A stretch of 26,813 nucleotides of DNA, from the UHGV virus genome UHGV-0083306. One strand, written 5' to 3'. The notes under the pieces are model-generated. The model was not told where the DNA came from. It saw only the letters and a list, made by a program, of their open reading frames with translations, and made no database searches. The DNA comes from a virus. Shown in pieces: positions 1 to 26,813 of the stretch (position 1 is the stretch's first letter; the number at the start of each line of letters is the position of its first letter). The translations under genes were made by a program, and so were the position numbers.

Positions 1-31
1 TTTCAAGGTCTTTTGCTAATTGGTTAGCCAT
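1..31 (-). CDS. Start of next late gene (probable major capsid/coat protein), truncated by window edge
   Basis: Minus-strand ATG at 31..29 with GGAG 9 nt upstream, 19 nt after the scaffold stop. It reads MANQLAKDLE and runs off the window. Coat identity is inferred only from the P22-type order portal-scaffold-coat. Confidence 0.4.
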   Translation of the reverse strand, partial: MANQLAKDLE

Positions 32-49
32 GCTTAATGCTCCGATAGG

Positions 50-943
50 TTATTTTTTTGCCTTTTTAGCGGCGAAATACGGCGTCCAGTCACCAGTTTC
101 CAGCGCCTTGGCTTTCAATTTGACGAGGTTGTTGATTACTGCGCCGTTGCTCCCCTTAACTGTCGGGGTTGTGGCTGCCGTGGTTTTTGCTTTTGGCATG
201 ATTCTGGCCTTCGATTCGATACGTTCCAGCAGACGACCAATTGCTACGGGGTTGGTAGCTTCTGCCAGTTGCTTGCGCAGTTCATCGTTGCGACCGAGTG
301 CCAGAACAACGATTTCCGGCTTCTCTGACTCAAACAGGATCGCGTTTTGTGTCTCGATGGGGATTTCCTCGAGTACGGCCTGCTCAGCTTCCTGATAGCC
401 AGGAACTTTGAGAGCCTTAACACGTTGCTGATATTTGGATAATCGCTCTTGATAGGCAGCCTGAAGCTCCTGCTCCTTCTGCTTGCGAGCCATCTCCTGT
501 TGCTGGTACTTGCCGTTATCCTCTGCCCACTTAGCCATGCGTTGCTGGTAGATTTCTTCATCGAAACCGATGTCCTCATCATCCAGTTTTGGCATTCGCG
601 GTGGTTGAGTGATTACCGGCTGCTGCTCGACGGGTTTCTGAGACTGACGCATCAGCTCTTTCAGCTCACGGTCTTTCTCTTTAATCGTCTTGCGCAGGTG
701 TTTTACCAGTCCATGCTCTGCGCCATCTTCGCTGGTTGGCGAATCCAGCTTTTCGTCACCAAAGTAGAATTCCTGTTCTGATTCGTCGTCATCAGTTTCA
801 GTAGCTTCCTCTGCATCATTGCCGGAGGACTCACTGCCATCTTCTGTTTCGACTTCTTCAGCCAGTTCGACATCATCAGGAATCTGCTCTGACGCGTCGG
901 TTTCGATTTCAACTTCTGGTGTGTTTTCTGCCATCTGGTCCAT
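50..943 (-). CDS. Scaffolding protein (P22 gp8-like position and architecture)
   Basis: 297-aa ORF directly after the portal gene. It has a very acidic N-terminus, a long charged coiled-coil-like middle and a basic C-terminal tail (KLKAKALETGDWTPYFAAKKAKK). Called from position and composition, not sequence recall. Confidence 0.65.
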   Translation of the reverse strand: MDQMAENTPEVEIETDASEQIPDDVELAEEVETEDGSESSGNDAEEATETDDDESEQEFYFGDEKLDSPTSEDGAEHGLVKHLRKTIKEKDRELKELMRQSQKPVEQQPVITQPPRMPKLDDEDIGFDEEIYQQRMAKWAEDNGKYQQQEMARKQKEQELQAAYQERLSKYQQRVKALKVPGYQEAEQAVLEEIPIETQNAILFESEKPEIVVLALGRNDELRKQLAEATNPVAIGRLLERIESKARIMPKAKTTAATTPTVKGSNGAVINNLVKLKAKALETGDWTPYFAAKKAKK

Positions 944-1033
944 TTGTTACCCCTGTTTACTCGATGTTCAGCCCATCGGAAGGCAATAGGGTGCCAGGCC
1001 TCATAAAGACAGCCATTGCACGTTATGGGTTAA

Positions 1034-3238
1034 TTACTGCTGTGGTTGTTGCTGAGTTGATTTTTGCAGGATGCTGCTGATGTCCATGCGCTGCGCATGG
1101 CCCTGTGCCTGACTTTTCAGGACAAGCTCCGCATCAGCACGGGCATTGTCTCCTTGCTGTTGCTGGAACTGTCCGAGCAGTTTCAGAGCCTCGCGGATAT
1201 CAGATTTCTGCTGGCTATCGGCAGATGCGAGGATTTTCACAACATTTGCCGCTGCAACCTGAGCATCAGTCTGTGCCTGGAATGCTTTAACCTGAATGGC
1301 TGCCTGTTCGTTCTGCGCTTTCTGCAATTCAGCCTGACCAGCAAGAAGCTGACCTTGCGCAGCAACCATAGCCGGATCCGGCTGACTGGCCTGTTGTTGT
1401 TTCGCCTGCTCAACCATCTGCTGTTCTTCTGGTGTTCTCGGCTTAATAACGCCAGACAGAAGCAACTGATTGCGGTTGTATTCTTTAAGGTCGTCCATCC
1501 CTTCGCCGTCCATATTGTCGAGAATCATCGACGATACAAGGTCATGCTTCGGCGTTCCTGGCGGGATAAGTGCCAGCATGGAAAGCAACGACTTAACCGT
1601 TGCATCACGGCGAGTAGCGAACGACTGACCGACATCGACAGTCACTTCATAGTTACCCTGCGAAAGGTCGTTAAGCGCGATAACCTTCCCTGTCTGACGG
1701 TCAACCACTTCACCAGTCATCAGCGCCACGTCATCGCTGCCATCCTCATTAACGATGCGCATTGGCGTATCGCTGCCATAGACTTCACGAGCCATAGAAA
1801 GCCACACGACGCCAGCACGGCGCATGGATTTAGCCATGTTGTCCATGTAGATATAGGACTGCGTGTCCATCCGGTTAAAGATGCTATCAACGGTATCGGT
1901 AGCGACGTTGCTCGGCATGTTCTCAAGCTGCGACGCACCTGTAATTTGCTGAATAGCCGTTCCGGTGTACTGCAATAGCCCGGCAAGAGCAGGAGGCATT
2001 TGTGTCGGAGGTGTCCAGCCAGCAACCTGAGCCTCTGAAATGACCGTTCCGTTTTTGTCCTTCTTGCTGGTCATGGGAAGAACTGCAGGTCTTTTCTTAT
2101 TCCTCTCTGCCCAGTGATTCATTAATGGACCGGGAATGAAATCAACATCCACGATAGGAATGCCATCACCGCCAGCCTGAGTAGCATTATCTGCAATCAT
2201 GGAAACCATCAGGTTCTCAAGACGCTGTGCATCCATCGCTTTTGCTGCGTGGCCTTCGATTCGCTCCTGATTATCAACAAATGAACGACGCCCATATACC
2301 GGGATGAGAGGAATATGTTCGCCCGGAATACGCTTCGGTTCTTCCAGCCATTCAGCGCCAGACAGAAGACCGCAATAAACTCGGCGTTTCTTCACCGTTC
2401 GCTCGCCAATCAGTTCGAATGCACCATCGGTCAGCTCGTCGACAATATCTTTGATTTGCTCTTCATCATAGATTGCCGTTTCTCCGCTGACAGGGTTACG
2501 CCATGCTGTGAGCTTCACCTTCTCTATGCGGACTTCGTAGTAGCGTCCAACATAGATGGCATCTGGCGTTGACCAGTCATATTGAGTGCCAGTGTCATCA
2601 CGAGAAAGGCTTGCCGCGATGGAATCAGGGTATTCAGCCTCGAACGCTTTAGGCGTCATGGAGAACATTTCCATAGCCCACATAGCATCAGAACGGTCAT
2701 ATTGCTTGCTGTCCTGATCGAAGAAGACGCATGTCGCTGGGTCGTAAACAGGAAGAAGGCTGATGCGTCGCTGCTCGTTACTCGGATCCATTTCATCTTC
2801 GTAATCGGCACACATGCGGAAACAACCGAATCCGCCCGTTACAGCATCATCAAATGCGTTATCACACGCTTCGCCACCGGATGTTTCCTGATAGTCAGCG
2901 CGGAATTTGCCGTTCATCTTTTCGGCTAACGCTTCCGATGCCTTATCGTCCTTCGGCCTGAATTTAACGCTGATGCGATTCTGTCGATACTCGCCAATGA
3001 TGCGATCACATTCACGGGCAATCTTATTCAATTCAAAACGCGGATAATGCTCGAACCTGCCTTCATCAAATGAGTAACCAGCGTTTGTGCTGCCTTCCCA
3101 CTGTGCGCCGGACACCCGGACGAAACGTTGAGCCTCAATAATCTGCTCACGCATATCCTGCGTTGCTGACCAGGCATTATCAAAGTTGCACAGCACCTTG
3201 CGATGCCAGTCAGTCATCTTTCTATCATCAGCCATCAT
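1034..3238 (-). CDS. Portal protein (P22 gp1 family)
   Basis: The track ORF 1034..3250 starts at a TTG. I prefer ATG 3238, which forms an ATGA overlap with the terminase stop. The product is colinear with recalled P22 gp1 (RRVY..GEHIPLIPVYG; C-terminal Q/A-rich barrel DNARADAELVLKSQAQGHAQRMDISSILQ). Confidence 0.9.
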   Translation of the reverse strand: MMADDRKMTDWHRKVLCNFDNAWSATQDMREQIIEAQRFVRVSGAQWEGSTNAGYSFDEGRFEHYPRFELNKIARECDRIIGEYRQNRISVKFRPKDDKASEALAEKMNGKFRADYQETSGGEACDNAFDDAVTGGFGCFRMCADYEDEMDPSNEQRRISLLPVYDPATCVFFDQDSKQYDRSDAMWAMEMFSMTPKAFEAEYPDSIAASLSRDDTGTQYDWSTPDAIYVGRYYEVRIEKVKLTAWRNPVSGETAIYDEEQIKDIVDELTDGAFELIGERTVKKRRVYCGLLSGAEWLEEPKRIPGEHIPLIPVYGRRSFVDNQERIEGHAAKAMDAQRLENLMVSMIADNATQAGGDGIPIVDVDFIPGPLMNHWAERNKKRPAVLPMTSKKDKNGTVISEAQVAGWTPPTQMPPALAGLLQYTGTAIQQITGASQLENMPSNVATDTVDSIFNRMDTQSYIYMDNMAKSMRRAGVVWLSMAREVYGSDTPMRIVNEDGSDDVALMTGEVVDRQTGKVIALNDLSQGNYEVTVDVGQSFATRRDATVKSLLSMLALIPPGTPKHDLVSSMILDNMDGEGMDDLKEYNRNQLLLSGVIKPRTPEEQQMVEQAKQQQASQPDPAMVAAQGQLLAGQAELQKAQNEQAAIQVKAFQAQTDAQVAAANVVKILASADSQQKSDIREALKLLGQFQQQQGDNARADAELVLKSQAQGHAQRMDISSILQKSTQQQPQQ

Positions 3239-4731
3239 CCAACTCCGCAAGGTATGTTGTAGCTTGAGTAATCAATCTCTTTAGGATCTTTGATGTCTCG
3301 CATCTGTATTGCAAAACGCCTCATCATGTAGCCATAGCGAACAGCAGAAAGGATGTCGTCATTTAGCTTGACGATCTTCCCGTTCTCATCGCGGTGATAC
3401 AGGCGAAACTCTTCAAAGAATGGCTCGCAGGTGTTAAATACCTTGAAACGACCGTCGAGCATCATGTCGCGTATCTCTGCTATCCCGGGTTCGACCGCAT
3501 TACCTCCATCAGGCCATGTTGCATGATCTGGCAACATATCGAACCCAGCGTCGGCGTATTGTTCCTTGAGCTGAGCGCCGCCTCCCTTTTCGTGCTGATG
3601 CCCGTCATGAGGCCAAGCCGTAGGGGTGTTTTTGCTCCATGCTTTAACAGCACTCCATGCCTCTGTCGCCTTCTTCTGTTTGGCCTTCCAGACGCGAGAA
3701 AGATAAATCACGTCCTCGTCTTTATCCCACCAAAGCTGGATGTGTGCCTGTGGGTGATCCCATCCGAAGTCCATTGCATTGATGACGTAGAAGTGATCAG
3801 GACACTCGAACGGCTGACACTTAATAGTCTCTTCCGGTATCTGGAAGATTCGACCACTACCCATCGTAGGAATACCGCGAGCACGCGCCTCTCTCTCATG
3901 CTCAGGATAGGATGCGATGATTTGCTCTTTCTGCTCGTCGGTATAGTGCTCAGCGTCATAGATGGTCATGTTGACCACTTTCTGCGACTTGCTGGGATTC
4001 TTCAGGAACTTGGTAACAACGTCAGACATCCCCATCAGCGGGGTAAACGTCAGAATTGAGAATTGCCCGTATTTGTTGGTACGGGTAAGACCTTCGCCAT
4101 AAATGCTGTATGGTGGCTCTTCGTCAAACCACACGCCGTGGATTGTGTCACCCTGCCAGCGAGCGCGGCCTTGCGAGTATGGTTTGAAGTAGCAGATTGA
4201 AATGCCATCTTCAACGCCATCAGTCGTGTGATGCTTAACCAGAAGATGATCAACAAGGTTCGGAAAGAAAGGAGACTTCTTCCAGCTAATGATGTCCTCT
4301 TTCGGTATTGAACCGTAGCCCGGCTCATCATTCTCTTCAATACGACCGCACAGGATGCGTTGAGTCGTTTTGGTTACCGTCTCGTTTGTCTCGCCGCCAA
4401 TCCAGAAGACAACAGGCTCATAGAAACGCTTACCTTTCCACTCACCGCCATATTTACCATCAGCAGGATAGCCTTTTGTGCCCGGATAACGCCCGGTAAG
4501 GTGAAACGCGACTTCAGCAGCACCAGTAAATGACTTACCAAGCTGGTTACCAGCCATAAAACAGCGCTCTGGATAGTCATGTCCGGCGTCGATGAACTCA
4601 CGCTGTTTGCTGTATGGCGTAAATTCATATAGCAGGTGTGTGTTCCGGTAGTTCTCTTCTTCTTCGAGTAGCTCGAGCAACTCGATTTGCTCTTCGTCGC
4701 TCAGGTTATCAAGAATCGCGTCCAGTTCCAC
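3235..4731 (-). CDS. Terminase large subunit (P22 gp2 family)
   Basis: 498 aa, beginning [29 protein letters not shown], with a Walker-A-like GNQLGKS. Size and position match P22 gp2. It overlaps terS by 23 nt. Confidence 0.92.
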
Positions 4732-5197
4732 GGTTGAATAGCTCCTTGATACGAGAGCGCCGCTTATCGCGATCTCCCTTATCAGGTGTCACGTCTTCAA
4801 CTTGCGACTGCTCTTTGAGGCCCAAATCACGGGCGATGATGTTAGCGTTGAGAAGGTCAGCGGCTGCGCCAGAGAATTTCTGGTCGTAGATGATGTCTTC
4901 CGCTCGTGATGTGACGTCAGAAAAACCTTCCATTGACCGGAAGGTTCCCCATGTTTGCCTGGTGATATCAAGGAAGGTACACAATCCTGAAATAGTCATG
5001 GCTCGCATCTTAGGGACATTAGCCTTAATTATTTCTCCCTGATATGAAAATACCTTACCCTCCCATAGCGGGTTATCATCAGCCCACTCGAAGTATTCAC
5101 AACAAGCAGCCCACAGCGCCTCAGGCGATTCGAATTTAGGATTTCGCCCATGACTACTGCGGGCCTCCCAAAATCGGTTGCCCTTTGGTGCTGCCAT
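4709..5197 (-). CDS. Terminase small subunit (P22 gp3 family)
   Basis: 162 aa. The N- and C-termini ([29 protein letters not shown] / [24 protein letters not shown]) match recalled P22 gp3. The central part, where the P22 pac site lies, differs, so I cannot place a pac site. Confidence 0.9.
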
Positions 5198-5202
5198 ATT
5201 GA

Positions 5203-5274
5203 TTATTTCCCTTCTGCTTGCTTATCCCATTCATCGCGGAATTTGGATGGGTTGTCGAAACCTTGAGTTGCCAT
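5203..5274 (-). CDS. 23-aa micro-ORF between the 80-aa ORF and terS
   Basis: [23 protein letters not shown]. Its ATG lies 2 nt after the upstream stop and its stop lies 5 nt before terS. Tight packing is the only support. Confidence 0.25.
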
Positions 5275-5276
5275 GT

Positions 5277-5519
5277 TTATGCTCCGGTAGTGAACAGGTC
5301 TAACGCTTCCTTCGATTTACGCACCGCTTCGATAGTGCGGGTCGTGATATCTGAATTAGCGCCGCCTGACTGGAAGTGAATTTTGAATAGCTCAAGCTTC
5401 AGCTCGTCAGTGCCAATGAACTGAAATGCTTCTTCTGCGGCTGCGTTCTGGTTCATGACCAGCTTGTAAATCTCTAACTGGAATTTCTGTTCTTCAGTCA
5501 TGGGAATAATCTCTGCCAT
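5277..5519 (-). CDS. Hypothetical protein (80 aa) upstream of terminase genes
   Basis: ATG 5519 is preceded by GGAG plus 6 nt. It occupies the slot of the small conserved ORF upstream of gene 3 in P22-like phages. No recognisable domain. Confidence 0.55.
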   Translation of the reverse strand: MAEIIPMTEEQKFQLEIYKLVMNQNAAAEEAFQFIGTDELKLELFKIHFQSGGANSDITTRTIEAVRKSKEALDLFTTGA

Positions 5520-5814
5520 TGTTGGCTCCGTTTATCCGTTAAAAGGGATATCAGTTAAGTTATCCCGTGTAGGGTATAAGCCATTGTCGAGACCACTCAT
5601 TGAATGGTCTCTGCAATAACCGATGTCTTTCCATCAGTCCGCCACCACAAAGAATCTTTTTTGCCATCAGGCAGGAGGTTCATCTTTCAGTGGCTGCCAG
5701 TGTTATTTCCCCACTTTCTGGCTTGGGTTGTTTCGCTGTACTGCCGTTAATTAGTGACCAGAAATTAACTCCGGTTTCATTATCAAGCCCACCCGTAGAT
5801 GGGCTTTGTAATGG

Positions 5815-6072
5815 CTACTTCGCTTTTGCTTCCGCTCGCTTACGCCGGCGCTCTTCTTTCCTCTCGGCTTTTGCCATGTCCATGAATGCCTGCATGATCG
5901 AGTTCCGCATCATGTAGCTAACAAAGTGATGATTGACACAGCCGTTGAGGCGCAGCTGCTCGCCAAACTCATCCACCGAGGCCAATGCTTCCATCATGCC
6001 CTTCTCGCCTTTCATGAACTCTGAGAAGTCGCGCCCCGCTCTGGAGGCGCATTCAATGACACGATCACTCAT
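5815..6072 (-). CDS. Hypothetical protein (85 aa) with basic C-terminal helix
   Basis: ATGA start/stop overlap with the KilA-N gene. The tail is KAERKEERRRKRAEAKAK. Confidence 0.6.
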   Translation of the reverse strand: MSDRVIECASRAGRDFSEFMKGEKGMMEALASVDEFGEQLRLNGCVNHHFVSYMMRNSIMQAFMDMAKAERKEERRRKRAEAKAK

Positions 6073-6566
6073 CCCGGAAGCCCGGGGATCGTAATCTGCA
6101 GCTGGTTAGCCAGGGAGTTAATCTCAGCGACCAACACTGGCTTCGTATAGCGCCATGCTGCCAGCCCTTGTCCGCAGAAGCTCGCCATGTCTTTCTTCTG
6201 GTCAAACTCATGACATTTCATGTTGAGCTGCGCACTTAAGCTGTTGCGATGCTGAAGTTCTCCGGTGAAGTAGTCATCGAGGACTTTATAGGCCGCGTAC
6301 TTGAACCCGGGGTTTAACCAAGCCGCATAATCGTAAGCAACAAACTTCCCGCCATATGTTCCACCGTGTACACCGCGCTCAGTAAAAACCACAGATTCGT
6401 GGTTTTTCTCCAGCTCGGCTAAGAACTCTTTGGTCTGCTTGTTTCGCAGGTAGTGGTAAGGCGATTCAGATTCACTTTTACCACTGGCTTTCCACATATC
6501 AGTGAGGCAGATCATGCCATCTTCACCGATACGAATTGGTTGATTGAAGAGGGTTAATGATTTCAT
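6069..6566 (-). CDS. KilA-N domain protein
   Basis: 165 aa. The N-terminal ~100 aa show KilA-N hallmarks (IRIGEDGMICLTDMWKASG, KEFLAELEK, GTYGGKFVAYDYAAWLNP). Confidence 0.7.
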   Translation of the reverse strand: MKSLTLFNQPIRIGEDGMICLTDMWKASGKSESESPYHYLRNKQTKEFLAELEKNHESVVFTERGVHGGTYGGKFVAYDYAAWLNPGFKYAAYKVLDDYFTGELQHRNSLSAQLNMKCHEFDQKKDMASFCGQGLAAWRYTKPVLVAEINSLANQLQITIPGLPG

Positions 6567-6680
6567 AGCGTGTACCTACTCTTTGAAATGAACCTTTGCC
6601 GCACAGGAAACCAGCCCACCGAGGCTCGCCAGCACTAACTGGTATCCTCAAAGGCCCATTCCAAAGGGGCAGGTTCGGTG

Positions 6681-6706
6681 TAAAAAACATGCGTTGCGGT
6701 ACGCAT
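6681..6706 (-). terminator. Intrinsic terminator (distal of a tandem pair after Rz)
   Basis: Minus strand: ATGCGT-6 nt-ACGCAT stem, then GTTTTTTA. Confidence 0.6.
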
Positions 6707-6711
6707 TTATT

Positions 6712-6735
6712 GGAAAAAGCCCCGCATCGCGAGGC
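6712..6735 (-). terminator. Intrinsic terminator (proximal, 33 nt after Rz stop)
   Basis: Minus strand: GCCTCGC-GAT-GCGGGGC stem, then TTTTTCC. Confidence 0.65.
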
Positions 6736-6767
6736 TCATTAAATGGACTTTGTGATTTGCAAAAAAA

Positions 6768-7205
6768 TTATTTCAGGCATTGCGTCCTGATGTACTCCTG
6801 CAGGTAGTTAACCTGCGCGGTTATCCTGTCGATTCCACTTCGTAGACGGTAATAATTGAGTTCAGCATCTGCTGTAAGTCTTGGGCTTTCTCCATCGCCC
6901 ATGCTGCTGGCTCCGGTCGTTGACTTTGCACAGGTGGCGGCGACTTGCATGCGCTTACGACCAGCAGAAACATCAGCACGGAGACTTTCGATAGTCGCGT
7001 TAGCATCAGCAAGCTCCTTTGTATATCTGGCGTCGAGTTCTGCTACATTGCGTTGACGTTTCTGCATGTCAGCGATAATGAATGCGGCCTTATCGCGCTG
7101 TTCTTTATAGGTAATGGCGTTATCACGGTAATGATTAACCGCCCATGACAGGCAGACGATGATGCAGATAACCAGAGCAGAGATAATCGCGGTTACTCTG
7201 CTCAT
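6768..7205 (-). CDS. Rz: Rz i-spanin
   Basis: 145 aa. The N-terminal TM anchor [34 protein letters not shown] equals recalled lambda Rz; the rest diverges and has P22 gp15-like length. ATGA overlap with the R stop. Confidence 0.9.
6821..7012 (-). CDS. Rz1: Rz1 o-spanin lipoprotein, embedded out of frame within Rz
   Basis: Signal peptide with lipobox LVVSAC, followed by a proline-rich mature part ([16 protein letters not shown]), as in lambda Rz1. The exact start Met is uncertain. Confidence 0.8.
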
Positions 7206-7678
7206 ACCTCAATCTCTCTGACCGCTCCGCCAGCCTCTTTGAATTTTGCAATCAGGCTGTCAGCCTTATGCTCGAACTGGCCATAACCAGCACCCGGCAG
7301 TGAAGCCCAGATATTGCTGCAACGGTCGATTGCCTGACGGATATCACCGCGATCAATCATCGGTAAAGCGCCACGCTCTTTAATCTGCTGCAATGCCACA
7401 GCGTCCTGGCTTTTCGGAGAGAAGTCTTTCAGGCCAAGCTGCTTGCGGTAGGCATCCCACCAACGGGAAAGAAGCTGGTAACGTCCGGCGGCTGTTGATT
7501 TGAGTTTGGGGTTTAGCGTGACAAGTTTGCGAGGGTGATCGGAGTAATCAGTGAATAGCTCTCCGCCAACAATGACGTCATAACCATGATTTCTGGTTTT
7601 CTGACGTCCGTTATCAGTTCCCTCTGACCACGCCAGCATATCGAGGAACGCCTTACGTTGATTATTGATTTCCACCAT
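7202..7678 (-). CDS. R: Endolysin, lambda R lytic transglycosylase
   Basis: 158 aa, essentially the recalled lambda R sequence ([39 protein letters not shown]...). Confidence 0.95.
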
Positions 7679-7985
7679 CTTCTACTCCGGCTTTTTTAGC
7701 AGCGAAGCGTTTGATAAGCGAACCTATCGAGTCAGTACCGATGTAGCCGATGAACACGCTCGTTATATAAGCGAGATTGCTACTTAGTCCTGCGAAGTCG
7801 AGAAGGTCACGAATGAACCAGGCGATAATGGCGCACATCGTTGCGTCGATTACTGTTTTTGTAAACGCACCGCCATTATATCTGCCGCGAAGGTACGCCA
7901 TTGCAAACGCAAGGATTGCCCCGATGCCTTGTTCCTTTGCCGCAAGAATGGCGGCTAACAGGTCATGTTTTTCTGGCATCTTCAT
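7662..7985 (-). CDS. S: Holin/antiholin, lambda S
   Basis: 107 aa matching recalled lambda S, including the Met1-Lys2-Met3 dual start (S107/S105). Confidence 0.95.
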
Positions 7986-8102
7986 GTCTTACCCCCAATA
8001 AGGGGATTTGCTCTATTTAATTAGGAATAAGGTCGATTACTGATAGAACAAATCCAGGCTACTGTGTTTAGTAATCAGATTTGTTCGTGACCGATATGCA
8101 CG

Positions 8103-8140
8103 GGCAAAACGGCAGGAGGTTGTTAGCGCAACCTCCTGCC
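8103..8140 (-). terminator. Terminator-like hairpin in the S leader
   Basis: Minus strand: 11-bp stem GGCAGGAGGTT/AACCTCCTGCC followed by GTTTTG. I recall the same hairpin in lambda. Its function is unproven. Confidence 0.35.
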
Positions 8141-8389
8141 ACCCGCGTTCACGAAGGTCATGTGTAGAAGGCCGCAGCGTAACTATCACTGATGAATTCA
8201 GGATAGCCAGTGGCTACGGCTCAGTTTGGGTCGTGCTGTTGCTGGGCGGCGATGACGCCTGTACGCATTTGGTGATCCGGTTCTGCTTCCGGTATTCGCT
8301 TAATTCAGCACAACGGAAAGAGCACTGGCTAACCAGGCTCGCCGACTCTTCACGATTATCGACTCAATGCTCTTACCTGTTGTGCAGAT

Positions 8390-8447
8390 ATAAAAAATCC
8401 CGAAACCGTTATGCAGGCTCTAACTATTACCTGCGAACTGTTTCGGG
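8390..8447 (-). terminator. tR' terminator (end of the pR' 6S-type transcript)
   Basis: Long hairpin CCCGAAAC...GTTTCGGG (8399..8447), followed on the minus strand by ATTTTTTATA. It matches recalled lambda tR'. Confidence 0.8.
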
Positions 8448-8580
8448 ATTGCATTTTGCAGACCTCTCTGCCTGCGATGGTTGGAGTTCCAGACGATACG
8501 TCGAAGTGACCAACTAGGCGGAATCGGTAGTAAGCGCCGCCTCTTTTCATCTCACTACCACAACGAGCGAATTAACCCAT

Positions 8581-9072
8581 CTATCCCATACTGGAGAATT
8601 CACCATGATATTTTATCCTGGCATTTTCCATTGCCTTTCTAGCCTCCTCGATATCGTCAAAACACCCTACATGAATCCTTTTACCATTGACTCTAATTCT
8701 TCCAACCCACTTGTTTGCAGCAGAATTAAAAGTCACCCCCTTCACACCAGATGAATTGTTTTTCCTCATCTTGCTGTTCCATGAGTTTTGAGTGTTAGTA
8801 ACAACACGAAGATTGGCTATCCGGTTATCAGACCTATCACCATTAATATGGTCAATCACATCGGTTGGCCAATCATTGTAAACCATCAGCCATGCAATTC
8901 TATGGACATATAGCCGCATTCCATAAAGTTTTACCTGCAGATATCCATTGGTTTTATAGCCAACAACAGCGCCATAGATAAATCTAGAGGACCGAGGTGG
9001 ATTCTTCCATGTAAGAATTCCAGTATCTGGATTGTAATTAAAAAGTCTCAATGCATCTTCACGTTTTAACAT
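8581..9072 (-). CDS. HNH homing endonuclease with AP2-like DNA-binding domain
   Basis: 163 aa. HNH_3-type motif HRIAWLMVY..VIDHINGDRSDNRIANLR..TNTQN, then an AP2-like GVKGVTF..KWVGRIRVNGKRIHVGCFDDIEEA. Confidence 0.85.
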   Translation of the reverse strand: MLKREDALRLFNYNPDTGILTWKNPPRSSRFIYGAVVGYKTNGYLQVKLYGMRLYVHRIAWLMVYNDWPTDVIDHINGDRSDNRIANLRVVTNTQNSWNSKMRKNNSSGVKGVTFNSAANKWVGRIRVNGKRIHVGCFDDIEEARKAMENARIKYHGEFSSMG

Positions 9073-9092
9073 AGGCGAACCACATAGATATT

Positions 9093-9157
9093 AGAGCCTG
9101 CTGACATAGAAATATCACCACGAGAGAAGTCGCCAAAAGCGATATTTCTCAGGCTCT
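9093..9157 (-). other. Interrupted 17-bp hairpin in the 5' UTR of the HNH gene
   Basis: AGAGCCTG/CAGGCTCT (8 bp) plus AGAAATATC/GATATTTCT (9 bp), with a 7-nt bulge and a 24-nt loop. It ends 20 nt before the ATG, which lacks a strong SD. Confidence 0.4.
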
Positions 9158-9260
9158 ATTCCTATGTGCTCTCGAGTTTATGATGCGCATGTCAGTGCGC
9201 TTAGAACTTAAAGATGAGGTGGGTAAAAGCTTAAAGAATGTGAACGGATATAAATCTGCC

Positions 9261-9301
9261 ATTCTTGGGTCAAATTTACCCAATTTTATTCAATAAGTCA
9301 A
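9261..9301 (-). promoter_or_regulatory. Late promoter pR' with Q-binding element and -10-like pause element (qut)
   Basis: Minus strand: TTGACT (9301..9296), 17 nt (TATTGAATAAAATTGGG), TAAATT (9278..9273), TGACCC, then AAGAAT at +1..+6 (lambda: AACGAT). It is identical to recalled lambda pR' through the -10. Confidence 0.8.
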
Positions 9302-9343
9302 TATCATGCCGTTAATATGTTGCCATCCGTGGCAATCATGCTG

Positions 9344-9967
9344 CTAACGTGTGACCGCATTCAAAATGTTGTCTGCGATTGACTCTTCTTTGTGGCATTG
9401 CACCACCAGAGCGTCATACAGCGGCTTAACAGTGCGTGACCAGGTGGGTTGGGTAAGGTTTGGGATTAGCATCGTCACAGCGCGATATGCTGCGCTTGCT
9501 GGCATCCTTGAATAGCCGACGCCTTTGCATCTTCCGCACTCTTTCTCGACAACTCTCCCCCACAGCTCTGTTTTGGCAATATCAACCGCACGGCCTGTAC
9601 CGTGGCAATCTCTGCATCTTGCCCCCGGCGTCGCGGCACTACGGCAATAATCCGCATAAGCGAATGTTGCGAGCACTTGCAGTACCTTTGCCTTAGTATT
9701 TCCTTCAAGCTTTGCCACACCACGGTATTTCCCCGATACCTTGTGTGCAAATTGCATCAGATAGTTGATAGCCTTTTGTTTGTCGTTCTGGCTGAGTTCG
9801 TGCTTACCGCAGAATGCAGCCATACCGAATCCGGCTTGTGATTGCGCCATCCCCATAGCAGCCATCACATCAGTACCGGAAAGAGAGTCAGAAGCCGTGG
9901 CCCGTGGTGAGTCGCTCATCATCGGGCTTTTTGGCGAATGAAATTTAGCTACGCTTTCGAGTCTCAT
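9344..9967 (-). CDS. Q: Late antiterminator Q (lambda type)
   Basis: 207 aa matching recalled lambda Q (MRLESVAKFHSPKSPMMSDSPRATASDSLSGTDVMAAMG...), with a zinc finger CRDCHGTG..CGRCKGVG. Confidence 0.95.
   Translation of the reverse strand: MRLESVAKFHSPKSPMMSDSPRATASDSLSGTDVMAAMGMAQSQAGFGMAAFCGKHELSQNDKQKAINYLMQFAHKVSGKYRGVAKLEGNTKAKVLQVLATFAYADYCRSAATPGARCRDCHGTGRAVDIAKTELWGRVVEKECGRCKGVGYSRMPASAAYRAVTMLIPNLTQPTWSRTVKPLYDALVVQCHKEESIADNILNAVTR
9667..9699 (+). promoter_or_regulatory. paQ-like CII-dependent antisense promoter inside Q
   Basis: TTGCGAGCACTTGC (TTGC-N6-TTGC), then 13 nt, then TAGTAT. The geometry is the same as pRE and pI in this window. Confidence 0.6.
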
Positions 9968-10152
9968 GGCCTTCCCCTTTTTCCCTGTTTGACCATCAGG
10001 ACGCCGTTAACTATTACGTGACGCTCGCCTTTACTGTCTCGGTTGTACTTGAGCACTGTTCCTCTTGCGCAGGAAAGCATCCTTGCCACTTCGGTCTGAT
10101 TGCCTCGTGTCTGGATAAGAAGCTCTGGTATCGTTTGAATTGTGGCGTTCAT
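9964..10152 (-). CDS. ninH: NinH-like small DNA-binding protein
   Basis: 62 aa. TIPELLIQTRGNQTEVARMLSCARGTVLKY..HVIVNGVLMV parallels recalled lambda NinH. ATGA overlap with Q. Confidence 0.8.
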   Translation of the reverse strand: MNATIQTIPELLIQTRGNQTEVARMLSCARGTVLKYNRDSKGERHVIVNGVLMVKQGKRGRP

Positions 10153-10511
10153 ACGTTCTCCAGTTCGGTGATTTTTATTCCAAGCCGTCCGCCTGGTACT
10201 TTCACACCACGAATTACGCGAATGTCATCGAATTGCTCGTCGTCTTCCGCAAATCCGGCGTGGATAAGGGAGTCGAGTAAACCTTTCAGGATGTTATCGA
10301 GGTCGCGGCGGCGGGAGTCTGGAACGTCTGCGATGACTTTGATGCGGAGTCTTGATTTGGTGAAAATGTCTAACTTGAGTTGGCGGATGATTTGCTGAAC
10401 GTCTTTTCGGTATTTCTGGCCTTTATCGCTGATGTAGTATTGGCTTCCCCGTCTTCGCCAGTAGGTGTTCACCGACGGCGGGTAAGGAAGCACAAACTGA
10501 TATTCGTTCAT
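10149..10511 (-). CDS. rusA: RusA Holliday-junction resolvase
   Basis: 120 aa, colinear with E. coli RusA (PPSVNTYWR, DSRRRDLDNILKGLLDSLIHAGF, GGRLGIKITE). Confidence 0.9.
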   Translation of the reverse strand: MNEYQFVLPYPPSVNTYWRRRGSQYYISDKGQKYRKDVQQIIRQLKLDIFTKSRLRIKVIADVPDSRRRDLDNILKGLLDSLIHAGFAEDDEQFDDIRVIRGVKVPGGRLGIKITELENV

Positions 10512-10798
10512 GGCTTAATCTTCCCCTCCTTCAGCAGGATCGCCTGCGTCCTGATCACGCCTTCGAGGTGATAAAGTCTGGCGTCTTTGTTGTCGAGATT
10601 ATGGGTGCGTCGGTCGATCTCCGCGTGGCAGTCACTACAAGCCCATGCACCGATCAGGTCGTCAGGCTTCATTCCCGTTCCGCAAATTCCAGCCATCCGG
10701 TAATGCGCCAGAACTGTAGTTTCAGGATTGCCATTGCATACGCCGTAAATACGTACCTGGCATTCTCTGCCACGTGCTTCTTTGCGTAGATTAGCCAT
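10508..10798 (-). CDS. YbcO-like (DUF1364) Cys/His-rich putative nuclease
   Basis: 96 aa, near-colinear with recalled DLP12 YbcO (MANLRKEARGRECQVRIYGVCNGNPETTVLAH..CSDCHAEIDRRTH). Confidence 0.8.
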   Translation of the reverse strand: MANLRKEARGRECQVRIYGVCNGNPETTVLAHYRMAGICGTGMKPDDLIGAWACSDCHAEIDRRTHNLDNKDARLYHLEGVIRTQAILLKEGKIKP

Positions 10799-11003
10799 TT
10801 ACCTTCCCTCGCAATTGAAGAATTGACTGAAGGTCTTTTTTAATAAATATGCGAGTGCGAATTGAGCAGTAGTTTTCCTTCATTCTGGCGTAGTAATAGT
10901 CCTTTCTTTGCTTAAGTTTGTTGGCATCCGCTGTCATCCAGTCTTTTACAGCAAACTTAATTAACCAGCGGTAACAGAGATACCATTTCAGGTAATCACT
11001 CAT
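10791..11003 (-). CDS. Hypothetical basic protein (70 aa)
   Basis: AT-rich ORF that overlaps both neighbours by a few nt, which suggests translational coupling. No recognisable domain. Confidence 0.5.
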   Translation of the reverse strand: MSDYLKWYLCYRWLIKFAVKDWMTADANKLKQRKDYYYARMKENYCSIRTRIFIKKDLQSILQLRGKVNG

Positions 11004-11166
11004 CGTCTTCTTCCTCGTACATTGAGCTATTCGGATCGCTCATCAGTTCTGCGCAGCAGTGCTCACACACGTGAACTTCCAGCACATGCAGCTTCTGACC
11101 GCAGTTAGCGCACGTTAAAGCTCGCTCGACGCTTTCTTGTTCGTAACTTCGATTTGGGTCAATCAC
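10996..11166 (-). CDS. ninF: NinF
   Basis: Below the track length cutoff (56 aa). GTG 11166 lies in a GTGA overlap with the ninE stop. The product [56 protein letters not shown] matches recalled lambda NinF. Confidence 0.8.
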
Positions 11167-11345
11167 CTTGTTTTCCTCGCACGTTCTCTAAGCCACCGGA
11201 TATCCCACAGGTGAGCCGTGTAGTTGAAGGTTTTTACGTCAGATTCTTTTGGGATTGGCTTGCGTTTATTTCTGGAGCGTTTCGTTGGAAGGTATTTGCA
11301 GTTTTCACAGATGATGTCGGTGAAACTTCGTCGCTGTCTCGCCAT
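11163..11345 (-). CDS. ninE: NinE
   Basis: 60 aa, [60 protein letters not shown], lambda/DLP12 NinE type. Confidence 0.85.
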
Positions 11346-11485
11346 ACGTCCTCCTTTTCCTGCGGTAGTGGTAAAACTCCTGTTGGTGTTCTTTCACACC
11401 GGAGACACCATCGATTCCAGTAAGGTTAATTTGGTCTGAAGCGGTTATCTTCTTTGCATTCACCGCACCGATCACATCGCATCAT
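11312..11485 (-). pseudogene. ninD: ninD disrupted by a nonsense codon
   Basis: ATG 11485 opens [19 protein letters not shown], then TAA at 11428..11426, where I recall CAA in lambda. The downstream NinD codons ([37 protein letters not shown]) remain in frame. The lambda stop position reads TCA here. Confidence 0.6.
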
Positions 11486-11903
11486 GCAGCCCGATCTCCC
11501 CATCTCGCTTTCCACTCCAGAGCCAGTCGCGCTTCGTCTGACCACTTAACGCCACGCTCTGTACCGAATGCCTGTATAAGCTCTAATAACTCCGCAAATT
11601 CGCTTACACGCATCCTGCTGGTTGACTGGCCTATTACCACAAGCCATTCCCGGCAAGGTTAGGAACAACGTCCTGCTGCTTTAATGCTGCGGTAAACACA
11701 CACTTCCAGCTTTCTGCATCCAGCCAGCGACCATGCCATTCAACCTGACGAGAGACGTCACCAAGGCAAGCCCAAAGCTTTCGATTCTGGTCTAAGCTGC
11801 GGTTGCGCTGCTTAAACTCGACAATGATGTCTAAATCGCATGTCCTAAGATACTGAATGGCGTTATATCTTATAGATTCATTAGTAAGGTGTATTTGACA
11901 CAT
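11482..11903 (-). pseudogene. ninB: ninB (orf) 3' portion, separated from its 5' end and carrying a -1 frameshift
   Basis: 11634..11903 encodes ..DIIVEFKQRNRSLDQNRKLWACLGDVSRQVEWHGRWLDAESWKCVFTAALKQQDVVPNLAGNG, then stops. The last 52 NinB codons ([25 protein letters not shown]) continue in another frame, 11640..11482. GGCTTGTGG here compares with recalled lambda GGCTTTGTGG. Confidence 0.75.
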
Positions 11904-12400
11904 TTCATTTTAATACCTCGCAAATTCGCCGAAACATTCATCCGCTTTATTTGCATATACTTTATGAGCTTCCTTTGGGTCATCGTAAAACCCAAGATTA
12001 ACTTTCCTCTTGTTGATTACGATTTGCGCCCTCCATTTTCTTGATTTCTTATCCCATGAAACGCCTTTATATCCTGATTTGTTATTTGCCTTTTTGTTTA
12101 CGTTTTGGATGTTTTGAGATCGAGTTGCCAATCTAAGATTTGCTATACGATTGTCATCCCTAACGAGATTTATGTGGTCGATATCACTTTTTGGTAGACT
12201 GCCATTCATATAGAGCCACGCCAGCCTGTGTGCCTTATAAAGTTTTCCATCGACTTTTATTACCCAGTAGCCTTCGCTACTCTTATGCCCTGCGATATCC
12301 CCAGCATTCATTCTCTGGCATTTCTTTACTTTCCATGTGAATTTCCCTGTTAACTCATCGTAGAGAAGGACTTCTTTAAGTCTCTGCTGAGTTATTTGAT
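11825..12400 (-). mobile_element. 576-bp AT-rich HNH endonuclease insertion in ninB
   Basis: ATCA occurs at both edges (12404..12401 and 11828..11825). Removing 11825..12400 (192 codons) restores a continuous NinB frame (PTKPI-IVEFKQRNRS). Confidence 0.55.
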
Positions 12401-12497
12401 TGATTGGTTTGGTTGGGTCTGGAAGAATTTGCTGTATCGCGTGAATAACGTTTTGCTGATGAATGGGGCTTCTTAGTTCAAACGTTAGTTTCCTCAT
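11910..12497 (-). CDS. NinB(1-32)::HNH-AP2 homing endonuclease fusion ORF
   Basis: 195 aa. It starts MRKLTFELRSPIHQQNVIHAIQQILPDPTKPI (the NinB N-terminus), then HRLAWLYMNG..DIDHINLVRDDNRIANLRLATRSQN and GYKGVSW..KWRAQIVINKRKVNLGFYDDPKEA. It is a paralog of 8581..9072, roughly 35-40% identical by eye. Confidence 0.8.
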   Translation of the reverse strand: MRKLTFELRSPIHQQNVIHAIQQILPDPTKPINQITQQRLKEVLLYDELTGKFTWKVKKCQRMNAGDIAGHKSSEGYWVIKVDGKLYKAHRLAWLYMNGSLPKSDIDHINLVRDDNRIANLRLATRSQNIQNVNKKANNKSGYKGVSWDKKSRKWRAQIVINKRKVNLGFYDDPKEAHKVYANKADECFGEFARY

Positions 12498-12732
12498 TGC
12501 TCACCTTCTGCACGCATGGATTAATTAACGCCAAAATAGCTTCTGGTTTCTCAATAACATCGAACCGCTCACCACTTGCCATTCTTACAATCGTAATCCC
12601 GGCCTCAAATAGGGTTTCGATGTTGTCAGAGTTAACGTACAAGGGCTCATATGCACTTCTGGTGCTTTCTATCACGCCTGTGCTTGGTGGCTGATAGATG
12701 CTGCATTGCATGGTTAATTTTATAAATGGCAT
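12478..12732 (-). CDS. Hypothetical protein (84 aa)
   Basis: ORF packed between neighbours, overlapping the ninB start by 20 nt. No recognisable domain. Confidence 0.5.
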   Translation of the reverse strand: MPFIKLTMQCSIYQPPSTGVIESTRSAYEPLYVNSDNIETLFEAGITIVRMASGERFDVIEKPEAILALINPCVQKVSNEETNV

Positions 12733-12736
12733 ATAC

Positions 12737-13012
12737 TCACTCCTTCACTTTGACTCCAGCAGCGCGGATGTTTTCCTCATAAGCATCCATTGCATCACCG
12801 AAGCCATTGGAATAATCAACAGTAAACCCTTTGGCTAATGCTTCTCTGCTGTCGATAAACTTTGGCGCGGTTATTTCAATAGCTGCGCGAGATGCCTGCC
12901 ATGCCCTCCATGCCATTTCCGTTGATGAATAAACATACCCGCAATCACCATATGCAAGGCTTAAATTTTGCTTTTTCGCGAACTCCAAAAACTGCTTTCT
13001 TGATTCGTCCAT
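12737..13012 (-). CDS. Hypothetical protein (91 aa)
   Basis: The track ORF is trimmed to ATG 13012 (GGGGA 5 nt upstream, 1 nt after the upstream stop). It begins MDESRKQFLEFAKKQNL. Confidence 0.55.
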   Translation of the reverse strand: MDESRKQFLEFAKKQNLSLAYGDCGYVYSSTEMAWRAWQASRAAIEITAPKFIDSREALAKGFTVDYSNGFGDAMDAYEENIRAAGVKVKE

Positions 13013-13013
13013 A

Positions 13014-13235
13014 TCAATCCCCGTTAGTCGTTTCACTCACGAATCTGACAAAACCAGCCATGTTAATTTGCATGAGTTTTTTCAATACTTTGTCTCGTCG
13101 GCTACGTTTTGGTTTTGGCCTGTGGTTGAATCTTTCACAAACTGGAAGGCTTGATGATTTCCAGTACCTATTACGCCTTGCTCCATCTTCCGCCATATCG
13201 GCATGAATAAGGTCTGCGAGTGTGCTCATATTCAC
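13014..13235 (-). CDS. Hypothetical basic protein (73 aa)
   Basis: ORF in the operon, with a basic stretch HRPKPKRSRRDKVLKKL. No recognisable domain. Confidence 0.5.
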   Translation of the reverse strand: MNMSTLADLIHADMAEDGARRNRYWKSSSLPVCERFNHRPKPKRSRRDKVLKKLMQINMAGFVRFVSETTNGD

Positions 13236-13243
13236 CTCTCCAG

Positions 13244-13426
13244 TTACATTGGTTTTGTAATGTTGCTAGTCATCTTACGAATAAAAAGATGCGTACGTAG
13301 CTTTGCTTCCCACATGTAAATCTCCTCAAGGCGAGATAAATCTACGAATACCGGACCTTTGTAATCTGGTCTTGATGCCCTTATGTATGAGCTAATAGTT
13401 TGTGCATCTTGCTCGTCAAGATTCAT
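13244..13426 (-). CDS. Hypothetical protein (60 aa)
   Basis: The track ORF is trimmed to ATG 13426, preceded by GGGGGAGAGGGAAG. It is the first ORF after the tR2-like terminator. Confidence 0.45.
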   Translation of the reverse strand: MNLDEQDAQTISSYIRASRPDYKGPVFVDLSRLEEIYMWEAKLRTHLFIRKMTSNITKPM

Positions 13427-13442
13427 GACTTCCCTCTCCCCC

Positions 13443-13474
13443 AAATAAAAAGGCCTGCGATTACCAGCAGGCCT
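13443..13474 (-). terminator. tR2-like intrinsic terminator after the replication genes
   Basis: Minus strand: AGGCCTGC-8 nt-GCAGGCCT, then TTTTATTTG. It lies 30 nt after the primase-helicase stop, analogous to lambda tR2 before the nin region. Confidence 0.7.
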
Positions 13475-13503
13475 GTTATTAGCTCAGTGATGTAGATGGT
13501 CAT

Positions 13504-15384
13504 TTAATACTCCGTCACGTTTTCCTGTCGCCACGCCTCGTCATATTCCGATTTCGGCATATTGGCGATGTAGCTATATGGCGATCCTGATTCAAGTTGC
13601 AGGAACTGGTGCGATTGCTCGTCAAGGAACAACGGGACACCACCTTCCCAACCTTCGCCGTTACGTTGCTTTTCAAGCATCAAAACAGATGCCGGAGATG
13701 CCAGTAGCTGTTCGTCCTTCTCTGACATCCTTTCACCACTCTGAACTCTCTGTAACGCTCTCTCGCGAGCCTTGTTACGCCAGATGATAAAAAGGTTGTC
13801 TGTCAGGTCTGTTATCGCTCCAGAGCCTTTTACGTCCATTTTACCGGTTGGTTTTTCTTCGCTGTCTCCTTTTCTGGAGTGAGTAACGAGAATGACGTGG
13901 GAGTTTGTTTTGTTTTTGAAGTCACAAATCGAGTCAACAAATGCTTTCTGCCCGTTATAGTCATCGTCACCTATGCCGCATTTCATCAGGCTGTCGATGA
14001 TGAATAACTGGATGCCGTATCGGCGGCGAGCGTAGTCGAATATTTCGATCAGCCTGTCGGCTTTCGCCGTTCCGGTCAGGCCAAACACCCAGAGTCTTTC
14101 GTCATAAAATTTAAATGCAGAGTCAATTTCCAGCACTGGCGGCATCTTGCAGCACGTTGCCTGACGGGTAAGTCGCTTAAGGAGAATACCAGGCTTCAGC
14201 TCAAGTGACGCGATGCACGTCTTCACACCCTGACGCATTGCCTCAAGTGCCATATGCCCGACAACCTCCGTTTTTCCGTGACCGTTCACACCATTGACCA
14301 GCGTCAACTCTGCCTCACGGAACTGGAATTTATCTGCCAGAGATTCCCACGGTGGATTAAACAGATACTGCTGCTTGCCGTAGAAAGCGTTGATAGTGTC
14401 CTGGTAAAACTCTCGCGCGCTGTAGAGTTCTTCAGGGTCGAAGTAGGATGCCGTGCCGATGTACTGCCAGATTTCATCCTCGGTAACACCGTTCATCAGG
14501 CATTCGTTGATGTCTTTGTACGGCAGAGTAACAAGACGGCAACGATGTTCACCGAGTCGGCTTGCGATTTCCCTTGCGGCTTCACGACCAACATCATCAA
14601 CGTCCATCGAGATGAATATTTCCTCAAACCTGTCGAGGTTGTGATACTCAAACTCAATCCACTGTTGCTTAGCGCCTTTTCCTCCACCAAACGGCACGGA
14701 TAACGCCGAGATGCCGTATTGCGCATAGCTCATACAATCAATTTCGCCTTCGCAAAGCACAACCGCCCTCACGCCAGCGTCCAGAGCCTGCCATCCGAAC
14801 AGACAAGGTTCACAATCACCTTCTGCCATAATGACTTTCTTCCCGTCCGGGCGCTCAGTGCTGATTCGCTTGACCTGCAACAACTCACCATCGCGTTTGT
14901 ACGGAAGCACCAGTGCATCAAGTTCTCGTTCTCCATTCCACACCTTGCCGCTGACAACCTCGTAGCGCTTTACGACTTCTGGCGATATGCCACGCGATTG
15001 CAGGTACTCAAGATGGGATTCTGTTCTGGTAACGTAGCGGGCTATTTTCTTGCGATCAGGTCTGGAGAATTTCTTCTCACGTTTGGCATCGAAATGGTGA
15101 TCGTCATCCTTGATACCGAGAAATGCTTTCGCTTCCTGCATAGCCTGATGCAGGTTAATTCCACGACATTCCATCCACAAATCAAGCATGTCACCGCCGT
15201 CTCCCTCAGCGAAATCAGCCCATTTTTTCTTGCCGCTAAGATTGACCTTAAGGCTGTTTCCCTTGTCACCGTTGACGTTACCGGCAACCCACTCATGCCC
15301 CTCTTTCTTGCCGTTTGGCAACAGGTGCGGAGCCACCCTGTCAACCTGCGCCCAAAGCAGGTCGCTGAGTTCACTTGGCCTCAT
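13504..15384 (-). CDS. Bifunctional primase-helicase (Toprim + DnaB/RecA-type helicase, T7 gp4/Twinkle-like)
   Basis: 626 aa. Toprim motifs VVLCEGEIDCMS and ISMDVDDVGREAA; Walker A NGVNGHGKTE; Walker B LFIIDSLMK; VILVTHSRK. The N-terminal ~90 aa lack a Cys4 zinc ribbon. Confidence 0.85.
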   Translation of the reverse strand: MRPSELSDLLWAQVDRVAPHLLPNGKKEGHEWVAGNVNGDKGNSLKVNLSGKKKWADFAEGDGGDMLDLWMECRGINLHQAMQEAKAFLGIKDDDHHFDAKREKKFSRPDRKKIARYVTRTESHLEYLQSRGISPEVVKRYEVVSGKVWNGERELDALVLPYKRDGELLQVKRISTERPDGKKVIMAEGDCEPCLFGWQALDAGVRAVVLCEGEIDCMSYAQYGISALSVPFGGGKGAKQQWIEFEYHNLDRFEEIFISMDVDDVGREAAREIASRLGEHRCRLVTLPYKDINECLMNGVTEDEIWQYIGTASYFDPEELYSAREFYQDTINAFYGKQQYLFNPPWESLADKFQFREAELTLVNGVNGHGKTEVVGHMALEAMRQGVKTCIASLELKPGILLKRLTRQATCCKMPPVLEIDSAFKFYDERLWVFGLTGTAKADRLIEIFDYARRRYGIQLFIIDSLMKCGIGDDDYNGQKAFVDSICDFKNKTNSHVILVTHSRKGDSEEKPTGKMDVKGSGAITDLTDNLFIIWRNKARERALQRVQSGERMSEKDEQLLASPASVLMLEKQRNGEGWEGGVPLFLDEQSHQFLQLESGSPYSYIANMPKSEYDEAWRQENVTEY

Positions 15385-15488
15385 GATTCCCTCAGATTGA
15401 GATTTTTAAACCAGAAATCGACAAACGAAATACTTAACCAGCCGTGGTTATAACCAGCGACCAGTAGCGATTTGATTTTTGATTTCAT
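15381..15488 (-). CDS. 35-aa ORF coupling the initiator and primase-helicase genes
   Basis: MKSKIKSLLVAGYNHGWLSISFVDFWFKNLNLRES. The ATG lies 3 nt after the O-like stop, and the stop overlaps the primase-helicase ATG (ATGA). Below the track cutoff. Confidence 0.4.
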   Translation of the reverse strand: MKSKIKSLLVAGYNHGWLSISFVDFWFKNLNLRES

Positions 15489-15491
15489 GGT

Positions 15492-16352
15492 TCACCTGTC
15501 GAAAAACACGTAGCCAGTTTTCGATACGGTGATTGCGGATGATGGTTTGGATTGTGGTTGAATAGTTTCTGGCTTCTCGTCGTTCCAGCGTTGACCGTTC
15601 AGGTAGCTCGATGGTAACAACCTGTCGAATCCGAACTGCTTACCATTCCTGCATGCGATGTCTTCTGCCAGCATCGTGGCAAACTCGCTTGCCGTACCCC
15701 TGGTAGTTTTACGCCATTCCCTGAACTGTGTTCTGAATGCCGAAGCTGCGTTTTTCTTCCCGGCTTTCCGCATGCCTGCACACCAGAATATTTCCTCGAA
15801 TGCCTTGTCGGTTTCTTCGTGACGGTCATGTGATTTTTCACACTCCGTCCGAACACTTTCGGACATAGTGTTTTTATTATTTCTTTTTTCTTTTGTAATA
15901 GTTTCTTTTGTGTGTCCCTGTTTTGGTGACAGCGCTGTCACCGTTTTGGTGACACTTTTTGTCACCAATGCAGTGACATTATCACCAGAGTAGTGACACC
16001 CTTCGATTTGCCATTCTTCGATGTTCTTGTTAGGACCGATTTGCTGGCCTTCGCGAAGGATAACCTTCATCGCGATAAGCTCATTCTTGGCCTTGTTTAC
16101 CTTCTGTCTTGGCAGCCTGGTAATTTGAGCTAACTGACTATCAGAGATGCGATCCATCTTTTTACCGTAGCCGTATGTTTTACGGCATATGGCGTGGGCA
16201 ACCTTGCTCTGATTTTTCGTTAAATCTGCGCCGATAAGCTCTTCATACAGGGCATTTGCAAGACGGGTATAACCATCTTCAACTTCTGCCACACGACGCT
16301 CCACAGGCCGTTGTGAAGGCCTTAAATGTGTTACGGTTGCAAGATTACTCAT
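15492..16352 (-). CDS. Replication initiator, lambda O-like
   Basis: 286 aa. The N-terminal half is colinear with recalled lambda O ([63 protein letters not shown]). The gene contains the iterons. Confidence 0.85.
15865..16000. repeat. Origin of replication: dyad iterons plus AT-rich tract inside the initiator gene
   Basis: The iterons are GGTGACAGCGCTGTCACC (15925..15942), TTGGTGACACTTTTTGTCACCAA (15946..15968), AGTGACATTATCACC (15972..15986) and AGTGACACC (15992..16000). They adjoin an AT-rich run at 15869..15912. This is the same layout as ori-lambda. Confidence 0.7.
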
Positions 16353-16491
16353 GACCTTTCTCCTTCTGCATCAGCTTCACTTTTTCCAACTCAGCCCGGA
16401 ATCGACCAGGCTGCTTGAAGCTGGACAGGAAGCGATCACGTAGTATGTGTTTGTGAATTTTGTCCTGGTAAGGACTGAGTGGTTTTGTCAT
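16345..16491 (-). CDS. 48-aa ORF immediately upstream of the initiator gene
   Basis: [53 protein letters not shown] overlap with the 134-aa ORF and an 8-nt overlap with the O-like start. Confidence 0.4.
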
Positions 16492-16895
16492 TAAGCCTCC
16501 TCTACTTCGTAATCAGCGAAGTAACCAGTAGACATTTTTAAAAACCTTGATTCGGTGACTGTGTAAGCCTTCCTTCCTTTCCTCTCCTTGCCTTCAGGCT
16601 CTATGAGGTGGCACGAATAAATGATTCTGCGCTGCCAGTTGCCTGGCATTTCCACCACTGCCAGAACCTCAAGAATTCTCTTTCCTTCAGCATCAGCGGT
16701 GTAAAAACACTGATCACCATAACCACAATCGGCTGGCTCATAATTTTTGTGACAACCGCCAATCCAGCGCTCATCGGTATGCACGTTGCCGTCATAAGAC
16801 TGATAATCTGTGCATACGAAGATAAATGGATATACGGTTTCGAACTTGTCACCGGCCTTTATGCCGGTGTTTACTTGCTTGGTTTGTCCTGGCAT
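16491..16895 (-). CDS. Hypothetical Cys-rich protein (134 aa) between cII and the initiator
   Basis: The track ORF 16491..17102 is trimmed to ATG 16895 (AGGAG 5 nt upstream), because the longer form overlaps cII out of frame. No recognisable domain. Confidence 0.6.
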
Positions 16896-16904
16896 AATTA
16901 CTCC

Positions 16905-16972
16905 TGTTACTTGGCGTAACACAGTGTGCTTAAGCGTCCAGACTGCTACCAACAGCTGGGCGTTTTTCTTTT
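16905..16972 (+). ncRNA. oop-like antisense RNA (predicted)
   Basis: On the + strand, TTTACT (16870..75), 17 nt and CATAAT (16893..98) predict a start near 16905. A strong terminator at 16935..16972 has a 10-bp stem with one bulge, a 7-nt loop and TTTTTCTTTT. The RNA would be antisense to the last ~14 cII codons and the cII-downstream spacer. Confidence 0.45.
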
Positions 16973-17208
16973 GTGAGAATCGATGCCACCTGCTGAGCAA
17001 GTCTCGCCATCTCATCATCAACAACTCCCCATTCAAGAACAGCCAGAAGCATGGCCATCTTTGGGATAAAGCTGTCTTTCCATCGCGAAATTTGCGATTC
17101 ATTAATCCCTAACGCGTCGGCAACCTTTCGCTGACCACGTACAGCAATTCGATTCAGGATGTTGCTTGTAATTGCATTCGCTTTCTTGCGAGTACTTGTA
17201 AGTTGCAT
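16930..17208 (-). CDS. cII: CII-type transcriptional activator (P22 C1-like)
   Basis: The track ORF is trimmed to ATG 17208 behind the lambda-type leader TAAGGAAATACTTACATATG. 92 aa: MQLTSTRKKANAITSNILNRIAVRGQRKVADALGINESQISRWK..LLAVLEWGVVDDEMARLAQQVA. Confidence 0.9.
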   Translation of the reverse strand: MQLTSTRKKANAITSNILNRIAVRGQRKVADALGINESQISRWKDSFIPKMAMLLAVLEWGVVDDEMARLAQQVASILTKEKRPAVGSSLDA

Positions 17209-17218
17209 ATGTAAGTAT
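17186..17218 (+). promoter_or_regulatory. pRE-like CII-dependent promoter
   Basis: TTGCGAGTACTTGT, then 13 nt, then AAGTAT. The position over the cII start and the spacing match recalled lambda pRE (TTGCGTTTGTTTGC-13-AAGTAT). Confidence 0.6.
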
Positions 17219-17287
17219 TTCCTTAGATAACAATTGATTGAATGTATGCAAATAAATGCATACACCATAGGTGTGGTTTAATTTGAT

Positions 17288-17319
17288 GCCCTTTTTCAGG
17301 GCTGGAATGTGTAAGAGCG
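17288..17319 (-). promoter_or_regulatory. nutR (boxA CGCTCTTAC, boxB GCCCTGAAAAAGGGC)
   Basis: The minus strand reads CGCTCTTACACATTCCAGCCCTGAAAAAGGGC, identical to recalled lambda nutR. The lambda-type tR1 region follows it down to cII. Confidence 0.85.
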
Positions 17320-17327
17320 TTGATAAC

Positions 17328-17558
17328 TTAAGCAGCCATTAATTCAGGCCAGATGCTTTCCCAATCAACCGGATGAAGGTCTTTGCGAGTCACTTCACCA
17401 TTGCTGAACTTCTCAATCAGAACACAAAGTGCTGCGCCCAATTCATGATTACGGCTAAGTGCTTTCCTCAAATAGCCGATAGAAGTTCCGCACTTGGTGG
17501 CAAATTCTCTCTGCTCTTCCAGTGAAAGGGAGTTCAGATACAAGCGGAGTTCTTCCAT
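17328..17558 (-). CDS. cro: Cro-like HTH repressor (first gene of pR)
   Basis: 76 aa with an HTH (FATKCGTSIGYLRKALS). GGAAGGAG lies upstream, and the gene is divergent from cI. Called Cro by position; it is not the lambda or P22 Cro sequence. Confidence 0.75.
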   Translation of the reverse strand: MEELRLYLNSLSLEEQREFATKCGTSIGYLRKALSRNHELGAALCVLIEKFSNGEVTRKDLHPVDWESIWPELMAA

Positions 17559-17590
17559 TTGCTATCTCCTTCCCGTTGTTGAATAAGGTG

Positions 17591-17660
17591 AGTTTACCTG
17601 CAGGTAAAAAACAAATCAATACCCACAGGTTATTTACCGATAGGTAATCAAAGATAGAAT
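17591..17660. promoter_or_regulatory. OR operators with divergent pR and pRM
   Basis: Operators: TTACCTGCAGGTAA (17594..17607, perfect palindrome), ATACCCACAGGTTA (17619..32) and TTACCGATAGGTAA (17634..47). pR on the minus strand is TTGATT (17619..14), 17 nt, TAAACT (17596..91). pRM on the + strand is TTTACC (17633..38), 16 nt, TAGAAT (17655..60). Confidence 0.75.
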
Positions 17661-17666
17661 TAAATC

Positions 17667-18353
17667 ATGGATAAATACGAACAAAGACGACTAAGGCTGA
17701 TAGAGATAAGAGACCGATTCTGTAATGGAAAGGCCTCAGAGTTGGCTCGTCGAATAGAAAGGGAACCATCATACGTTTCCAGAATGCTGTATCCGGAAGG
17801 AAAAAGCGGAAAAAAACGCATTGCTGACGATATGATGGAACTAATTGAAAAATCTTTTAATCTCCCACGCGGATGGATGGACATGCTTGCAGATAGCAAA
17901 GTTGGATCTGCAGACCATCTTGAGTTTGCGGGTAACGTTCGTGCGGGTTTTGTTCCGGTAATTGGTGAAGCCGTTTTGGGAGTTGATGGCTCAGTGGATA
18001 TGATTGAATTCAGATCCGGTTGGTTAAGCATCTACAGTGGCGATAAAGATGCTTACGGTCTGAAGGTTAAGGGTGACAGCATGTGGCCAAGGATTCAGTC
18101 AGGAGAATATGTTGTTATTGAACCAAATACGCCAGTACATCCAGGTGATGAAGTCTTTGTAAGGACCAAAGATGGTCATAACATGATAAAGATCATGAAC
18201 AAAACAAGAGACGGAGACTATCAGTTTAGTAGTATAAACAGCGATCACCGTCCAATCACTCTTCCTGTTGAAGAAGTTGATAAAATGCATTTTGTTTCAG
18301 CTATTGTGAAACACACTAGGTACGTAGACCAGGACGATCTGCCAAAATTTTGA
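17667..18353 (+). CDS. cI: CI repressor (HTH + S24/LexA-type autopeptidase)
   Basis: 228 aa. N-terminal HTH; C-terminal GDSMWP (Ser) and MIKIM (Lys); candidate Ala-Gly cleavage site VRA/GF. The pRM -10 ends 6 nt before the ATG, implying a leaderless mRNA as in lambda. Confidence 0.9.
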   Translation: MDKYEQRRLRLIEIRDRFCNGKASELARRIEREPSYVSRMLYPEGKSGKKRIADDMMELIEKSFNLPRGWMDMLADSKVGSADHLEFAGNVRAGFVPVIGEAVLGVDGSVDMIEFRSGWLSIYSGDKDAYGLKVKGDSMWPRIQSGEYVVIEPNTPVHPGDEVFVRTKDGHNMIKIMNKTRDGDYQFSSINSDHRPITLPVEEVDKMHFVSAIVKHTRYVDQDDLPKF

Positions 18354-18367
18354 GGATAAAGCAGCAA

Positions 18368-18664
18368 ATGTTTATACCAGGTATAGTGGTCGCTGTTGTA
18401 ATCATCTGCTTCATATGGGCAAAGTTATCTCCTGTAAGCTCTAAGCATACAGCTGAACTCATGAAGAAGAAGCATCTTATACATGAGGCAGAAACGATAA
18501 TTAAGAAGTTCAAAGGCATGTCATATGACGACATGTCATCAGATCAGATTGCTATGTATAAATGCGCCATTGAGCGTCTTGACTACTTAAACGGACTCAA
18601 ACCCAAACACACCCCGGTAGAATCAAAATTGCCGCAATGGCCAAGCAATCCAAATAGCTTCTGA
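18368..18664 (+). CDS. Small single-pass membrane protein co-transcribed with cI (rexAB position)
   Basis: 98 aa from ATG 18368 (the track starts at an upstream TTG). N-terminal TM segment FIPGIVVAVVIICFIWA, then a charged soluble domain. It lies 14 nt after the cI stop and a terminator follows directly. Confidence 0.65.
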   Translation: MFIPGIVVAVVIICFIWAKLSPVSSKHTAELMKKKHLIHEAETIIKKFKGMSYDDMSSDQIAMYKCAIERLDYLNGLKPKHTPVESKLPQWPSNPNSF

Positions 18665-18676
18665 CATCTCCTTTCA

Positions 18677-18698
18677 GCCCGCAAAGCGGGCTTTTTTA
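18677..18698 (+). terminator. Intrinsic terminator ending the cI operon
   Basis: GCCCGC-AAA-GCGGGC followed by TTTTTTAT. Confidence 0.8.
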
Positions 18699-18717
18699 TA
18701 TCAATCCAAAAAATTAA

Positions 18718-18802
18718 TTACCTGAAAATTCAAACAGGTAAACTCTCACACCAATTTTATTTACCTGCAGGTATAGACAACAGTTTTACCTGTAGGTATA
18801 TT
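18718..18802 (+). promoter_or_regulatory. OL operators and pL
   Basis: Operators TTACCTGCAGGTAT (18761..74) and TTACCTGTAGGTAT (18786..99), plus the split site TTACCTG-N10-CAGGTAA (18718..41). pL is TAGACA (18774..79), 17 nt, TATATT (18797..802). Confidence 0.7.
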
Positions 18803-18842
18803 TTAAGCCATCAGCAGGACGCACTAACCACCATGAAGGTGA

Positions 18843-18873
18843 GGCTCTTAAAAATTTAGCCCTGAAGAAGGGC
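18843..18873 (+). promoter_or_regulatory. nutL (boxA-like GGCTCTTAA, boxB GCCCTGAAGAAGGGC)
   Basis: boxB at 18859..18873 is identical to recalled lambda nutL. boxA has G for C at its first position. Confidence 0.85.
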
Positions 18874-19141
18874 AGCATTCAAAGCAGAAGGCTTTGGGGT
18901 GTGGTGAAGCCAGCTAGTCACTGGCAAGTGCTTACCTACTGTTGAGCGGTGAAGCGCTCCCAACGCTAGCAATAGCGTGGACGAGATGGGGAGCCGCGGG
19001 CGATAAGGCCGCCATAACGCGCACGTTGTCGCATGGAAAAATCACTGGGGTGCCGGTTATACCCCTCCGAATGAGACTCAACAAGCTGGAGCTAGACTAC
19101 CAGCCACCACACCACCAAAGCTAACTGACAGGAGAATCCAG

Positions 19142-19474
19142 ATGGATGCACAAACACGCCGCCGCGAACGTCGCGCAGAGAAACAGGCTCAATGGAAAGC
19201 AGCAAATCCCCTGTTAGTTGGGGTAAGCGCCAAGCCAGACACCCGCAAAATTCTCTCGCTGACTCGAAAGCCTAAATCACGCGTAGAAAGCGCTCTGAAC
19301 CCGATTGATTTAACGGTGCTGGCTGAGTATCGGGAAGAGATGGAAAAACGCGCTGAAGCTGTTGAGCGCAAGAATCATCGCACATGGTACAGCAAGCCAC
19401 GCAGTGAAATGGGGGTGACTTGTGTTGGTCGCCAGAAAATGAAATTAGGCAGTAAGCTACTGTATGAGGGGTGA
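19142..19474 (+). CDS. N: Antiterminator N (lambda type, divergent C-terminus)
   Basis: 110 aa. The first ~33 aa equal recalled lambda N, including the arginine-rich motif MDAQTRRRERRAEKQAQWKAAN. SD GGAG upstream, as in lambda. Confidence 0.92.
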   Translation: MDAQTRRRERRAEKQAQWKAANPLLVGVSAKPDTRKILSLTRKPKSRVESALNPIDLTVLAEYREEMEKRAEAVERKNHRTWYSKPRSEMGVTCVGRQKMKLGSKLLYEG

Positions 19475-19477
19475 GAT

Positions 19478-19666
19478 ATGCATAAATGTCAGTTCTGTGG
19501 ATACATGTTTGAATCAAATGAAATGCAACGTATTTCGTTAAACCTTATCGGTAGGCCATACAACATTTGCCTAGGATGTAGCGAGAAATACAAAAACAAA
19601 GACATGTGGGACGACAATAAAAACGATATCGACTGGAATAAAGTGCCATGTATTGATGATAGTTAA
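19478..19666 (+). CDS. Small zinc-ribbon-like protein (62 aa)
   Basis: CxxC..CxxC pattern (CQFCG .. CLGCS). The ATG lies 3 nt after the N stop. Confidence 0.55.
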   Translation: MHKCQFCGYMFESNEMQRISLNLIGRPYNICLGCSEKYKNKDMWDDNKNDIDWNKVPCIDDS

Positions 19667-19676
19667 AAATAATTAT

Positions 19677-19728
19677 GCCGCATAGTCGGCCTTCTTTTGG
19701 CATAAACAACAGAATAAACACTGCACTG
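19677..19728 (+). repeat. Direct repeat copy A (degenerate hairpin + GGCATAAACAACAGAATAAACAC)
   Basis: GCCGCATAGTCGGCCTTCTTTTGGCATAAACAACAGAATAAACACTGCACTG, ~90% identical to copy B. Confidence 0.7.
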
Positions 19729-19746
19729 AATTATTTGAGGTGAAAT

Positions 19747-19914
19747 ATGGAAATTGAAATACCAGACAGCTTCGACCCTGAATGGCAAGCAATGATGCTT
19801 CGCCAGTTAGCTGGGAACATTGAGGCACTTAAAAATCGAGAAGATGAACCTGACGAACTACTTATCGACTGCGAGGAAATTATCGAATCTCTTCGCGAAT
19901 ATTCAGGATTTTAA
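19747..19914 (+). CDS. Highly acidic 55-aa protein
   Basis: MEIEIPDSFDPEWQAMMLRQLAGNIEALKNREDEPDELLIDCEEIIESLREYSGF. SD GAGGTG. Below the track cutoff. It is bracketed by the two repeat copies. Confidence 0.55.
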   Translation: MEIEIPDSFDPEWQAMMLRQLAGNIEALKNREDEPDELLIDCEEIIESLREYSGF

Positions 19915-19939
19915 GGCCGAATAGTCGGCCTTTATTTTT
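19915..19939 (+). terminator. Intrinsic terminator (within repeat copy B)
   Basis: GGCCGA-ATAG-TCGGCC followed by TTTATTTTT. Confidence 0.65.
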
Positions 19940-19969
19940 GGCATAAACAACAGAATAAACACAGCACTG
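19916..19969 (+). repeat. Direct repeat copy B
   Basis: GCCGAATAGTCGGCCTTTATTTTTGGCATAAACAACAGAATAAACACAGCACTG. Confidence 0.7.
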
Positions 19970-20058
19970 TGTATTCATTCCAACGAGTGAATACACGGAG
20001 CAATGTCGCTCGTAACTAAACAGGAGCCGACTTGTTCTGATTATTGGAAATCTTCTTT

Positions 20059-20084
20059 GCCCTCCGATGTGAGGGCCTTTTTAT
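20059..20084 (+). terminator. tL2-like intrinsic terminator upstream of cIII
   Basis: GCCCTC-CGATGT-GAGGGC followed by CTTTTTAT, preceded by a U-rich stretch. Confidence 0.7.
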
Positions 20085-20148
20085 ATGCATATCAATAACG
20101 CTTCACTTGAGGCGTTTTCGTTATGCAATCAAACAGAAGGAGCATCCT

Positions 20149-20319
20149 ATGCAACAGTTCGCTATTGCAGGGGCGGCATCGGTTCGCCCTTTCAACCCGA
20201 TTTTATCGGTACAGCATTCACGAAAAAATATTTTAACCGGAGCAGACTTTAAACAACCAAGAATGAAAAGTTTGCTCGAAAAGCTTTGGGATATTTTGAA
20301 ACAACAAGGCCGTCCATGA
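20149..20319 (+). CDS. cIII: CIII-like FtsH inhibitor
   Basis: The track ORF is trimmed to ATG 20149 (AAGGAG 6 nt upstream). 56 aa: MQQFAIAG..LLEKLWDILKQQGRP resembles recalled lambda CIII (MQYAIAGW..LRDGWKRLIDILNQPG). Its position before the recombination genes also fits. Confidence 0.75.
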   Translation: MQQFAIAGAASVRPFNPILSVQHSRKNILTGADFKQPRMKSLLEKLWDILKQQGRP

Positions 20320-20486
20320 GTTTTACAGATAACTGGTCAGACGAAGAATTCATTCGTCAGATGAAAGAATTAATCGGTAACGAAGGAGATATTCATGTCA
20401 CTTGCAACCACAGTGAAGGAGAGCAAGTTACAGAGGCGCATGTACACGCAGCAGGCGTTAATGTATCGCCAGAAGGGAGATCGTGA
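20316..20486 (+). CDS. Hypothetical 56-aa protein (kil position)
   Basis: The ATG lies in an ATGA overlap with the cIII stop. It overlaps the next ORF by 92 nt out of frame, so one of the two may be shorter or spurious. Confidence 0.4.
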   Translation: MSFTDNWSDEEFIRQMKELIGNEGDIHVTCNHSEGEQVTEAHVHAAGVNVSPEGRS

Positions 20487-20583
20487 AGGTGTTCGCGTAT
20501 TTTTAAATGCGGCAAAGACTGAAGTATTAAATCAGCGTTATTTCCTTGGGCCATGTCCATTCTTAGAACAAACATATGAGTAA
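20395..20583 (+). CDS. Hypothetical 62-aa protein (kil/arf position)
   Basis: Strong SD AAGGAG 6 nt upstream. The stop overlaps the erf start. An internal ATG at 20440 would give 47 aa, the length I recall for P22 Arf. Confidence 0.5.
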   Translation: MSLATTVKESKLQRRMYTQQALMYRQKGDREGVRVFLNAAKTEVLNQRYFLGPCPFLEQTYE

Positions 20584-21181
20584 AGAATTTTACGCAAGAC
20601 TGGCAGCTATTCAGGAGAATCTGAACGCGCCAAAGAATCAGTACAACTCATTCGGTAAATATAAATACAGAAGCTGCGAAGACATTCTTGAAGGCGTTAA
20701 GCCGTTACTGAATGGTCTGTTTTTATCAATCAGCGATGAAGTTGTGTTGATTGGTGATCGGTATTACGTGAAAGCCACGGCAACTATTACTGATGGCGAA
20801 AACAGTCATACGGCAACCGCTCTTGCACGAGAGGAAGAAAGCAAGAAAGGAATGGATTCTGCACAAGTTACGGGAGCTACAAGCTCTTATGCACGCAAGT
20901 ATTGCCTCAATGGTTTGTTCGGCATTGATGATGCGAAAGATGCAGATACAGACGAGCATAAACATCAGCAGAACGCAGTAGCAAAGCAATCAAAACCATC
21001 ACCTACACCTGAACAGGTTCTAAAAGCATTCACTGACGCAGCAATGCAGAAAAACACCGTGGAAGAGCTTAAACAGGCGTTCGCCAAAGCGTGGAAGATG
21101 CTCGAAGGCACACCGGAGCAGCACAAAGCGCAGGACGTTTACAACATCAGACGAGACGAATTAGAAGGAGCGGCTGCTTAA
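20576..21181 (+). CDS. erf: Erf single-strand annealing recombinase (P22 type)
   Basis: 201 aa. The first ~130 aa are nearly identical to recalled P22 Erf (MSKEFYARLAAIQENLNAPKNQYNSFGKYKYRSCEDILEGVKPLL..DRYYVKATATITDGENSH). Confidence 0.92.
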   Translation: MSKEFYARLAAIQENLNAPKNQYNSFGKYKYRSCEDILEGVKPLLNGLFLSISDEVVLIGDRYYVKATATITDGENSHTATALAREEESKKGMDSAQVTGATSSYARKYCLNGLFGIDDAKDADTDEHKHQQNAVAKQSKPSPTPEQVLKAFTDAAMQKNTVEELKQAFAKAWKMLEGTPEQHKAQDVYNIRRDELEGAAA

Positions 21182-21564
21182 TGGCACATTCGATTACTGT
21201 AAGACTAAACAAGCCCGCAAGAGAGTTTCAGGCCGGGGAAAATATCGGATTCAACATCCGTGCTGGCGTTCAGTATTACGATCGCCAGACAAAAAAGAAA
21301 GAATGGACAAACTACAGCGCCGTTGTATTTGCCAAGCCGGGAGCGCAAGCGGATTACTACCGTAGCGTTCTGGATGAAGGAGGCATTGTGGAAATTACCG
21401 GAGAAAACATCAGGGTTGATGTTTATCAGGGGCAAAATGGTCAATCAATCACTCTTGAATTACTGAATGCAAAGATTGGATTTGCAGCTTCAGGAAATGG
21501 CCCGCAGCAGCAAAGTAGTAACCAGCAGAACACTCCTGTATACGACGATTCCATCCCATTCTGA
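21181..21564 (+). CDS. ssb: Phage single-stranded DNA-binding protein
   Basis: The track ORF is trimmed to ATG 21181 (TAATG overlap with erf). 127 aa: an OB-fold-like body, a Gln/Asn-rich linker and an SSB-type acidic tip ending DDSIPF (E. coli SSB ends DDDIPF). Confidence 0.8.
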   Translation: MAHSITVRLNKPAREFQAGENIGFNIRAGVQYYDRQTKKKEWTNYSAVVFAKPGAQADYYRSVLDEGGIVEITGENIRVDVYQGQNGQSITLELLNAKIGFAASGNGPQQQSSNQQNTPVYDDSIPF

Positions 21565-21587
21565 TTCAGAAAAATAAGGATTTAATC

Positions 21588-21884
21588 ATGCCAGCGCCTC
21601 AGTATGGTGCGGATGACCCGCGCCGCTGTTCCGGCAATTCCGTATCGGAGGTGCTGGATAAATTCAGAAAAAACTACGACCTGATAATGTCGCTACCGCA
21701 GGAAACGAAAGAGGAAAAGGAATTTCGCCATTGTATATGGCTTGCAGAGAAAGAAGAACGAGAGCGAATTTACCAGACATCAATCCGACCATTCCGTAAA
21801 GCCACATATACCCACTTCCCTGAATATATCGACCCGCGCCTGCGTAATTACCGCTCACGCTATGGCGCTATCAGTAATGACTGA
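21588..21884 (+). CDS. Possible Abc2-like anti-RecBCD protein (98 aa)
   Basis: The length equals what I recall for P22 Abc2, and it lies just downstream of the P22-type erf. I cannot verify the sequence from memory, so this is tentative. Confidence 0.45.
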
Positions 21885-21894
21885 GGAATTTACC

Positions 21895-22062
21895 ATGAGA
21901 GGACTTGCATACAATCCCGGCATTCTTCCGGCAGAAATGATTATTCGCCAACGCGTAAAGCCAATGCCATCGAGAGAGGAATTGCTTAAGAGAAATAGTT
22001 TCGGTTCTGTTAATGACAACAAATATCTGAATGCGATGTGGCGCAAAGGAGGCAACCAGTGA
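21895..22062 (+). CDS. Hypothetical 55-aa protein
   Basis: The track ORF is trimmed to ATG 21895 (GAGGA upstream). The stop overlaps the next gene's GTG (GTGA). Confidence 0.45.
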
Positions 22063-22670
22063 GCAAGATTGACTATCAGGTACTGCGTGAGGCAGCAGTA
22101 GCAATTGAAACAGTAGCAACGCCTCAAAAATTGCTGGCATTTCGTATGAAAGTAACACCTCAGGTTGTGCTGGCTCTACTGGATGAACGAGATGCATTAA
22201 ATGAACGCCTAGCCGAACTGGAGGCTGATTTAGCAGGGCTGGCCGAAGACCACCAGAAAGCGACTGAGTCAATTAAGCAGGCTGATGCAGCTGTTAAGTT
22301 GGCACACGAGAAGTTTTCGGCGCTGGCGGCGGAGAATGCGATGTTGAAGCAACGGACACAGCAACTTATCGACATCATTAGTAATACTGACAATGACTAC
22401 TGCATGTGTGGTTCTGCTATGAAAGACCACGTGCACAGCGGATGTGGTTATCCTACTGGCATGTTCGATTATTACTACAACCAGTGGCTGGAGTCAGATA
22501 ACAAAACCCCAGCCACCGATGCTTTTCTGGCTGAAGTGCGGGCGCAGGGTGTGGATTCAGCGATTAACACAGTCATTGCGATGATGAACCATCAGCATCC
22601 TGTCACATCGAAGGCAATCGACATAATGCGCGTCCATGCCTACCAAATTCGCAAAGGAGTGCAGTCATGA
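22059..22670 (+). CDS. Ead/Ea22-like family protein (coiled-coil N-domain + Cys/His-containing C-domain)
   Basis: GTG 22059 has AAGGAGG 6 nt upstream. The N-terminus [33 protein letters not shown] is shared with 22936..23472. The C-terminus has CMCG..HVHSGCG and [16 protein letters not shown]. Confidence 0.65.
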
Positions 22671-22939
22671 GAAAATCATACATCGTTATTCAGCAGTACT
22701 GGTGGTGCAACGAGAAAGGCCATGGAGTTGAATACACGACAGACGGCGTTGACTTCGATAAGCGCGATAAGGCAATCAAGCATGGTCTGAAAACACAAGG
22801 TAGTGATGATTTCAACATCGGCGTTATCGAAGGCGGTAAGCTTGTTTCCTTCGACTGGATGAATGAGCCAGTGGGTGAAAGTGCAGAGACACTTGCTGAA
22901 ATTGCAGAAGCCATCGGTTACGAAGGAACCGCCCAATGA
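22667..22939 (+). CDS. Hypothetical protein (90 aa)
   Basis: ATGA overlaps at both ends. No recognisable domain. Confidence 0.55.
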   Translation: MRKSYIVIQQYWWCNEKGHGVEYTTDGVDFDKRDKAIKHGLKTQGSDDFNIGVIEGGKLVSFDWMNEPVGESAETLAEIAEAIGYEGTAQ

Positions 22940-23472
22940 GCAACATCGACAAACAGGCGCTGCGTGAAATCGCAGCGGCAGCAGTTGGCGCACATGAGCG
23001 CCTTAGTGTTATGCCGCCTGATGACATTTTCGATATCTCACTGGCAGAAGGAACTCAGCTTGATGCAGATATCACTGCCTTGAACGCGCTGAACTCCGCA
23101 GCAAACCCCACTACCGTGCTGGCGATGCTGGATGAGTTGGAAGCCGCAGAGAAGCGCATAGCAGAACTGGAGGGGGGCGCATTCAATCCCGCAATTCTTG
23201 ATGTGGTAGCAGAACGCCAGCGGCAACAGTCGGTTGAAGGATGGACTCCTGAACATGACAACGCATATCAAAATAGCGAATTAGCAGATGCAGCGGCTTG
23301 TTACGCAATTCATGCGCACAACCAAGGTTTCTCCACTCCAGCACATTGGCCGTGGTCTCCTGACTGGTGGAAGCAATCAGGAGCACGCCGCGACTTAGTA
23401 AAAGCTGGCGCTCTTATTCTGGCTGAAATCGAACGCATAGACCGCGCCGCTGGCATCGGTAAGGGGGAGTGA
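22936..23472 (+). CDS. Ead/Ea22-like family protein with a distinct alpha-helical C-domain
   Basis: 178 aa. The N-terminus SNIDKQALREIAAAAV..VLAMLDELEAAEKRIAELEGG is paralogous to 22059..22670. The C-domain has GWTPEHDNAYQNSELADAAACYA..WPWSPDWWK..LVKAGALILAEIERIDR. The domain name is uncertain. Confidence 0.65.
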   Translation: MSNIDKQALREIAAAAVGAHERLSVMPPDDIFDISLAEGTQLDADITALNALNSAANPTTVLAMLDELEAAEKRIAELEGGAFNPAILDVVAERQRQQSVEGWTPEHDNAYQNSELADAAACYAIHAHNQGFSTPAHWPWSPDWWKQSGARRDLVKAGALILAEIERIDRAAGIGKGE

Positions 23473-23903
23473 TGCTTCAACATCAAATGCAGCCAACATT
23501 TAACACCTGCATGGCTACCTGCGTTGCAATGGTTGCCGGTCAACCTGTCGATGAGGTAGTGGAACGCTGGCATCAGAAATTCCACGACAAAACAGACTGG
23601 CTCGACGACGCGCTGGATTATTACAAAATCCCGTATTTTTACGGAAGCCAGCGCAAGGCCGAATTGCTTTACGGGTTTATTTACTTCCTGACCGTTCCGT
23701 CACTGAACATCAAAGGCGGCCTGCATCAGATTCTGATGTCGTTAACGGCAGAACGCGGCATAGAAGTATTTGACCCGGCAATGGGTCGGCCAGGATCAAA
23801 ATATTACGTTTGGGGTGAAGCGCAGAACGATGATCAATTCGGCGTTATCTCCTGGTGCGTCGATTTATCGGTTCCGGTAGTGCAACAGAAAGGTGAGGAC
23901 TAA
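23472..23903 (+). CDS. Papain-fold, C39-like cysteine peptidase domain protein
   Basis: 143 aa from ATG 23472 (the track uses GTG 23469). QMQPTFNTCMATCVAMVAG resembles the C39 Gln..Cys catalytic block (Q-x5-CG-x-ACLAM), and a later GGLHQILM is a candidate His. Judged by eye only. Confidence 0.5.
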   Translation: MLQHQMQPTFNTCMATCVAMVAGQPVDEVVERWHQKFHDKTDWLDDALDYYKIPYFYGSQRKAELLYGFIYFLTVPSLNIKGGLHQILMSLTAERGIEVFDPAMGRPGSKYYVWGEAQNDDQFGVISWCVDLSVPVVQQKGED

Positions 23904-23906
23904 CCC

Positions 23907-24758
23907 ATGAGCACTATTACCAAAGAACGTATTGAATTGTTCATTAAAAATCCGCTTGAAAACGGGCTTACCCGTGGTGAACAAATGGAACTGGCACGGA
24001 TTGCGCTGGCATCGCTCGAAGCGGAGCCGGTGGCGTGGTTGCTGTCAGGAGGCGGGGAAAAAAACAACGTCAGCTTCGATAGTGGCAATGCTTATGCCGA
24101 CCCGCTGCGAGAAGTAACGCCGCTTTACGCCTCCCCGCCAGCGCCGGTATCTGTGCCTGATTTGAAACCAGTTGGCTTTTTATTCGTGTCCGATGATGGC
24201 TCAGTTGCTTATTCTCCTGCTGGCTGGCCCATGAAAGGATTTAATCTAATCGGTCCGATTTACGGTGATGTGAACGCCTGCCGCGCCGCCATGCTTCAGT
24301 CCGATGGTACCCTCACCAATGAAGGTACCATGCAGTTGTCCGGTAATTCCGAACAAATCGAACCCGTAAGTAATCGTGATGAGTTGCCGTTGGACTATCT
24401 GCAAGGTCACAAAGACGGCCTTGAATGGGCGGCGCAACTGGCAGAGGCCAATCATCCGCAAACAGGTGACTGGTTATACGACGACCCAATCGATCTTGCC
24501 AGGGCGATTCGCAAAGGTCCGGATATGCCTACTGTTCAGGCTGGCAACTCTCCGGTAACTCCGGATGGTTGGATTCCGGTAAGCAAAAGGATGCCGGAGC
24601 CTTATGAATACGTTCTTGTAACTGATGGTTTTGATGGCTGTGAGGTTATGCGTGTTAATACAGATGGCTACTGGGGGCCGACAAAGAGTTTATATCCAGG
24701 TGGTATTACCCACTGGATGCCACTACCGGAACCACCGCAGGAGGTTAACCGTGGCTAA
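23907..24758 (+). CDS. DUF551 domain protein
   Basis: 283 aa. The C-terminus WIPVSKRMPEPYEYVLVTDG..ITHWMPLPEPP is the DUF551 signature common in lambdoid early-left regions. Confidence 0.7.
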   Translation: MSTITKERIELFIKNPLENGLTRGEQMELARIALASLEAEPVAWLLSGGGEKNNVSFDSGNAYADPLREVTPLYASPPAPVSVPDLKPVGFLFVSDDGSVAYSPAGWPMKGFNLIGPIYGDVNACRAAMLQSDGTLTNEGTMQLSGNSEQIEPVSNRDELPLDYLQGHKDGLEWAAQLAEANHPQTGDWLYDDPIDLARAIRKGPDMPTVQAGNSPVTPDGWIPVSKRMPEPYEYVLVTDGFDGCEVMRVNTDGYWGPTKSLYPGGITHWMPLPEPPQEVNRG

Positions 24759-25035
24759 CCTGCAACTAGCCGTTAAAGGTGAATACTTCGATGCCATCAT
24801 TCGCGGAGAGAAAACGGAAGAGTATCGCCTGTGTAATGACTACTGGAATAAGCGAATTATGTTCAGGGAGTATGACCGCCTGATTATCACAAAGGGATAT
24901 CCGAAGCGCGACGATTCCAGCCGCAGAATTGATGTTCCGTATGACGGATATGAAATCAAGACAATCACACATCCGCACTTCGGCGATAAACCGGTAAAGG
25001 TGTTCGCGATAAAGGTGAATATCGGCAATGAATAA
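24751..25035 (+). CDS. ASCH-like (PUA-fold) domain protein
   Basis: GTG 24751 has AGGAGG 6 nt upstream. 94 aa with LQLAVKGEYFDAIIRGEKTEEYRL, which matches the ASCH G-x-K-x2-E-x-R motif. Confidence 0.55.
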   Translation: MANLQLAVKGEYFDAIIRGEKTEEYRLCNDYWNKRIMFREYDRLIITKGYPKRDDSSRRIDVPYDGYEIKTITHPHFGDKPVKVFAIKVNIGNE

Positions 25036-25106
25036 CAATCCTCGAACTCGCGGGGATTTCTTTTATCTGAACTCGCTACGGCGGGTTTTGTTTTATGGAG
25101 ATGATT

Positions 25107-25406
25107 ATGGTCTGTTCAACATTCAACCCTCTAACGTTACAGAAATACCAGCCAGACCCTGAAGATTTATGCTCACTGTGTGGCGGAAATCATGGAAAAG
25201 CCGCCATGATCGAATGTAAGGACAAAATCCACATATGCCTTAATTGCGTTGATGTCCTCGTTGATATCAAAAATGAAAGAGAAGATAAAAAGCGTAGCGA
25301 GGCTATTCGCGCCTTAGATTCATGGATGCGAGATGGGTATAGTGCTGCGCAAATTTATGACTTAGCAATATCAAAAGGCGAAATACCAGGAGTGCGTATC
25401 GAATAA
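25107..25406 (+). CDS. Hypothetical Cys-containing protein (99 aa)
   Basis: The track ORF starts at 25095. ATG 25107 has better GGAG spacing. CSLCG..CLNC suggests a zinc-binding pair. Confidence 0.5.
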   Translation: MVCSTFNPLTLQKYQPDPEDLCSLCGGNHGKAAMIECKDKIHICLNCVDVLVDIKNEREDKKRSEAIRALDSWMRDGYSAAQIYDLAISKGEIPGVRIE

Positions 25407-25446
25407 GACGTAACCAATATTCGATTTGAAGAACTGAAAGAACACC

Positions 25447-25470
25447 AAGCCGCCTGATGGCGGTTTTTTC
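25447..25470 (+). terminator. Intrinsic terminator upstream of xis
   Basis: CCGCC-TGAT-GGCGG, extended by AAG/TTT pairs, followed by TTTTTTC. Confidence 0.65.
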
Positions 25471-25503
25471 TTGCGTGTAATTGCGGAGACTTTGCGATGT
25501 ACT
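25471..25503 (+). promoter_or_regulatory. pI, CII-dependent int promoter
   Basis: TTGCGTGTAATTGC (TTGC-N6-TTGC), then 13 nt, then TGTACT, overlapping the xis start as in lambda. Confidence 0.7.
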
Positions 25504-25715
25504 TGACACTTCAGGAGTGGAACGCACGCCAGCGACGCCCAAGAAGCCTTGAAACAGTTCGTCGATGGGTACGCGAGTGCAGGATATTCCCTCCTCCGGT
25601 TAAGGATGGAAGAGAGTATCTGTTCCACGAATCAGCGGTAAAGGTTGACTTAAATCGACCAGTAACAGGTAGCCTTTTGAAGAGGATCAGAAATGGGAAG
25701 AAGGCGAAGTCATGA
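25497..25715 (+). CDS. xis: Excisionase Xis (lambda)
   Basis: 72 aa, MYLTLQEWNARQRRPRSLETVRRWVRECRIFPPPVKDGREYLFHESAVKVDLNRPVTGSLLKRIRNGKKAKS, equal to recalled lambda Xis. Confidence 0.95.
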   Translation: MYLTLQEWNARQRRPRSLETVRRWVRECRIFPPPVKDGREYLFHESAVKVDLNRPVTGSLLKRIRNGKKAKS

Positions 25716-26763
25716 GCGCCGGGATTTACCCCCTAACCTTTATATAAGAAACAATGGATATTACTGCTACAGGGACCCAAGGACGGGTAAAGAGTTTGGA
25801 TTAGGCAGAGACAGGAGGATAGCAATTACTGAAGCAATACAGGCAAACATTGAGTTATTTTCAGGACACAAACACAAGCCTCTGACAGCGAGAATCAACA
25901 GTGATAATTCTGTTACGTTACATTCATGGCTTGATCGCTACGAAAAAATCCTCGCCAGCAGAGGAATCAAGCAGAAGACACTCATAAATTACATGAGCAA
26001 AATTAAAGCAATAAGGAGGGGTCTGCCTGATGCTCCACTTGAAGACATCACCACAAAAGAAATTGCGGCAATGCTCAATGGATACATAGACGAGGGCAAG
26101 GCGGCATCAGCCAAGTTAATCAGATCAACACTGAGCGATGCATTCCGAGAGGCAATAGCTGAAGGCCATATAACAACAAACCCGGTCGCTGCCACTCGCG
26201 CAGCAAAATCAGAGGTAAGGAGATCAAGGCTTACGGCTGACGAATACCTGAAAATTTATCAAGCAGCAGAATCATCACCATGTTGGCTCAGACTTGCAAT
26301 GGAACTGGCTGTTGTTACCGGGCAGCGAGTTGGTGATTTATGCGAAATGAAGTGGTCTGATATCGTAGATGGATATCTTTATGTCGAGCAAAGCAAAACG
26401 GGCGTAAAAATTGCCATACCTACAACATTGCATGTTGATGCTCTCGGGATATCAATGAAGGAAACACTTGATAAATGCAAAGAGATTCTTGGCGGAGAAA
26501 CCATAATTGCATCTACTCGTCGTGAACCGCTTTCATCCGGCACAGTATCAAGGTATTTTATGCGCGCACGAAAAGCATCAGGTCTTTCCTTCGAAGGGGA
26601 TCCGCCTACCTTTCACGAGTTGCGCAGTTTGTCTGCAAGACTCTATGAGAAGCAGATAAGCGATAAGTTTGCTCAACATCTTCTCGGGCATAAGTCGGAC
26701 ACCATGGCATCACAGTATCGTGATGACAGAGGCAGGGAGTGGGACAAAATTGAAATCAAATAA
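25693..26763 (+). CDS. int: Tyrosine integrase Int (lambda)
   Basis: 356 aa, near-identical to recalled lambda Int (MGRRRSHERRDLPPNLYIRNNGYYCYRDPRTGKEFGLG...HELRSLSARLY..LLGHKSDTMASQYRDDRGREWDKIEIK). Confidence 0.97.
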   Translation: MGRRRSHERRDLPPNLYIRNNGYYCYRDPRTGKEFGLGRDRRIAITEAIQANIELFSGHKHKPLTARINSDNSVTLHSWLDRYEKILASRGIKQKTLINYMSKIKAIRRGLPDAPLEDITTKEIAAMLNGYIDEGKAASAKLIRSTLSDAFREAIAEGHITTNPVAATRAAKSEVRRSRLTADEYLKIYQAAESSPCWLRLAMELAVVTGQRVGDLCEMKWSDIVDGYLYVEQSKTGVKIAIPTTLHVDALGISMKETLDKCKEILGGETIIASTRREPLSSGTVSRYFMRARKASGLSFEGDPPTFHELRSLSARLYEKQISDKFAQHLLGHKSDTMASQYRDDRGREWDKIEIK

Positions 26764-26813
26764 TGATTTTATTTTGACTGATAGTGACCTGTTCGTTGCA
26801 ACAAATTGATAAG
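26761..26813. other. attP P' arm (arm-type Int sites P'3-P'1 and IHF H' site); core lies beyond the window
   Basis: TAATGATTTT, ATTTTGACTG and ATAGTGACCT are the reverse complements of arm-type sites (CAGTCAAAAT, AGGTCACTAT). CAACAAATTGATAA is the H' IHF site. Together they match the recalled lambda attP P' arm. Confidence 0.85.

What the first reader, a model, noticed from the sequence alone, without database searches (positions are those of the whole stretch)
8577..9301. HNH-AP2 homing-endonuclease cassette inside the pR'-qut-tR' leader (6S RNA unit) of the late operon
SEEN:
- The minus strand reads TTGACT-17-TAAATT (9301..9273). The inter-hexamer stretch is as I recall for the lambda Q-binding element. 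It continues TGACCC AAGAAT GG, then CAGATTT...
- About 682 bp later, directly after the TAG of a 163-aa HNH ORF (VIDHINGDRSDNRIANLR plus an AP2-like domain), the sequence resumes GATGGGTTAATTCGCTCGTTGTGGTAGTGAGATG. It then runs into the tR' hairpin and T-run (8390..8447).
- As I recall lambda (..TAAATTTGACTCAACGATGGGTTAATTCGC..), this places the cassette at about +9 of the 6S transcript, with ATGG on both sides. Three substitutions (T>C, C>G, G>A) lie in the 10 bp left of the junction.
- The insert is AT-rich, has a 17-bp interrupted hairpin (9093..9157) and lacks a strong SD.

KNOWN: pR' is constitutive and stops at tR' unless Q is loaded. Q loading needs the sigma70 pause induced by the -10-like element at +1..+6 (AACGAT in lambda, AAGAAT here).

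INFERENCE:
- The endonuclease gene rides in a transcription unit that is active even in a lysogen, giving a ~0.88-kb RNA instead of the 194-nt 6S RNA. Q would boost it late in infection.
- Its likely target is the insert-free qut/6S sequence conserved in lambda-type relatives. It could therefore act both as a homing element and as a weapon against co-infecting or resident lambdoid phages.
- The junction-proximal substitutions could be self-immunity changes.
- The changed pause context could alter Q antitermination.
Basis: partly seen in the sequence, partly recalled or inferred. Interest (0 to 1): 0.75.

Follow-up and report, generated by a model that had tools for sequence, protein, structure and literature searches.

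The report
Nuclease cassette splitting phage late leader
A mobile nuclease gene, preceded by a conserved folded RNA leader, sits within the first bases of a lambda-type phage's late transcript, where the antiterminator Q loads; this turns a textbook control region into a natural experiment.

Summary
On the minus strand the window is lambda Q, pR' and the 6S/tR' unit. It is identical to lambda on both sides of a 683-bp block (9264..8582) that replaces lambda's +3 C.

The block has three parts:
- a 64-nt alternative initial transcribed sequence, which rebuilds a -10-like pause hexamer (AAGAAT);
- a 131-nt structured RNA leader;
- a 163-aa HNH-AP2 nuclease ORF (I-HmuI-like fold) under purifying selection.

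The block behaves as a mobile element. It is present or absent at one exact site. It is found in 16 of 5426 complete E. coli genomes and in no isolated phage. It is 99.0% identical between copies, while its flanks are 94-96% identical. Six promoter haplotypes occur both with and without it. Four of 20 copies are degenerate.

The -2 T>C change is an ordinary polymorphism. The +3/+4 changes belong to the imported DNA.

It is part of a covarying RNA motif that is absent from Rfam. The motif also precedes Rha, antirepressor, KilA-N, T5orf172 and membrane genes in lambdoid late operons.

The cleavage target, expression and Q function are not tested.

The parts
9344..9967 (-). Late antiterminator gene Q (207 aa), lambda type
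   Evidence: Pfam Antiterm E 6e-58. 99.8% DNA identity to lambda across the flanks.
9273..9301 (-). pR' late promoter: -35 TTGACT (9301..9296), 17-nt spacer carrying the lambda Q-binding element, -10 TAAATT (9278..9273)
   Evidence: Identical to lambda in alignment A1. Found by the promoter scan. That the Q-binding element lies in the spacer comes from established knowledge of lambda pR'.
9261..9266 (-). +1..+6 AAGAAT: -10-like sigma70-dependent pause hexamer. Its first two bases are lambda's; the last four come from the insert.
   Evidence: AAGAAT occurs only with the cassette or its deletion derivative (25 of 25). 121 cassette-free alleles have AACGAT. Its function as a pause element is inferred from the lambda model (PMC9191641).
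8582..9264 (-). The inserted block (683 bp) that replaces lambda's +3 C. Equivalent description: 682 bp (9258..8577) between two ATGG copies.
   Evidence: Alignment to lambda. The same block is at the same site in 16 complete E. coli genomes, 17 IMG/VR contigs and 3 metagenome contigs. Mean identity between copies is 99.0%; flanks are 94-96%.
9201..9264 (-). Alternative initial transcribed sequence (+3..+66). Together with +1/+2 it can form a 5'-terminal hairpin.
   Evidence: Homologous to the leaders of the diverged cassette-bearing loci L003, L004 and L005. 5' hairpin in the minimum-energy fold.
9073..9200 (-). Conserved structured RNA leader. Small hairpin H0 9200..9185. Crossing helix H1 9174..9169 with 9126..9121. 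Long bulged hairpin 9168..9081 (core 9157..9093). The weak Shine-Dalgarno GG lies in its 3' base.
   Evidence: More conserved than the ORF. Covariance model R1 scores 149 bits here. On 26 distinct sequences, 97% of cells are paired and 17 of 38 pairs covary; 0 of 500 shuffles reach this. No Rfam match.
8581..9072 (-). HNH-AP2 endonuclease ORF (163 aa; stop TAG 8583..8581, whose G is also lambda +4)
8392..8581 (-). Rest of the lambda 6S unit (lambda +4 to the end), including terminator tR' (stem 8447..8399, T-run 8397..8392)
   Evidence: Identical to lambda in alignment A1.
6575..6737 (-). Second, divergent copy of the same module after Rz: terminator (6737..6714), small hairpin (6706..6689), long bulged hairpin, then a KilA-N gene (6566..6069). 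Related to the finding but not part of the insert.
   Evidence: Weak hit of model R1 at 6579..6668, E 0.005. Fold z -3.4. Pfam KilA-N and ORF11CD3.

Best explanation
What it is (shown): a free-standing HNH-AP2 endonuclease cassette lies inside the initial transcribed region of a lambda-type late promoter, between +2 and lambda's +4. The Q gene, the Q-binding promoter and tR' are intact.

The cassette carries three things (shown):
- its own start-proximal sequence, which re-creates a -10-like pause hexamer (AAGAAT) next to lambda's +1/+2;
- a 131-nt structured RNA leader;
- the nuclease gene.

How it most likely works (inferred):
1. pR', which is active even in lysogens, transcribes the cassette. 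Without Q, the RNA ends at tR' at about 875 nt instead of 194 nt. [quoted passage not shown]
2. The leader folds into a long hairpin whose base holds the ribosome-binding GG. This keeps nuclease translation low or conditional, as known for I-TevI and mobE.
3. The nuclease nicks or cuts cassette-free lambda-type late leaders in co-infecting or co-resident lambdoid phages.
4. Repair from the occupied allele copies the cassette in. The insertion itself splits the site, which protects the carrier.
For: - Exact insertion relative to lambda, with identical flanks.
- Catalytic-motif residues conserved in 60 homologues. dN/dS 0.07-0.09 against the 86% and 74% identical relatives.
- Rare and patchy: 16 of 5426 complete E. 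coli genomes, against 1270 genomes that match the flanks. None of 137 matching phage isolates span it.
- Mobility signature. Copies are 99.0% identical, while the adjoining Q end is 95.9% and the 6S part 94.4%. Six 62-nt promoter haplotypes and both major 6S haplotypes occur with and without the cassette. The -2 position is T, C or A in both states.
- Cassette-free alleles cannot derive from occupied ones by simple deletion. No AAGAATGGGTTAAT allele was found.
- Decay typical of homing endonuclease genes: 4 of 20 copies are truncated, and 8 contigs hold a deletion derivative joined at a 9-nt repeat.
- Relatives at 86, 74, 66, 62 and 56% identity all lie between Q and the lysis genes, next to other Q types.
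- The Xenorhabdus copy still carries a lambda-like +1..+24 sequence at its 3' end.
- An ES18-type promoter diverges from its cassette-bearing relative immediately after the -10 hexamer.
- No internal terminator is predicted. pR' is constitutive (PMC7547250).
- Hairpins that hide the ribosome-binding site are documented for homing endonuclease genes (PMC3014915).
- HNH plus AP2 is a recognised homing endonuclease family (PMC10448857).
Against: - No cleavage, transcript or transmission data exist here. The target is unknown.
- The same RNA leader precedes non-nuclease genes. The module could therefore move by ordinary recombination at conserved leader and terminator sequences, without any nuclease action.
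- The Xenorhabdus-type relatives (L150, L151) sit after a terminator rather than at the promoter start. The insertion site is thus not strictly conserved.
- Lambdoid phages recombine so often that shared flank haplotypes do not by themselves prove break-driven conversion.
- Lambda's T+14 N Y+16 G+17 pause element is lost (TTAT), so Q loading may be impaired. At least one carrier prophage (L002) is visibly decayed.
- The Shine-Dalgarno sequence is weak and buried. The protein may hardly be made.
Confidence: 0.62

Rival explanations
1. Generic late-operon cargo module. The unit that moves is 'structured leader plus any gene', exchanged between lambdoid phages by ordinary homologous or microhomology recombination at conserved leader, terminator and promoter sequences. 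The HNH-AP2 protein is just one cargo. It may serve in competition with other phages, or in defence or counter-defence, and does not drive its own spread.
For: - The leader motif precedes T5orf172, P22_AR_N, Rha, KilA-N-like, membrane and a second HNH-AP2 lineage at other late-operon positions, usually right after a terminator.
- The window itself holds a second such module before a KilA-N gene.
- Junctions coincide with conserved sequences: the -10 hexamer and the TAGAGCCTG repeat.
Against: - The cassette is four to five times less diverse than its immediate flanks. It sits on six promoter haplotypes whose distinguishing bases lie 4-60 bp from the junction. This needs very frequent exchange exactly at the border, as a local break would give.
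- HNH-AP2 and T5orf172 are recognised homing endonuclease classes (PMC10448857).
Confidence: 0.27
2. Inert remnant. The ORF and leader are a decaying insertion with no present activity, carried along because it does not abolish late transcription.
For: - Four of 20 copies are truncated.
- HNH-less derivatives exist.
- The Shine-Dalgarno sequence is weak.
- Some carrier prophages are degraded.
Against: - dN/dS is 0.07-0.09 over lineages down to 74% identity.
- Catalytic-motif residues are conserved in 60 homologues.
- 16 of 20 ORFs are intact.
- The leader is conserved more than the ORF, with compensatory changes.
Confidence: 0.06
3. A phage housekeeping HNH, for example the terminase-associated HNH needed for cos cleavage in HK97-like phages, or a recombination-module nuclease.
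For: HNH proteins do have such roles in some phages (mentioned in PMC12315714).
Against: - The packaging genes here are P22-like gp3, gp2 and portal, a headful system. They lie about 3.4 kb away.
- The protein is of the HNH_3-AP2 homing type.
- Most phages with the same Q, lysis and packaging modules lack it.
Confidence: 0.03

Closest known systems
HNH-AP2 free-standing homing endonucleases (Magnani et al. 2004 family; IPA-HNH genes of ICP1, PMC10448857; HNH-AP2 genes of Xanthomonas phages, PMC2248197) and I-HmuI (PDB 1u3e)
   Same: N-terminal HNH_3 His-Me finger nuclease plus C-terminal AP2 DNA-binding domain. About 160-190 aa. Phage-borne. Present or absent between close relatives. Prone to decay.
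   Different: The insertion site is not between or within protein-coding genes or in an intron. It lies inside a non-coding regulatory unit, 2-3 nt after the late transcription start, within the sigma-dependent pause hexamer used for Q loading. The cassette brings a replacement hexamer. Cleavage activity is untested.
RNA hairpins that hide the ribosome-binding site of homing endonuclease genes (I-TevI, I-TevII/III, mobE of Aeh1, segB; reviewed in PMC3014915)
   Same: A stable hairpin directly 5' of the endonuclease start codon includes the Shine-Dalgarno region. It fits the need to limit expression of a nuclease from read-through transcripts.
   Different: This leader is much larger (131 nt, four helices plus a crossing helix). 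It is conserved across genera and shared with non-nuclease genes. No internal late promoter that would produce an unfolded, translatable transcript was found.
Lambda 6S RNA and StxS: short RNAs made from the constitutive pR' and ended at tR' (PMC7547250)
   Same: Same promoter-terminator unit. In this window the 6S sequence from +4 onward and tR' are identical to lambda.
   Different: The short RNA would become an RNA of about 875 nt carrying an ORF. In Stx phages, cargo (tRNAs, stx) lies downstream of tR'. Here it lies upstream of tR'.
Lambda pR' sigma70-dependent pause and Q-loading site (PMC9191641, PMC5001585)
   Same: The -35, Q-binding spacer and -10 are identical to lambda. A -10-like hexamer with A2 and T6 is present at +1..+6.
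   Different: The hexamer is AAGAAT instead of AACGAT. GGG at +7..+9 becomes GGC. The T+14 N Y+16 G+17 element is TTAT, and the next TNYG is at +19..+22.
rha and moron slots of lambdoid late operons (HK639 rha, CUS-3, P22-like phages)
   Same: The same leader motif, preceded by a terminator, lies in front of rha-type genes after the lysis cassette.
   Different: In the window the module sits at the very start of the operon and carries a nuclease.

Membership tests
HNH-AP2 free-standing homing endonuclease | HNH (His-Me finger) nuclease motif with conserved catalytic His and Asn residues | tested here: met
HNH-AP2 free-standing homing endonuclease | C-terminal AP2 DNA-binding domain | tested here: met
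HNH-AP2 free-standing homing endonuclease | Present or absent at one exact site between otherwise near-identical genomes | tested here: met
   Flanks identical to lambda. 16 of 5426 E. coli genomes are occupied, and 1270 match the flanks. 121 empty, 24 occupied and 8 deletion-derivative loci among those fetched.
HNH-AP2 free-standing homing endonuclease | Signs of horizontal spread: element less diverse than its flanks, and the same flank haplotypes in both states | tested here: met
   99.0% against 95.9% and 94.4%. Six promoter haplotypes and two 6S haplotypes are shared.
HNH-AP2 free-standing homing endonuclease | Site-specific cleavage of the cassette-free allele and nuclease-dependent over-transmission | not testable with these tools
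   Needs the purified protein and phage crosses.
Intron- or intein-borne homing endonuclease | Surrounded by a self-splicing intron or an intein | tested here: not met
   No Rfam family at E up to 10 in 8000..9600. The target is non-coding.
Lambda-type pR'-qut-tR' late control unit | Q gene, then a promoter with the Q-binding spacer, identical to lambda | tested here: met
Lambda-type pR'-qut-tR' late control unit | -10-like pause hexamer at +1..+6 | tested here: met
   AAGAAT keeps A2 and T6 and matches TATAAT at 4 of 6 positions, against 3 of 6 for lambda. Function inferred.
Lambda-type pR'-qut-tR' late control unit | T+14 N Y+16 G+17 element at the pause site | tested here: not met
   +14..+17 is TTAT. 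TCCG lies at +19..+22. Consensus from PMC9191641.
Lambda-type pR'-qut-tR' late control unit | Intrinsic terminator tR' downstream | tested here: met
   8447..8392 is identical to lambda, but now about 875 nt from +1.
Lambda-type pR'-qut-tR' late control unit | Q-dependent read-through of tR' | not testable with these tools
   Needs in vitro transcription or reporter assays.
Terminase-associated HNH (HK97 gp74 type) | Adjacent to terminase genes of a cos-type packaging system | tested here: not met
   The packaging genes are P22-like gp3, gp2 and portal, about 3.4 kb away.
Any Rfam RNA family (for the 131-nt leader) | Match to a curated covariance model | tested here: not met
   Nothing relevant at E up to 10 in the window. 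Nothing overlapping the leader at E up to 1 in seven other motif-bearing loci.

The most novel reading that the evidence does not exclude
Two linked readings remain open.

1. The 131-nt leader is an undescribed class of cis-regulatory RNA. It has a small hairpin, a long bulged hairpin and a covarying crossing helix. It may gate translation of accessory genes embedded in lambdoid late operons: homing endonucleases, antirepressors, Rha and KilA-N proteins, and membrane proteins. It could do so through a folding switch or RNase processing that distinguishes lysogenic read-through RNA from Q-driven late RNA.

2. The HNH cassette is a homing element adapted to the Q-loading site itself. It carries a portable sigma-pause hexamer, so it can invade late promoters served by different Q types without killing late transcription.
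Probability: 0.3. Interest if true: 0.8.

Novelty: new variant of a known kind. Interest (0 to 1): 0.62.

Why it matters
The lambda pR'-qut-tR' unit is the reference system for sigma-dependent pausing and Q antitermination.

- **A natural variant of the pause site.** In this allele 683 bp are spliced in at +3. The pause hexamer is rebuilt from foreign DNA and the downstream pause element is removed. It shows directly which sequence features Q loading needs in living phages, and it can be tested on existing in vitro systems.
- **A nuclease in a constitutive transcript.** The arrangement puts a nuclease gene into the one late-region transcript that is made in lysogens. This raises the question of how its expression is held in check.
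- **A possible answer with wider reach.** The answer may be the conserved RNA leader. It is shared by many accessory genes of lambdoid late operons, including rha of HK639 and genes of P22-like phages. I found it in neither Rfam nor the papers searched.
- **A bearing on phage mosaicism.** If the nuclease targets cassette-free late leaders, it is a tool of competition between lambdoid prophages and a driver of mosaicism at the Q/lysis module boundary.

Tried and rejected
- **Rfam.** Scan of 8000..9600 at E up to 10 gave only a spurious Drosophila lncRNA hit. Seven other motif-bearing loci at E up to 1 gave nothing on the leader.
- **Group I intron or intein host.** Rejected, for the reason above.
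- **Packaging HNH.** Rejected, because the packaging module is P22-like and distant.
- **Internal promoter or terminator in the insert.** None convincing on the sense strand. I inspected the leader by eye for sigma70 hexamers and found none.
- **A small upstream ORF (ATGTCAGCA...) coupled to the HNH start.** Rejected as a conserved coding feature. Its ATG is ACG in the Xenorhabdus-type copies, and it is fused in frame in L005.
- **H0 as a boxB-like nut hairpin.** The loops (CUGACA, AUCGCA, CUAGCA) do not keep a GNRA-like pentaloop, and the location is the late operon. Not pursued.
- **Leader as a DNA-level palindrome.** Disfavoured. There are many G-U and U-G pairs, which would be mismatches on the other strand.
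- **Covariance model R1 against 98 loci that encode more distant HNH-AP2 homologues (48% identity or less).** Only one hit, and it was not next to the HNH gene. The leader is therefore not a general companion of this protein family.
- **Look-ups that failed.** P0008 and P0009 have no contigs on record. The 1995 rha paper is not held. No cassette-free relative of the L005-type promoter was found in the phage collection.
- **MAFFT alignment A4.** It put one helix out of register for the L019 group. I used the model-based alignment A6 instead. It leans towards the modelled helices, but helix H1 was not in the model.
- **Co-residence test.** I could not test whether an occupied and an empty site coexist in one genome. 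Two E. coli records show two matching places, but the tools do not return the second place.
- **Literature searches** for this insertion or this RNA motif found nothing specific. The library is limited to open-access papers.
Full report
**1. The observation**

Read on the minus strand, the region is lambda's late control unit.
- The Q gene is 9967..9344 (Pfam Antiterm, E 6e-58).
- It is followed by TTGACT, 17 nt and TAAATT (9301..9273).
- Alignment with lambda J02459 shows identity from upstream of the -35 to +2, apart from T>C at -2. Identity resumes from lambda +4 (G8581) through the whole 6S sequence and tR' (stem 8447..8399, T-run 8397..8392).
- The promoter scan alone is not above chance (2 sites found, 3.0 expected). 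Identity to lambda settles what this is.
- The insert is not part of normal lambda-type phages. None of 137 matching phage records span it. The insert on its own finds only four short matches inside other HNH genes.

**2. The protein**

- ORF 9072..8581 (163 aa) matches Pfam HNH_3 (E 5.7e-17) and AP2 (33.6 bits, cut-off 33.3).
- An AlphaFold model built on 60 homologues is confident (pLDDT 95.4).
- D74, H75, N83, N87 and N99 are invariant, and N96 nearly so, in 60 homologues.
- Against the 86% and 74% identical relatives, dN/dS is 0.09 and 0.07. The protein has been kept functional.
- HNH plus AP2 is a recognised homing endonuclease architecture (PMC10448857, citing Magnani et al. 2004).

**3. 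Distribution and mobility**

- The whole arrangement occurs in 16 of 5426 complete E. coli genomes, while 1270 genomes match the flanks. It also occurs in 17 IMG/VR contigs and 3 metagenome contigs, always at the same site.
- AAGAAT at +1..+6 is found only with the cassette or its deletion derivative (25 of 25). The 121 cassette-free alleles fetched have AACGAT.
- The -2 position is T, C or A in both states. It is therefore an ordinary polymorphism, not a cassette-linked change.
- Six promoter haplotypes (62 nt ending at +7) and both major 6S haplotypes exist with and without the cassette.
- Copies of the cassette are 99.0% identical on average. The adjoining 416 nt (the end of Q plus the promoter) are 95.9% identical, and the adjoining 190 nt of 6S are 94.4%.
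- Farther out, the carriers diverge completely at different points.
- No allele of the form AAGAATGGGTTAAT exists. That is what a deletion between the ATGG repeats would leave, so empty sites are not derived from occupied ones.
- Of 20 assessable copies, 16 have the intact ORF. Two have an in-frame deletion that removes the nuclease domain, and two have a frameshift.
- Eight further contigs keep only the left 130 nt, joined to the 3' half of tR' at a 9-nt repeat (TAGAGCCTG).
- Recent spread onto diverse alleles, followed by decay, is the pattern expected of a homing endonuclease gene. It does not prove that the nuclease drives the spread.

**4. Where the insert really begins**

- Relatives of the protein at 86, 74, 66, 62 and 56% identity all lie between a Q gene and the lysis genes. 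They sit next to different Q proteins of 254-276 aa.
- In L003, L004 and L005 the transcript starts with AAGAAT-GGGAG, AATGCT-GGGAG and AATGCT-AGGAG. The window has AAGAAT-GGCAG. The following 50-70 nt are loosely homologous.
- Phage ES18 has the L004-type promoter without the cassette. The two sequences part immediately after the -10 hexamer.
- The imported DNA therefore starts at or just before +3 and brings its own start-proximal sequence. That sequence includes the last four bases of a -10-like hexamer.
- At the other end, the ORF's last codons (AGT ATG GGA TAG) abut GATGGGTTAAT.
- In a Xenorhabdus bovienii prophage (L150) the homologous ORF runs into AACGATGGGTTATTGCCTCTCGTTG. This is a copy of lambda's +1..+24, although that phage's own late leader is different. 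The cassette has evidently travelled with a piece of a lambda-type leader.
- In L150 and L151 it sits after a first terminator and before a second one. The site is always the late leader, but not always the promoter start.

**5. Consequences for the pause and for Q (inferred)**

- Lambda's pause needs the -10-like hexamer at +1..+6. It is tuned by T+14 N Y+16 G+17, which lambda matches perfectly (PMC9191641).
- The window keeps A2 and T6 of the hexamer. It matches TATAAT at 4 of 6 positions, against lambda's 3 of 6.
- GGG at +7..+9 becomes GGC. Positions +14..+17 are TTAT, and the next TNYG is TCCG at +19..+22.
- The pause may therefore move or shorten. Whether Q-lambda still loads cannot be decided here.
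- No terminator-like site lies in the insert on the sense strand. The Q-independent RNA should run from 9266 to about 8392, roughly 875 nt.
- pR' is constitutive in lysogens (PMC7547250).

**6. The leader RNA**

*Conservation and structure*
- The 131 nt before the start codon are more conserved than the coding sequence in every pair of diverged cassettes. Examples are 84% against 67%, and 77% against 59%.
- They fold into a small hairpin (H0, 9200..9185) and a long bulged hairpin (9168..9081).
- A covariance model built from six cassettes found no copy next to 98 more distant HNH-AP2 genes. Its single hit lay in front of a membrane-protein gene in a Citrobacter prophage.

*Wider occurrence*
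- A degenerate pattern then recovered 30 more IMG/VR loci.
- In these the motif precedes T5orf172, P22_AR_N/ORF11CD3, Rha, a second HNH-AP2 lineage and membrane ORFs.
- It always lies inside the late operon, either between endolysin and Rz or after Rz. It is usually directly behind an intrinsic terminator.
- It is present in named phages: HK639 (before rha), CUS-3, mEp237, SPN3UB, P22-like Salmonella phages and Enterobacter phage CobraSix.

*Covariation*
- On 26 distinct sequences, 97% of cells pair and 17 of 38 pairs show changes on both sides. No shuffle out of 500 reaches the observed values, and slid controls fall to 32-53% paired.
- A further helix, H1 (CGAGAG/CTCTCG at 9174..9169 and 9126..9121), was not in the model. 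It nevertheless covaries, as CATGAG/CTCATG and CAAGA/TCTTG in other lineages.
- H1 crosses the long hairpin. It is therefore either a pseudoknot or a folding intermediate.
- For the window and L019 types, the nascent RNA ending just after the 3' arm of H1 folds into H1. The full-length minimum-energy fold is the long hairpin, 13-23 kcal/mol better than nested folds with H1 enforced.
- Many G-U pairs show that the sense-strand RNA is the selected form.

*Function (inferred)*
- The GG of the Shine-Dalgarno sequence lies in the 3' base of the long hairpin.
- No Rfam family matches, and I found no description in the papers searched.
- The closest known analogues are the hairpins that hide the ribosome-binding sites of I-TevI, mobE and segB (PMC3014915).
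- A paper on phage L notes that terminators inside late operons are common and of unknown role (PMC8022706).
- I take translational gating as the most likely function, with RNase III processing as a variant. Both are inference.

**7. Verdict**

- The homing interpretation gains indirect support from population data. It remains unproven, and its main rival is that the leader-plus-gene module moves by ordinary recombination.
- The self-immunity reading of the three substitutions is not supported as stated.
- The unexpected result is the RNA leader, which links this cassette to a family of late-operon accessory modules.
- I rate the finding a new variant of a known kind, of moderate to high interest.

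Noticed in passing
window 11482..12497 (-): A second HNH_3+AP2 ORF (195 aa, 40% identical to the pR' one) is fused in frame to the first ~33 codons of ninB. The rest of ninB follows with a different, recoded N-terminus (11903..11634). A frameshift separates that piece from the C-terminal piece (11640..11482). This looks like a second homing endonuclease gene inserted into ninB.
   Followed up: partly
window 6069..6737 (-): After Rz lies a second module with the same layout: terminator (6737..6714), small hairpin (6706..6689) and long bulged hairpin, in front of a KilA-N/ORF11CD3 gene (6566..6069). It gives a weak hit of the leader model (E 0.005) and a fold z of -3.4.
   Followed up: partly
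L152-L159 (IMG/VR contigs); L152 motif at 722-860: HNH-less derivatives keep AAGAAT and the left ~130 nt of the insert, joined to the 3' half of tR' at the repeat TAGAGCCTG. The leader's CTCGAGA can pair with tR' GTTTCGGG to give a hybrid terminator. L153-L159 also have an extra terminator-like hairpin inserted just 5' of H0. tRNA-like sequences follow downstream; these were judged by eye and not scanned.
   Followed up: partly
L150 1860-2012 (Xenorhabdus bovienii contig): The HNH ORF reads through a copy of lambda's +1..+24 leader sequence (AACGATGGGTTATTGCCTCTCGTTG) and a terminator. A tRNA gene follows (Rfam tRNA, 57.6 bits).
   Followed up: partly
window 8413..8450 (-) compared with 9145..9178 (-): The 5' half of lambda tR' (AATCCCGAAAC...GGTAATAGTTAGAGCCTG) resembles the leader segment AAACTCGAGAG...GGAATAGAGCCTG. 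The leader motif and tR' may share ancestry. Judged by eye only.
   Followed up: no
L286 3477-3989 and L284 8113-8829 (IMG/VR contigs): Other nuclease-type genes cluster at the same late-operon slot. In L286 an HNH-like ORF lies immediately upstream of a leader-plus-membrane-gene module. In L284 a T5orf172 gene lies behind the leader. This suggests the slot is a hot spot for homing-type genes.
   Followed up: no
window 9234..9266 (-): The first 33 nt of the predicted pR' transcript (AAGAAUGG...CACAUUCUU) form a 5'-terminal hairpin that includes the pause-hexamer sequence. L004 has an analogous hairpin (GCUGGGAG...CUCCCAGC).
   Followed up: no

What the first reader, a model, noticed from the sequence alone, without database searches (positions are those of the whole stretch)
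8577..12497. Two divergent copies of the same endonuclease family occupy two of the most conserved lambda-type modules of one phage
SEEN: the 163-aa and 195-aa proteins are colinear paralogs, roughly 35-40% identical by eye, with the same HNH_3 plus AP2 layout. Each lies in an AT-rich island within otherwise lambda-like DNA (the pR' leader and ninB). Sequence immediately flanking both inserts deviates from the lambda sequence I recall, whereas more distant flanks match.

KNOWN: homing endonucleases spread by cutting insert-free alleles and co-converting flanking markers. Intron- or free-standing endonucleases have been shown to mediate interference between co-infecting phages.

INFERENCE: together the pair could bias inheritance of the late-regulation and nin modules in mixed infections, or in crosses with resident lambdoid prophages. 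That would be a modular competition system rather than passive cargo.
Basis: inference. Interest (0 to 1): 0.55.

Follow-up and report, generated by a model that had tools for sequence, protein, structure and literature searches.

The report
Two selfish nuclease genes in lambdoid prophage
Two unrelated-by-descent copies of a very common phage "homing endonuclease" gene sit at exact, recurrent sites in a lambda-like E. coli prophage (the late-promoter leader and the ninB gene); each brings a sequence that could stand in for the host sequence it interrupts, which is neat but is a variation on well-known selfish DNA rather than a joint competition system.

Summary
ORFs 8581-9072(-) and 11910-12497(-) are 40% identical HNH_3+AP2 proteins in AT-rich (38-40% GC) inserts inside lambda-like DNA.

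- **Insert 1** (683 nt, 8582-9264) replaces one base at +3 of the pR' transcript, between pR'/qut and tR'.
- **Insert 2** (594 nt, 11808-12401) replaces 18 nt of ninB after codon 32.

Both are presence/absence polymorphisms at fixed junctions in many different lambdoid backbones. In 5,426 complete E. coli genomes, 16 carry insert 1, 8 carry insert 2 and none carries both. Both inserts vary less than their flanks, insert 2 by 12-30 fold. All family-invariant catalytic residues are intact. They are best read as two independent free-standing HNH homing endonuclease genes, not a coordinated pair.

New anatomy:
- Insert 1 rebuilds a -10-like hexamer (AACGAT to AAGAAT) where lambda has its pause element. 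It carries a conserved leader hairpin overlapping the weak Shine-Dalgarno-like region. It belongs to a clade (56-100% identity) always found just downstream of a lambda-family Q gene.
- Insert 2 is fused in frame to ninB codons 1-32. It supplies a recoded ninB 5' end, so a full NinB is re-encoded. In this window that ninB is frameshifted.

Nuclease activity, homing and allele bias remain untested.

The parts
9273..9301 (-). Lambda-type late promoter pR' (-35 TTGACT 9301-9296, -10 TAAATT 9278-9273), with the Q-binding region between the hexamers. Transcription start +1 is window 9266.
   Evidence: The promoter scan finds TTGACT-17-TAAATT. It is base-for-base lambda 44553-44580. +1 is assigned by homology to the lambda 6S RNA start at 44587 (own knowledge) and to the AACGAT +1..+6 element (PMC4005639).
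9261..9266 (-). Rebuilt -10-like hexamer AAGAAT at +1..+6. The AA is host sequence and GAAT is the first four bases of the insert. It replaces lambda AACGAT, the sigma70-dependent pause element needed for Q loading.
   Evidence: Sequence comparison. AAGAATGG is invariant in every carrier inspected. Diverged relatives have AATGCT or AATGAT, keeping A2 and T6. Pausing itself was not tested.
8582..9264 (-). Insert 1 (683 nt, 40% GC): initial transcribed sequence, structured leader and the HNH-1 gene. It replaces one base (lambda 44589).
   Evidence: blastn against lambda. Length and junctions are identical in L004-L021 and L046-L059.
9081..9200 (-). Conserved leader RNA structure: small hairpin 9200-9185 and a roughly 30-bp imperfect hairpin 9168-9081. 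The 3' basal strand of the long hairpin overlaps the weak Shine-Dalgarno-like region of HNH-1.
   Evidence: RNAalifold on six lineages predicts it, with 4 pairs changed on both sides. 93% of cells are paired, against 30-52% when partners are slid. The single-sequence MFE gives the same fold and z = -3.14. No Rfam match at E<=1. Only six lineages, so support is moderate.
9066..9107 (-). 13-codon upstream ORF. It starts in the bulge of the long hairpin, and its TAA overlaps the HNH-1 ATG (ATGTTAA). Translational coupling is possible.
   Evidence: Read from the sequence. It is not conserved in L110 (ACG instead of ATG), so its role is doubtful.
8581..9072 (-). HNH-1: a 163-aa I-HmuI-like HNH nuclease domain plus a C-terminal AP2 DNA-binding domain. 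The stop codon TAG straddles the right junction (TA|G).
8390..8581 (-). Remainder of the lambda 6S leader from +4 onward, with the terminator tR' hairpin at 8447-8390. HNH-1 therefore lies between pR' and tR'.
   Evidence: 98.5% identical to lambda 44590-45271. tR' sequence located.
12402..12497 (-). Resident ninB start codon, ribosome-binding site and codons 1-32 (HK022/Sf6-type allele), now serving as the translational start of HNH-2.
   Evidence: 83.5% identical to lambda 40644-40739. The same allele occurs at empty sites. Carriers have at least 7 different left alleles or contexts, all fused at ...CCAACCAAACCAATC|.
11808..12401 (-). Insert 2 (594 nt here, 595 nt elsewhere; 38% GC): the HNH-2 body without its own start codon, stop, then a recoded ninB 5' end. 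It replaces 18 nt (lambda 40740-40757, codons VVTIQE).
   Evidence: There is a clean occupied/empty pair, L031 versus L076/L093, with 98% identical flanks.
11910..12497 (-). HNH-2 fusion ORF (195 aa): NinB residues 1-32 followed by an HNH_3 + AP2-like endonuclease.
   Evidence: Pfam HNH_3 9.2e-17; AP2 29.4 bits, below the cut-off. phrog_99 1.1e-74, matching from residue 28. Invariant catalytic residues are kept. There is no in-frame ATG before residue 63 (sequence).
11808..11908 (-). Recoded substitute ninB 5' end carried by the insert: its own GAGG Shine-Dalgarno and an ATG one base after the HNH-2 stop. It encodes MKCVKYHLTNESIRYNAIQYLRTCDLDIIVEFKQ in intact carriers.
   Evidence: Alignment A1. 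NinB' of 142 aa matches Pfam NinB positions 4-131 and PDB 1pc6. The closest natural N-terminus seen is L091...LRNESIRTNAINHLRN....
11482..11903 (-). The ninB' gene, broken in this window into 89-aa (11634-11903) and 52-aa (11482-11640) ORFs by two 1-nt deletions, near 11892 and 11641.
   Evidence: The same deletions are in two independent assemblies that are 100% identical to the window (L021, L027), so they are unlikely to be sequencing errors.

Best explanation
The window carries two independent free-standing homing endonuclease genes of the very large phage HNH_3/AP2 family (phrog_99). Each occupies its own fixed site in lambda-type DNA.

**HNH-1**
- It sits at +3 of the late promoter pR', upstream of tR'.
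- Inferred: it is transcribed from pR' as part of an extended 6S-type leader of about 880 nt, without needing Q, and again as part of the Q-antiterminated late transcript.
- Inferred: its translation is held down by a conserved leader hairpin that covers the ribosome-binding region.
- The insert's first bases rebuild a -10-like hexamer. Inferred: the sigma70-dependent pause, and hence Q loading, are preserved.

**HNH-2**
- It is inserted after codon 32 of ninB and has no start codon of its own. Inferred: it is translated from the ninB start as a NinB(1-32)-endonuclease fusion.
- Its 3' end carries a recoded ninB 5' segment with its own SD and ATG, so a full-length NinB' is re-encoded downstream. 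The nucleotide sequence of the presumed target is scrambled in the process.

**Inferred mechanism for both**
- The enzyme nicks or cuts the empty allele in a co-infecting or resident lambdoid genome.
- Recombinational repair then copies the insert in, with very short co-conversion.
- This gives each insert, and markers within tens of bases of it, preferential inheritance.

**Shown:** the anatomy and the population pattern.
**Inferred:** cleavage, homing, pause retention, translational control and NinB' function.
For: **Family and integrity**
-. Invariant residues H57, D74, H75, N77, D82, N83, R84, N87, R89 and N99 are all present in both copies.
- No intron-like RNA.

**Fixed-site presence/absence**
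- Insert 1 is in 16 of 1,232 and insert 2 in 8 of 1,348 E. coli genomes that match the site region. The listed non-carriers have contiguous empty sites.
- Junctions are identical in all carriers.
- L031 versus L076/L093 is a clean occupied/empty pair.

**Many backgrounds**
- Lambda O/P, DnaB-type or primase-type replication; P22-type or other portals; two holin types.
- The insert-2 cassette is found in at least 7 left and at least 7 right ninB alleles. These include the deeply divergent 'type II' C-terminal allele, with which it shares only 12 nt beyond the junction.

**Youth of the inserts relative to their flanks**
- Insert 2: pairwise difference 0.35%, against 10.9% (left flank) and 4.2-8.7% (right flank).
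- Insert 1: 0.8%, against 2.4% and 5.0%.

**Degenerate copies, as expected in a homing cycle**
- L057/L058 have a 1-nt deletion; L062 has a 327-nt deletion.

**Host-function replacement**
- AAGAATGG is invariant at +1..+8. Lambda's element is AACGAT at +1..+6 (PMC4005639).
- NinB' is an intact 142-aa ORF in most carriers and is a full-length Pfam NinB match.

**Clade-level site fidelity**
- Relatives at 86, 74, 66, 62 and 56% identity all lie just downstream of a Q gene: a lambda-family (PF03589) Q in L107, L108 and L110, and a lambda-Q-like or unclassified truncated ORF in L106 and L111.

**Leader hairpin**
-.

**Precedents**
- RBS-sequestering hairpins, intronless homing and marker exclusion in T4-type phages (PMC2988022).
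- An in-frame host-N-terminus-HNH fusion in phage epsilon34 (PMC2629481).
Against: - No activity, cleavage site or inheritance bias was measured.
- Fine-scale mosaicism of ninB and of the pR' leader also exists at empty sites. General recombination among lambdoid phages could therefore have spread the inserts without any nuclease.
- Neither insert occurs in 50,697 sequenced phage records. No carrier is yet known to be a viable phage, although only about 1-2 carriers would be expected by chance.
- The HNH-1 Shine-Dalgarno is weak.
- The HNH-2 AP2 match is below Pfam's cut-off.
- In this window ninB' is frameshifted, so the 'patch' is not being maintained in this lineage.
- Covariation support for the leader RNA rests on six lineages (11 of 500 shuffles reach the observed score).
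- I-HmuI-type enzymes are nickases, so a double-strand break is not assured.
Confidence: 0.7

Rival explanations
1. Passive cargo. Both genes are inactive or neutral passengers that were inserted once and have since been shuffled among lambdoid prophages by ordinary homologous recombination. They have no drive.
For: Lambdoid nin and late-leader regions are finely mosaic even at empty sites. Degenerate HNH-1 copies exist. ninB' is decaying in this window. Both inserts are rare (about 1%).
Against: All family-invariant residues are retained in both copies. Insert 2 is 12-30 fold and insert 1 is 3-6 fold less diverse than its flanks. Allele switches occur within about 12-25 nt of both junctions of insert 2, including transfer into a ninB type that shares only 12 nt beyond the junction. 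That is hard to obtain by untargeted recombination.
Confidence: 0.15
2. A coordinated two-locus competition system. The pair acts together to bias inheritance of the late-regulation and nin modules.
For: Both are present in one genome, and lambda carries both empty sites. In a cross, each would exclude the rival's local markers if it is active.
Against: Zero of 5,426 complete E. coli genomes carry both, although 16 and 8 carry one. Their abundances differ greatly. They co-occur only in the window's own lineage. The two proteins are no closer to each other than to other HNH genes. There is no shared regulation: one lies in the early-right operon and the other in the pR' leader.
Confidence: 0.05
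3. HNH-1 is a prophage-expressed exclusion or defence nuclease. Because it lies between constitutive pR' and tR', the lysogen would make it continuously. It would then cut the late-promoter leader of superinfecting lambda-type phages, with homing as a by-product.
For: Its position is upstream of tR' with no intervening terminator-like site. pR' is constitutive (own knowledge). None of the 16 carrier genomes has a second lambda-type pR' site, although only about 1.6 would be expected. The clade has stayed next to Q over long divergence.
Against: In the Xenorhabdus-type relatives the unit lies after a terminator, which would make it Q-dependent. The conserved hairpin over the ribosome-binding region argues for low expression. 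PADLOC gives only a weak 'homing endonuclease' hit. Degenerate copies are tolerated.
Confidence: 0.1

Closest known systems
Free-standing homing endonucleases of T-even phages (Seg and Mob proteins; 'intronless homing', marker exclusion)
   Same: The nuclease gene is not inside an intron or intein. It shows presence/absence polymorphism between related phages and is expected to give localized gene conversion and marker exclusion. RNA hairpins that sequester the ribosome-binding site are known for I-TevI/II/III, segB and mobE (PMC2988022).
   Different: The hosts here are temperate lambdoid prophages. T4-type free-standing enzymes sit between genes and cut hundreds of base pairs away. These two sit inside a functional element, and allele switches within about 12-25 nt suggest action at or very near the insertion point. 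Activity was not tested here.
I-HmuI (Bacillus phage SPO1 intron-encoded HNH homing endonuclease, PDB 1u3e)
   Different: I-HmuI is intron-encoded, uses NUMOD/helix-turn-helix DNA-binding modules and is a nickase. The window proteins use an AP2 domain and have no intron.
mobE in nrdA of Aeromonas phage Aeh1, and mobA in T4 gene 60 (HEG insertions that split a gene)
   Same: An HNH endonuclease gene is inserted inside a coding gene without an intron or intein, and host function is retained by a work-around (PMC2988022).
   Different: In those cases the host protein is split into two polypeptides that reassemble. Here the insert supplies a substitute N-terminal coding segment, so one full-length NinB' is encoded and the old 5' end is reused as the endonuclease's start.
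Phage epsilon34 gene 31 (in-frame fusion of an eaE-like N-terminus to an HNH homing endonuclease), and the ShiLan insertion in actinophage methylases
   Same: HNH genes embedded in or fused to a resident phage ORF without splicing elements (PMC2629481; PMC11855218).
   Different: Neither report describes a carried replacement for the interrupted gene end. ShiLan is read out of frame within an uninterrupted host ORF.
Lambda pR'/qut late-gene regulatory region (Q-binding element, -10-like pause element AACGAT, 6S RNA, tR')
   Same: The promoter, Q-binding region, +1/+2, the 6S leader from +4 onward and tR' are all lambda-identical or nearly so.
   Different: 683 nt are interposed at +3. The pause hexamer becomes AAGAAT, and the following GGG becomes GGC. 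Consequences for pausing and Q loading are untested.

Membership tests
Free-standing HNH homing endonuclease gene | Intact HNH (beta-beta-alpha-metal) catalytic motif | tested here: met
Free-standing HNH homing endonuclease gene | Attached sequence-reading DNA-binding module | tested here: met
Free-standing HNH homing endonuclease gene | Not housed in a self-splicing intron or intein | tested here: met
   No Rfam family at gathering score in the window, and none at E<=1 in 8300-12700. No intein/Hint domain in Pfam. HNH-2 ends in a stop codon, and only about 100 nt of non-HNH sequence remain in insert 2.
Free-standing HNH homing endonuclease gene | Presence/absence polymorphism at one exact site among otherwise homologous genomes | tested here: met
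   L031 versus L076/L093 flanks are 98% identical, with 595 nt replacing 18 nt.
Free-standing HNH homing endonuclease gene | Evidence of horizontal spread: element younger than, and incongruent with, its flanks | tested here: met
   Pairwise differences: 0.35% against 4-11% for insert 2, and 0.8% against 2.4-5% for insert 1. Multiple flank alleles and backbones.
Free-standing HNH homing endonuclease gene | Site-specific nicking or cleavage of the insert-free allele, and nuclease-dependent gene conversion | not testable with these tools
   Requires enzyme assays and phage crosses.
Group I intron-encoded homing endonuclease | Surrounding ribozyme core (P3-P9) able to splice | tested here: not met
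   No Intron_gpI or any other Rfam match. Insert 2 has too little non-coding sequence. Insert 1 lies in a non-coding leader.
Phage packaging HNH (HK97 gp74-type, terminase-associated) | Gene adjacent to the terminase/cos region, working with terminase | tested here: not met
   HNH-1 lies between Q and the holin gene. HNH-2 lies in ninB. The terminase-size ORFs are at about 3235-5197. Carriers have several unrelated terminase and portal types.
Ribosome-binding-site-sequestering leader hairpins of homing endonuclease mRNAs (I-TevI / mobE type) | Stable conserved hairpin whose strand covers the Shine-Dalgarno region of the endonuclease | tested here: inconclusive
   The hairpin is predicted independently by RNAalifold, with 4 compensatory pairs in 6 lineages. 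Its 3' basal strand overlaps AGG(A) in L110/L111 and GTGG in the window. The sample is small, and there is no expression data.
Lambda-type sigma70-dependent pause / Q-loading site | -10-like hexamer at +1..+6 with the key A2 and T6, downstream of an intact Q-binding element | tested here: met
   AAGAAT at 9266-9261, with an intact promoter and Q-binding region. Relatives have AATGCT or AATGAT. This is a sequence criterion only; pausing and Q loading are not testable here.

The most novel reading that the evidence does not exclude
These are 'self-patching' homing endonuclease cassettes, a route into functionally constrained DNA that needs neither intron nor intein. The mobile unit would carry a working substitute for the part it destroys. 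For HNH-1 that is a surrogate sigma70 pause hexamer and initial transcribed sequence; for HNH-2 it is a recoded NinB N-terminus with its own start. The unit would also borrow the host's expression signals. In addition, the HNH-1 clade would be a long-term resident of Q-dependent late-promoter leaders across Enterobacterales. It would be controlled by a conserved leader RNA fold, and in E. coli lineages it would be expressed from constitutive pR' in lysogens, where it could also attack superinfecting lambda-type phages.
Probability: 0.3. Interest if true: 0.65.

Novelty: new variant of a known kind. Interest (0 to 1): 0.45.

Why it matters
**If the enzymes are active**
- Wild-type lambda is a predicted recipient at two textbook loci. 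Homing, co-conversion length and marker exclusion could then be measured in the best-understood phage genetic system.

**Insert 1**
- It is a natural experiment on the lambda Q-loading site: 683 nt interposed at +3, with only AA..AT GG retained.
- It directly tests how much of the initial transcribed region Q-lambda needs.

**Insert 2**
- It shows a way for a selfish nuclease gene to enter a coding sequence without splitting the protein. This may explain some 'N-terminal domain swaps' and sharp mosaic boundaries in lambdoid genes.

**Practical point for annotation**
- Pipelines currently mis-call the ninB 5' remnant as a partial 'HNH endonuclease' pseudogene and start HNH-2 at an internal ATA codon.

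Tried and rejected
1. **Group I intron or intein housing.** Rejected: no Rfam hit at gathering score or at E<=1, and no Hint domain.
2. **ninB frameshifts as sequencing errors.** Rejected: two independent assemblies are 100% identical to the window, including both deletions.
3. **The recoded ninB 5' segment and the AT-rich 'type II' NinB C-terminus of L031 are one native donor allele** (my hypothesis). Refuted: uninterrupted type II alleles (L076, L080, L089) have the ordinary lambda-like N-terminus, and L076/L093 is simply the empty-site counterpart of L031. The donor of the recoded segment remains unknown. The closest N-terminus seen is L091.
4. **Packaging-type HNH role.** Rejected on position and on the variety of terminases.
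5. **Known defence system.** PADLOC gives only a weak 'homing endonuclease' model.
6. **Searches that led nowhere.**
   - GTDB species representatives have no copy of the insert-1 junction and no NinB type II relative.
   - The scans for further lineages of the leader RNA returned only window-type sequences or chance matches.
   - P0008 and P0009 could not be located on contigs.
   - No paper in the searchable library mentions WP_000919140, or homing endonucleases in ninB.
7. **A pseudoknot between CGAGAG (9174-9169) and CTCTCG in the hairpin loop.** The two compensatory changes in L110 appear only after re-aligning one column by eye. The 5' strand abuts the base of a roughly 30-bp helix, so a simultaneous pseudoknot looks sterically unlikely. 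An alternative, mutually exclusive fold remains possible but untested.

Full report
**What the window is**

All genes in the region read on the minus strand. The order is that of a lambdoid phage with a P22-like packaging module. Upstream lie a primase/helicase-type replication gene (13504-15384), small ORFs and a FlbD-like 84-aa gene (12478-12732). Next come ninB, small nin-region ORFs, ybcO, rusA and ninH, then Q (9344-9967). After Q come the late promoter region and S, R, Rz (6768-7985), followed by the terminase and portal genes.

The window is 100% identical over 12.6 kb to contig k115_103893 of ENA assembly ERZ27229439 (a 100-kb contig). It is also 100% identical over 8.1 kb to a contig of ERZ1742766. 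It is therefore most likely an E. coli-type prophage (inference from that context).

**Checking the observation**

- The two ORFs are 40% identical over 149 residues (E=5e-34).
- Both match Pfam HNH_3 and AP2. HNH-1's AP2 score is just above Pfam's cut-off and HNH-2's is just below.
- Both match phrog_99 with E about 1e-75.

blastn against lambda fixes the boundaries to the base:

- Window 9978-9265 equals lambda 43873-44588 (99.4%), and window 8581-7900 equals lambda 44590-45271 (98.5%). Insert 1 is therefore 683 nt replacing one base.
- Window 12497-12402 equals lambda ninB 40644-40739 (83.5%), and window 11807-11481 equals lambda 40758-41085 (95.4%). Insert 2 is therefore 594 nt replacing 18 nt.
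- The inserts are 40% and 38% GC, against 50-53% around them.

The 'paralog' relation is real but unremarkable:

- tblastn finds this family in 3,057 of 50,697 phage records, with best identities of 46.6%.
- Five other HNH_3 genes from lambdoid nin regions are 21-39% identical to HNH-1. HNH-2 falls in the same range.

**Are the proteins intact?**

- In an alignment of 62 homologues (37-86% identity), ten HNH-domain residues are invariant: H57, D74, H75, N77, D82, N83, R84, N87, R89 and N99. Both window copies keep all of them.
- The AlphaFold model of HNH-1 is very confident (pLDDT 95.3).

**Distribution**

- Neither insert is present at DNA level in the phage collection. Phage hits cover only the flanks.
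- In 5,426 complete E. coli genomes, insert 1 is in 16 and insert 2 is in 8, with no genome in both lists. Another 1,200-1,300 genomes match the flanks, and the listed examples are contiguous empty sites.
- The exact HNH-1 protein (RefSeq WP_000919140.1) is listed in 1,724 blocks of the assembly collection. In all ten places shown it lies between a lambda-type Q gene and a lysis cassette. The replication genes, nin genes, holin types and packaging modules around it differ.
- The exact HNH-2 fusion protein is on 22 contigs, again in varied backbones. Only the window's own lineage also has HNH-1.
- IMG/VR adds 12 carriers of HNH-2 and about 17 of HNH-1. All are 98-100% identical, and the next relatives in that collection are below 50%.

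**Insert 2 in detail**

- *Left junction.* In all 26 carriers the left junction is ...CCAACCAAACCAATC|AATCAAATAACT. In the 24 carriers whose locus reaches it, the right junction is ...GAGTTTAAGCAG|CGCAACCGCAGC.
- *Left of the insert.* The resident ninB start and codons 1-32 remain. The HNH reading frame continues from them with no in-frame ATG before residue 63. The family-homologous part begins at about residue 28-34. The endonuclease must therefore be translated as a NinB(1-32) fusion.
- *Right end of the insert.* One base after the HNH stop, behind a GAGG, a second ATG opens MKCVKYHLTNESIRYNAIQYLRTCDLDIIVEFKQ. This runs straight into the resident RNRSLDQNRK... In other carriers it gives an intact 142-aa NinB'. 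NinB' matches Pfam NinB over positions 4-131 and matches the lambda Orf structure 1pc6.
- *Recoding.* The last 18 nt of the insert (ATTGTCGAGTTTAAGCAG) encode a similar peptide to the 18 nt they replace (GTAGTAACCATTCAGGAA). Only 8 of 18 bases agree (by eye). A target-site-immune allele would look like this (inference).
- *Diversity.* The cassette varies by 0.35% between carriers. The 96 nt to its left vary by 10.9% and the 150 nt to its right by 4.2-8.7%.
- *Flank alleles.* Carriers show at least seven left and seven right flank alleles. Those compared are also found at empty sites, and the first distinguishing SNPs lie about 21-25 nt from the junctions.
- *Most telling case, L031.* Here the cassette sits in a 'type II' ninB whose C-terminal part is unrelated at DNA level. 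Homology with the other carriers ends 12 nt after the junction. L076 and L093 are the matching empty alleles, with 98% identical flanks.
- *A rejected idea.* I first thought L031 showed the cassette's native donor gene. The empty type II alleles refute that.
- *State in this window.* Two 1-nt deletions (near 11892 and 11641) break ninB' into 89-aa and 52-aa ORFs. An alternative ATG five bases downstream absorbs the first deletion, and the second is a true frameshift. Both deletions recur in independent assemblies.

**Insert 1 in detail**

- *Position.* Lambda reads TAAATT TGACTC A(+1)ACGATGGGTTAATTCG. The window reads TAAATT TGACCC A(+1)AGAATGGCAGATTTATATCC ... GGGATA|GATGGGTTAATTCG.
  - The -2 C is a polymorphism shared with empty sites.
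  - The insert starts at +3.
  - The HNH-1 stop codon TAG straddles the right junction.
- *The pause element.* In lambda, AACGAT at +1..+6 is the -10-like element that causes the sigma70-dependent pause at which Q loads. It is followed by a GGG discriminator-like sequence. Replacing +17..+36 still allows Q modification (PMC4005639).
  - The insert re-creates AAGAAT, followed by GG. This is a closer match to TATAAT, and the key A2 and T6 are kept.
  - This octamer is invariant in every carrier inspected.
  - Retention of pausing and Q loading is an inference.
- *Transcription.* No promoter-like or terminator-like site lies between pR' and the HNH-1 start on the coding strand. The lambda tR' hairpin is intact at 8447-8390. 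HNH-1 should therefore be part of the Q-independent pR' transcript (inference; the constitutive activity of pR' is own knowledge).
- *Degenerate copies.* L057 and L058 have a 1-nt deletion, and L062 has a 327-nt internal deletion. All keep both junctions.

**A Q-linked clade and a conserved leader**

The large protein search found intermediates at 86, 74, 66, 62 (Xenorhabdus bovienii) and 56% identity.

- Every one that could be placed on a contig lies immediately downstream of a Q gene. For L107, L108 and L110 this is a PF03589 Q of 254-276 aa. For L106 and L111 it is a truncated upstream ORF whose family was not looked up; in L106 its end is lambda-Q-like at DNA level.
- In four lineages the unit follows the initial transcribed sequence directly.
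- In the two most distant lineages it lies after a tR'-like terminator and is followed by a second terminator.

About 125 nt upstream of the HNH start are conserved at nucleotide level across all six lineages.

- RNAalifold predicts a small hairpin plus a roughly 30-bp imperfect hairpin, with four pairs changed on both sides.
- With my own bracket string, 93% of cells pair, against 30-52% when partners are slid. 11 of 500 shuffles reach the observed covariation score.
- The window leader alone folds the same way, with z = -3.14.
- The basal 3' strand overlaps the Shine-Dalgarno-like bases.
- This resembles the RBS-sequestering hairpins of I-TevI, segB and mobE (PMC2988022).
- Support is moderate, because only six lineages are available. 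Scans for more lineages found none, and Rfam has no match.

**Interpretation**

The simplest account is two independent, probably active, free-standing HNH homing endonuclease genes. Each appears adapted to sit inside a constrained element by supplying a substitute for what it interrupts and by using host expression signals.

It matches what is established for T4 seg/mob genes (PMC2988022).
- The 'pair as a system' idea is contradicted by their independent distribution.
- The sequence deviations near the junctions are mostly natural allele differences, not co-conversion scars.
- The one clear piece of foreign flank is the 101-nt recoded ninB 5' end inside insert 2.

**Novelty and limits**

- HNH homing endonucleases in phages, in-frame N-terminal fusions (epsilon34 gene 31, PMC2629481), HNH insertions inside ORFs (PMC11855218) and nucleases at mosaic boundaries (PMC10448857) are all known.
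- I found no description of a homing endonuclease lineage resident in the Q-dependent late-promoter leader, nor of one in ninB with a carried replacement N-terminus. The library searched is incomplete.
- I rate this a new variant of a known kind, of moderate interest.
- Everything about activity, expression, pausing and NinB' function is inferred.

Noticed in passing
window 11482-11908 (-): ninB' carries two 1-nt deletions relative to all other carriers: CAAATA-CACC near 11892 and GGC-TTGTGG near 11641. The first is absorbed by an alternative ATG five bases downstream. The second truncates the protein. Both recur in independent assemblies, so ninB appears to be a real pseudogene in this lineage.
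   Followed up: yes
L031 3494-4493; L076 2411-3422: A second, AT-rich 'type II' NinB C-terminal module (RNRSIRQNARLHAML...) is followed by a NUMOD4+HNH_3 gene of 200 aa. The last residues of that gene (...KARWGDRVA) are the C-terminus of lambda-type NinB. So another endonuclease gene seems to have entered the 3' end of ninB together with a foreign gene segment, mirroring insert 2.
   Followed up: partly
L013 1262-1789 and 4037-4561; L018/L022/L024/L028/L030 (169-aa NUMOD4+HNH_3 between ninF and ybcO/rusA); L019 1570-2181; L023/L029 (177-aa HNH_3 left of the repressor): Lambdoid prophages commonly carry one to three further HNH_3 genes at other nin-region or immunity-region positions. L013 has three HNH genes in 6 kb. 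Two endonuclease genes in one phage is therefore not unusual.
   Followed up: partly
L110 about 1150-1385 and 1954-2050; L111 about 560-776 and 1270-1345: In the Xenorhabdus-type relatives the HNH unit lies after a tR'-like terminator (...TTTTTCATATCTGC) and is followed by a second terminator with the same tail. It looks as if the unit had inserted at the terminator and brought a replacement copy.
   Followed up: no
L057/L058 (1-nt deletion in HNH-1); L062 (327-nt internal deletion): Degenerate copies of insert 1 keep both junctions and the AAGAATGG start. This is consistent with decay after fixation.
   Followed up: partly
L019 about 6620-6680, versus window 8390-8447: The interior of the tR' hairpin is present as its reverse complement in CP196291 (…CCGTTGTGCAGGCTCTAACTATTACCTGCGAACTG…). 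This is a small inversion within the terminator palindrome.
   Followed up: no
window 9094-9104 (leader GCAGGCTCTAA) and about 8405-8415 (tR' TTAGAGCCTGC): An 11-nt perfect complementarity links the 3' strand of the HNH-1 leader hairpin and the inner part of lambda tR'. Equivalently, the 9-mer TAGAGCCTG is shared with the 5' strand. Chance is roughly 5%. It is absent in relatives with other terminators, so it is probably coincidence.
   Followed up: no
L002 3001-3117 and 3103-3588; L003 2965-3081 and 3067-3552: RefSeq/PGAP annotates the ninB 5' remnant as a partial 'HNH endonuclease' pseudogene and starts HNH-2 at an internal ATA codon (161 aa). The continuous 195-aa fusion ORF is missed.
   Followed up: yes
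L022, L023, L024, L028 (about 30 nt after pR'): Empty lambda-type pR' sites keep AACGATGG but then diverge from +9 to +14 into at least two other leader types. The initial transcribed region is thus itself a mosaic boundary. All HNH-1 carriers have the lambda-type 6S leader downstream.
   Followed up: partly
window 12478-12732 (-): A FlbD-like 84-aa ORF (phrog_8458 'flagellar protein', Pfam FlbD 25.5 bits) overlaps the ninB/HNH-2 start by 20 nt. It is always the left neighbour in carriers that encode the exact 195-aa HNH-2 protein.
   Followed up: no

Follow-up and report, generated by a model that had tools for sequence, protein, structure and literature searches.

Our analysis suggests that a mobile HNH-AP2 homing-endonuclease cassette, which rebuilds its target gene without splicing, probably occupies ninB (lambda orf) in a lambdoid prophage of the P22-like kind. 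In the window (the whole stretch of 26,813 nucleotides analysed here), the endonuclease frame lacks its own start codon; it is joined to ninB codons 1-32 and, since it is in frame with them, would borrow the ribosome-binding site and ATG of ninB. The 3' end of the cassette (a GAGG, an ATG and 34 divergent NinB-type codons) would read into the resident core of the gene and yield a full-length hybrid NinB, probably translationally coupled to the endonuclease. Spread would proceed through a cut in a cassette-free ninB near codons 33-38 and repair from a cassette-bearing copy, with putative homology arms in the 5' remnant and core of ninB. The endonuclease ORF of the window is intact, and its rebuilt ninB appears to have been hit by two inherited 1-nt deletions. 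The anatomy of the cassette, its conservation, its polymorphism, the selection on it and the inheritance of the deletions were read from the sequences and their relatives, from which we infer that the endonuclease cuts ninB and homes, that the fusion is translated and that the hybrid NinB works.

Endonuclease fusion ORF

All features described here lie on the minus strand. The fusion ORF (12497..11910) encodes 195 aa, with NinB residues 1-32 in frame with an HNH_3/AP2 endonuclease. Its translation opens with MRKLTFELRSPIHQQNVIHAIQQILPDPTKPI, encoded by the displaced native 5' end of ninB (codons 1-32; 12402..12497), which aligns to the uninterrupted ninB of Sf6 until ..CCAATC, and is HNH endonuclease thereafter. 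The endonuclease body, delimited with Pfam and relatives, comprises codons 33-195 (11910..12401) and ends in a TAA stop at 11912..11910. A preliminary description of this DNA had read the ORF as a NinB N-terminus followed by an HNH endonuclease, and the Pfam match to HNH_3 (PF13392; aa 87-129, 12111..12239; E=9.2e-17, 60.9 bits) bears this out. The C-terminal AP2-type DNA-binding domain that it named is matched at E=1e-6 (PF00847; aa 141-181, 11955..12077), but with 29.4 bits the match stays under the gathering score of 33.3 bits; PF00847 is among the precomputed Pfam domains of the cluster representative P0028. The paralogous HNH-AP2 gene reported elsewhere in the window was also recovered, at 9072..8581; it is of the ordinary free-standing kind (163 aa, 39.6% identity), and its AP2 domain scores 33.6 bits.

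Free-standing relatives of the cassette endonuclease are 162-170 aa long, many of them at ~50% identity, and start with M..(L/I)TxxRLKELLHY, equivalent to codon 33-35 of the fusion ORF. Compared with these relatives, the endonuclease motifs HRLAWL, DH (DIDH), DNR, NLR and QN are all intact. A free-standing HNH-AP2 gene would be expected to have its own start codon, and the window endonuclease has none: its sequence contains no in-frame ATG, GTG or TTG from fusion codon 1 to M62. The ATG of the displaced ninB 5' end is the sole canonical start predicted for the endonuclease, and the Shine-Dalgarno-like AAGGTGAG native to ninB (12500..12507, read directly 6 nt upstream of ATG 12497) would now serve the fusion ORF. 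PGAP models of the cassette endonuclease, 161 and 164 aa long, start at ATA and ATC. A promoter and terminator scan of 11300..13100 gave nothing over shuffled expectation, and no sign of a cassette-internal promoter.

Cassette boundaries and the rebuilt ninB

By alignment to Sf6 ninB, the whole foreign cassette occupies 11808..12401 (594 nt in the window, 595 nt in relatives) and consists, in order, of endonuclease codons 33-195, the stop, one base and a 34-codon substitute for the ninB 5' end. DNA homology to the uninterrupted gene stops after 12402 and restarts only at 11807 (CGCAAC). Cassette-free ninB DNA is CTTCCAGACCCAACCAAACCAATCGTAGTAACCATTCAGGAACGCAACCGC, the uninterrupted protein reads ...PI VVTIQE RNRS, and the 18 nt of native ninB encoding VVTIQE are replaced by the cassette. 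The lambda-type ninB core that follows (11482..11807; RNRSLDQNRK...KARWGDRAA plus stop) is native to the recipient phage and shares 97-99% identity with uninterrupted ninB genes from mEp043 and the E. coli prophages. The preliminary description had proposed a 576-bp insert edged by ATCA; the alignment replaces it with a block at 12401..11808 that displaces 18 nt. Deleting 11825..12400 does leave an open frame, as had been stated, but the junction so created, PI|IVEFKQ, is absent from the cassette-free alleles compared. ATCA as a target-site duplication was rejected because the true right boundary lies 18 nt further, and the repeat at both edges is most likely coincidental. As judged from this alignment, a simple 576-bp insert splitting ninB is the wrong description of a block that replaces 18 nt and supplies a gene end.

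The substitute ninB 5' end (11808..11908) begins at ATG 11908, one base past the endonuclease TAA, and provides 34 NinB-type codons before the resident core takes over in frame at the conserved RNRS motif. In relatives it reads MKCVKYHLTNESIRYNAIQYLRTCDLDIIVEFKQ; in the window its frame is broken after codon 6. A GAGG Shine-Dalgarno (11916..11919) is located 7 nt upstream of this ATG, within the last codons of the endonuclease. NinB coding had previously been placed ~80 nt past the TAA; it resumes after 1 nt, at ATG 11908, a start that was overlooked because a one-base deletion (#1, below) breaks its frame after 12 codons. In the three E. coli prophages opened (L001-L003), PGAP annotates a 142-aa NinB from the internal ATG. 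An intact 142-aa NinB follows the HNH stop in 12 of 12 viral contigs, and NinB is likewise intact behind the HNH stop in the Salmonella-core versions P0151 and P0275.

The intact hybrid P0151 matches Pfam NinB (PF05772) at 2.9e-46 over profile positions 4-131, a span that covers the substitute N-terminus, and matches 1PC6 at 1.2e-64. Natural NinB N-termini resembling the substitute were found in P0268 (52% identity) and in P0237, P0247 and P0250, and these matches identify the substitute as a true N-terminus of NinB type. An AF2 model of the hybrid NinB (pLDDT 80), which matches 1PC6 over 141 columns at a TM of 0.54 but has moderate confidence at the N-terminus and no strands there, weakly supports the NinB fold. 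When the 47-aa substitute N-terminus was compared with deposited phage genomes by tblastn, the matches were all to native NinB N-termini, with identities of about 41-43%. Searches for the origin of the substitute pointed to no donor lineage: a word-index search with 60 aa matched mostly truncated NinB fragments, and an exhaustive search of representatives with 45 aa recovered two same-allele fragments and the distant P0268 only. P0268 itself sits in a decayed prophage that gave no further clue. In P0165, a third N-terminal module of ninB is not accompanied by an endonuclease, and N-terminal swaps thus occur without one.

One-base deletions in the window

A full-length NinB frame is absent from the window, owing to two 1-nt deletions (11891/11892 and 11641/11642). 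Deletion #1 is a T missing between 11892 and 11891 (CAAATA[T]CACC; relatives have CAAATATCACC), outside any homopolymer (ATATC -> ATAC), and it limits the frame from ATG 11908 to 12 codons with a stop at 11872..11870. Deletion #2 is a T missing at 11641..11642, where relatives have TTT instead of TT (GGCTT[T]GTGG). The preliminary description had correctly noticed this second change: GGCTTGTGG at 11645..11637 has one T fewer than every aligned relative, the stop of the shifted frame is at 11636..11634, and another frame keeps the final 52 codons open. The ATG at 11903 is the fortuitous start of the shifted frame. Both pieces retain Pfam NinB (PF05772) matches, 11903..11634 at 6.5e-28 and 11640..11482 at 1.2e-10. 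The rebuilt ninB of the window is a predicted pseudogene that could give no more than a truncated product of 89 aa, started at ATG 11903.

Distribution and conservation

Among 5,426 E. coli genomes, 8 carry the cassette (8/1,360 of those with a match to the ninB-region query), in every case as a whole and at the same site. Empty-site alleles include those of Sf6 and HK022. Cassette identity is 98.8-100% over 17 loci whose flanks diverge; at these same loci the ninB 5' remnant is 81-100% and the core 52-100% identical, and the outer flanks are mostly unrelated. The ninB cores to which it is joined are of the lambda type, the Salmonella type and a type with 28% identity. Nucleotide diversity in the 24 nt left of the junction is 0.006 in cassette-bearing vs 0.055 in cassette-free alleles, with no comparable drop in the right flank. 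Presence/absence polymorphism together with an insert far better conserved than its flanks is what would be expected of a homing endonuclease, and supports the earlier proposal that an HNH-AP2 homing-type endonuclease gene invaded ninB. The cassette is nevertheless rare in E. coli and therefore does not show the pattern of a strongly driving element, which counts against homing, and ordinary recombination in the highly mosaic lambdoid phages could also produce a conserved module in varied flanks. A megablast of deposited phage genomes matched the native ninB flanks and returned no record spanning the insert.

A ~69% identical copy of the cassette, of independent lineage but with an equivalent design, resides inside a Cronobacter-type ninB (P0029/L005 and L133+L153). 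Its in-frame fusion follows codon 27, its endonuclease stop overlaps or abuts the ATG, and the Shine-Dalgarno of the rebuilt ninB is conserved in L005 as GCGAGG. The Cronobacter-type substitute, MKTIRYHLISES...LIVEVKQ, shares 68% identity with its E. coli counterpart and co-diverges with the endonuclease (68% vs 69% identity). The flanks track the local ninB lineage, the Cronobacter-type remnant agreeing with local cassette-free alleles at 78/81 nt. Between lineages, pN is 0.21 vs a pS of 0.74 for the HNH gene and 0.17 vs 0.68 for the substitute N-terminus, the signature of purifying selection on both as read from these alignments, with omega values that are merely qualitative because dS is saturated. 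The left junctions differ, at codon 32 in one lineage vs codon 27 in the other, and a single homing site is thus no more than possible. An exact-pattern search of viral contigs for the Cronobacter-type stop/start junction gave no match because the L153 junction is 1 nt different; genome contigs searched with P0029 contained only free-standing HNH genes of ~45% identity, none linked to ninB. An ancestral NinB-HNH architecture without a downstream ninB remnant, which the preliminary description had named as contrary to its reading, was not the arrangement found; instead, the fusion is conserved and always accompanied by a rebuilt ninB.

A second, unrelated HNH gene, a candidate cassette of the NUMOD4-HNH (I-HmuI-like) type, is present at the 3' end of ninB, where it would use the last 9 codons and stop of the gene. 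In L050 both cassettes are found in one ninB, with 12 nt (RNRS) of original coding sequence left between them. With an HNH-AP2 cassette at the 5' end and a NUMOD4-HNH one, unrelated to it, at the 3' end, ninB looks like a hotspot.

Alternative explanations

The block might instead be a passive mosaic module whose HNH-AP2 protein has no activity or another target. It would be the relic of a single ancient illegitimate recombination in which one of the two parental phages had a divergent ninB directly preceded by a free-standing HNH gene, and it would now spread by ordinary homologous recombination only, among lambdoid prophages. The mosaicism of lambdoid nin regions, with flanking genes that vary between carriers, the endonuclease-free module of P0165 and the scarcity of the cassette in complete E. 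coli genomes would all agree with this origin, and the nearest natural N-termini, which come from other NinB lineages, would fit a parent phage with a divergent ninB. We nonetheless consider it unlikely, given the apparently strong purifying selection on the HNH ORF between lineages, with catalytic motifs all kept, and the maintenance of the frame with the host ATG in two lineages that have different junctions. Moreover, the cassette is at least 98.8% identical over ninB backgrounds with up to 48% divergence, E. coli and Salmonella cores among them, and the mirror-image design of an unrelated second HNH gene at the other end of ninB would be unlikely to arise by chance recombination alone.

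Other readings concern the broken frames of the window. It is very improbable that both frameshifts are assembly or sequencing errors in a real phage with an intact rebuilt ninB, although one deletion falls in a short T run (TTT -> TT) and all other carriers examined are intact. The homopolymer error envisaged in the preliminary description would leave the other, off-homopolymer deletion unaccounted for, and both deletions look inherited because the exact doubly shifted 89-aa ORF, which needs the two together, recurs on 6 public contigs (ENA and Logan assemblies, with the window's source counted in). Furthermore, over ~16 kb in which the window aligns at 95-99% with relatives, there is no other uncompensated one-base gap inside genes (the remaining gaps, not checked codon by codon, are 3-nt, paired or beside gene ends), and two deletions within 430 nt would therefore be unexpected under random error. 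Barely credible, in our view, is a gene in pieces, in which NinB fragments (residues 1-32, the middle and the C-terminal 52 aa) would assemble like the mobE-split NrdA of Aeh1. Every NinB piece is open in some frame and split-gene precedents are cited in PMC10448857, but the split-gene arrangement offered earlier conflicts with the downstream ORF of relatives, which encodes the full 142 aa of NinB from a separate start and so makes residues 1-32 redundant. The breaks are also single-base deletions, absent from the other carriers examined and not accompanied by dedicated start signals; only a GTG is available to the 52-aa piece, and truncation drops the residues matching R103, V106 and W137, positions mutated in Orf (PMC4118853). 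Next to inconceivable is a self-splicing element, whether a group I intron ORF in frame with its upstream exon or an intein-like insertion. Such a frame is found for many organellar intron ORFs, and removal of 576 nt leaves the gene open, but a scan of 11000..13000 with Rfam 15 (E<=1) found no intron family and only a chance CRISPR-repeat match, and the ORF-bearing intron of the preliminary description would have no room for a ribozyme core because the stop-to-ATG gap is 1 nt and the next 102 nt encode a conserved NinB-type N-terminus apparently under selection. The spliced product PIIVEFKQ is likewise missing among the cassette-free alleles compared, and an intein is opposed by the Pfam content (HNH_3 and AP2 only, with no Hint domain) and by the TAA at 11912..11910 that closes the insert frame.

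Relation to known systems and significance

For a homing cassette that rebuilds its target, the closest analogue would be the mobile endonuclease ORFs with a foreign gene end of fungal mitochondria, described in Allomyces macrogynus atp6 and in Glomus atp6, atp9, cox2 and nad3 (PMC3630166). In both cases the segment of the target displaced by the endonuclease gene is made good by a divergent copy that moves along with that gene, the hybrid gene is complete and in frame, and the displaced native end is kept beside the insert. The fungal elements are organellar, encode LAGLIDADG or GIY-YIG enzymes and replace the C-terminal end, leaving the native end as an unused downstream remnant, whereas the phage cassette encodes an HNH-AP2 enzyme, replaces the N-terminal end and would use the native end as the translation start of the endonuclease. 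Unlike them, it also gives the rebuilt gene a new putative ribosome-binding site in the last codons of the endonuclease.

Among phage systems, the free-standing HNH(HNN)-AP2 endonucleases of Xanthomonas phages Xp10/OP1/Xop411 (PMC2248197) and gp59/gp209 of ICP1 (PMC10448857) share the HNH_3-then-AP2 order and the motifs HRLAWL, DH, DNR, NLR and (E/Q)N. They have their own start and are intergenic, whereas the cassette enzyme is startless, intragenic, fused to 32 codons and equipped with a substitute gene end. The nrdA gene of Aeh1 split by mobE, as cited in PMC10448857, similarly has a free-standing HNH-type endonuclease gene within a phage gene as neither intron nor intein; by that account the host protein of Aeh1 consists of two complementary halves, whereas here the downstream ORF is complete and the upstream 32 codons are redundant. 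Gene 31 of epsilon34, also of the P22-like group, has the N-terminus of eaE in frame with an HNH homing endonuclease (PMC2629481), a comparable capture of a resident N-terminus, but with no reported substitute gene end, in another host gene and with another endonuclease subfamily. The DUF968 Orf-HNH fusions (PMC4118853) also combine NinB/Orf-related sequence and an HNH motif in one polypeptide. Theirs is a stable architecture of a whole Orf-like domain with a C-terminal zinc-finger HNH, unlike the fusion ORF with only 32 Orf residues before HNH_3-AP2 and a separate full NinB downstream, and DUF968 as the identity of the fusion ORF was rejected on this difference.

Beside introns or inteins and gene splitting, such a cassette would represent a third way for a homing endonuclease to occupy a phage gene while sparing its function, bringing a replacement gene end and taking the old one for its translation, a strategy hitherto documented mainly in fungal mitochondria. 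The chances are about even, in our estimate, that lambdoid and P22-like phages harbour an undescribed class of such 'self-repairing' endonuclease cassettes, each combining a substitute end of the target gene with a co-opted native end, and that ninB is a hotspot for them. If both ninB cassettes were active, endonuclease-driven gene-end replacement would create module boundaries inside phage genes, and it is a candidate mechanism for the sharp mosaic joints within lambdoid genes. The system is small and tractable: lambda/P22 genetics apply, the target is non-essential and has a known assay, and the structure of Orf is solved, so that homing, coupling and hybrid function could each be tested in it. 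The anatomy of the cassette also accounts for a recurrent annotation artefact in a cluster of 592 sequences from E. coli and Salmonella, for which the public annotation consists of a 'partial HNH pseudogene', an HNH model from ATA or ATC, and 'NinB'.

Structure of the ninB cassette

The window is a P22-like/lambdoid mosaic with portal, terminase, lysis, Q, nin, O, cI and erf genes, and its ninB, on the minus strand, is best explained, with high confidence, as carrying a cassette that combines an HNH-AP2 endonuclease with a substitute ninB end. The ORF at 12497..11910 (195 aa) begins with a NinB/Orf N-terminus (MRKLTFELRSPIHQQNVIHAIQQILPDPTKPI) and continues as an HNH endonuclease with Pfam matches to HNH_3 (aa 87-129, E=9e-17) and AP2 (aa 141-181, E=1e-6, under the gathering score); the endonuclease ORF is intact. 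Two NinB pieces follow on the same strand, at 11903..11634 (Pfam NinB, 6.5e-28) and 11640..11482 (1.2e-10), and a free-standing HNH-AP2 paralogue of 163 aa with its own ATG (39.6% identity to the ninB endonuclease; AP2 33.6 bits) lies at 9072..8581, also on the minus strand. ORF calls and Pfam thereby confirmed the fusion ORF, the downstream pieces and the paralogue noted in the preliminary description.

Homology to the uninterrupted ninB of Sf6 extends up to ..CCAATC (codon 32, 12402) and picks up again only at CGCAACCGC (RNRS, 11807); the native VVTIQE codons (18 nt) are missing from the window, and the IIVEFKQ codons are foreign. The foreign block therefore spans 12401..11808 (minus strand; 595 nt in relatives), and not the 576 nt at 12400..11825 proposed previously; given these different boundaries, the ATCA repeat said to flank the insert is most likely coincidental. 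Within the block, endonuclease codons 33-195 and their stop are followed, after one base, by a substitute N-terminus of 34 codons, which takes the place of 38 native ninB codons.

The same insert was found in eight complete E. coli genomes, and in each of three carriers examined PGAP annotates a complete 142-aa 'recombination protein NinB' whose ATG lies 1 base past the endonuclease stop. Aligned with these carriers, the window has two single-base deletions in ninB (minus strand): the frameshift already suspected, GGCTT[T]GTGG at 11641/11642, and a previously unseen one between 11892 and 11891, CAAATA[T]CACC, six codons from the start of the rebuilt hybrid ORF, NinB'. Without the latter, NinB' reads MKCVKYHLTNESIRYNAIQYLRTCDLDIIVEFKQ-RNRSLDQNRK..., a different NinB-like N-terminus that continues in frame as the ordinary ninB core, with GAGG 7 nt upstream of its ATG (11908), within the final endonuclease codons. 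In the window this frame is open for only 12 codons; from ATG 11903, which lies in the shifted frame 12 nt from GAGG, an 89-aa product (MCQIH plus residues 8-91) could be made that terminates at 11634 and lacks the C-terminal third of NinB. The Orf positions mutated in published studies, R103, V106 and W137 (PMC4118853), fall in that missing third.

The preliminary description was right that an endonuclease invaded ninB; its intron, split-gene and sequencing-error readings did not hold. An intron or intein is rejected by the stop codon and the lack of room for a ribozyme or of a Hint domain, and an Rfam scan returned no intron family; an arrangement of genes in pieces is rejected because the downstream ninB is complete in relatives. 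Sequencing error is unlikely to explain the deletions, since one lies outside any homopolymer and the exact 89-aa sequence occurs on six contigs (ENA and Logan assemblies) with the same neighbours. Moreover, an alignment of about 16 kb of the window with mEp043 and vB_EcoP-720R6, at 95-99%, revealed no further one-base gap within a gene that was left uncompensated; as read from this alignment, the remaining gaps are 3-nt, form compensated pairs or adjoin gene ends. Both deletions are thus most likely real, and because Orf is dispensable in lambda, decay of NinB' in a prophage is unremarkable.

Origin of the substitute N-terminus

The substitute is a genuine NinB N-terminus. Pfam NinB matches the hybrid protein over profile positions 4 to 131, and an alignment of 21 NinB proteins shows that the hybrid retains N16, which is invariant, as well as the RxRS...QN motif. 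For P0151, a hybrid with a Salmonella-type core, an AF2 model (pLDDT 80) matches lambda Orf 1PC6 over 141/141 columns (E=1e-13, TM 0.54), lending weak support to a predicted NinB fold. The search for a donor lineage found none; among natural N-termini the nearest are of other NinB types, P0268 (52% identical across 42 aa) and the members of the P0237/P0247/P0250 group. An E. coli NinB of 145 aa (P0165) carries a third N-terminus type, M-KQIYMLRNEAIRNNAIDAILSLPIDDKSPHEVHIKEPKRSNPQNRLMWALLQ, on a lambda-type core that sets in near codon 55, and seems to have no accompanying endonuclease; ninB N-terminal modules are thus exchanged by other routes too.

Mobility and conservation

The block behaves as one mobile unit among ninB alleles. 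Across 17 loci (this window, three E. coli genomes, one chromosomal remnant and 12 viral contigs), block identity is 98.8-100%, compared with 81-100% for the 96-nt native remnant fused to the endonuclease and 52-100% for the ninB core, and the outer flanks are mostly unrelated. The cores to which it is attached are of lambda type, of Salmonella type (P0151, P0275) or, in L050, only 28% identical. Among unique haplotypes, nucleotide diversity in the 24 nt left of the junction is 0.006 in carriers versus 0.055 in non-carriers, consistent with a short co-conversion tract; right of the junction it is normal from the first base. Carriers number 8 of the 1,360 complete E. coli genomes matching the ninB-region query, although the 90% cluster of the fusion protein has 592 members in E. 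coli and Salmonella, and searches of the phage collection found no record spanning the insert. The chromosomal remnant (L006:2412-3282; GCA_958319375.1, CATSUT010000026.1) lies isolated between lacY-like permease and formate/nitrite transporter-family genes; its fusion endonuclease is intact (195 aa), NinB' is cut off after about 61 codons and the remaining prophage is gone. There, as in the window, the endonuclease ORF has survived the decay of the gene it occupies.

A second lineage is represented by P0029, a 192-aa NinB-N-terminus::HNH fusion whose HNH part is 69% identical to the first. Its N-terminus is of Cronobacter type (MRKQTFEIRTPLVQQNAIRTIQQLYPD|LGKEISQARVKEV...), its remnant matches cassette-free alleles of its own lineage (L037 and many of L164-L210) at 78/81 nt, and its junction follows codon 27, versus codon 32 in E. 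coli, both in frame. In the complete copy (L133+L153), the endonuclease stop overlaps the ATG (ATGA) of a 142-aa NinB. The core of this NinB is of the local Cronobacter type, and the protein's initial 34 residues, MKTIRYHLISESVRYNAIQFIRTCNLDLIVEVKQ, share 68% identity with the E. coli substitute. Between lineages, pN and pS are 0.21 and 0.74 for the endonuclease and 0.17 and 0.68 for the substitute (Nei-Gojobori), giving an omega of about 0.07-0.10 that is qualitative only, as dS is saturated; both parts have been retained by purifying selection. The substitute thus co-evolves with the endonuclease, not with the host gene, and belongs to the element. Within this lineage, the stop/start junctions of L153:160-180 and L005:5565-5585 differ by 1 nt (AGG TTT TGA ATG versus AGT TTT GAA TGA, the ATGA overlap), which alters the endonuclease C-terminus, and stop and start still abut, as would be consistent with selection for translational coupling.

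A second cassette, at the ninB 3' end, is absent from the window but present in related viral contigs, L087:3001-4012 and about 15 others (including L094, L102-L104, L107, L108, L110-L113, L115 and L118). Here the native N-terminus runs to ..ERNRS and gives way to a foreign core of only 28% identity, immediately followed by a NUMOD4-HNH_3 endonuclease (200 aa) that includes an I-HmuI NUMOD-like domain. The native ninB 3' end (..KARWGDRAA*) supplies the final 9 codons and the stop of this endonuclease. L050:3001-4589 carries both cassettes, their foreign segments separated only by CGCAACCGCAGC (RNRS, 12 nt of shared ninB). Two unrelated HNH genes have thus invaded ninB, one at either end, by the same trick.

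Proposed mechanism and relation to known systems

The simplest reading is that the endonuclease would be translated from ninB's own AAGGTGAG-ATG, since its frame contains no ATG, GTG or TTG before M62, already within the conserved N-terminal region, and free-standing relatives of 162-170 aa begin exactly at the fusion point. NinB' would be made from the internal GAGG-ATG. The spacing of stop and start, TAA-A-ATG, TGA-ATG or ATGA in the three variants, makes it probable that NinB' translation is coupled to termination of the upstream frame. Whereas the anatomy, conservation, selection and polymorphism of the cassette are observed, its cutting, homing and translation are inferred. The enzyme would cleave ninB alleles free of the cassette in the region of the 18 nt lost on insertion, a stretch adjoining the most conserved ninB codons; during repair the cassette would be copied in, the ninB core and 5' remnant acting as homology arms, and the resulting allele would lack an intact cut site. 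Our confidence in active homing is moderate, and a passive mosaic module without it is the serious rival. Such a module would less readily explain purifying selection on the nuclease, a reading frame preserved in both lineages or a further cassette of mirror-image design.

The nearest described systems are mobile ORFs of fungal mitochondria (Allomyces atp6; Glomus atp6, atp9, cox2 and nad3; PMC3630166). These likewise travel with a foreign gene end, in their case C-terminal; the window's cassette differs in its phage host, its HNH-AP2 enzyme, its replacement of the N-terminal end and its use of the displaced end as the endonuclease translation start. One in-frame host-N-terminus::HNH fusion is on record from a P22-like phage (epsilon34 gene 31; PMC2629481), with no substitute gene end described. 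Free-standing HNH-AP2 genes (PMC2248197, PMC10448857) bear a relation to the cassette but differ from it, as do endonuclease-split genes, and the Orf-HNH fusions of Curtis et al. (PMC4118853) represent an unrelated DUF968 architecture. The literature searched contained no description of an endonuclease in ninB, and as far as it shows the cassette is widespread yet undescribed in phages; it is also experimentally tractable.

Annotation and neighbouring loci

PGAP HNH models of 161 and 164 aa start at ATA and ATC (P0284, P0285; L001:1501-2088, L002 and L003, the three E. coli genomes) and look like annotation workarounds. In the RefSeq annotation of these genomes the other piece of the divided fusion ORF, a 'partial HNH endonuclease pseudogene', is really ninB codons 1-39. 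Such models occur on >200 contigs, and mis-annotation of the fusion and of the ninB remnant is therefore systematic.

Between the ninB stop and ninE (11345-11163), the window has a short ninD-like fragment (11346-11481, minus strand). Relatives have a PAPS-reductase (ninC-like) or methyltransferase gene in this interval; the window has thus lost this module or never had it. The paralogue at 8581-9072 is situated between Q (9344-9967) and the holin gene (7662-7985), in a stretch of about 1.1 kb (8157-9258) with no counterpart in the mEp043 alignment, and its exact protein is present on about 1,000 public contigs.

What the first reader, a model, noticed from the sequence alone, without database searches (positions are those of the whole stretch)
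18368..18698. Uncharacterised single-pass membrane protein co-transcribed with the repressor (rexAB slot)
SEEN: a 98-aa ORF starts 14 nt after the cI stop with no intervening terminator. It is followed at once by a strong terminator (18677..18698) and then by OL/pL. The protein has one N-terminal TM segment (FIPGIVVAVVIICFIWA) and a charged ~75-aa domain. I recognise no family.

KNOWN: genes in this position are expressed from pRM/pRE in lysogens and are typically exclusion or abortive-infection functions, such as lambda rexAB.

INFERENCE: this is a candidate lysogen-expressed superinfection-exclusion or defence factor of unknown mechanism.
Basis: partly seen in the sequence, partly recalled or inferred. 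Interest (0 to 1): 0.55.

Follow-up and report, generated by a model that had tools for sequence, protein, structure and literature searches.

The report
Uncharacterised prophage membrane protein after cI
A real but uncharacterised 98-residue membrane protein is encoded right behind the prophage repressor, and its relatives sit where phage P22 keeps its DNA-entry blocker sieA, so it is a good untested candidate for a new phage-exclusion protein.

Summary
A 98-codon ORF (18368..18664, +) starts 14 nt after the cI stop and ends 11 nt before a strong intrinsic terminator, followed by OL/pL, nutL and N.

It is a genuine gene in a small, unannotated family, PHROG 10450. It has no Pfam, NCBIfam, PADLOC or PDB match and no specific fold match.

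New findings:
- The family occurs in two prophage slots. One is directly after a conserved S24 cI. The other is the sieA position of P22-like phages that lack sieA, next to and convergent with ejection gene 16.
- The ORF is linked to its cI allele in 52 of 52 complete E. coli genomes. It rides in both P22-like and lambda-like prophages.
- It is a divergent island. cI proteins are 82-87% identical across modules and the ORF 40-52%. Nonsynonymous divergence (dN) is about five times higher. A few residues are invariant.
- All 11 members compared have one TM at the extreme N-terminus, no K/R before it and K/R after it. This predicts N-out/C-in with a cytoplasmic helical hairpin.

It is homologous to neither RexAB nor P22 SieA. 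The best reading is an exclusion or defence protein acting at the cytoplasmic face of the inner membrane. The function is inferred and untested.

The parts
17594..17647 (.). OR operator cluster (TTACCTGCAGGTAA-type palindromes) between cro and cI
   Evidence: Pattern matches at 17594 (0 mismatches) and 17634 (3 mismatches). The window has 5 matches against 0.97 expected. Sequence read.
17633..17660 (+). pRM-like promoter (TTTACC, 16 nt, TAGAAT). It ends 6 nt before the cI ATG, so the cI mRNA would be leaderless or nearly so.
   Evidence: Consensus scan. The number of hits is not above the shuffle expectation, so this is consistent with a promoter but not proven. The layout is analogous to the annotated P22 pRM/c2 region.
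17667..18353 (+). cI repressor, 228 aa, HTH plus S24 autopeptidase; mEp043 immunity type
   Evidence: Peptidase_S24 at 1.4e-17. phrog_4 transcriptional repressor. 98% identical to mEp043 cI.
18352..18367 (+). Spacer with a GAGGA Shine-Dalgarno that overlaps the cI stop; no terminator
   Evidence: Sequence read. In related modules the spacer is 3, 4 or 39 nt.
18368..18664 (+). The ORF: 98-aa bitopic membrane protein of PHROG 10450
   Evidence: The start is fixed by the conserved M/V-(Y/F/W)-I-(P/S) N-terminus of homologs and by GTG at the same codon in mEp043 and in the common E. coli allele.
18371..18421 (+). Codons 2-18: the single N-terminal transmembrane helix
   Evidence: Kyte-Doolittle score 2.84. 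Helical in both AlphaFold2 models.
18422..18661 (+). Codons 19-98: predicted cytoplasmic domain. One helix continues from the TM to about residue 47, a second spans 58-76, and a tail carries the conserved WP. Conserved residues are H27, K34, I38, E40, A41, M56, C66, A67, R70, L71, L74, W91 and P92.
   Evidence: AlphaFold2 with an alignment: mean pLDDT 78, and 84-91 over residues 31-80. Invariant columns. Charge distribution.
18676..18698 (+). Intrinsic terminator of the cI-ORF transcript (equivalent of timm)
   Evidence: Identical in mEp043. A different strong terminator sits at the same place in L015.
18718..18802 (.). OL/pL region: a wide inverted repeat TTACCTG-N10-CAGGTAA (18718-18741), operators at 18761-18774 and 18786-18799, and a pL-like promoter at 18774-18802
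   Evidence: This block is 70-85% identical across divergent modules, while the ORF is 35-57%.
18844..18873 (+). nutL: boxA-like GCTCTTAAAAA and boxB GCCCTGAAGAAGGGC
   Evidence: Sequence read. The hairpin was picked up. Identity to the lambda nutL boxB is from my own knowledge. N carries the lambda N36 peptide domain, 9.4e-23.
19142..19474 (+). Antiterminator N
   Evidence: PF11438 N36. phrog_271.

Best explanation
The ORF encodes a small bitopic inner-membrane protein. It is made in lysogens as the second cistron of the repressor transcript (pRM/pRE to cI to ORF to terminator).

Its N-terminal helix anchors it with only 1-4 residues exposed to the periplasm. A roughly 75-residue helical-hairpin domain faces the cytoplasm.

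I propose that it is a superinfection-exclusion protein acting at the cytoplasmic face of the inner membrane. It would bind the incoming DNA-delivery machinery of a superinfecting phage, such as the gp16/gp20-type conduit of P22-like phages, or a host inner-membrane factor that this machinery needs. Genome entry would stop, as with P22 SieA, but through an unrelated protein.

Shown here:
- The gene is real.
- Its family, its two genomic slots and its strict linkage to cI.
- Its fast divergence around a fixed core.
- One TM at the extreme N-terminus.

Inferred:
- Co-transcription with cI.
- N-out/C-in topology.
- A role in exclusion.
- The entry step as the target.

My graded confidence is:
- Prophage-expressed membrane protein: about 0.85.
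- Any anti-phage role: about 0.6.
- An entry block specifically: about 0.35-0.4.
For: 1. Operon structure. The spacer after cI is 14 nt with no terminator, and a strong terminator follows the ORF. In related modules the spacer is only 3-4 nt, which leaves no room for a separate promoter.

2. Linkage. The cI allele and the ORF each occur in 52 of 5426 complete E. coli genomes. Their coordinates abut in every record that appears in both listings. They sit in P22-like prophages and in lambda-like siphoviral ones.

3. A second slot.
- Homologs at 31-38% identity lie next to and convergent with ejection gene 16. That is the sieA position of P22.
- In phage N7 and locus L005 the homolog is the last gene after mnt.
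- In L004 it follows a 98% identical copy of P22 orf59a and its terminator.
- None of the slot neighbours tested in these loci is SieA. The 41 phage records with SieA do not include N7, HZ41 or mEp043.
- Leavitt et al. report that only 22 of 66 P22-like phages have sieA (PMC10883804).

4. Arms-race-like evolution.
- cI proteins are 82-87% identical, the ORF 40-52%.
- Nucleotide identity falls from 70-88% in cro/cI to 35-57% in the ORF, then rises to 70-85% in OL/pL.
- dN is 0.43-0.64 for the ORF against 0.09-0.13 for cI.
- H27, E40, A41, M56, C66, A67, L71, W91 and P92 stay fixed or nearly fixed.

5. Topology. In all 11 members compared there is no K/R before the TM and 1-4 K/R in the next 15 residues. 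Conservation lies in the soluble domain, not in the TM.

6. Independence from the repressor type. Phage N7 uses a C2-type repressor that is unrelated outside the S24 core.

7. The cI-N slot is a published defence hotspot.
Against: - There is no functional or expression data of any kind.
- There is no homology to any characterised exclusion or defence protein.
- Both slots also carry unrelated cargo, so position does not specify mechanism. Examples are a lipoprotein, ClpP-like and Panacea-domain genes, and a HigB-like cassette.
- With almost nothing in the periplasm, the protein cannot reach the periplasmic parts of an injection conduit.
- The common allele has a GTG start and a distant Shine-Dalgarno, and PGAP usually does not call it. 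Expression may therefore be low.
- The topology rests only on the positive-inside rule.
- Fast divergence could reflect relaxed constraint rather than conflict.
Confidence: 0.4

Rival explanations
1. Abortive-infection protein, closer to Rex. The cytoplasmic hairpin senses a phage product. The single-pass helices then oligomerise and depolarise or permeabilise the membrane, killing the infected cell before progeny are made.
For: - It sits in the same slot as rexAB and bstA, both abortive-infection systems.
- The N-terminal TM plus charged C-domain resembles the general shape of holins.
- The rapidly evolving soluble domain would suit a sensor.
- In L005 the neighbouring gene is weakly holin-like, phrog_689 at 5e-6.
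Against: - A single short TM with unconserved sequence is a weak pore former.
- No PADLOC model matched at E <= 1, and no holin family matched among the PHROG hits at E <= 0.05.
- Constitutive expression from the repressor promoter of a self-sufficient membrane toxin would need tight control, and no partner gene accompanies the cI-linked form.
- The sieA-slot location next to the ejection genes fits an entry block better.
Confidence: 0.2
2. A non-defence accessory gene. A small membrane protein could modulate a host inner-membrane protein such as a transporter, FtsH/HflKC or a Sec/YidC-associated factor. It could also tune prophage stability or induction, with any effect on other phages being incidental.
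For: - Lysogen-expressed slots also hold conversion genes unrelated to defence.
- Many bacterial small single-pass proteins regulate membrane proteins (own knowledge: MgrB, AcrZ, SgrT, DicB).
- The ORF is linked to cI in 52 of 52 genomes and follows a related cI in all four divergent modules.
Against: - The family also occurs in phages with an unrelated C2-type repressor and far from it, which argues against a repressor-specific role.
- dN about five times that of cI is unusual for a protein that binds a conserved host target.
- The family is confined to lambdoid prophages of Enterobacteriaceae, in slots known for exclusion genes.
Confidence: 0.2
3. Opposite topology. The N-terminal segment acts as an uncleaved signal anchor, a signal-anchor-release (SAR) domain or a cleaved signal peptide. 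The helical domain then works in the periplasm, like T4 Sp/Imm or the RI antiholin, for example against a tail lysozyme or the periplasmic conduit protein gp20.
For: - The N-terminal hydrophobic segment starts at residue 2.
- IWA|K at residues 16-19 could be read as a weak signal-peptidase site (sequence).
- T4 Sp and RI are also about 97-aa proteins with an N-terminal hydrophobic segment and a helical periplasmic domain (own knowledge).
Against: - No member has a positively charged n-region, and all have K/R immediately after the segment.
- The AxA-like site is not conserved.
- The soluble domain has a single invariant cysteine and no conserved partner, which is typical of a cytoplasmic protein.
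Confidence: 0.1
4. Not a functional gene: a chance or decaying ORF in the spacer between cI and its terminator.
For: - PGAP leaves it unannotated in most of the 52 genomes.
- The common allele starts with GTG.
Against: - It matches the PHROG profile over its full length.
- Homologs at 30-46% identity keep the length, the TM and invariant residues, and occur in two unrelated genomic contexts.
- The ORF is intact in every copy examined, with mostly synonymous changes and dN/dS of 0.16.
Confidence: 0.02

Closest known systems
P22 SieA (PHROG 7745; types A-C of Leavitt et al. 2024, PMC10883804)
   Same: - Prophage-expressed inner-membrane protein of lambdoid phages.
- Relatives of the window protein occupy exactly the sieA position, convergent with ejection gene 16 and downstream of mnt/orf59a.
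- In both, the conserved sequence lies on the predicted cytoplasmic side (for SieA; here).
   Different: - No sequence relationship: hhalign probability 0.9%.
- 98 aa with one TM, against 162-164 aa with three predicted TMs.
- The SieA motif FxRYPxEAxxFNK is not seen in the family alignment.
- The window copy sits in the cI operon, not between genes 16 and 9.
Lambda RexA/RexB
   Same: Same slot, between cI and OL/pL. Same presumed transcription with cI, followed by a terminator. A membrane component is involved (own knowledge of the lambda map).
   Different: One small gene instead of two. RexB is a multi-pass membrane protein and RexA a 279-aa cytoplasmic protein (own knowledge). No hit to any Rex family in Pfam, PADLOC or PHROG.
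BstA of Salmonella prophage BTP1
   Same: Encoded directly downstream of the prophage repressor, presumably sharing its promoter, with its own terminator. Found in a P22-like prophage.
   Different: The paper describes BstA as localising to sites of phage DNA replication (abstract), and it carries an internal anti-BstA DNA element. The window protein is a 98-aa membrane protein with no sequence match.
Small membrane-anchored DNA-entry blockers of other temperate phages (HK97 gp15; lactococcal Sie2009 next to the repressor; T4 Imm and Sp)
   Same: Proteins of roughly 80-170 aa with an N-terminal hydrophobic anchor. They are expressed from the resident phage and stop genome entry. Sie2009 also lies in the lysogeny module next to the repressor (own knowledge).
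   Different: No sequence similarity was detected to any annotated PHROG, Pfam or PADLOC family. For several of these proteins the functional domain is thought to face the periplasm or cell exterior, whereas this family is predicted to face the cytoplasm. These comparisons rest partly on memory; I did not align those proteins directly.
Host YajC (single-pass inner-membrane protein required for P22 DNA injection)
   Same: About 100-110 aa, with one TM near the N-terminus and a cytoplasmic C-domain (own knowledge). YajC is essential for P22 injection, and the SieA paper discusses it as a possible contact of the conduit.
   Different: No member hit Pfam YajC. The predicted domain is an alpha-helical hairpin. 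Any decoy or competitor role is pure speculation.

Membership tests
PHROG 10450 (unknown function) | Significant full-length match to the family profile | tested here: met
   E = 1e-55, residues 1-98 on profile positions 1-98 of 98. All 12 sequences of alignment A1 match. Phage N7 ORF14 in the sieA slot also matches, 3.2e-52.
Lambda RexAB | Two-gene cassette (RexA sensor plus multi-pass RexB) with sequence similarity to either protein | tested here: not met
   A single 98-aa gene lies between cI and the terminator. It has one hydrophobic segment. No Rex hit in Pfam, PHROG or PADLOC.
Lambda RexAB | Position between cI and OL/pL, transcribed with cI | tested here: met
   The position is met. Co-transcription is inferred from the 14-nt spacer and the downstream terminator, and was not measured.
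P22 SieA (types A-C) | Sequence homology to SieA / PHROG 7745 | tested here: not met
   hhalign of the family profile against P22 SieA gives probability 0.9%. The window protein hits phrog_10450, while P22 SieA hits phrog_7745. Types B and C were not compared directly.
P22 SieA (types A-C) | Three or four predicted TM helices in a protein of about 160-200 aa | tested here: not met
   One TM in 97-114 aa across the 11 members compared.
P22 SieA (types A-C) | Conserved cytoplasmic motif FxRYPxEAxxFNK | tested here: not met
   The motif is not seen in the family alignment by inspection. It is described.
P22 SieA (types A-C) | Located between genes 16 and 9 of a P22-like prophage | tested here: inconclusive
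   Met by one subfamily (L002, L004, L005, phage N7). Not met by the window gene itself, which is in the cI operon.
P22 SieA (types A-C) | Blocks DNA injection of P22-like phages; escape mutations map to genes 16 and 20 | not testable with these tools
   This needs plating, K+ efflux and escape-mutant experiments.
BstA | Similarity to the BstA protein family, and a defence-system model hit | tested here: not met
   No PADLOC hit at E <= 1. No relevant Pfam hit. Only the position after the repressor is shared.
Holins / antiholins | Located in the lysis cassette with the endolysin and spanin, and a match to a holin family | tested here: not met
   The window's own lysis cassette lies elsewhere: ORFs at 6768-7985 on the minus strand, which resemble in size and order the holin-lysozyme-lysis protein genes annotated in the related K56-43-un prophage. 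No holin PHROG or Pfam hit for the ORF.
YajC (PF02699) | Match to the YajC profile | tested here: not met
   No member of A1 hits PF02699 at E <= 0.5.

The most novel reading that the evidence does not exclude
PHROG 10450 could be a second, structurally unrelated class of DNA-injection blocker that works from the cytoplasmic face of the inner membrane. It might cap the exit of the gp16/gp20 conduit. It might instead compete with or sequester a host single-pass factor such as YajC.

This would explain how some of the P22-like phages that lack sieA exclude their relatives. It would also explain why the same gene has been captured into the repressor operon of both lambda-like and P22-like prophages.
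Probability: 0.2. Interest if true: 0.7.

Novelty: new variant of a known kind. Interest (0 to 1): 0.5.

Why it matters
If the protein excludes phages, it would be a new, very small tool for studying how tailed-phage DNA crosses the inner membrane. That step is still poorly understood even for P22 and lambda.

- Its predicted cytoplasmic orientation would point to a vulnerable cytoplasmic-face step of genome delivery.
- The exact window protein is recorded on 339 public contigs, and one allele of the sieA-slot subfamily on at least 999. These come from E. coli, Salmonella and Citrobacter, among them clinical isolates.
- It could therefore influence prophage competition and phage-therapy host range.
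- Standard annotation usually misses the gene.

If it is not a defence gene, it is simply one more small prophage membrane protein of unknown role.

Tried and rejected
- **Family searches.** Pfam, NCBIfam and PADLOC gave only chance-level hits. The weak PHROG hits (phrog_1077 'transcriptional regulator' at E = 0.003, phrog_10423, phrog_30710) were matched by only 2 of 12 family members, so I treat them as noise.
- **Homolog searches.** An exhaustive HMMER scan of 1.84 billion representatives found only 10 relatives. Two profile searches of 5.8 billion proteins found 21 and 24 clusters. Every source name is 'hypothetical protein' or the generic 'Phage protein'.
- **Structure.**
  - A profile search of PDB sequences found nothing at E <= 10.
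  - Foldseek against PDB and BFVD gave nothing below E = 0.9.
  - The AFDB50 library was unavailable.
- **Locus scans.** I took contexts from the look-up of encoding contigs instead.
- **SieA homology.** Tested and rejected.
- **The upstream TTG start (18350, used in the mEp043 record).** Rejected. Homologs begin at the MFIP/MYIP position, and in L015 and L016 the cI stop lies 3-4 nt upstream.
- **A repressor co-factor role.** Judged unlikely, because phage N7 carries the family with an unrelated C2 repressor.
- **RNA families.** Rfam found nothing in the window.
- **Literature.** Nothing on the protein's accessions or its PHROG. Nothing about this gene in the papers that mention mEp043. The HK97 gp15 paper is not held in the library.

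Full report
**1. The observation**

The window carries a lambdoid immunity region with its leftward strand on the + strand.
- cro is at 17328..17558 on the minus strand.
- OR operators lie at 17594-17647.
- cI is at 17667..18353.
- The ORF in question is at 18368..18664.
- A hairpin plus T-run terminator lies at 18676..18698.
- OL/pL, a lambda-type nutL and N (19142..19474) follow.

The ORF's ATG is 14 nt after the cI stop codon, so no terminator can fit between them. The terminator after the ORF folds at -12.6 kcal/mol, z = -3.0 against shuffles.

**2. It is a real gene in a small unannotated family**

It matches PHROG 10450 (unknown function) end to end, E = 1e-55. Nothing else matched:
- Pfam, NCBIfam and PADLOC.
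- PDB sequences.
- Rfam.

An exhaustive HMMER scan of 1.84 billion cluster representatives found only 10 relatives. Profile searches of 5.8 billion proteins found 21-24 clusters. All come from Enterobacteriaceae, and none carries a functional name.

Members at 30-46% identity keep the length (97-114 aa) and the N-terminal TM. They also keep a fixed set of residues, in window numbering:
- The M-(Y/F/W)-I-(P/S) N-terminus.
- H27.
- L-I-x-E-A at 37-41.
- S-W-x-E-M around 52-56.
- Y-x-C-A-x-x-R-L at 63-71.
- L74.
- W-P at 91-92.

This conservation fixes the start at 18368, not at the upstream TTG used in the mEp043 record. In mEp043 and in the common E. coli allele the same codon is GTG.

The common allele differs from the window ORF by six synonymous and two conservative changes (T43S, D59E) plus the start-codon change. 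dN/dS between the window and mEp043 is 0.16.

**3. Where the cassette lives**

The immunity region is that of phage mEp043, 97% identical at the nucleotide level. mEp043 is a lambda-like siphovirus with a cor gene.

The window phage itself is P22-like, judged by its scaffold, portal and terminase. So are the prophages with this cassette in strains K56-43-un and PA45B. In strain ECONIH4 the identical cassette sits in a lambda-like prophage.

In complete E. coli genomes the cI allele and the ORF each occur in 52 of 5426 genomes. Their coordinates abut in every record that appears in both listings. PGAP annotates the ORF in only a few of these genomes.

**4. The key new finding: two slots**

*(a) cI-linked members.* Three further immunity modules carry a full-length family member 3-39 nt after a related cI. 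They come from Cronobacter and E. coli genomes and from metagenomes (loci L011, L015, L016). In L011 the gene caller had picked an internal start.

*(b) sieA-slot members.* Other members lie in P22-like phages next to and convergent with ejection gene 16.
- In phage N7 (MH717096) and locus L005 the gene is the last one after mnt.
- In L004 it follows a 98% identical copy of P22 orf59a and its terminator, with its own strong Shine-Dalgarno and a GTG start.
- This is the position of sieA in P22.
- None of the slot neighbours I tested in N7, L005, L004 and L002 is SieA.
- None of the 41 phage records with SieA is N7, HZ41 or mEp043.
- Leavitt et al. found sieA in only 22 of 66 P22-like phages.

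The family is not homologous to SieA: hhalign probability is 0.9%. SieA is 162-164 aa with three predicted TM helices.

Both slots are transcribed in lysogens in the model phages. That shared property is the common denominator, not the type of repressor. Phage N7 has a C2-type repressor unrelated to the window's cI outside the S24 core, with nothing between c2 and N.

**5. Evolutionary signature**

Across the four divergent cI-linked modules:
- cI proteins are 82-87% identical, but the ORF is only 40-52% identical.
- A sliding nucleotide comparison shows cro/cI at 70-88%, a drop to 35-57% across the ORF, and recovery to 70-85% in OL/pL.
- With dS saturated for both genes, dN is 0.43-0.64 for the ORF against 0.09-0.13 for cI.

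The gene is therefore a fast-evolving island inside a conserved module, yet it retains an invariant core. This fits a protein in conflict with changing partners. Relaxed constraint on surface positions cannot be excluded.

**6. Structure and topology**

AlphaFold2 with a 12-sequence alignment gives mean pLDDT 78, with 84-91 over residues 31-80. It predicts a long helix from residue 5 to 47 (the TM continuing into the soluble part), a loop, a second helix at 58-76, and a tail that carries the WP motif.

In the 11 members compared there is no K/R before the TM and 1-4 K/R in the following 15 residues. By the positive-inside rule, the N-terminus (1-4 residues) faces the periplasm and the hairpin faces the cytoplasm. 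Conservation is in the soluble domain and the extreme N-terminus, not in the TM. The topology is inferred, not shown.

**7. Mechanism**

The best-supported reading is a lysogen-expressed inner-membrane protein that protects the lysogen against other phages.

Three features favour a block of genome entry at the cytoplasmic face:
- Its membrane anchor.
- Its cytoplasmic, fast-evolving binding surface.
- The placement of one subfamily beside the ejection-protein genes.

The target could be the conduit formed by gp16/gp20-type proteins. It could also be a host inner-membrane factor that the conduit needs. The SieA paper names YajC as such a candidate for P22.

I give about 0.35-0.4 to this specific mechanism and about 0.6 to any anti-phage role. 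The rivals are:
- A Rex-like abortive-infection device (0.2).
- A non-defence modulator of a host membrane protein or of lysogeny (0.2).
- The opposite topology, with a periplasmic Sp/Imm-like action (0.1).
- A non-functional ORF (0.02), which the conservation data effectively exclude.

The main caution is that both slots also carry unrelated cargo. Examples are a lipoprotein, a ClpP-like protein, a Panacea-domain protein and a HigB-like cassette.

**8. Comparison with known systems, and novelty**

The protein occupies the rexAB/bstA slot, and its relatives occupy the sieA slot. It fails every sequence and architecture test for those families (see the membership table). It is a member only of PHROG 10450, which has no known function.

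No paper in the searchable library mentions its accessions or its PHROG. I rate it a new variant of a known kind: a non-homologous small membrane protein in the niche of prophage exclusion and defence genes.

Interest is moderate (0.5). The candidate is well defined, cheap to test and widespread in clinical Enterobacteriaceae, but its function is wholly inferred.

Noticed in passing
window 18368-18664; E. coli hits H4-H33: NCBI's PGAP annotation leaves this conserved ORF unannotated in most of the 52 complete E. coli genomes that carry it. In the rows listed, only 2 of 30 show a feature under the match. The common allele starts with GTG. Gene callers elsewhere picked internal or upstream starts, giving products of 63, 69 and 104-178 aa.
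   Followed up: partly
window 16491-16895 (-): An extra gene of about 134 aa (phrog_30464, unknown function) sits between cII and the small ORF before the O-like replication gene. mEp043 has nothing there. In L011 and L015 the same position holds a T5orf172/MUG113-domain gene. This looks like a second variable cargo slot in the immunity region.
   Followed up: partly
window 18718-18741: A wide inverted repeat, TTACCTG-N10-CAGGTAA, lies just after the terminator. Its half-sites are the operator half-sites but are spaced 10 bp apart. It is kept in L011 and L016 (half-sites unchanged, spacer varying) and partly in L015. It could be an unusual OL3 or a site for another factor.
   Followed up: no
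window 18803-19141: The leader between pL and N is unusually long, about 340 nt. It includes a lambda-identical nutL boxB and is nearly identical to the mEp043 leader, but unrelated in the other three immunity modules. Rfam finds nothing there.
   Followed up: no
L004 3821-4186 (-): In one P22-like prophage the sieA-slot homolog is divergently paired, about 30 nt start to start, with a 121-aa ORF. Read from the DNA by eye, that ORF contains an HExxH (HECAH) metalloprotease-like motif.
   Followed up: no
L005 2196-2886; L007 4080-4920: In the mnt operons of L005 and phage N7 the homolog is preceded by a phrog_4293 gene. Next comes either a weakly holin-like small protein (phrog_6324; phrog_689 at 5e-6) or a 169-aa phrog_24865 protein. 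These could be partners in the sieA-slot subfamily and are absent from the cI-linked form.
   Followed up: partly
L009 10397-10882; L021 8320-10544: P22-like prophages that carry the cI-linked ORF fill their own sieA slot with other cargo. K56-43-un has a lipoprotein with an LLAGC lipobox (phrog_6067). PA45B has a ClpP-like gene after mnt, a Panacea-domain gene and a 122-aa protein.
   Followed up: partly
window 8931-8944: An operator-like sequence, TTACCTGCAGATAT (2 mismatches to the operator consensus), lies far from the immunity region, near the Q / late-promoter area. It may be chance.
   Followed up: no
window 17667-18353 (3' end of cI): A 2026 paper reports an sRNA (svsR) encoded at the 3' end of the cI gene of the lambdoid prophage NC-SV, which limits infection by virulent coliphages (PMC12803456). 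I did not test whether this window's cI is related to the NC-SV cI or carries such an RNA.
   Followed up: no
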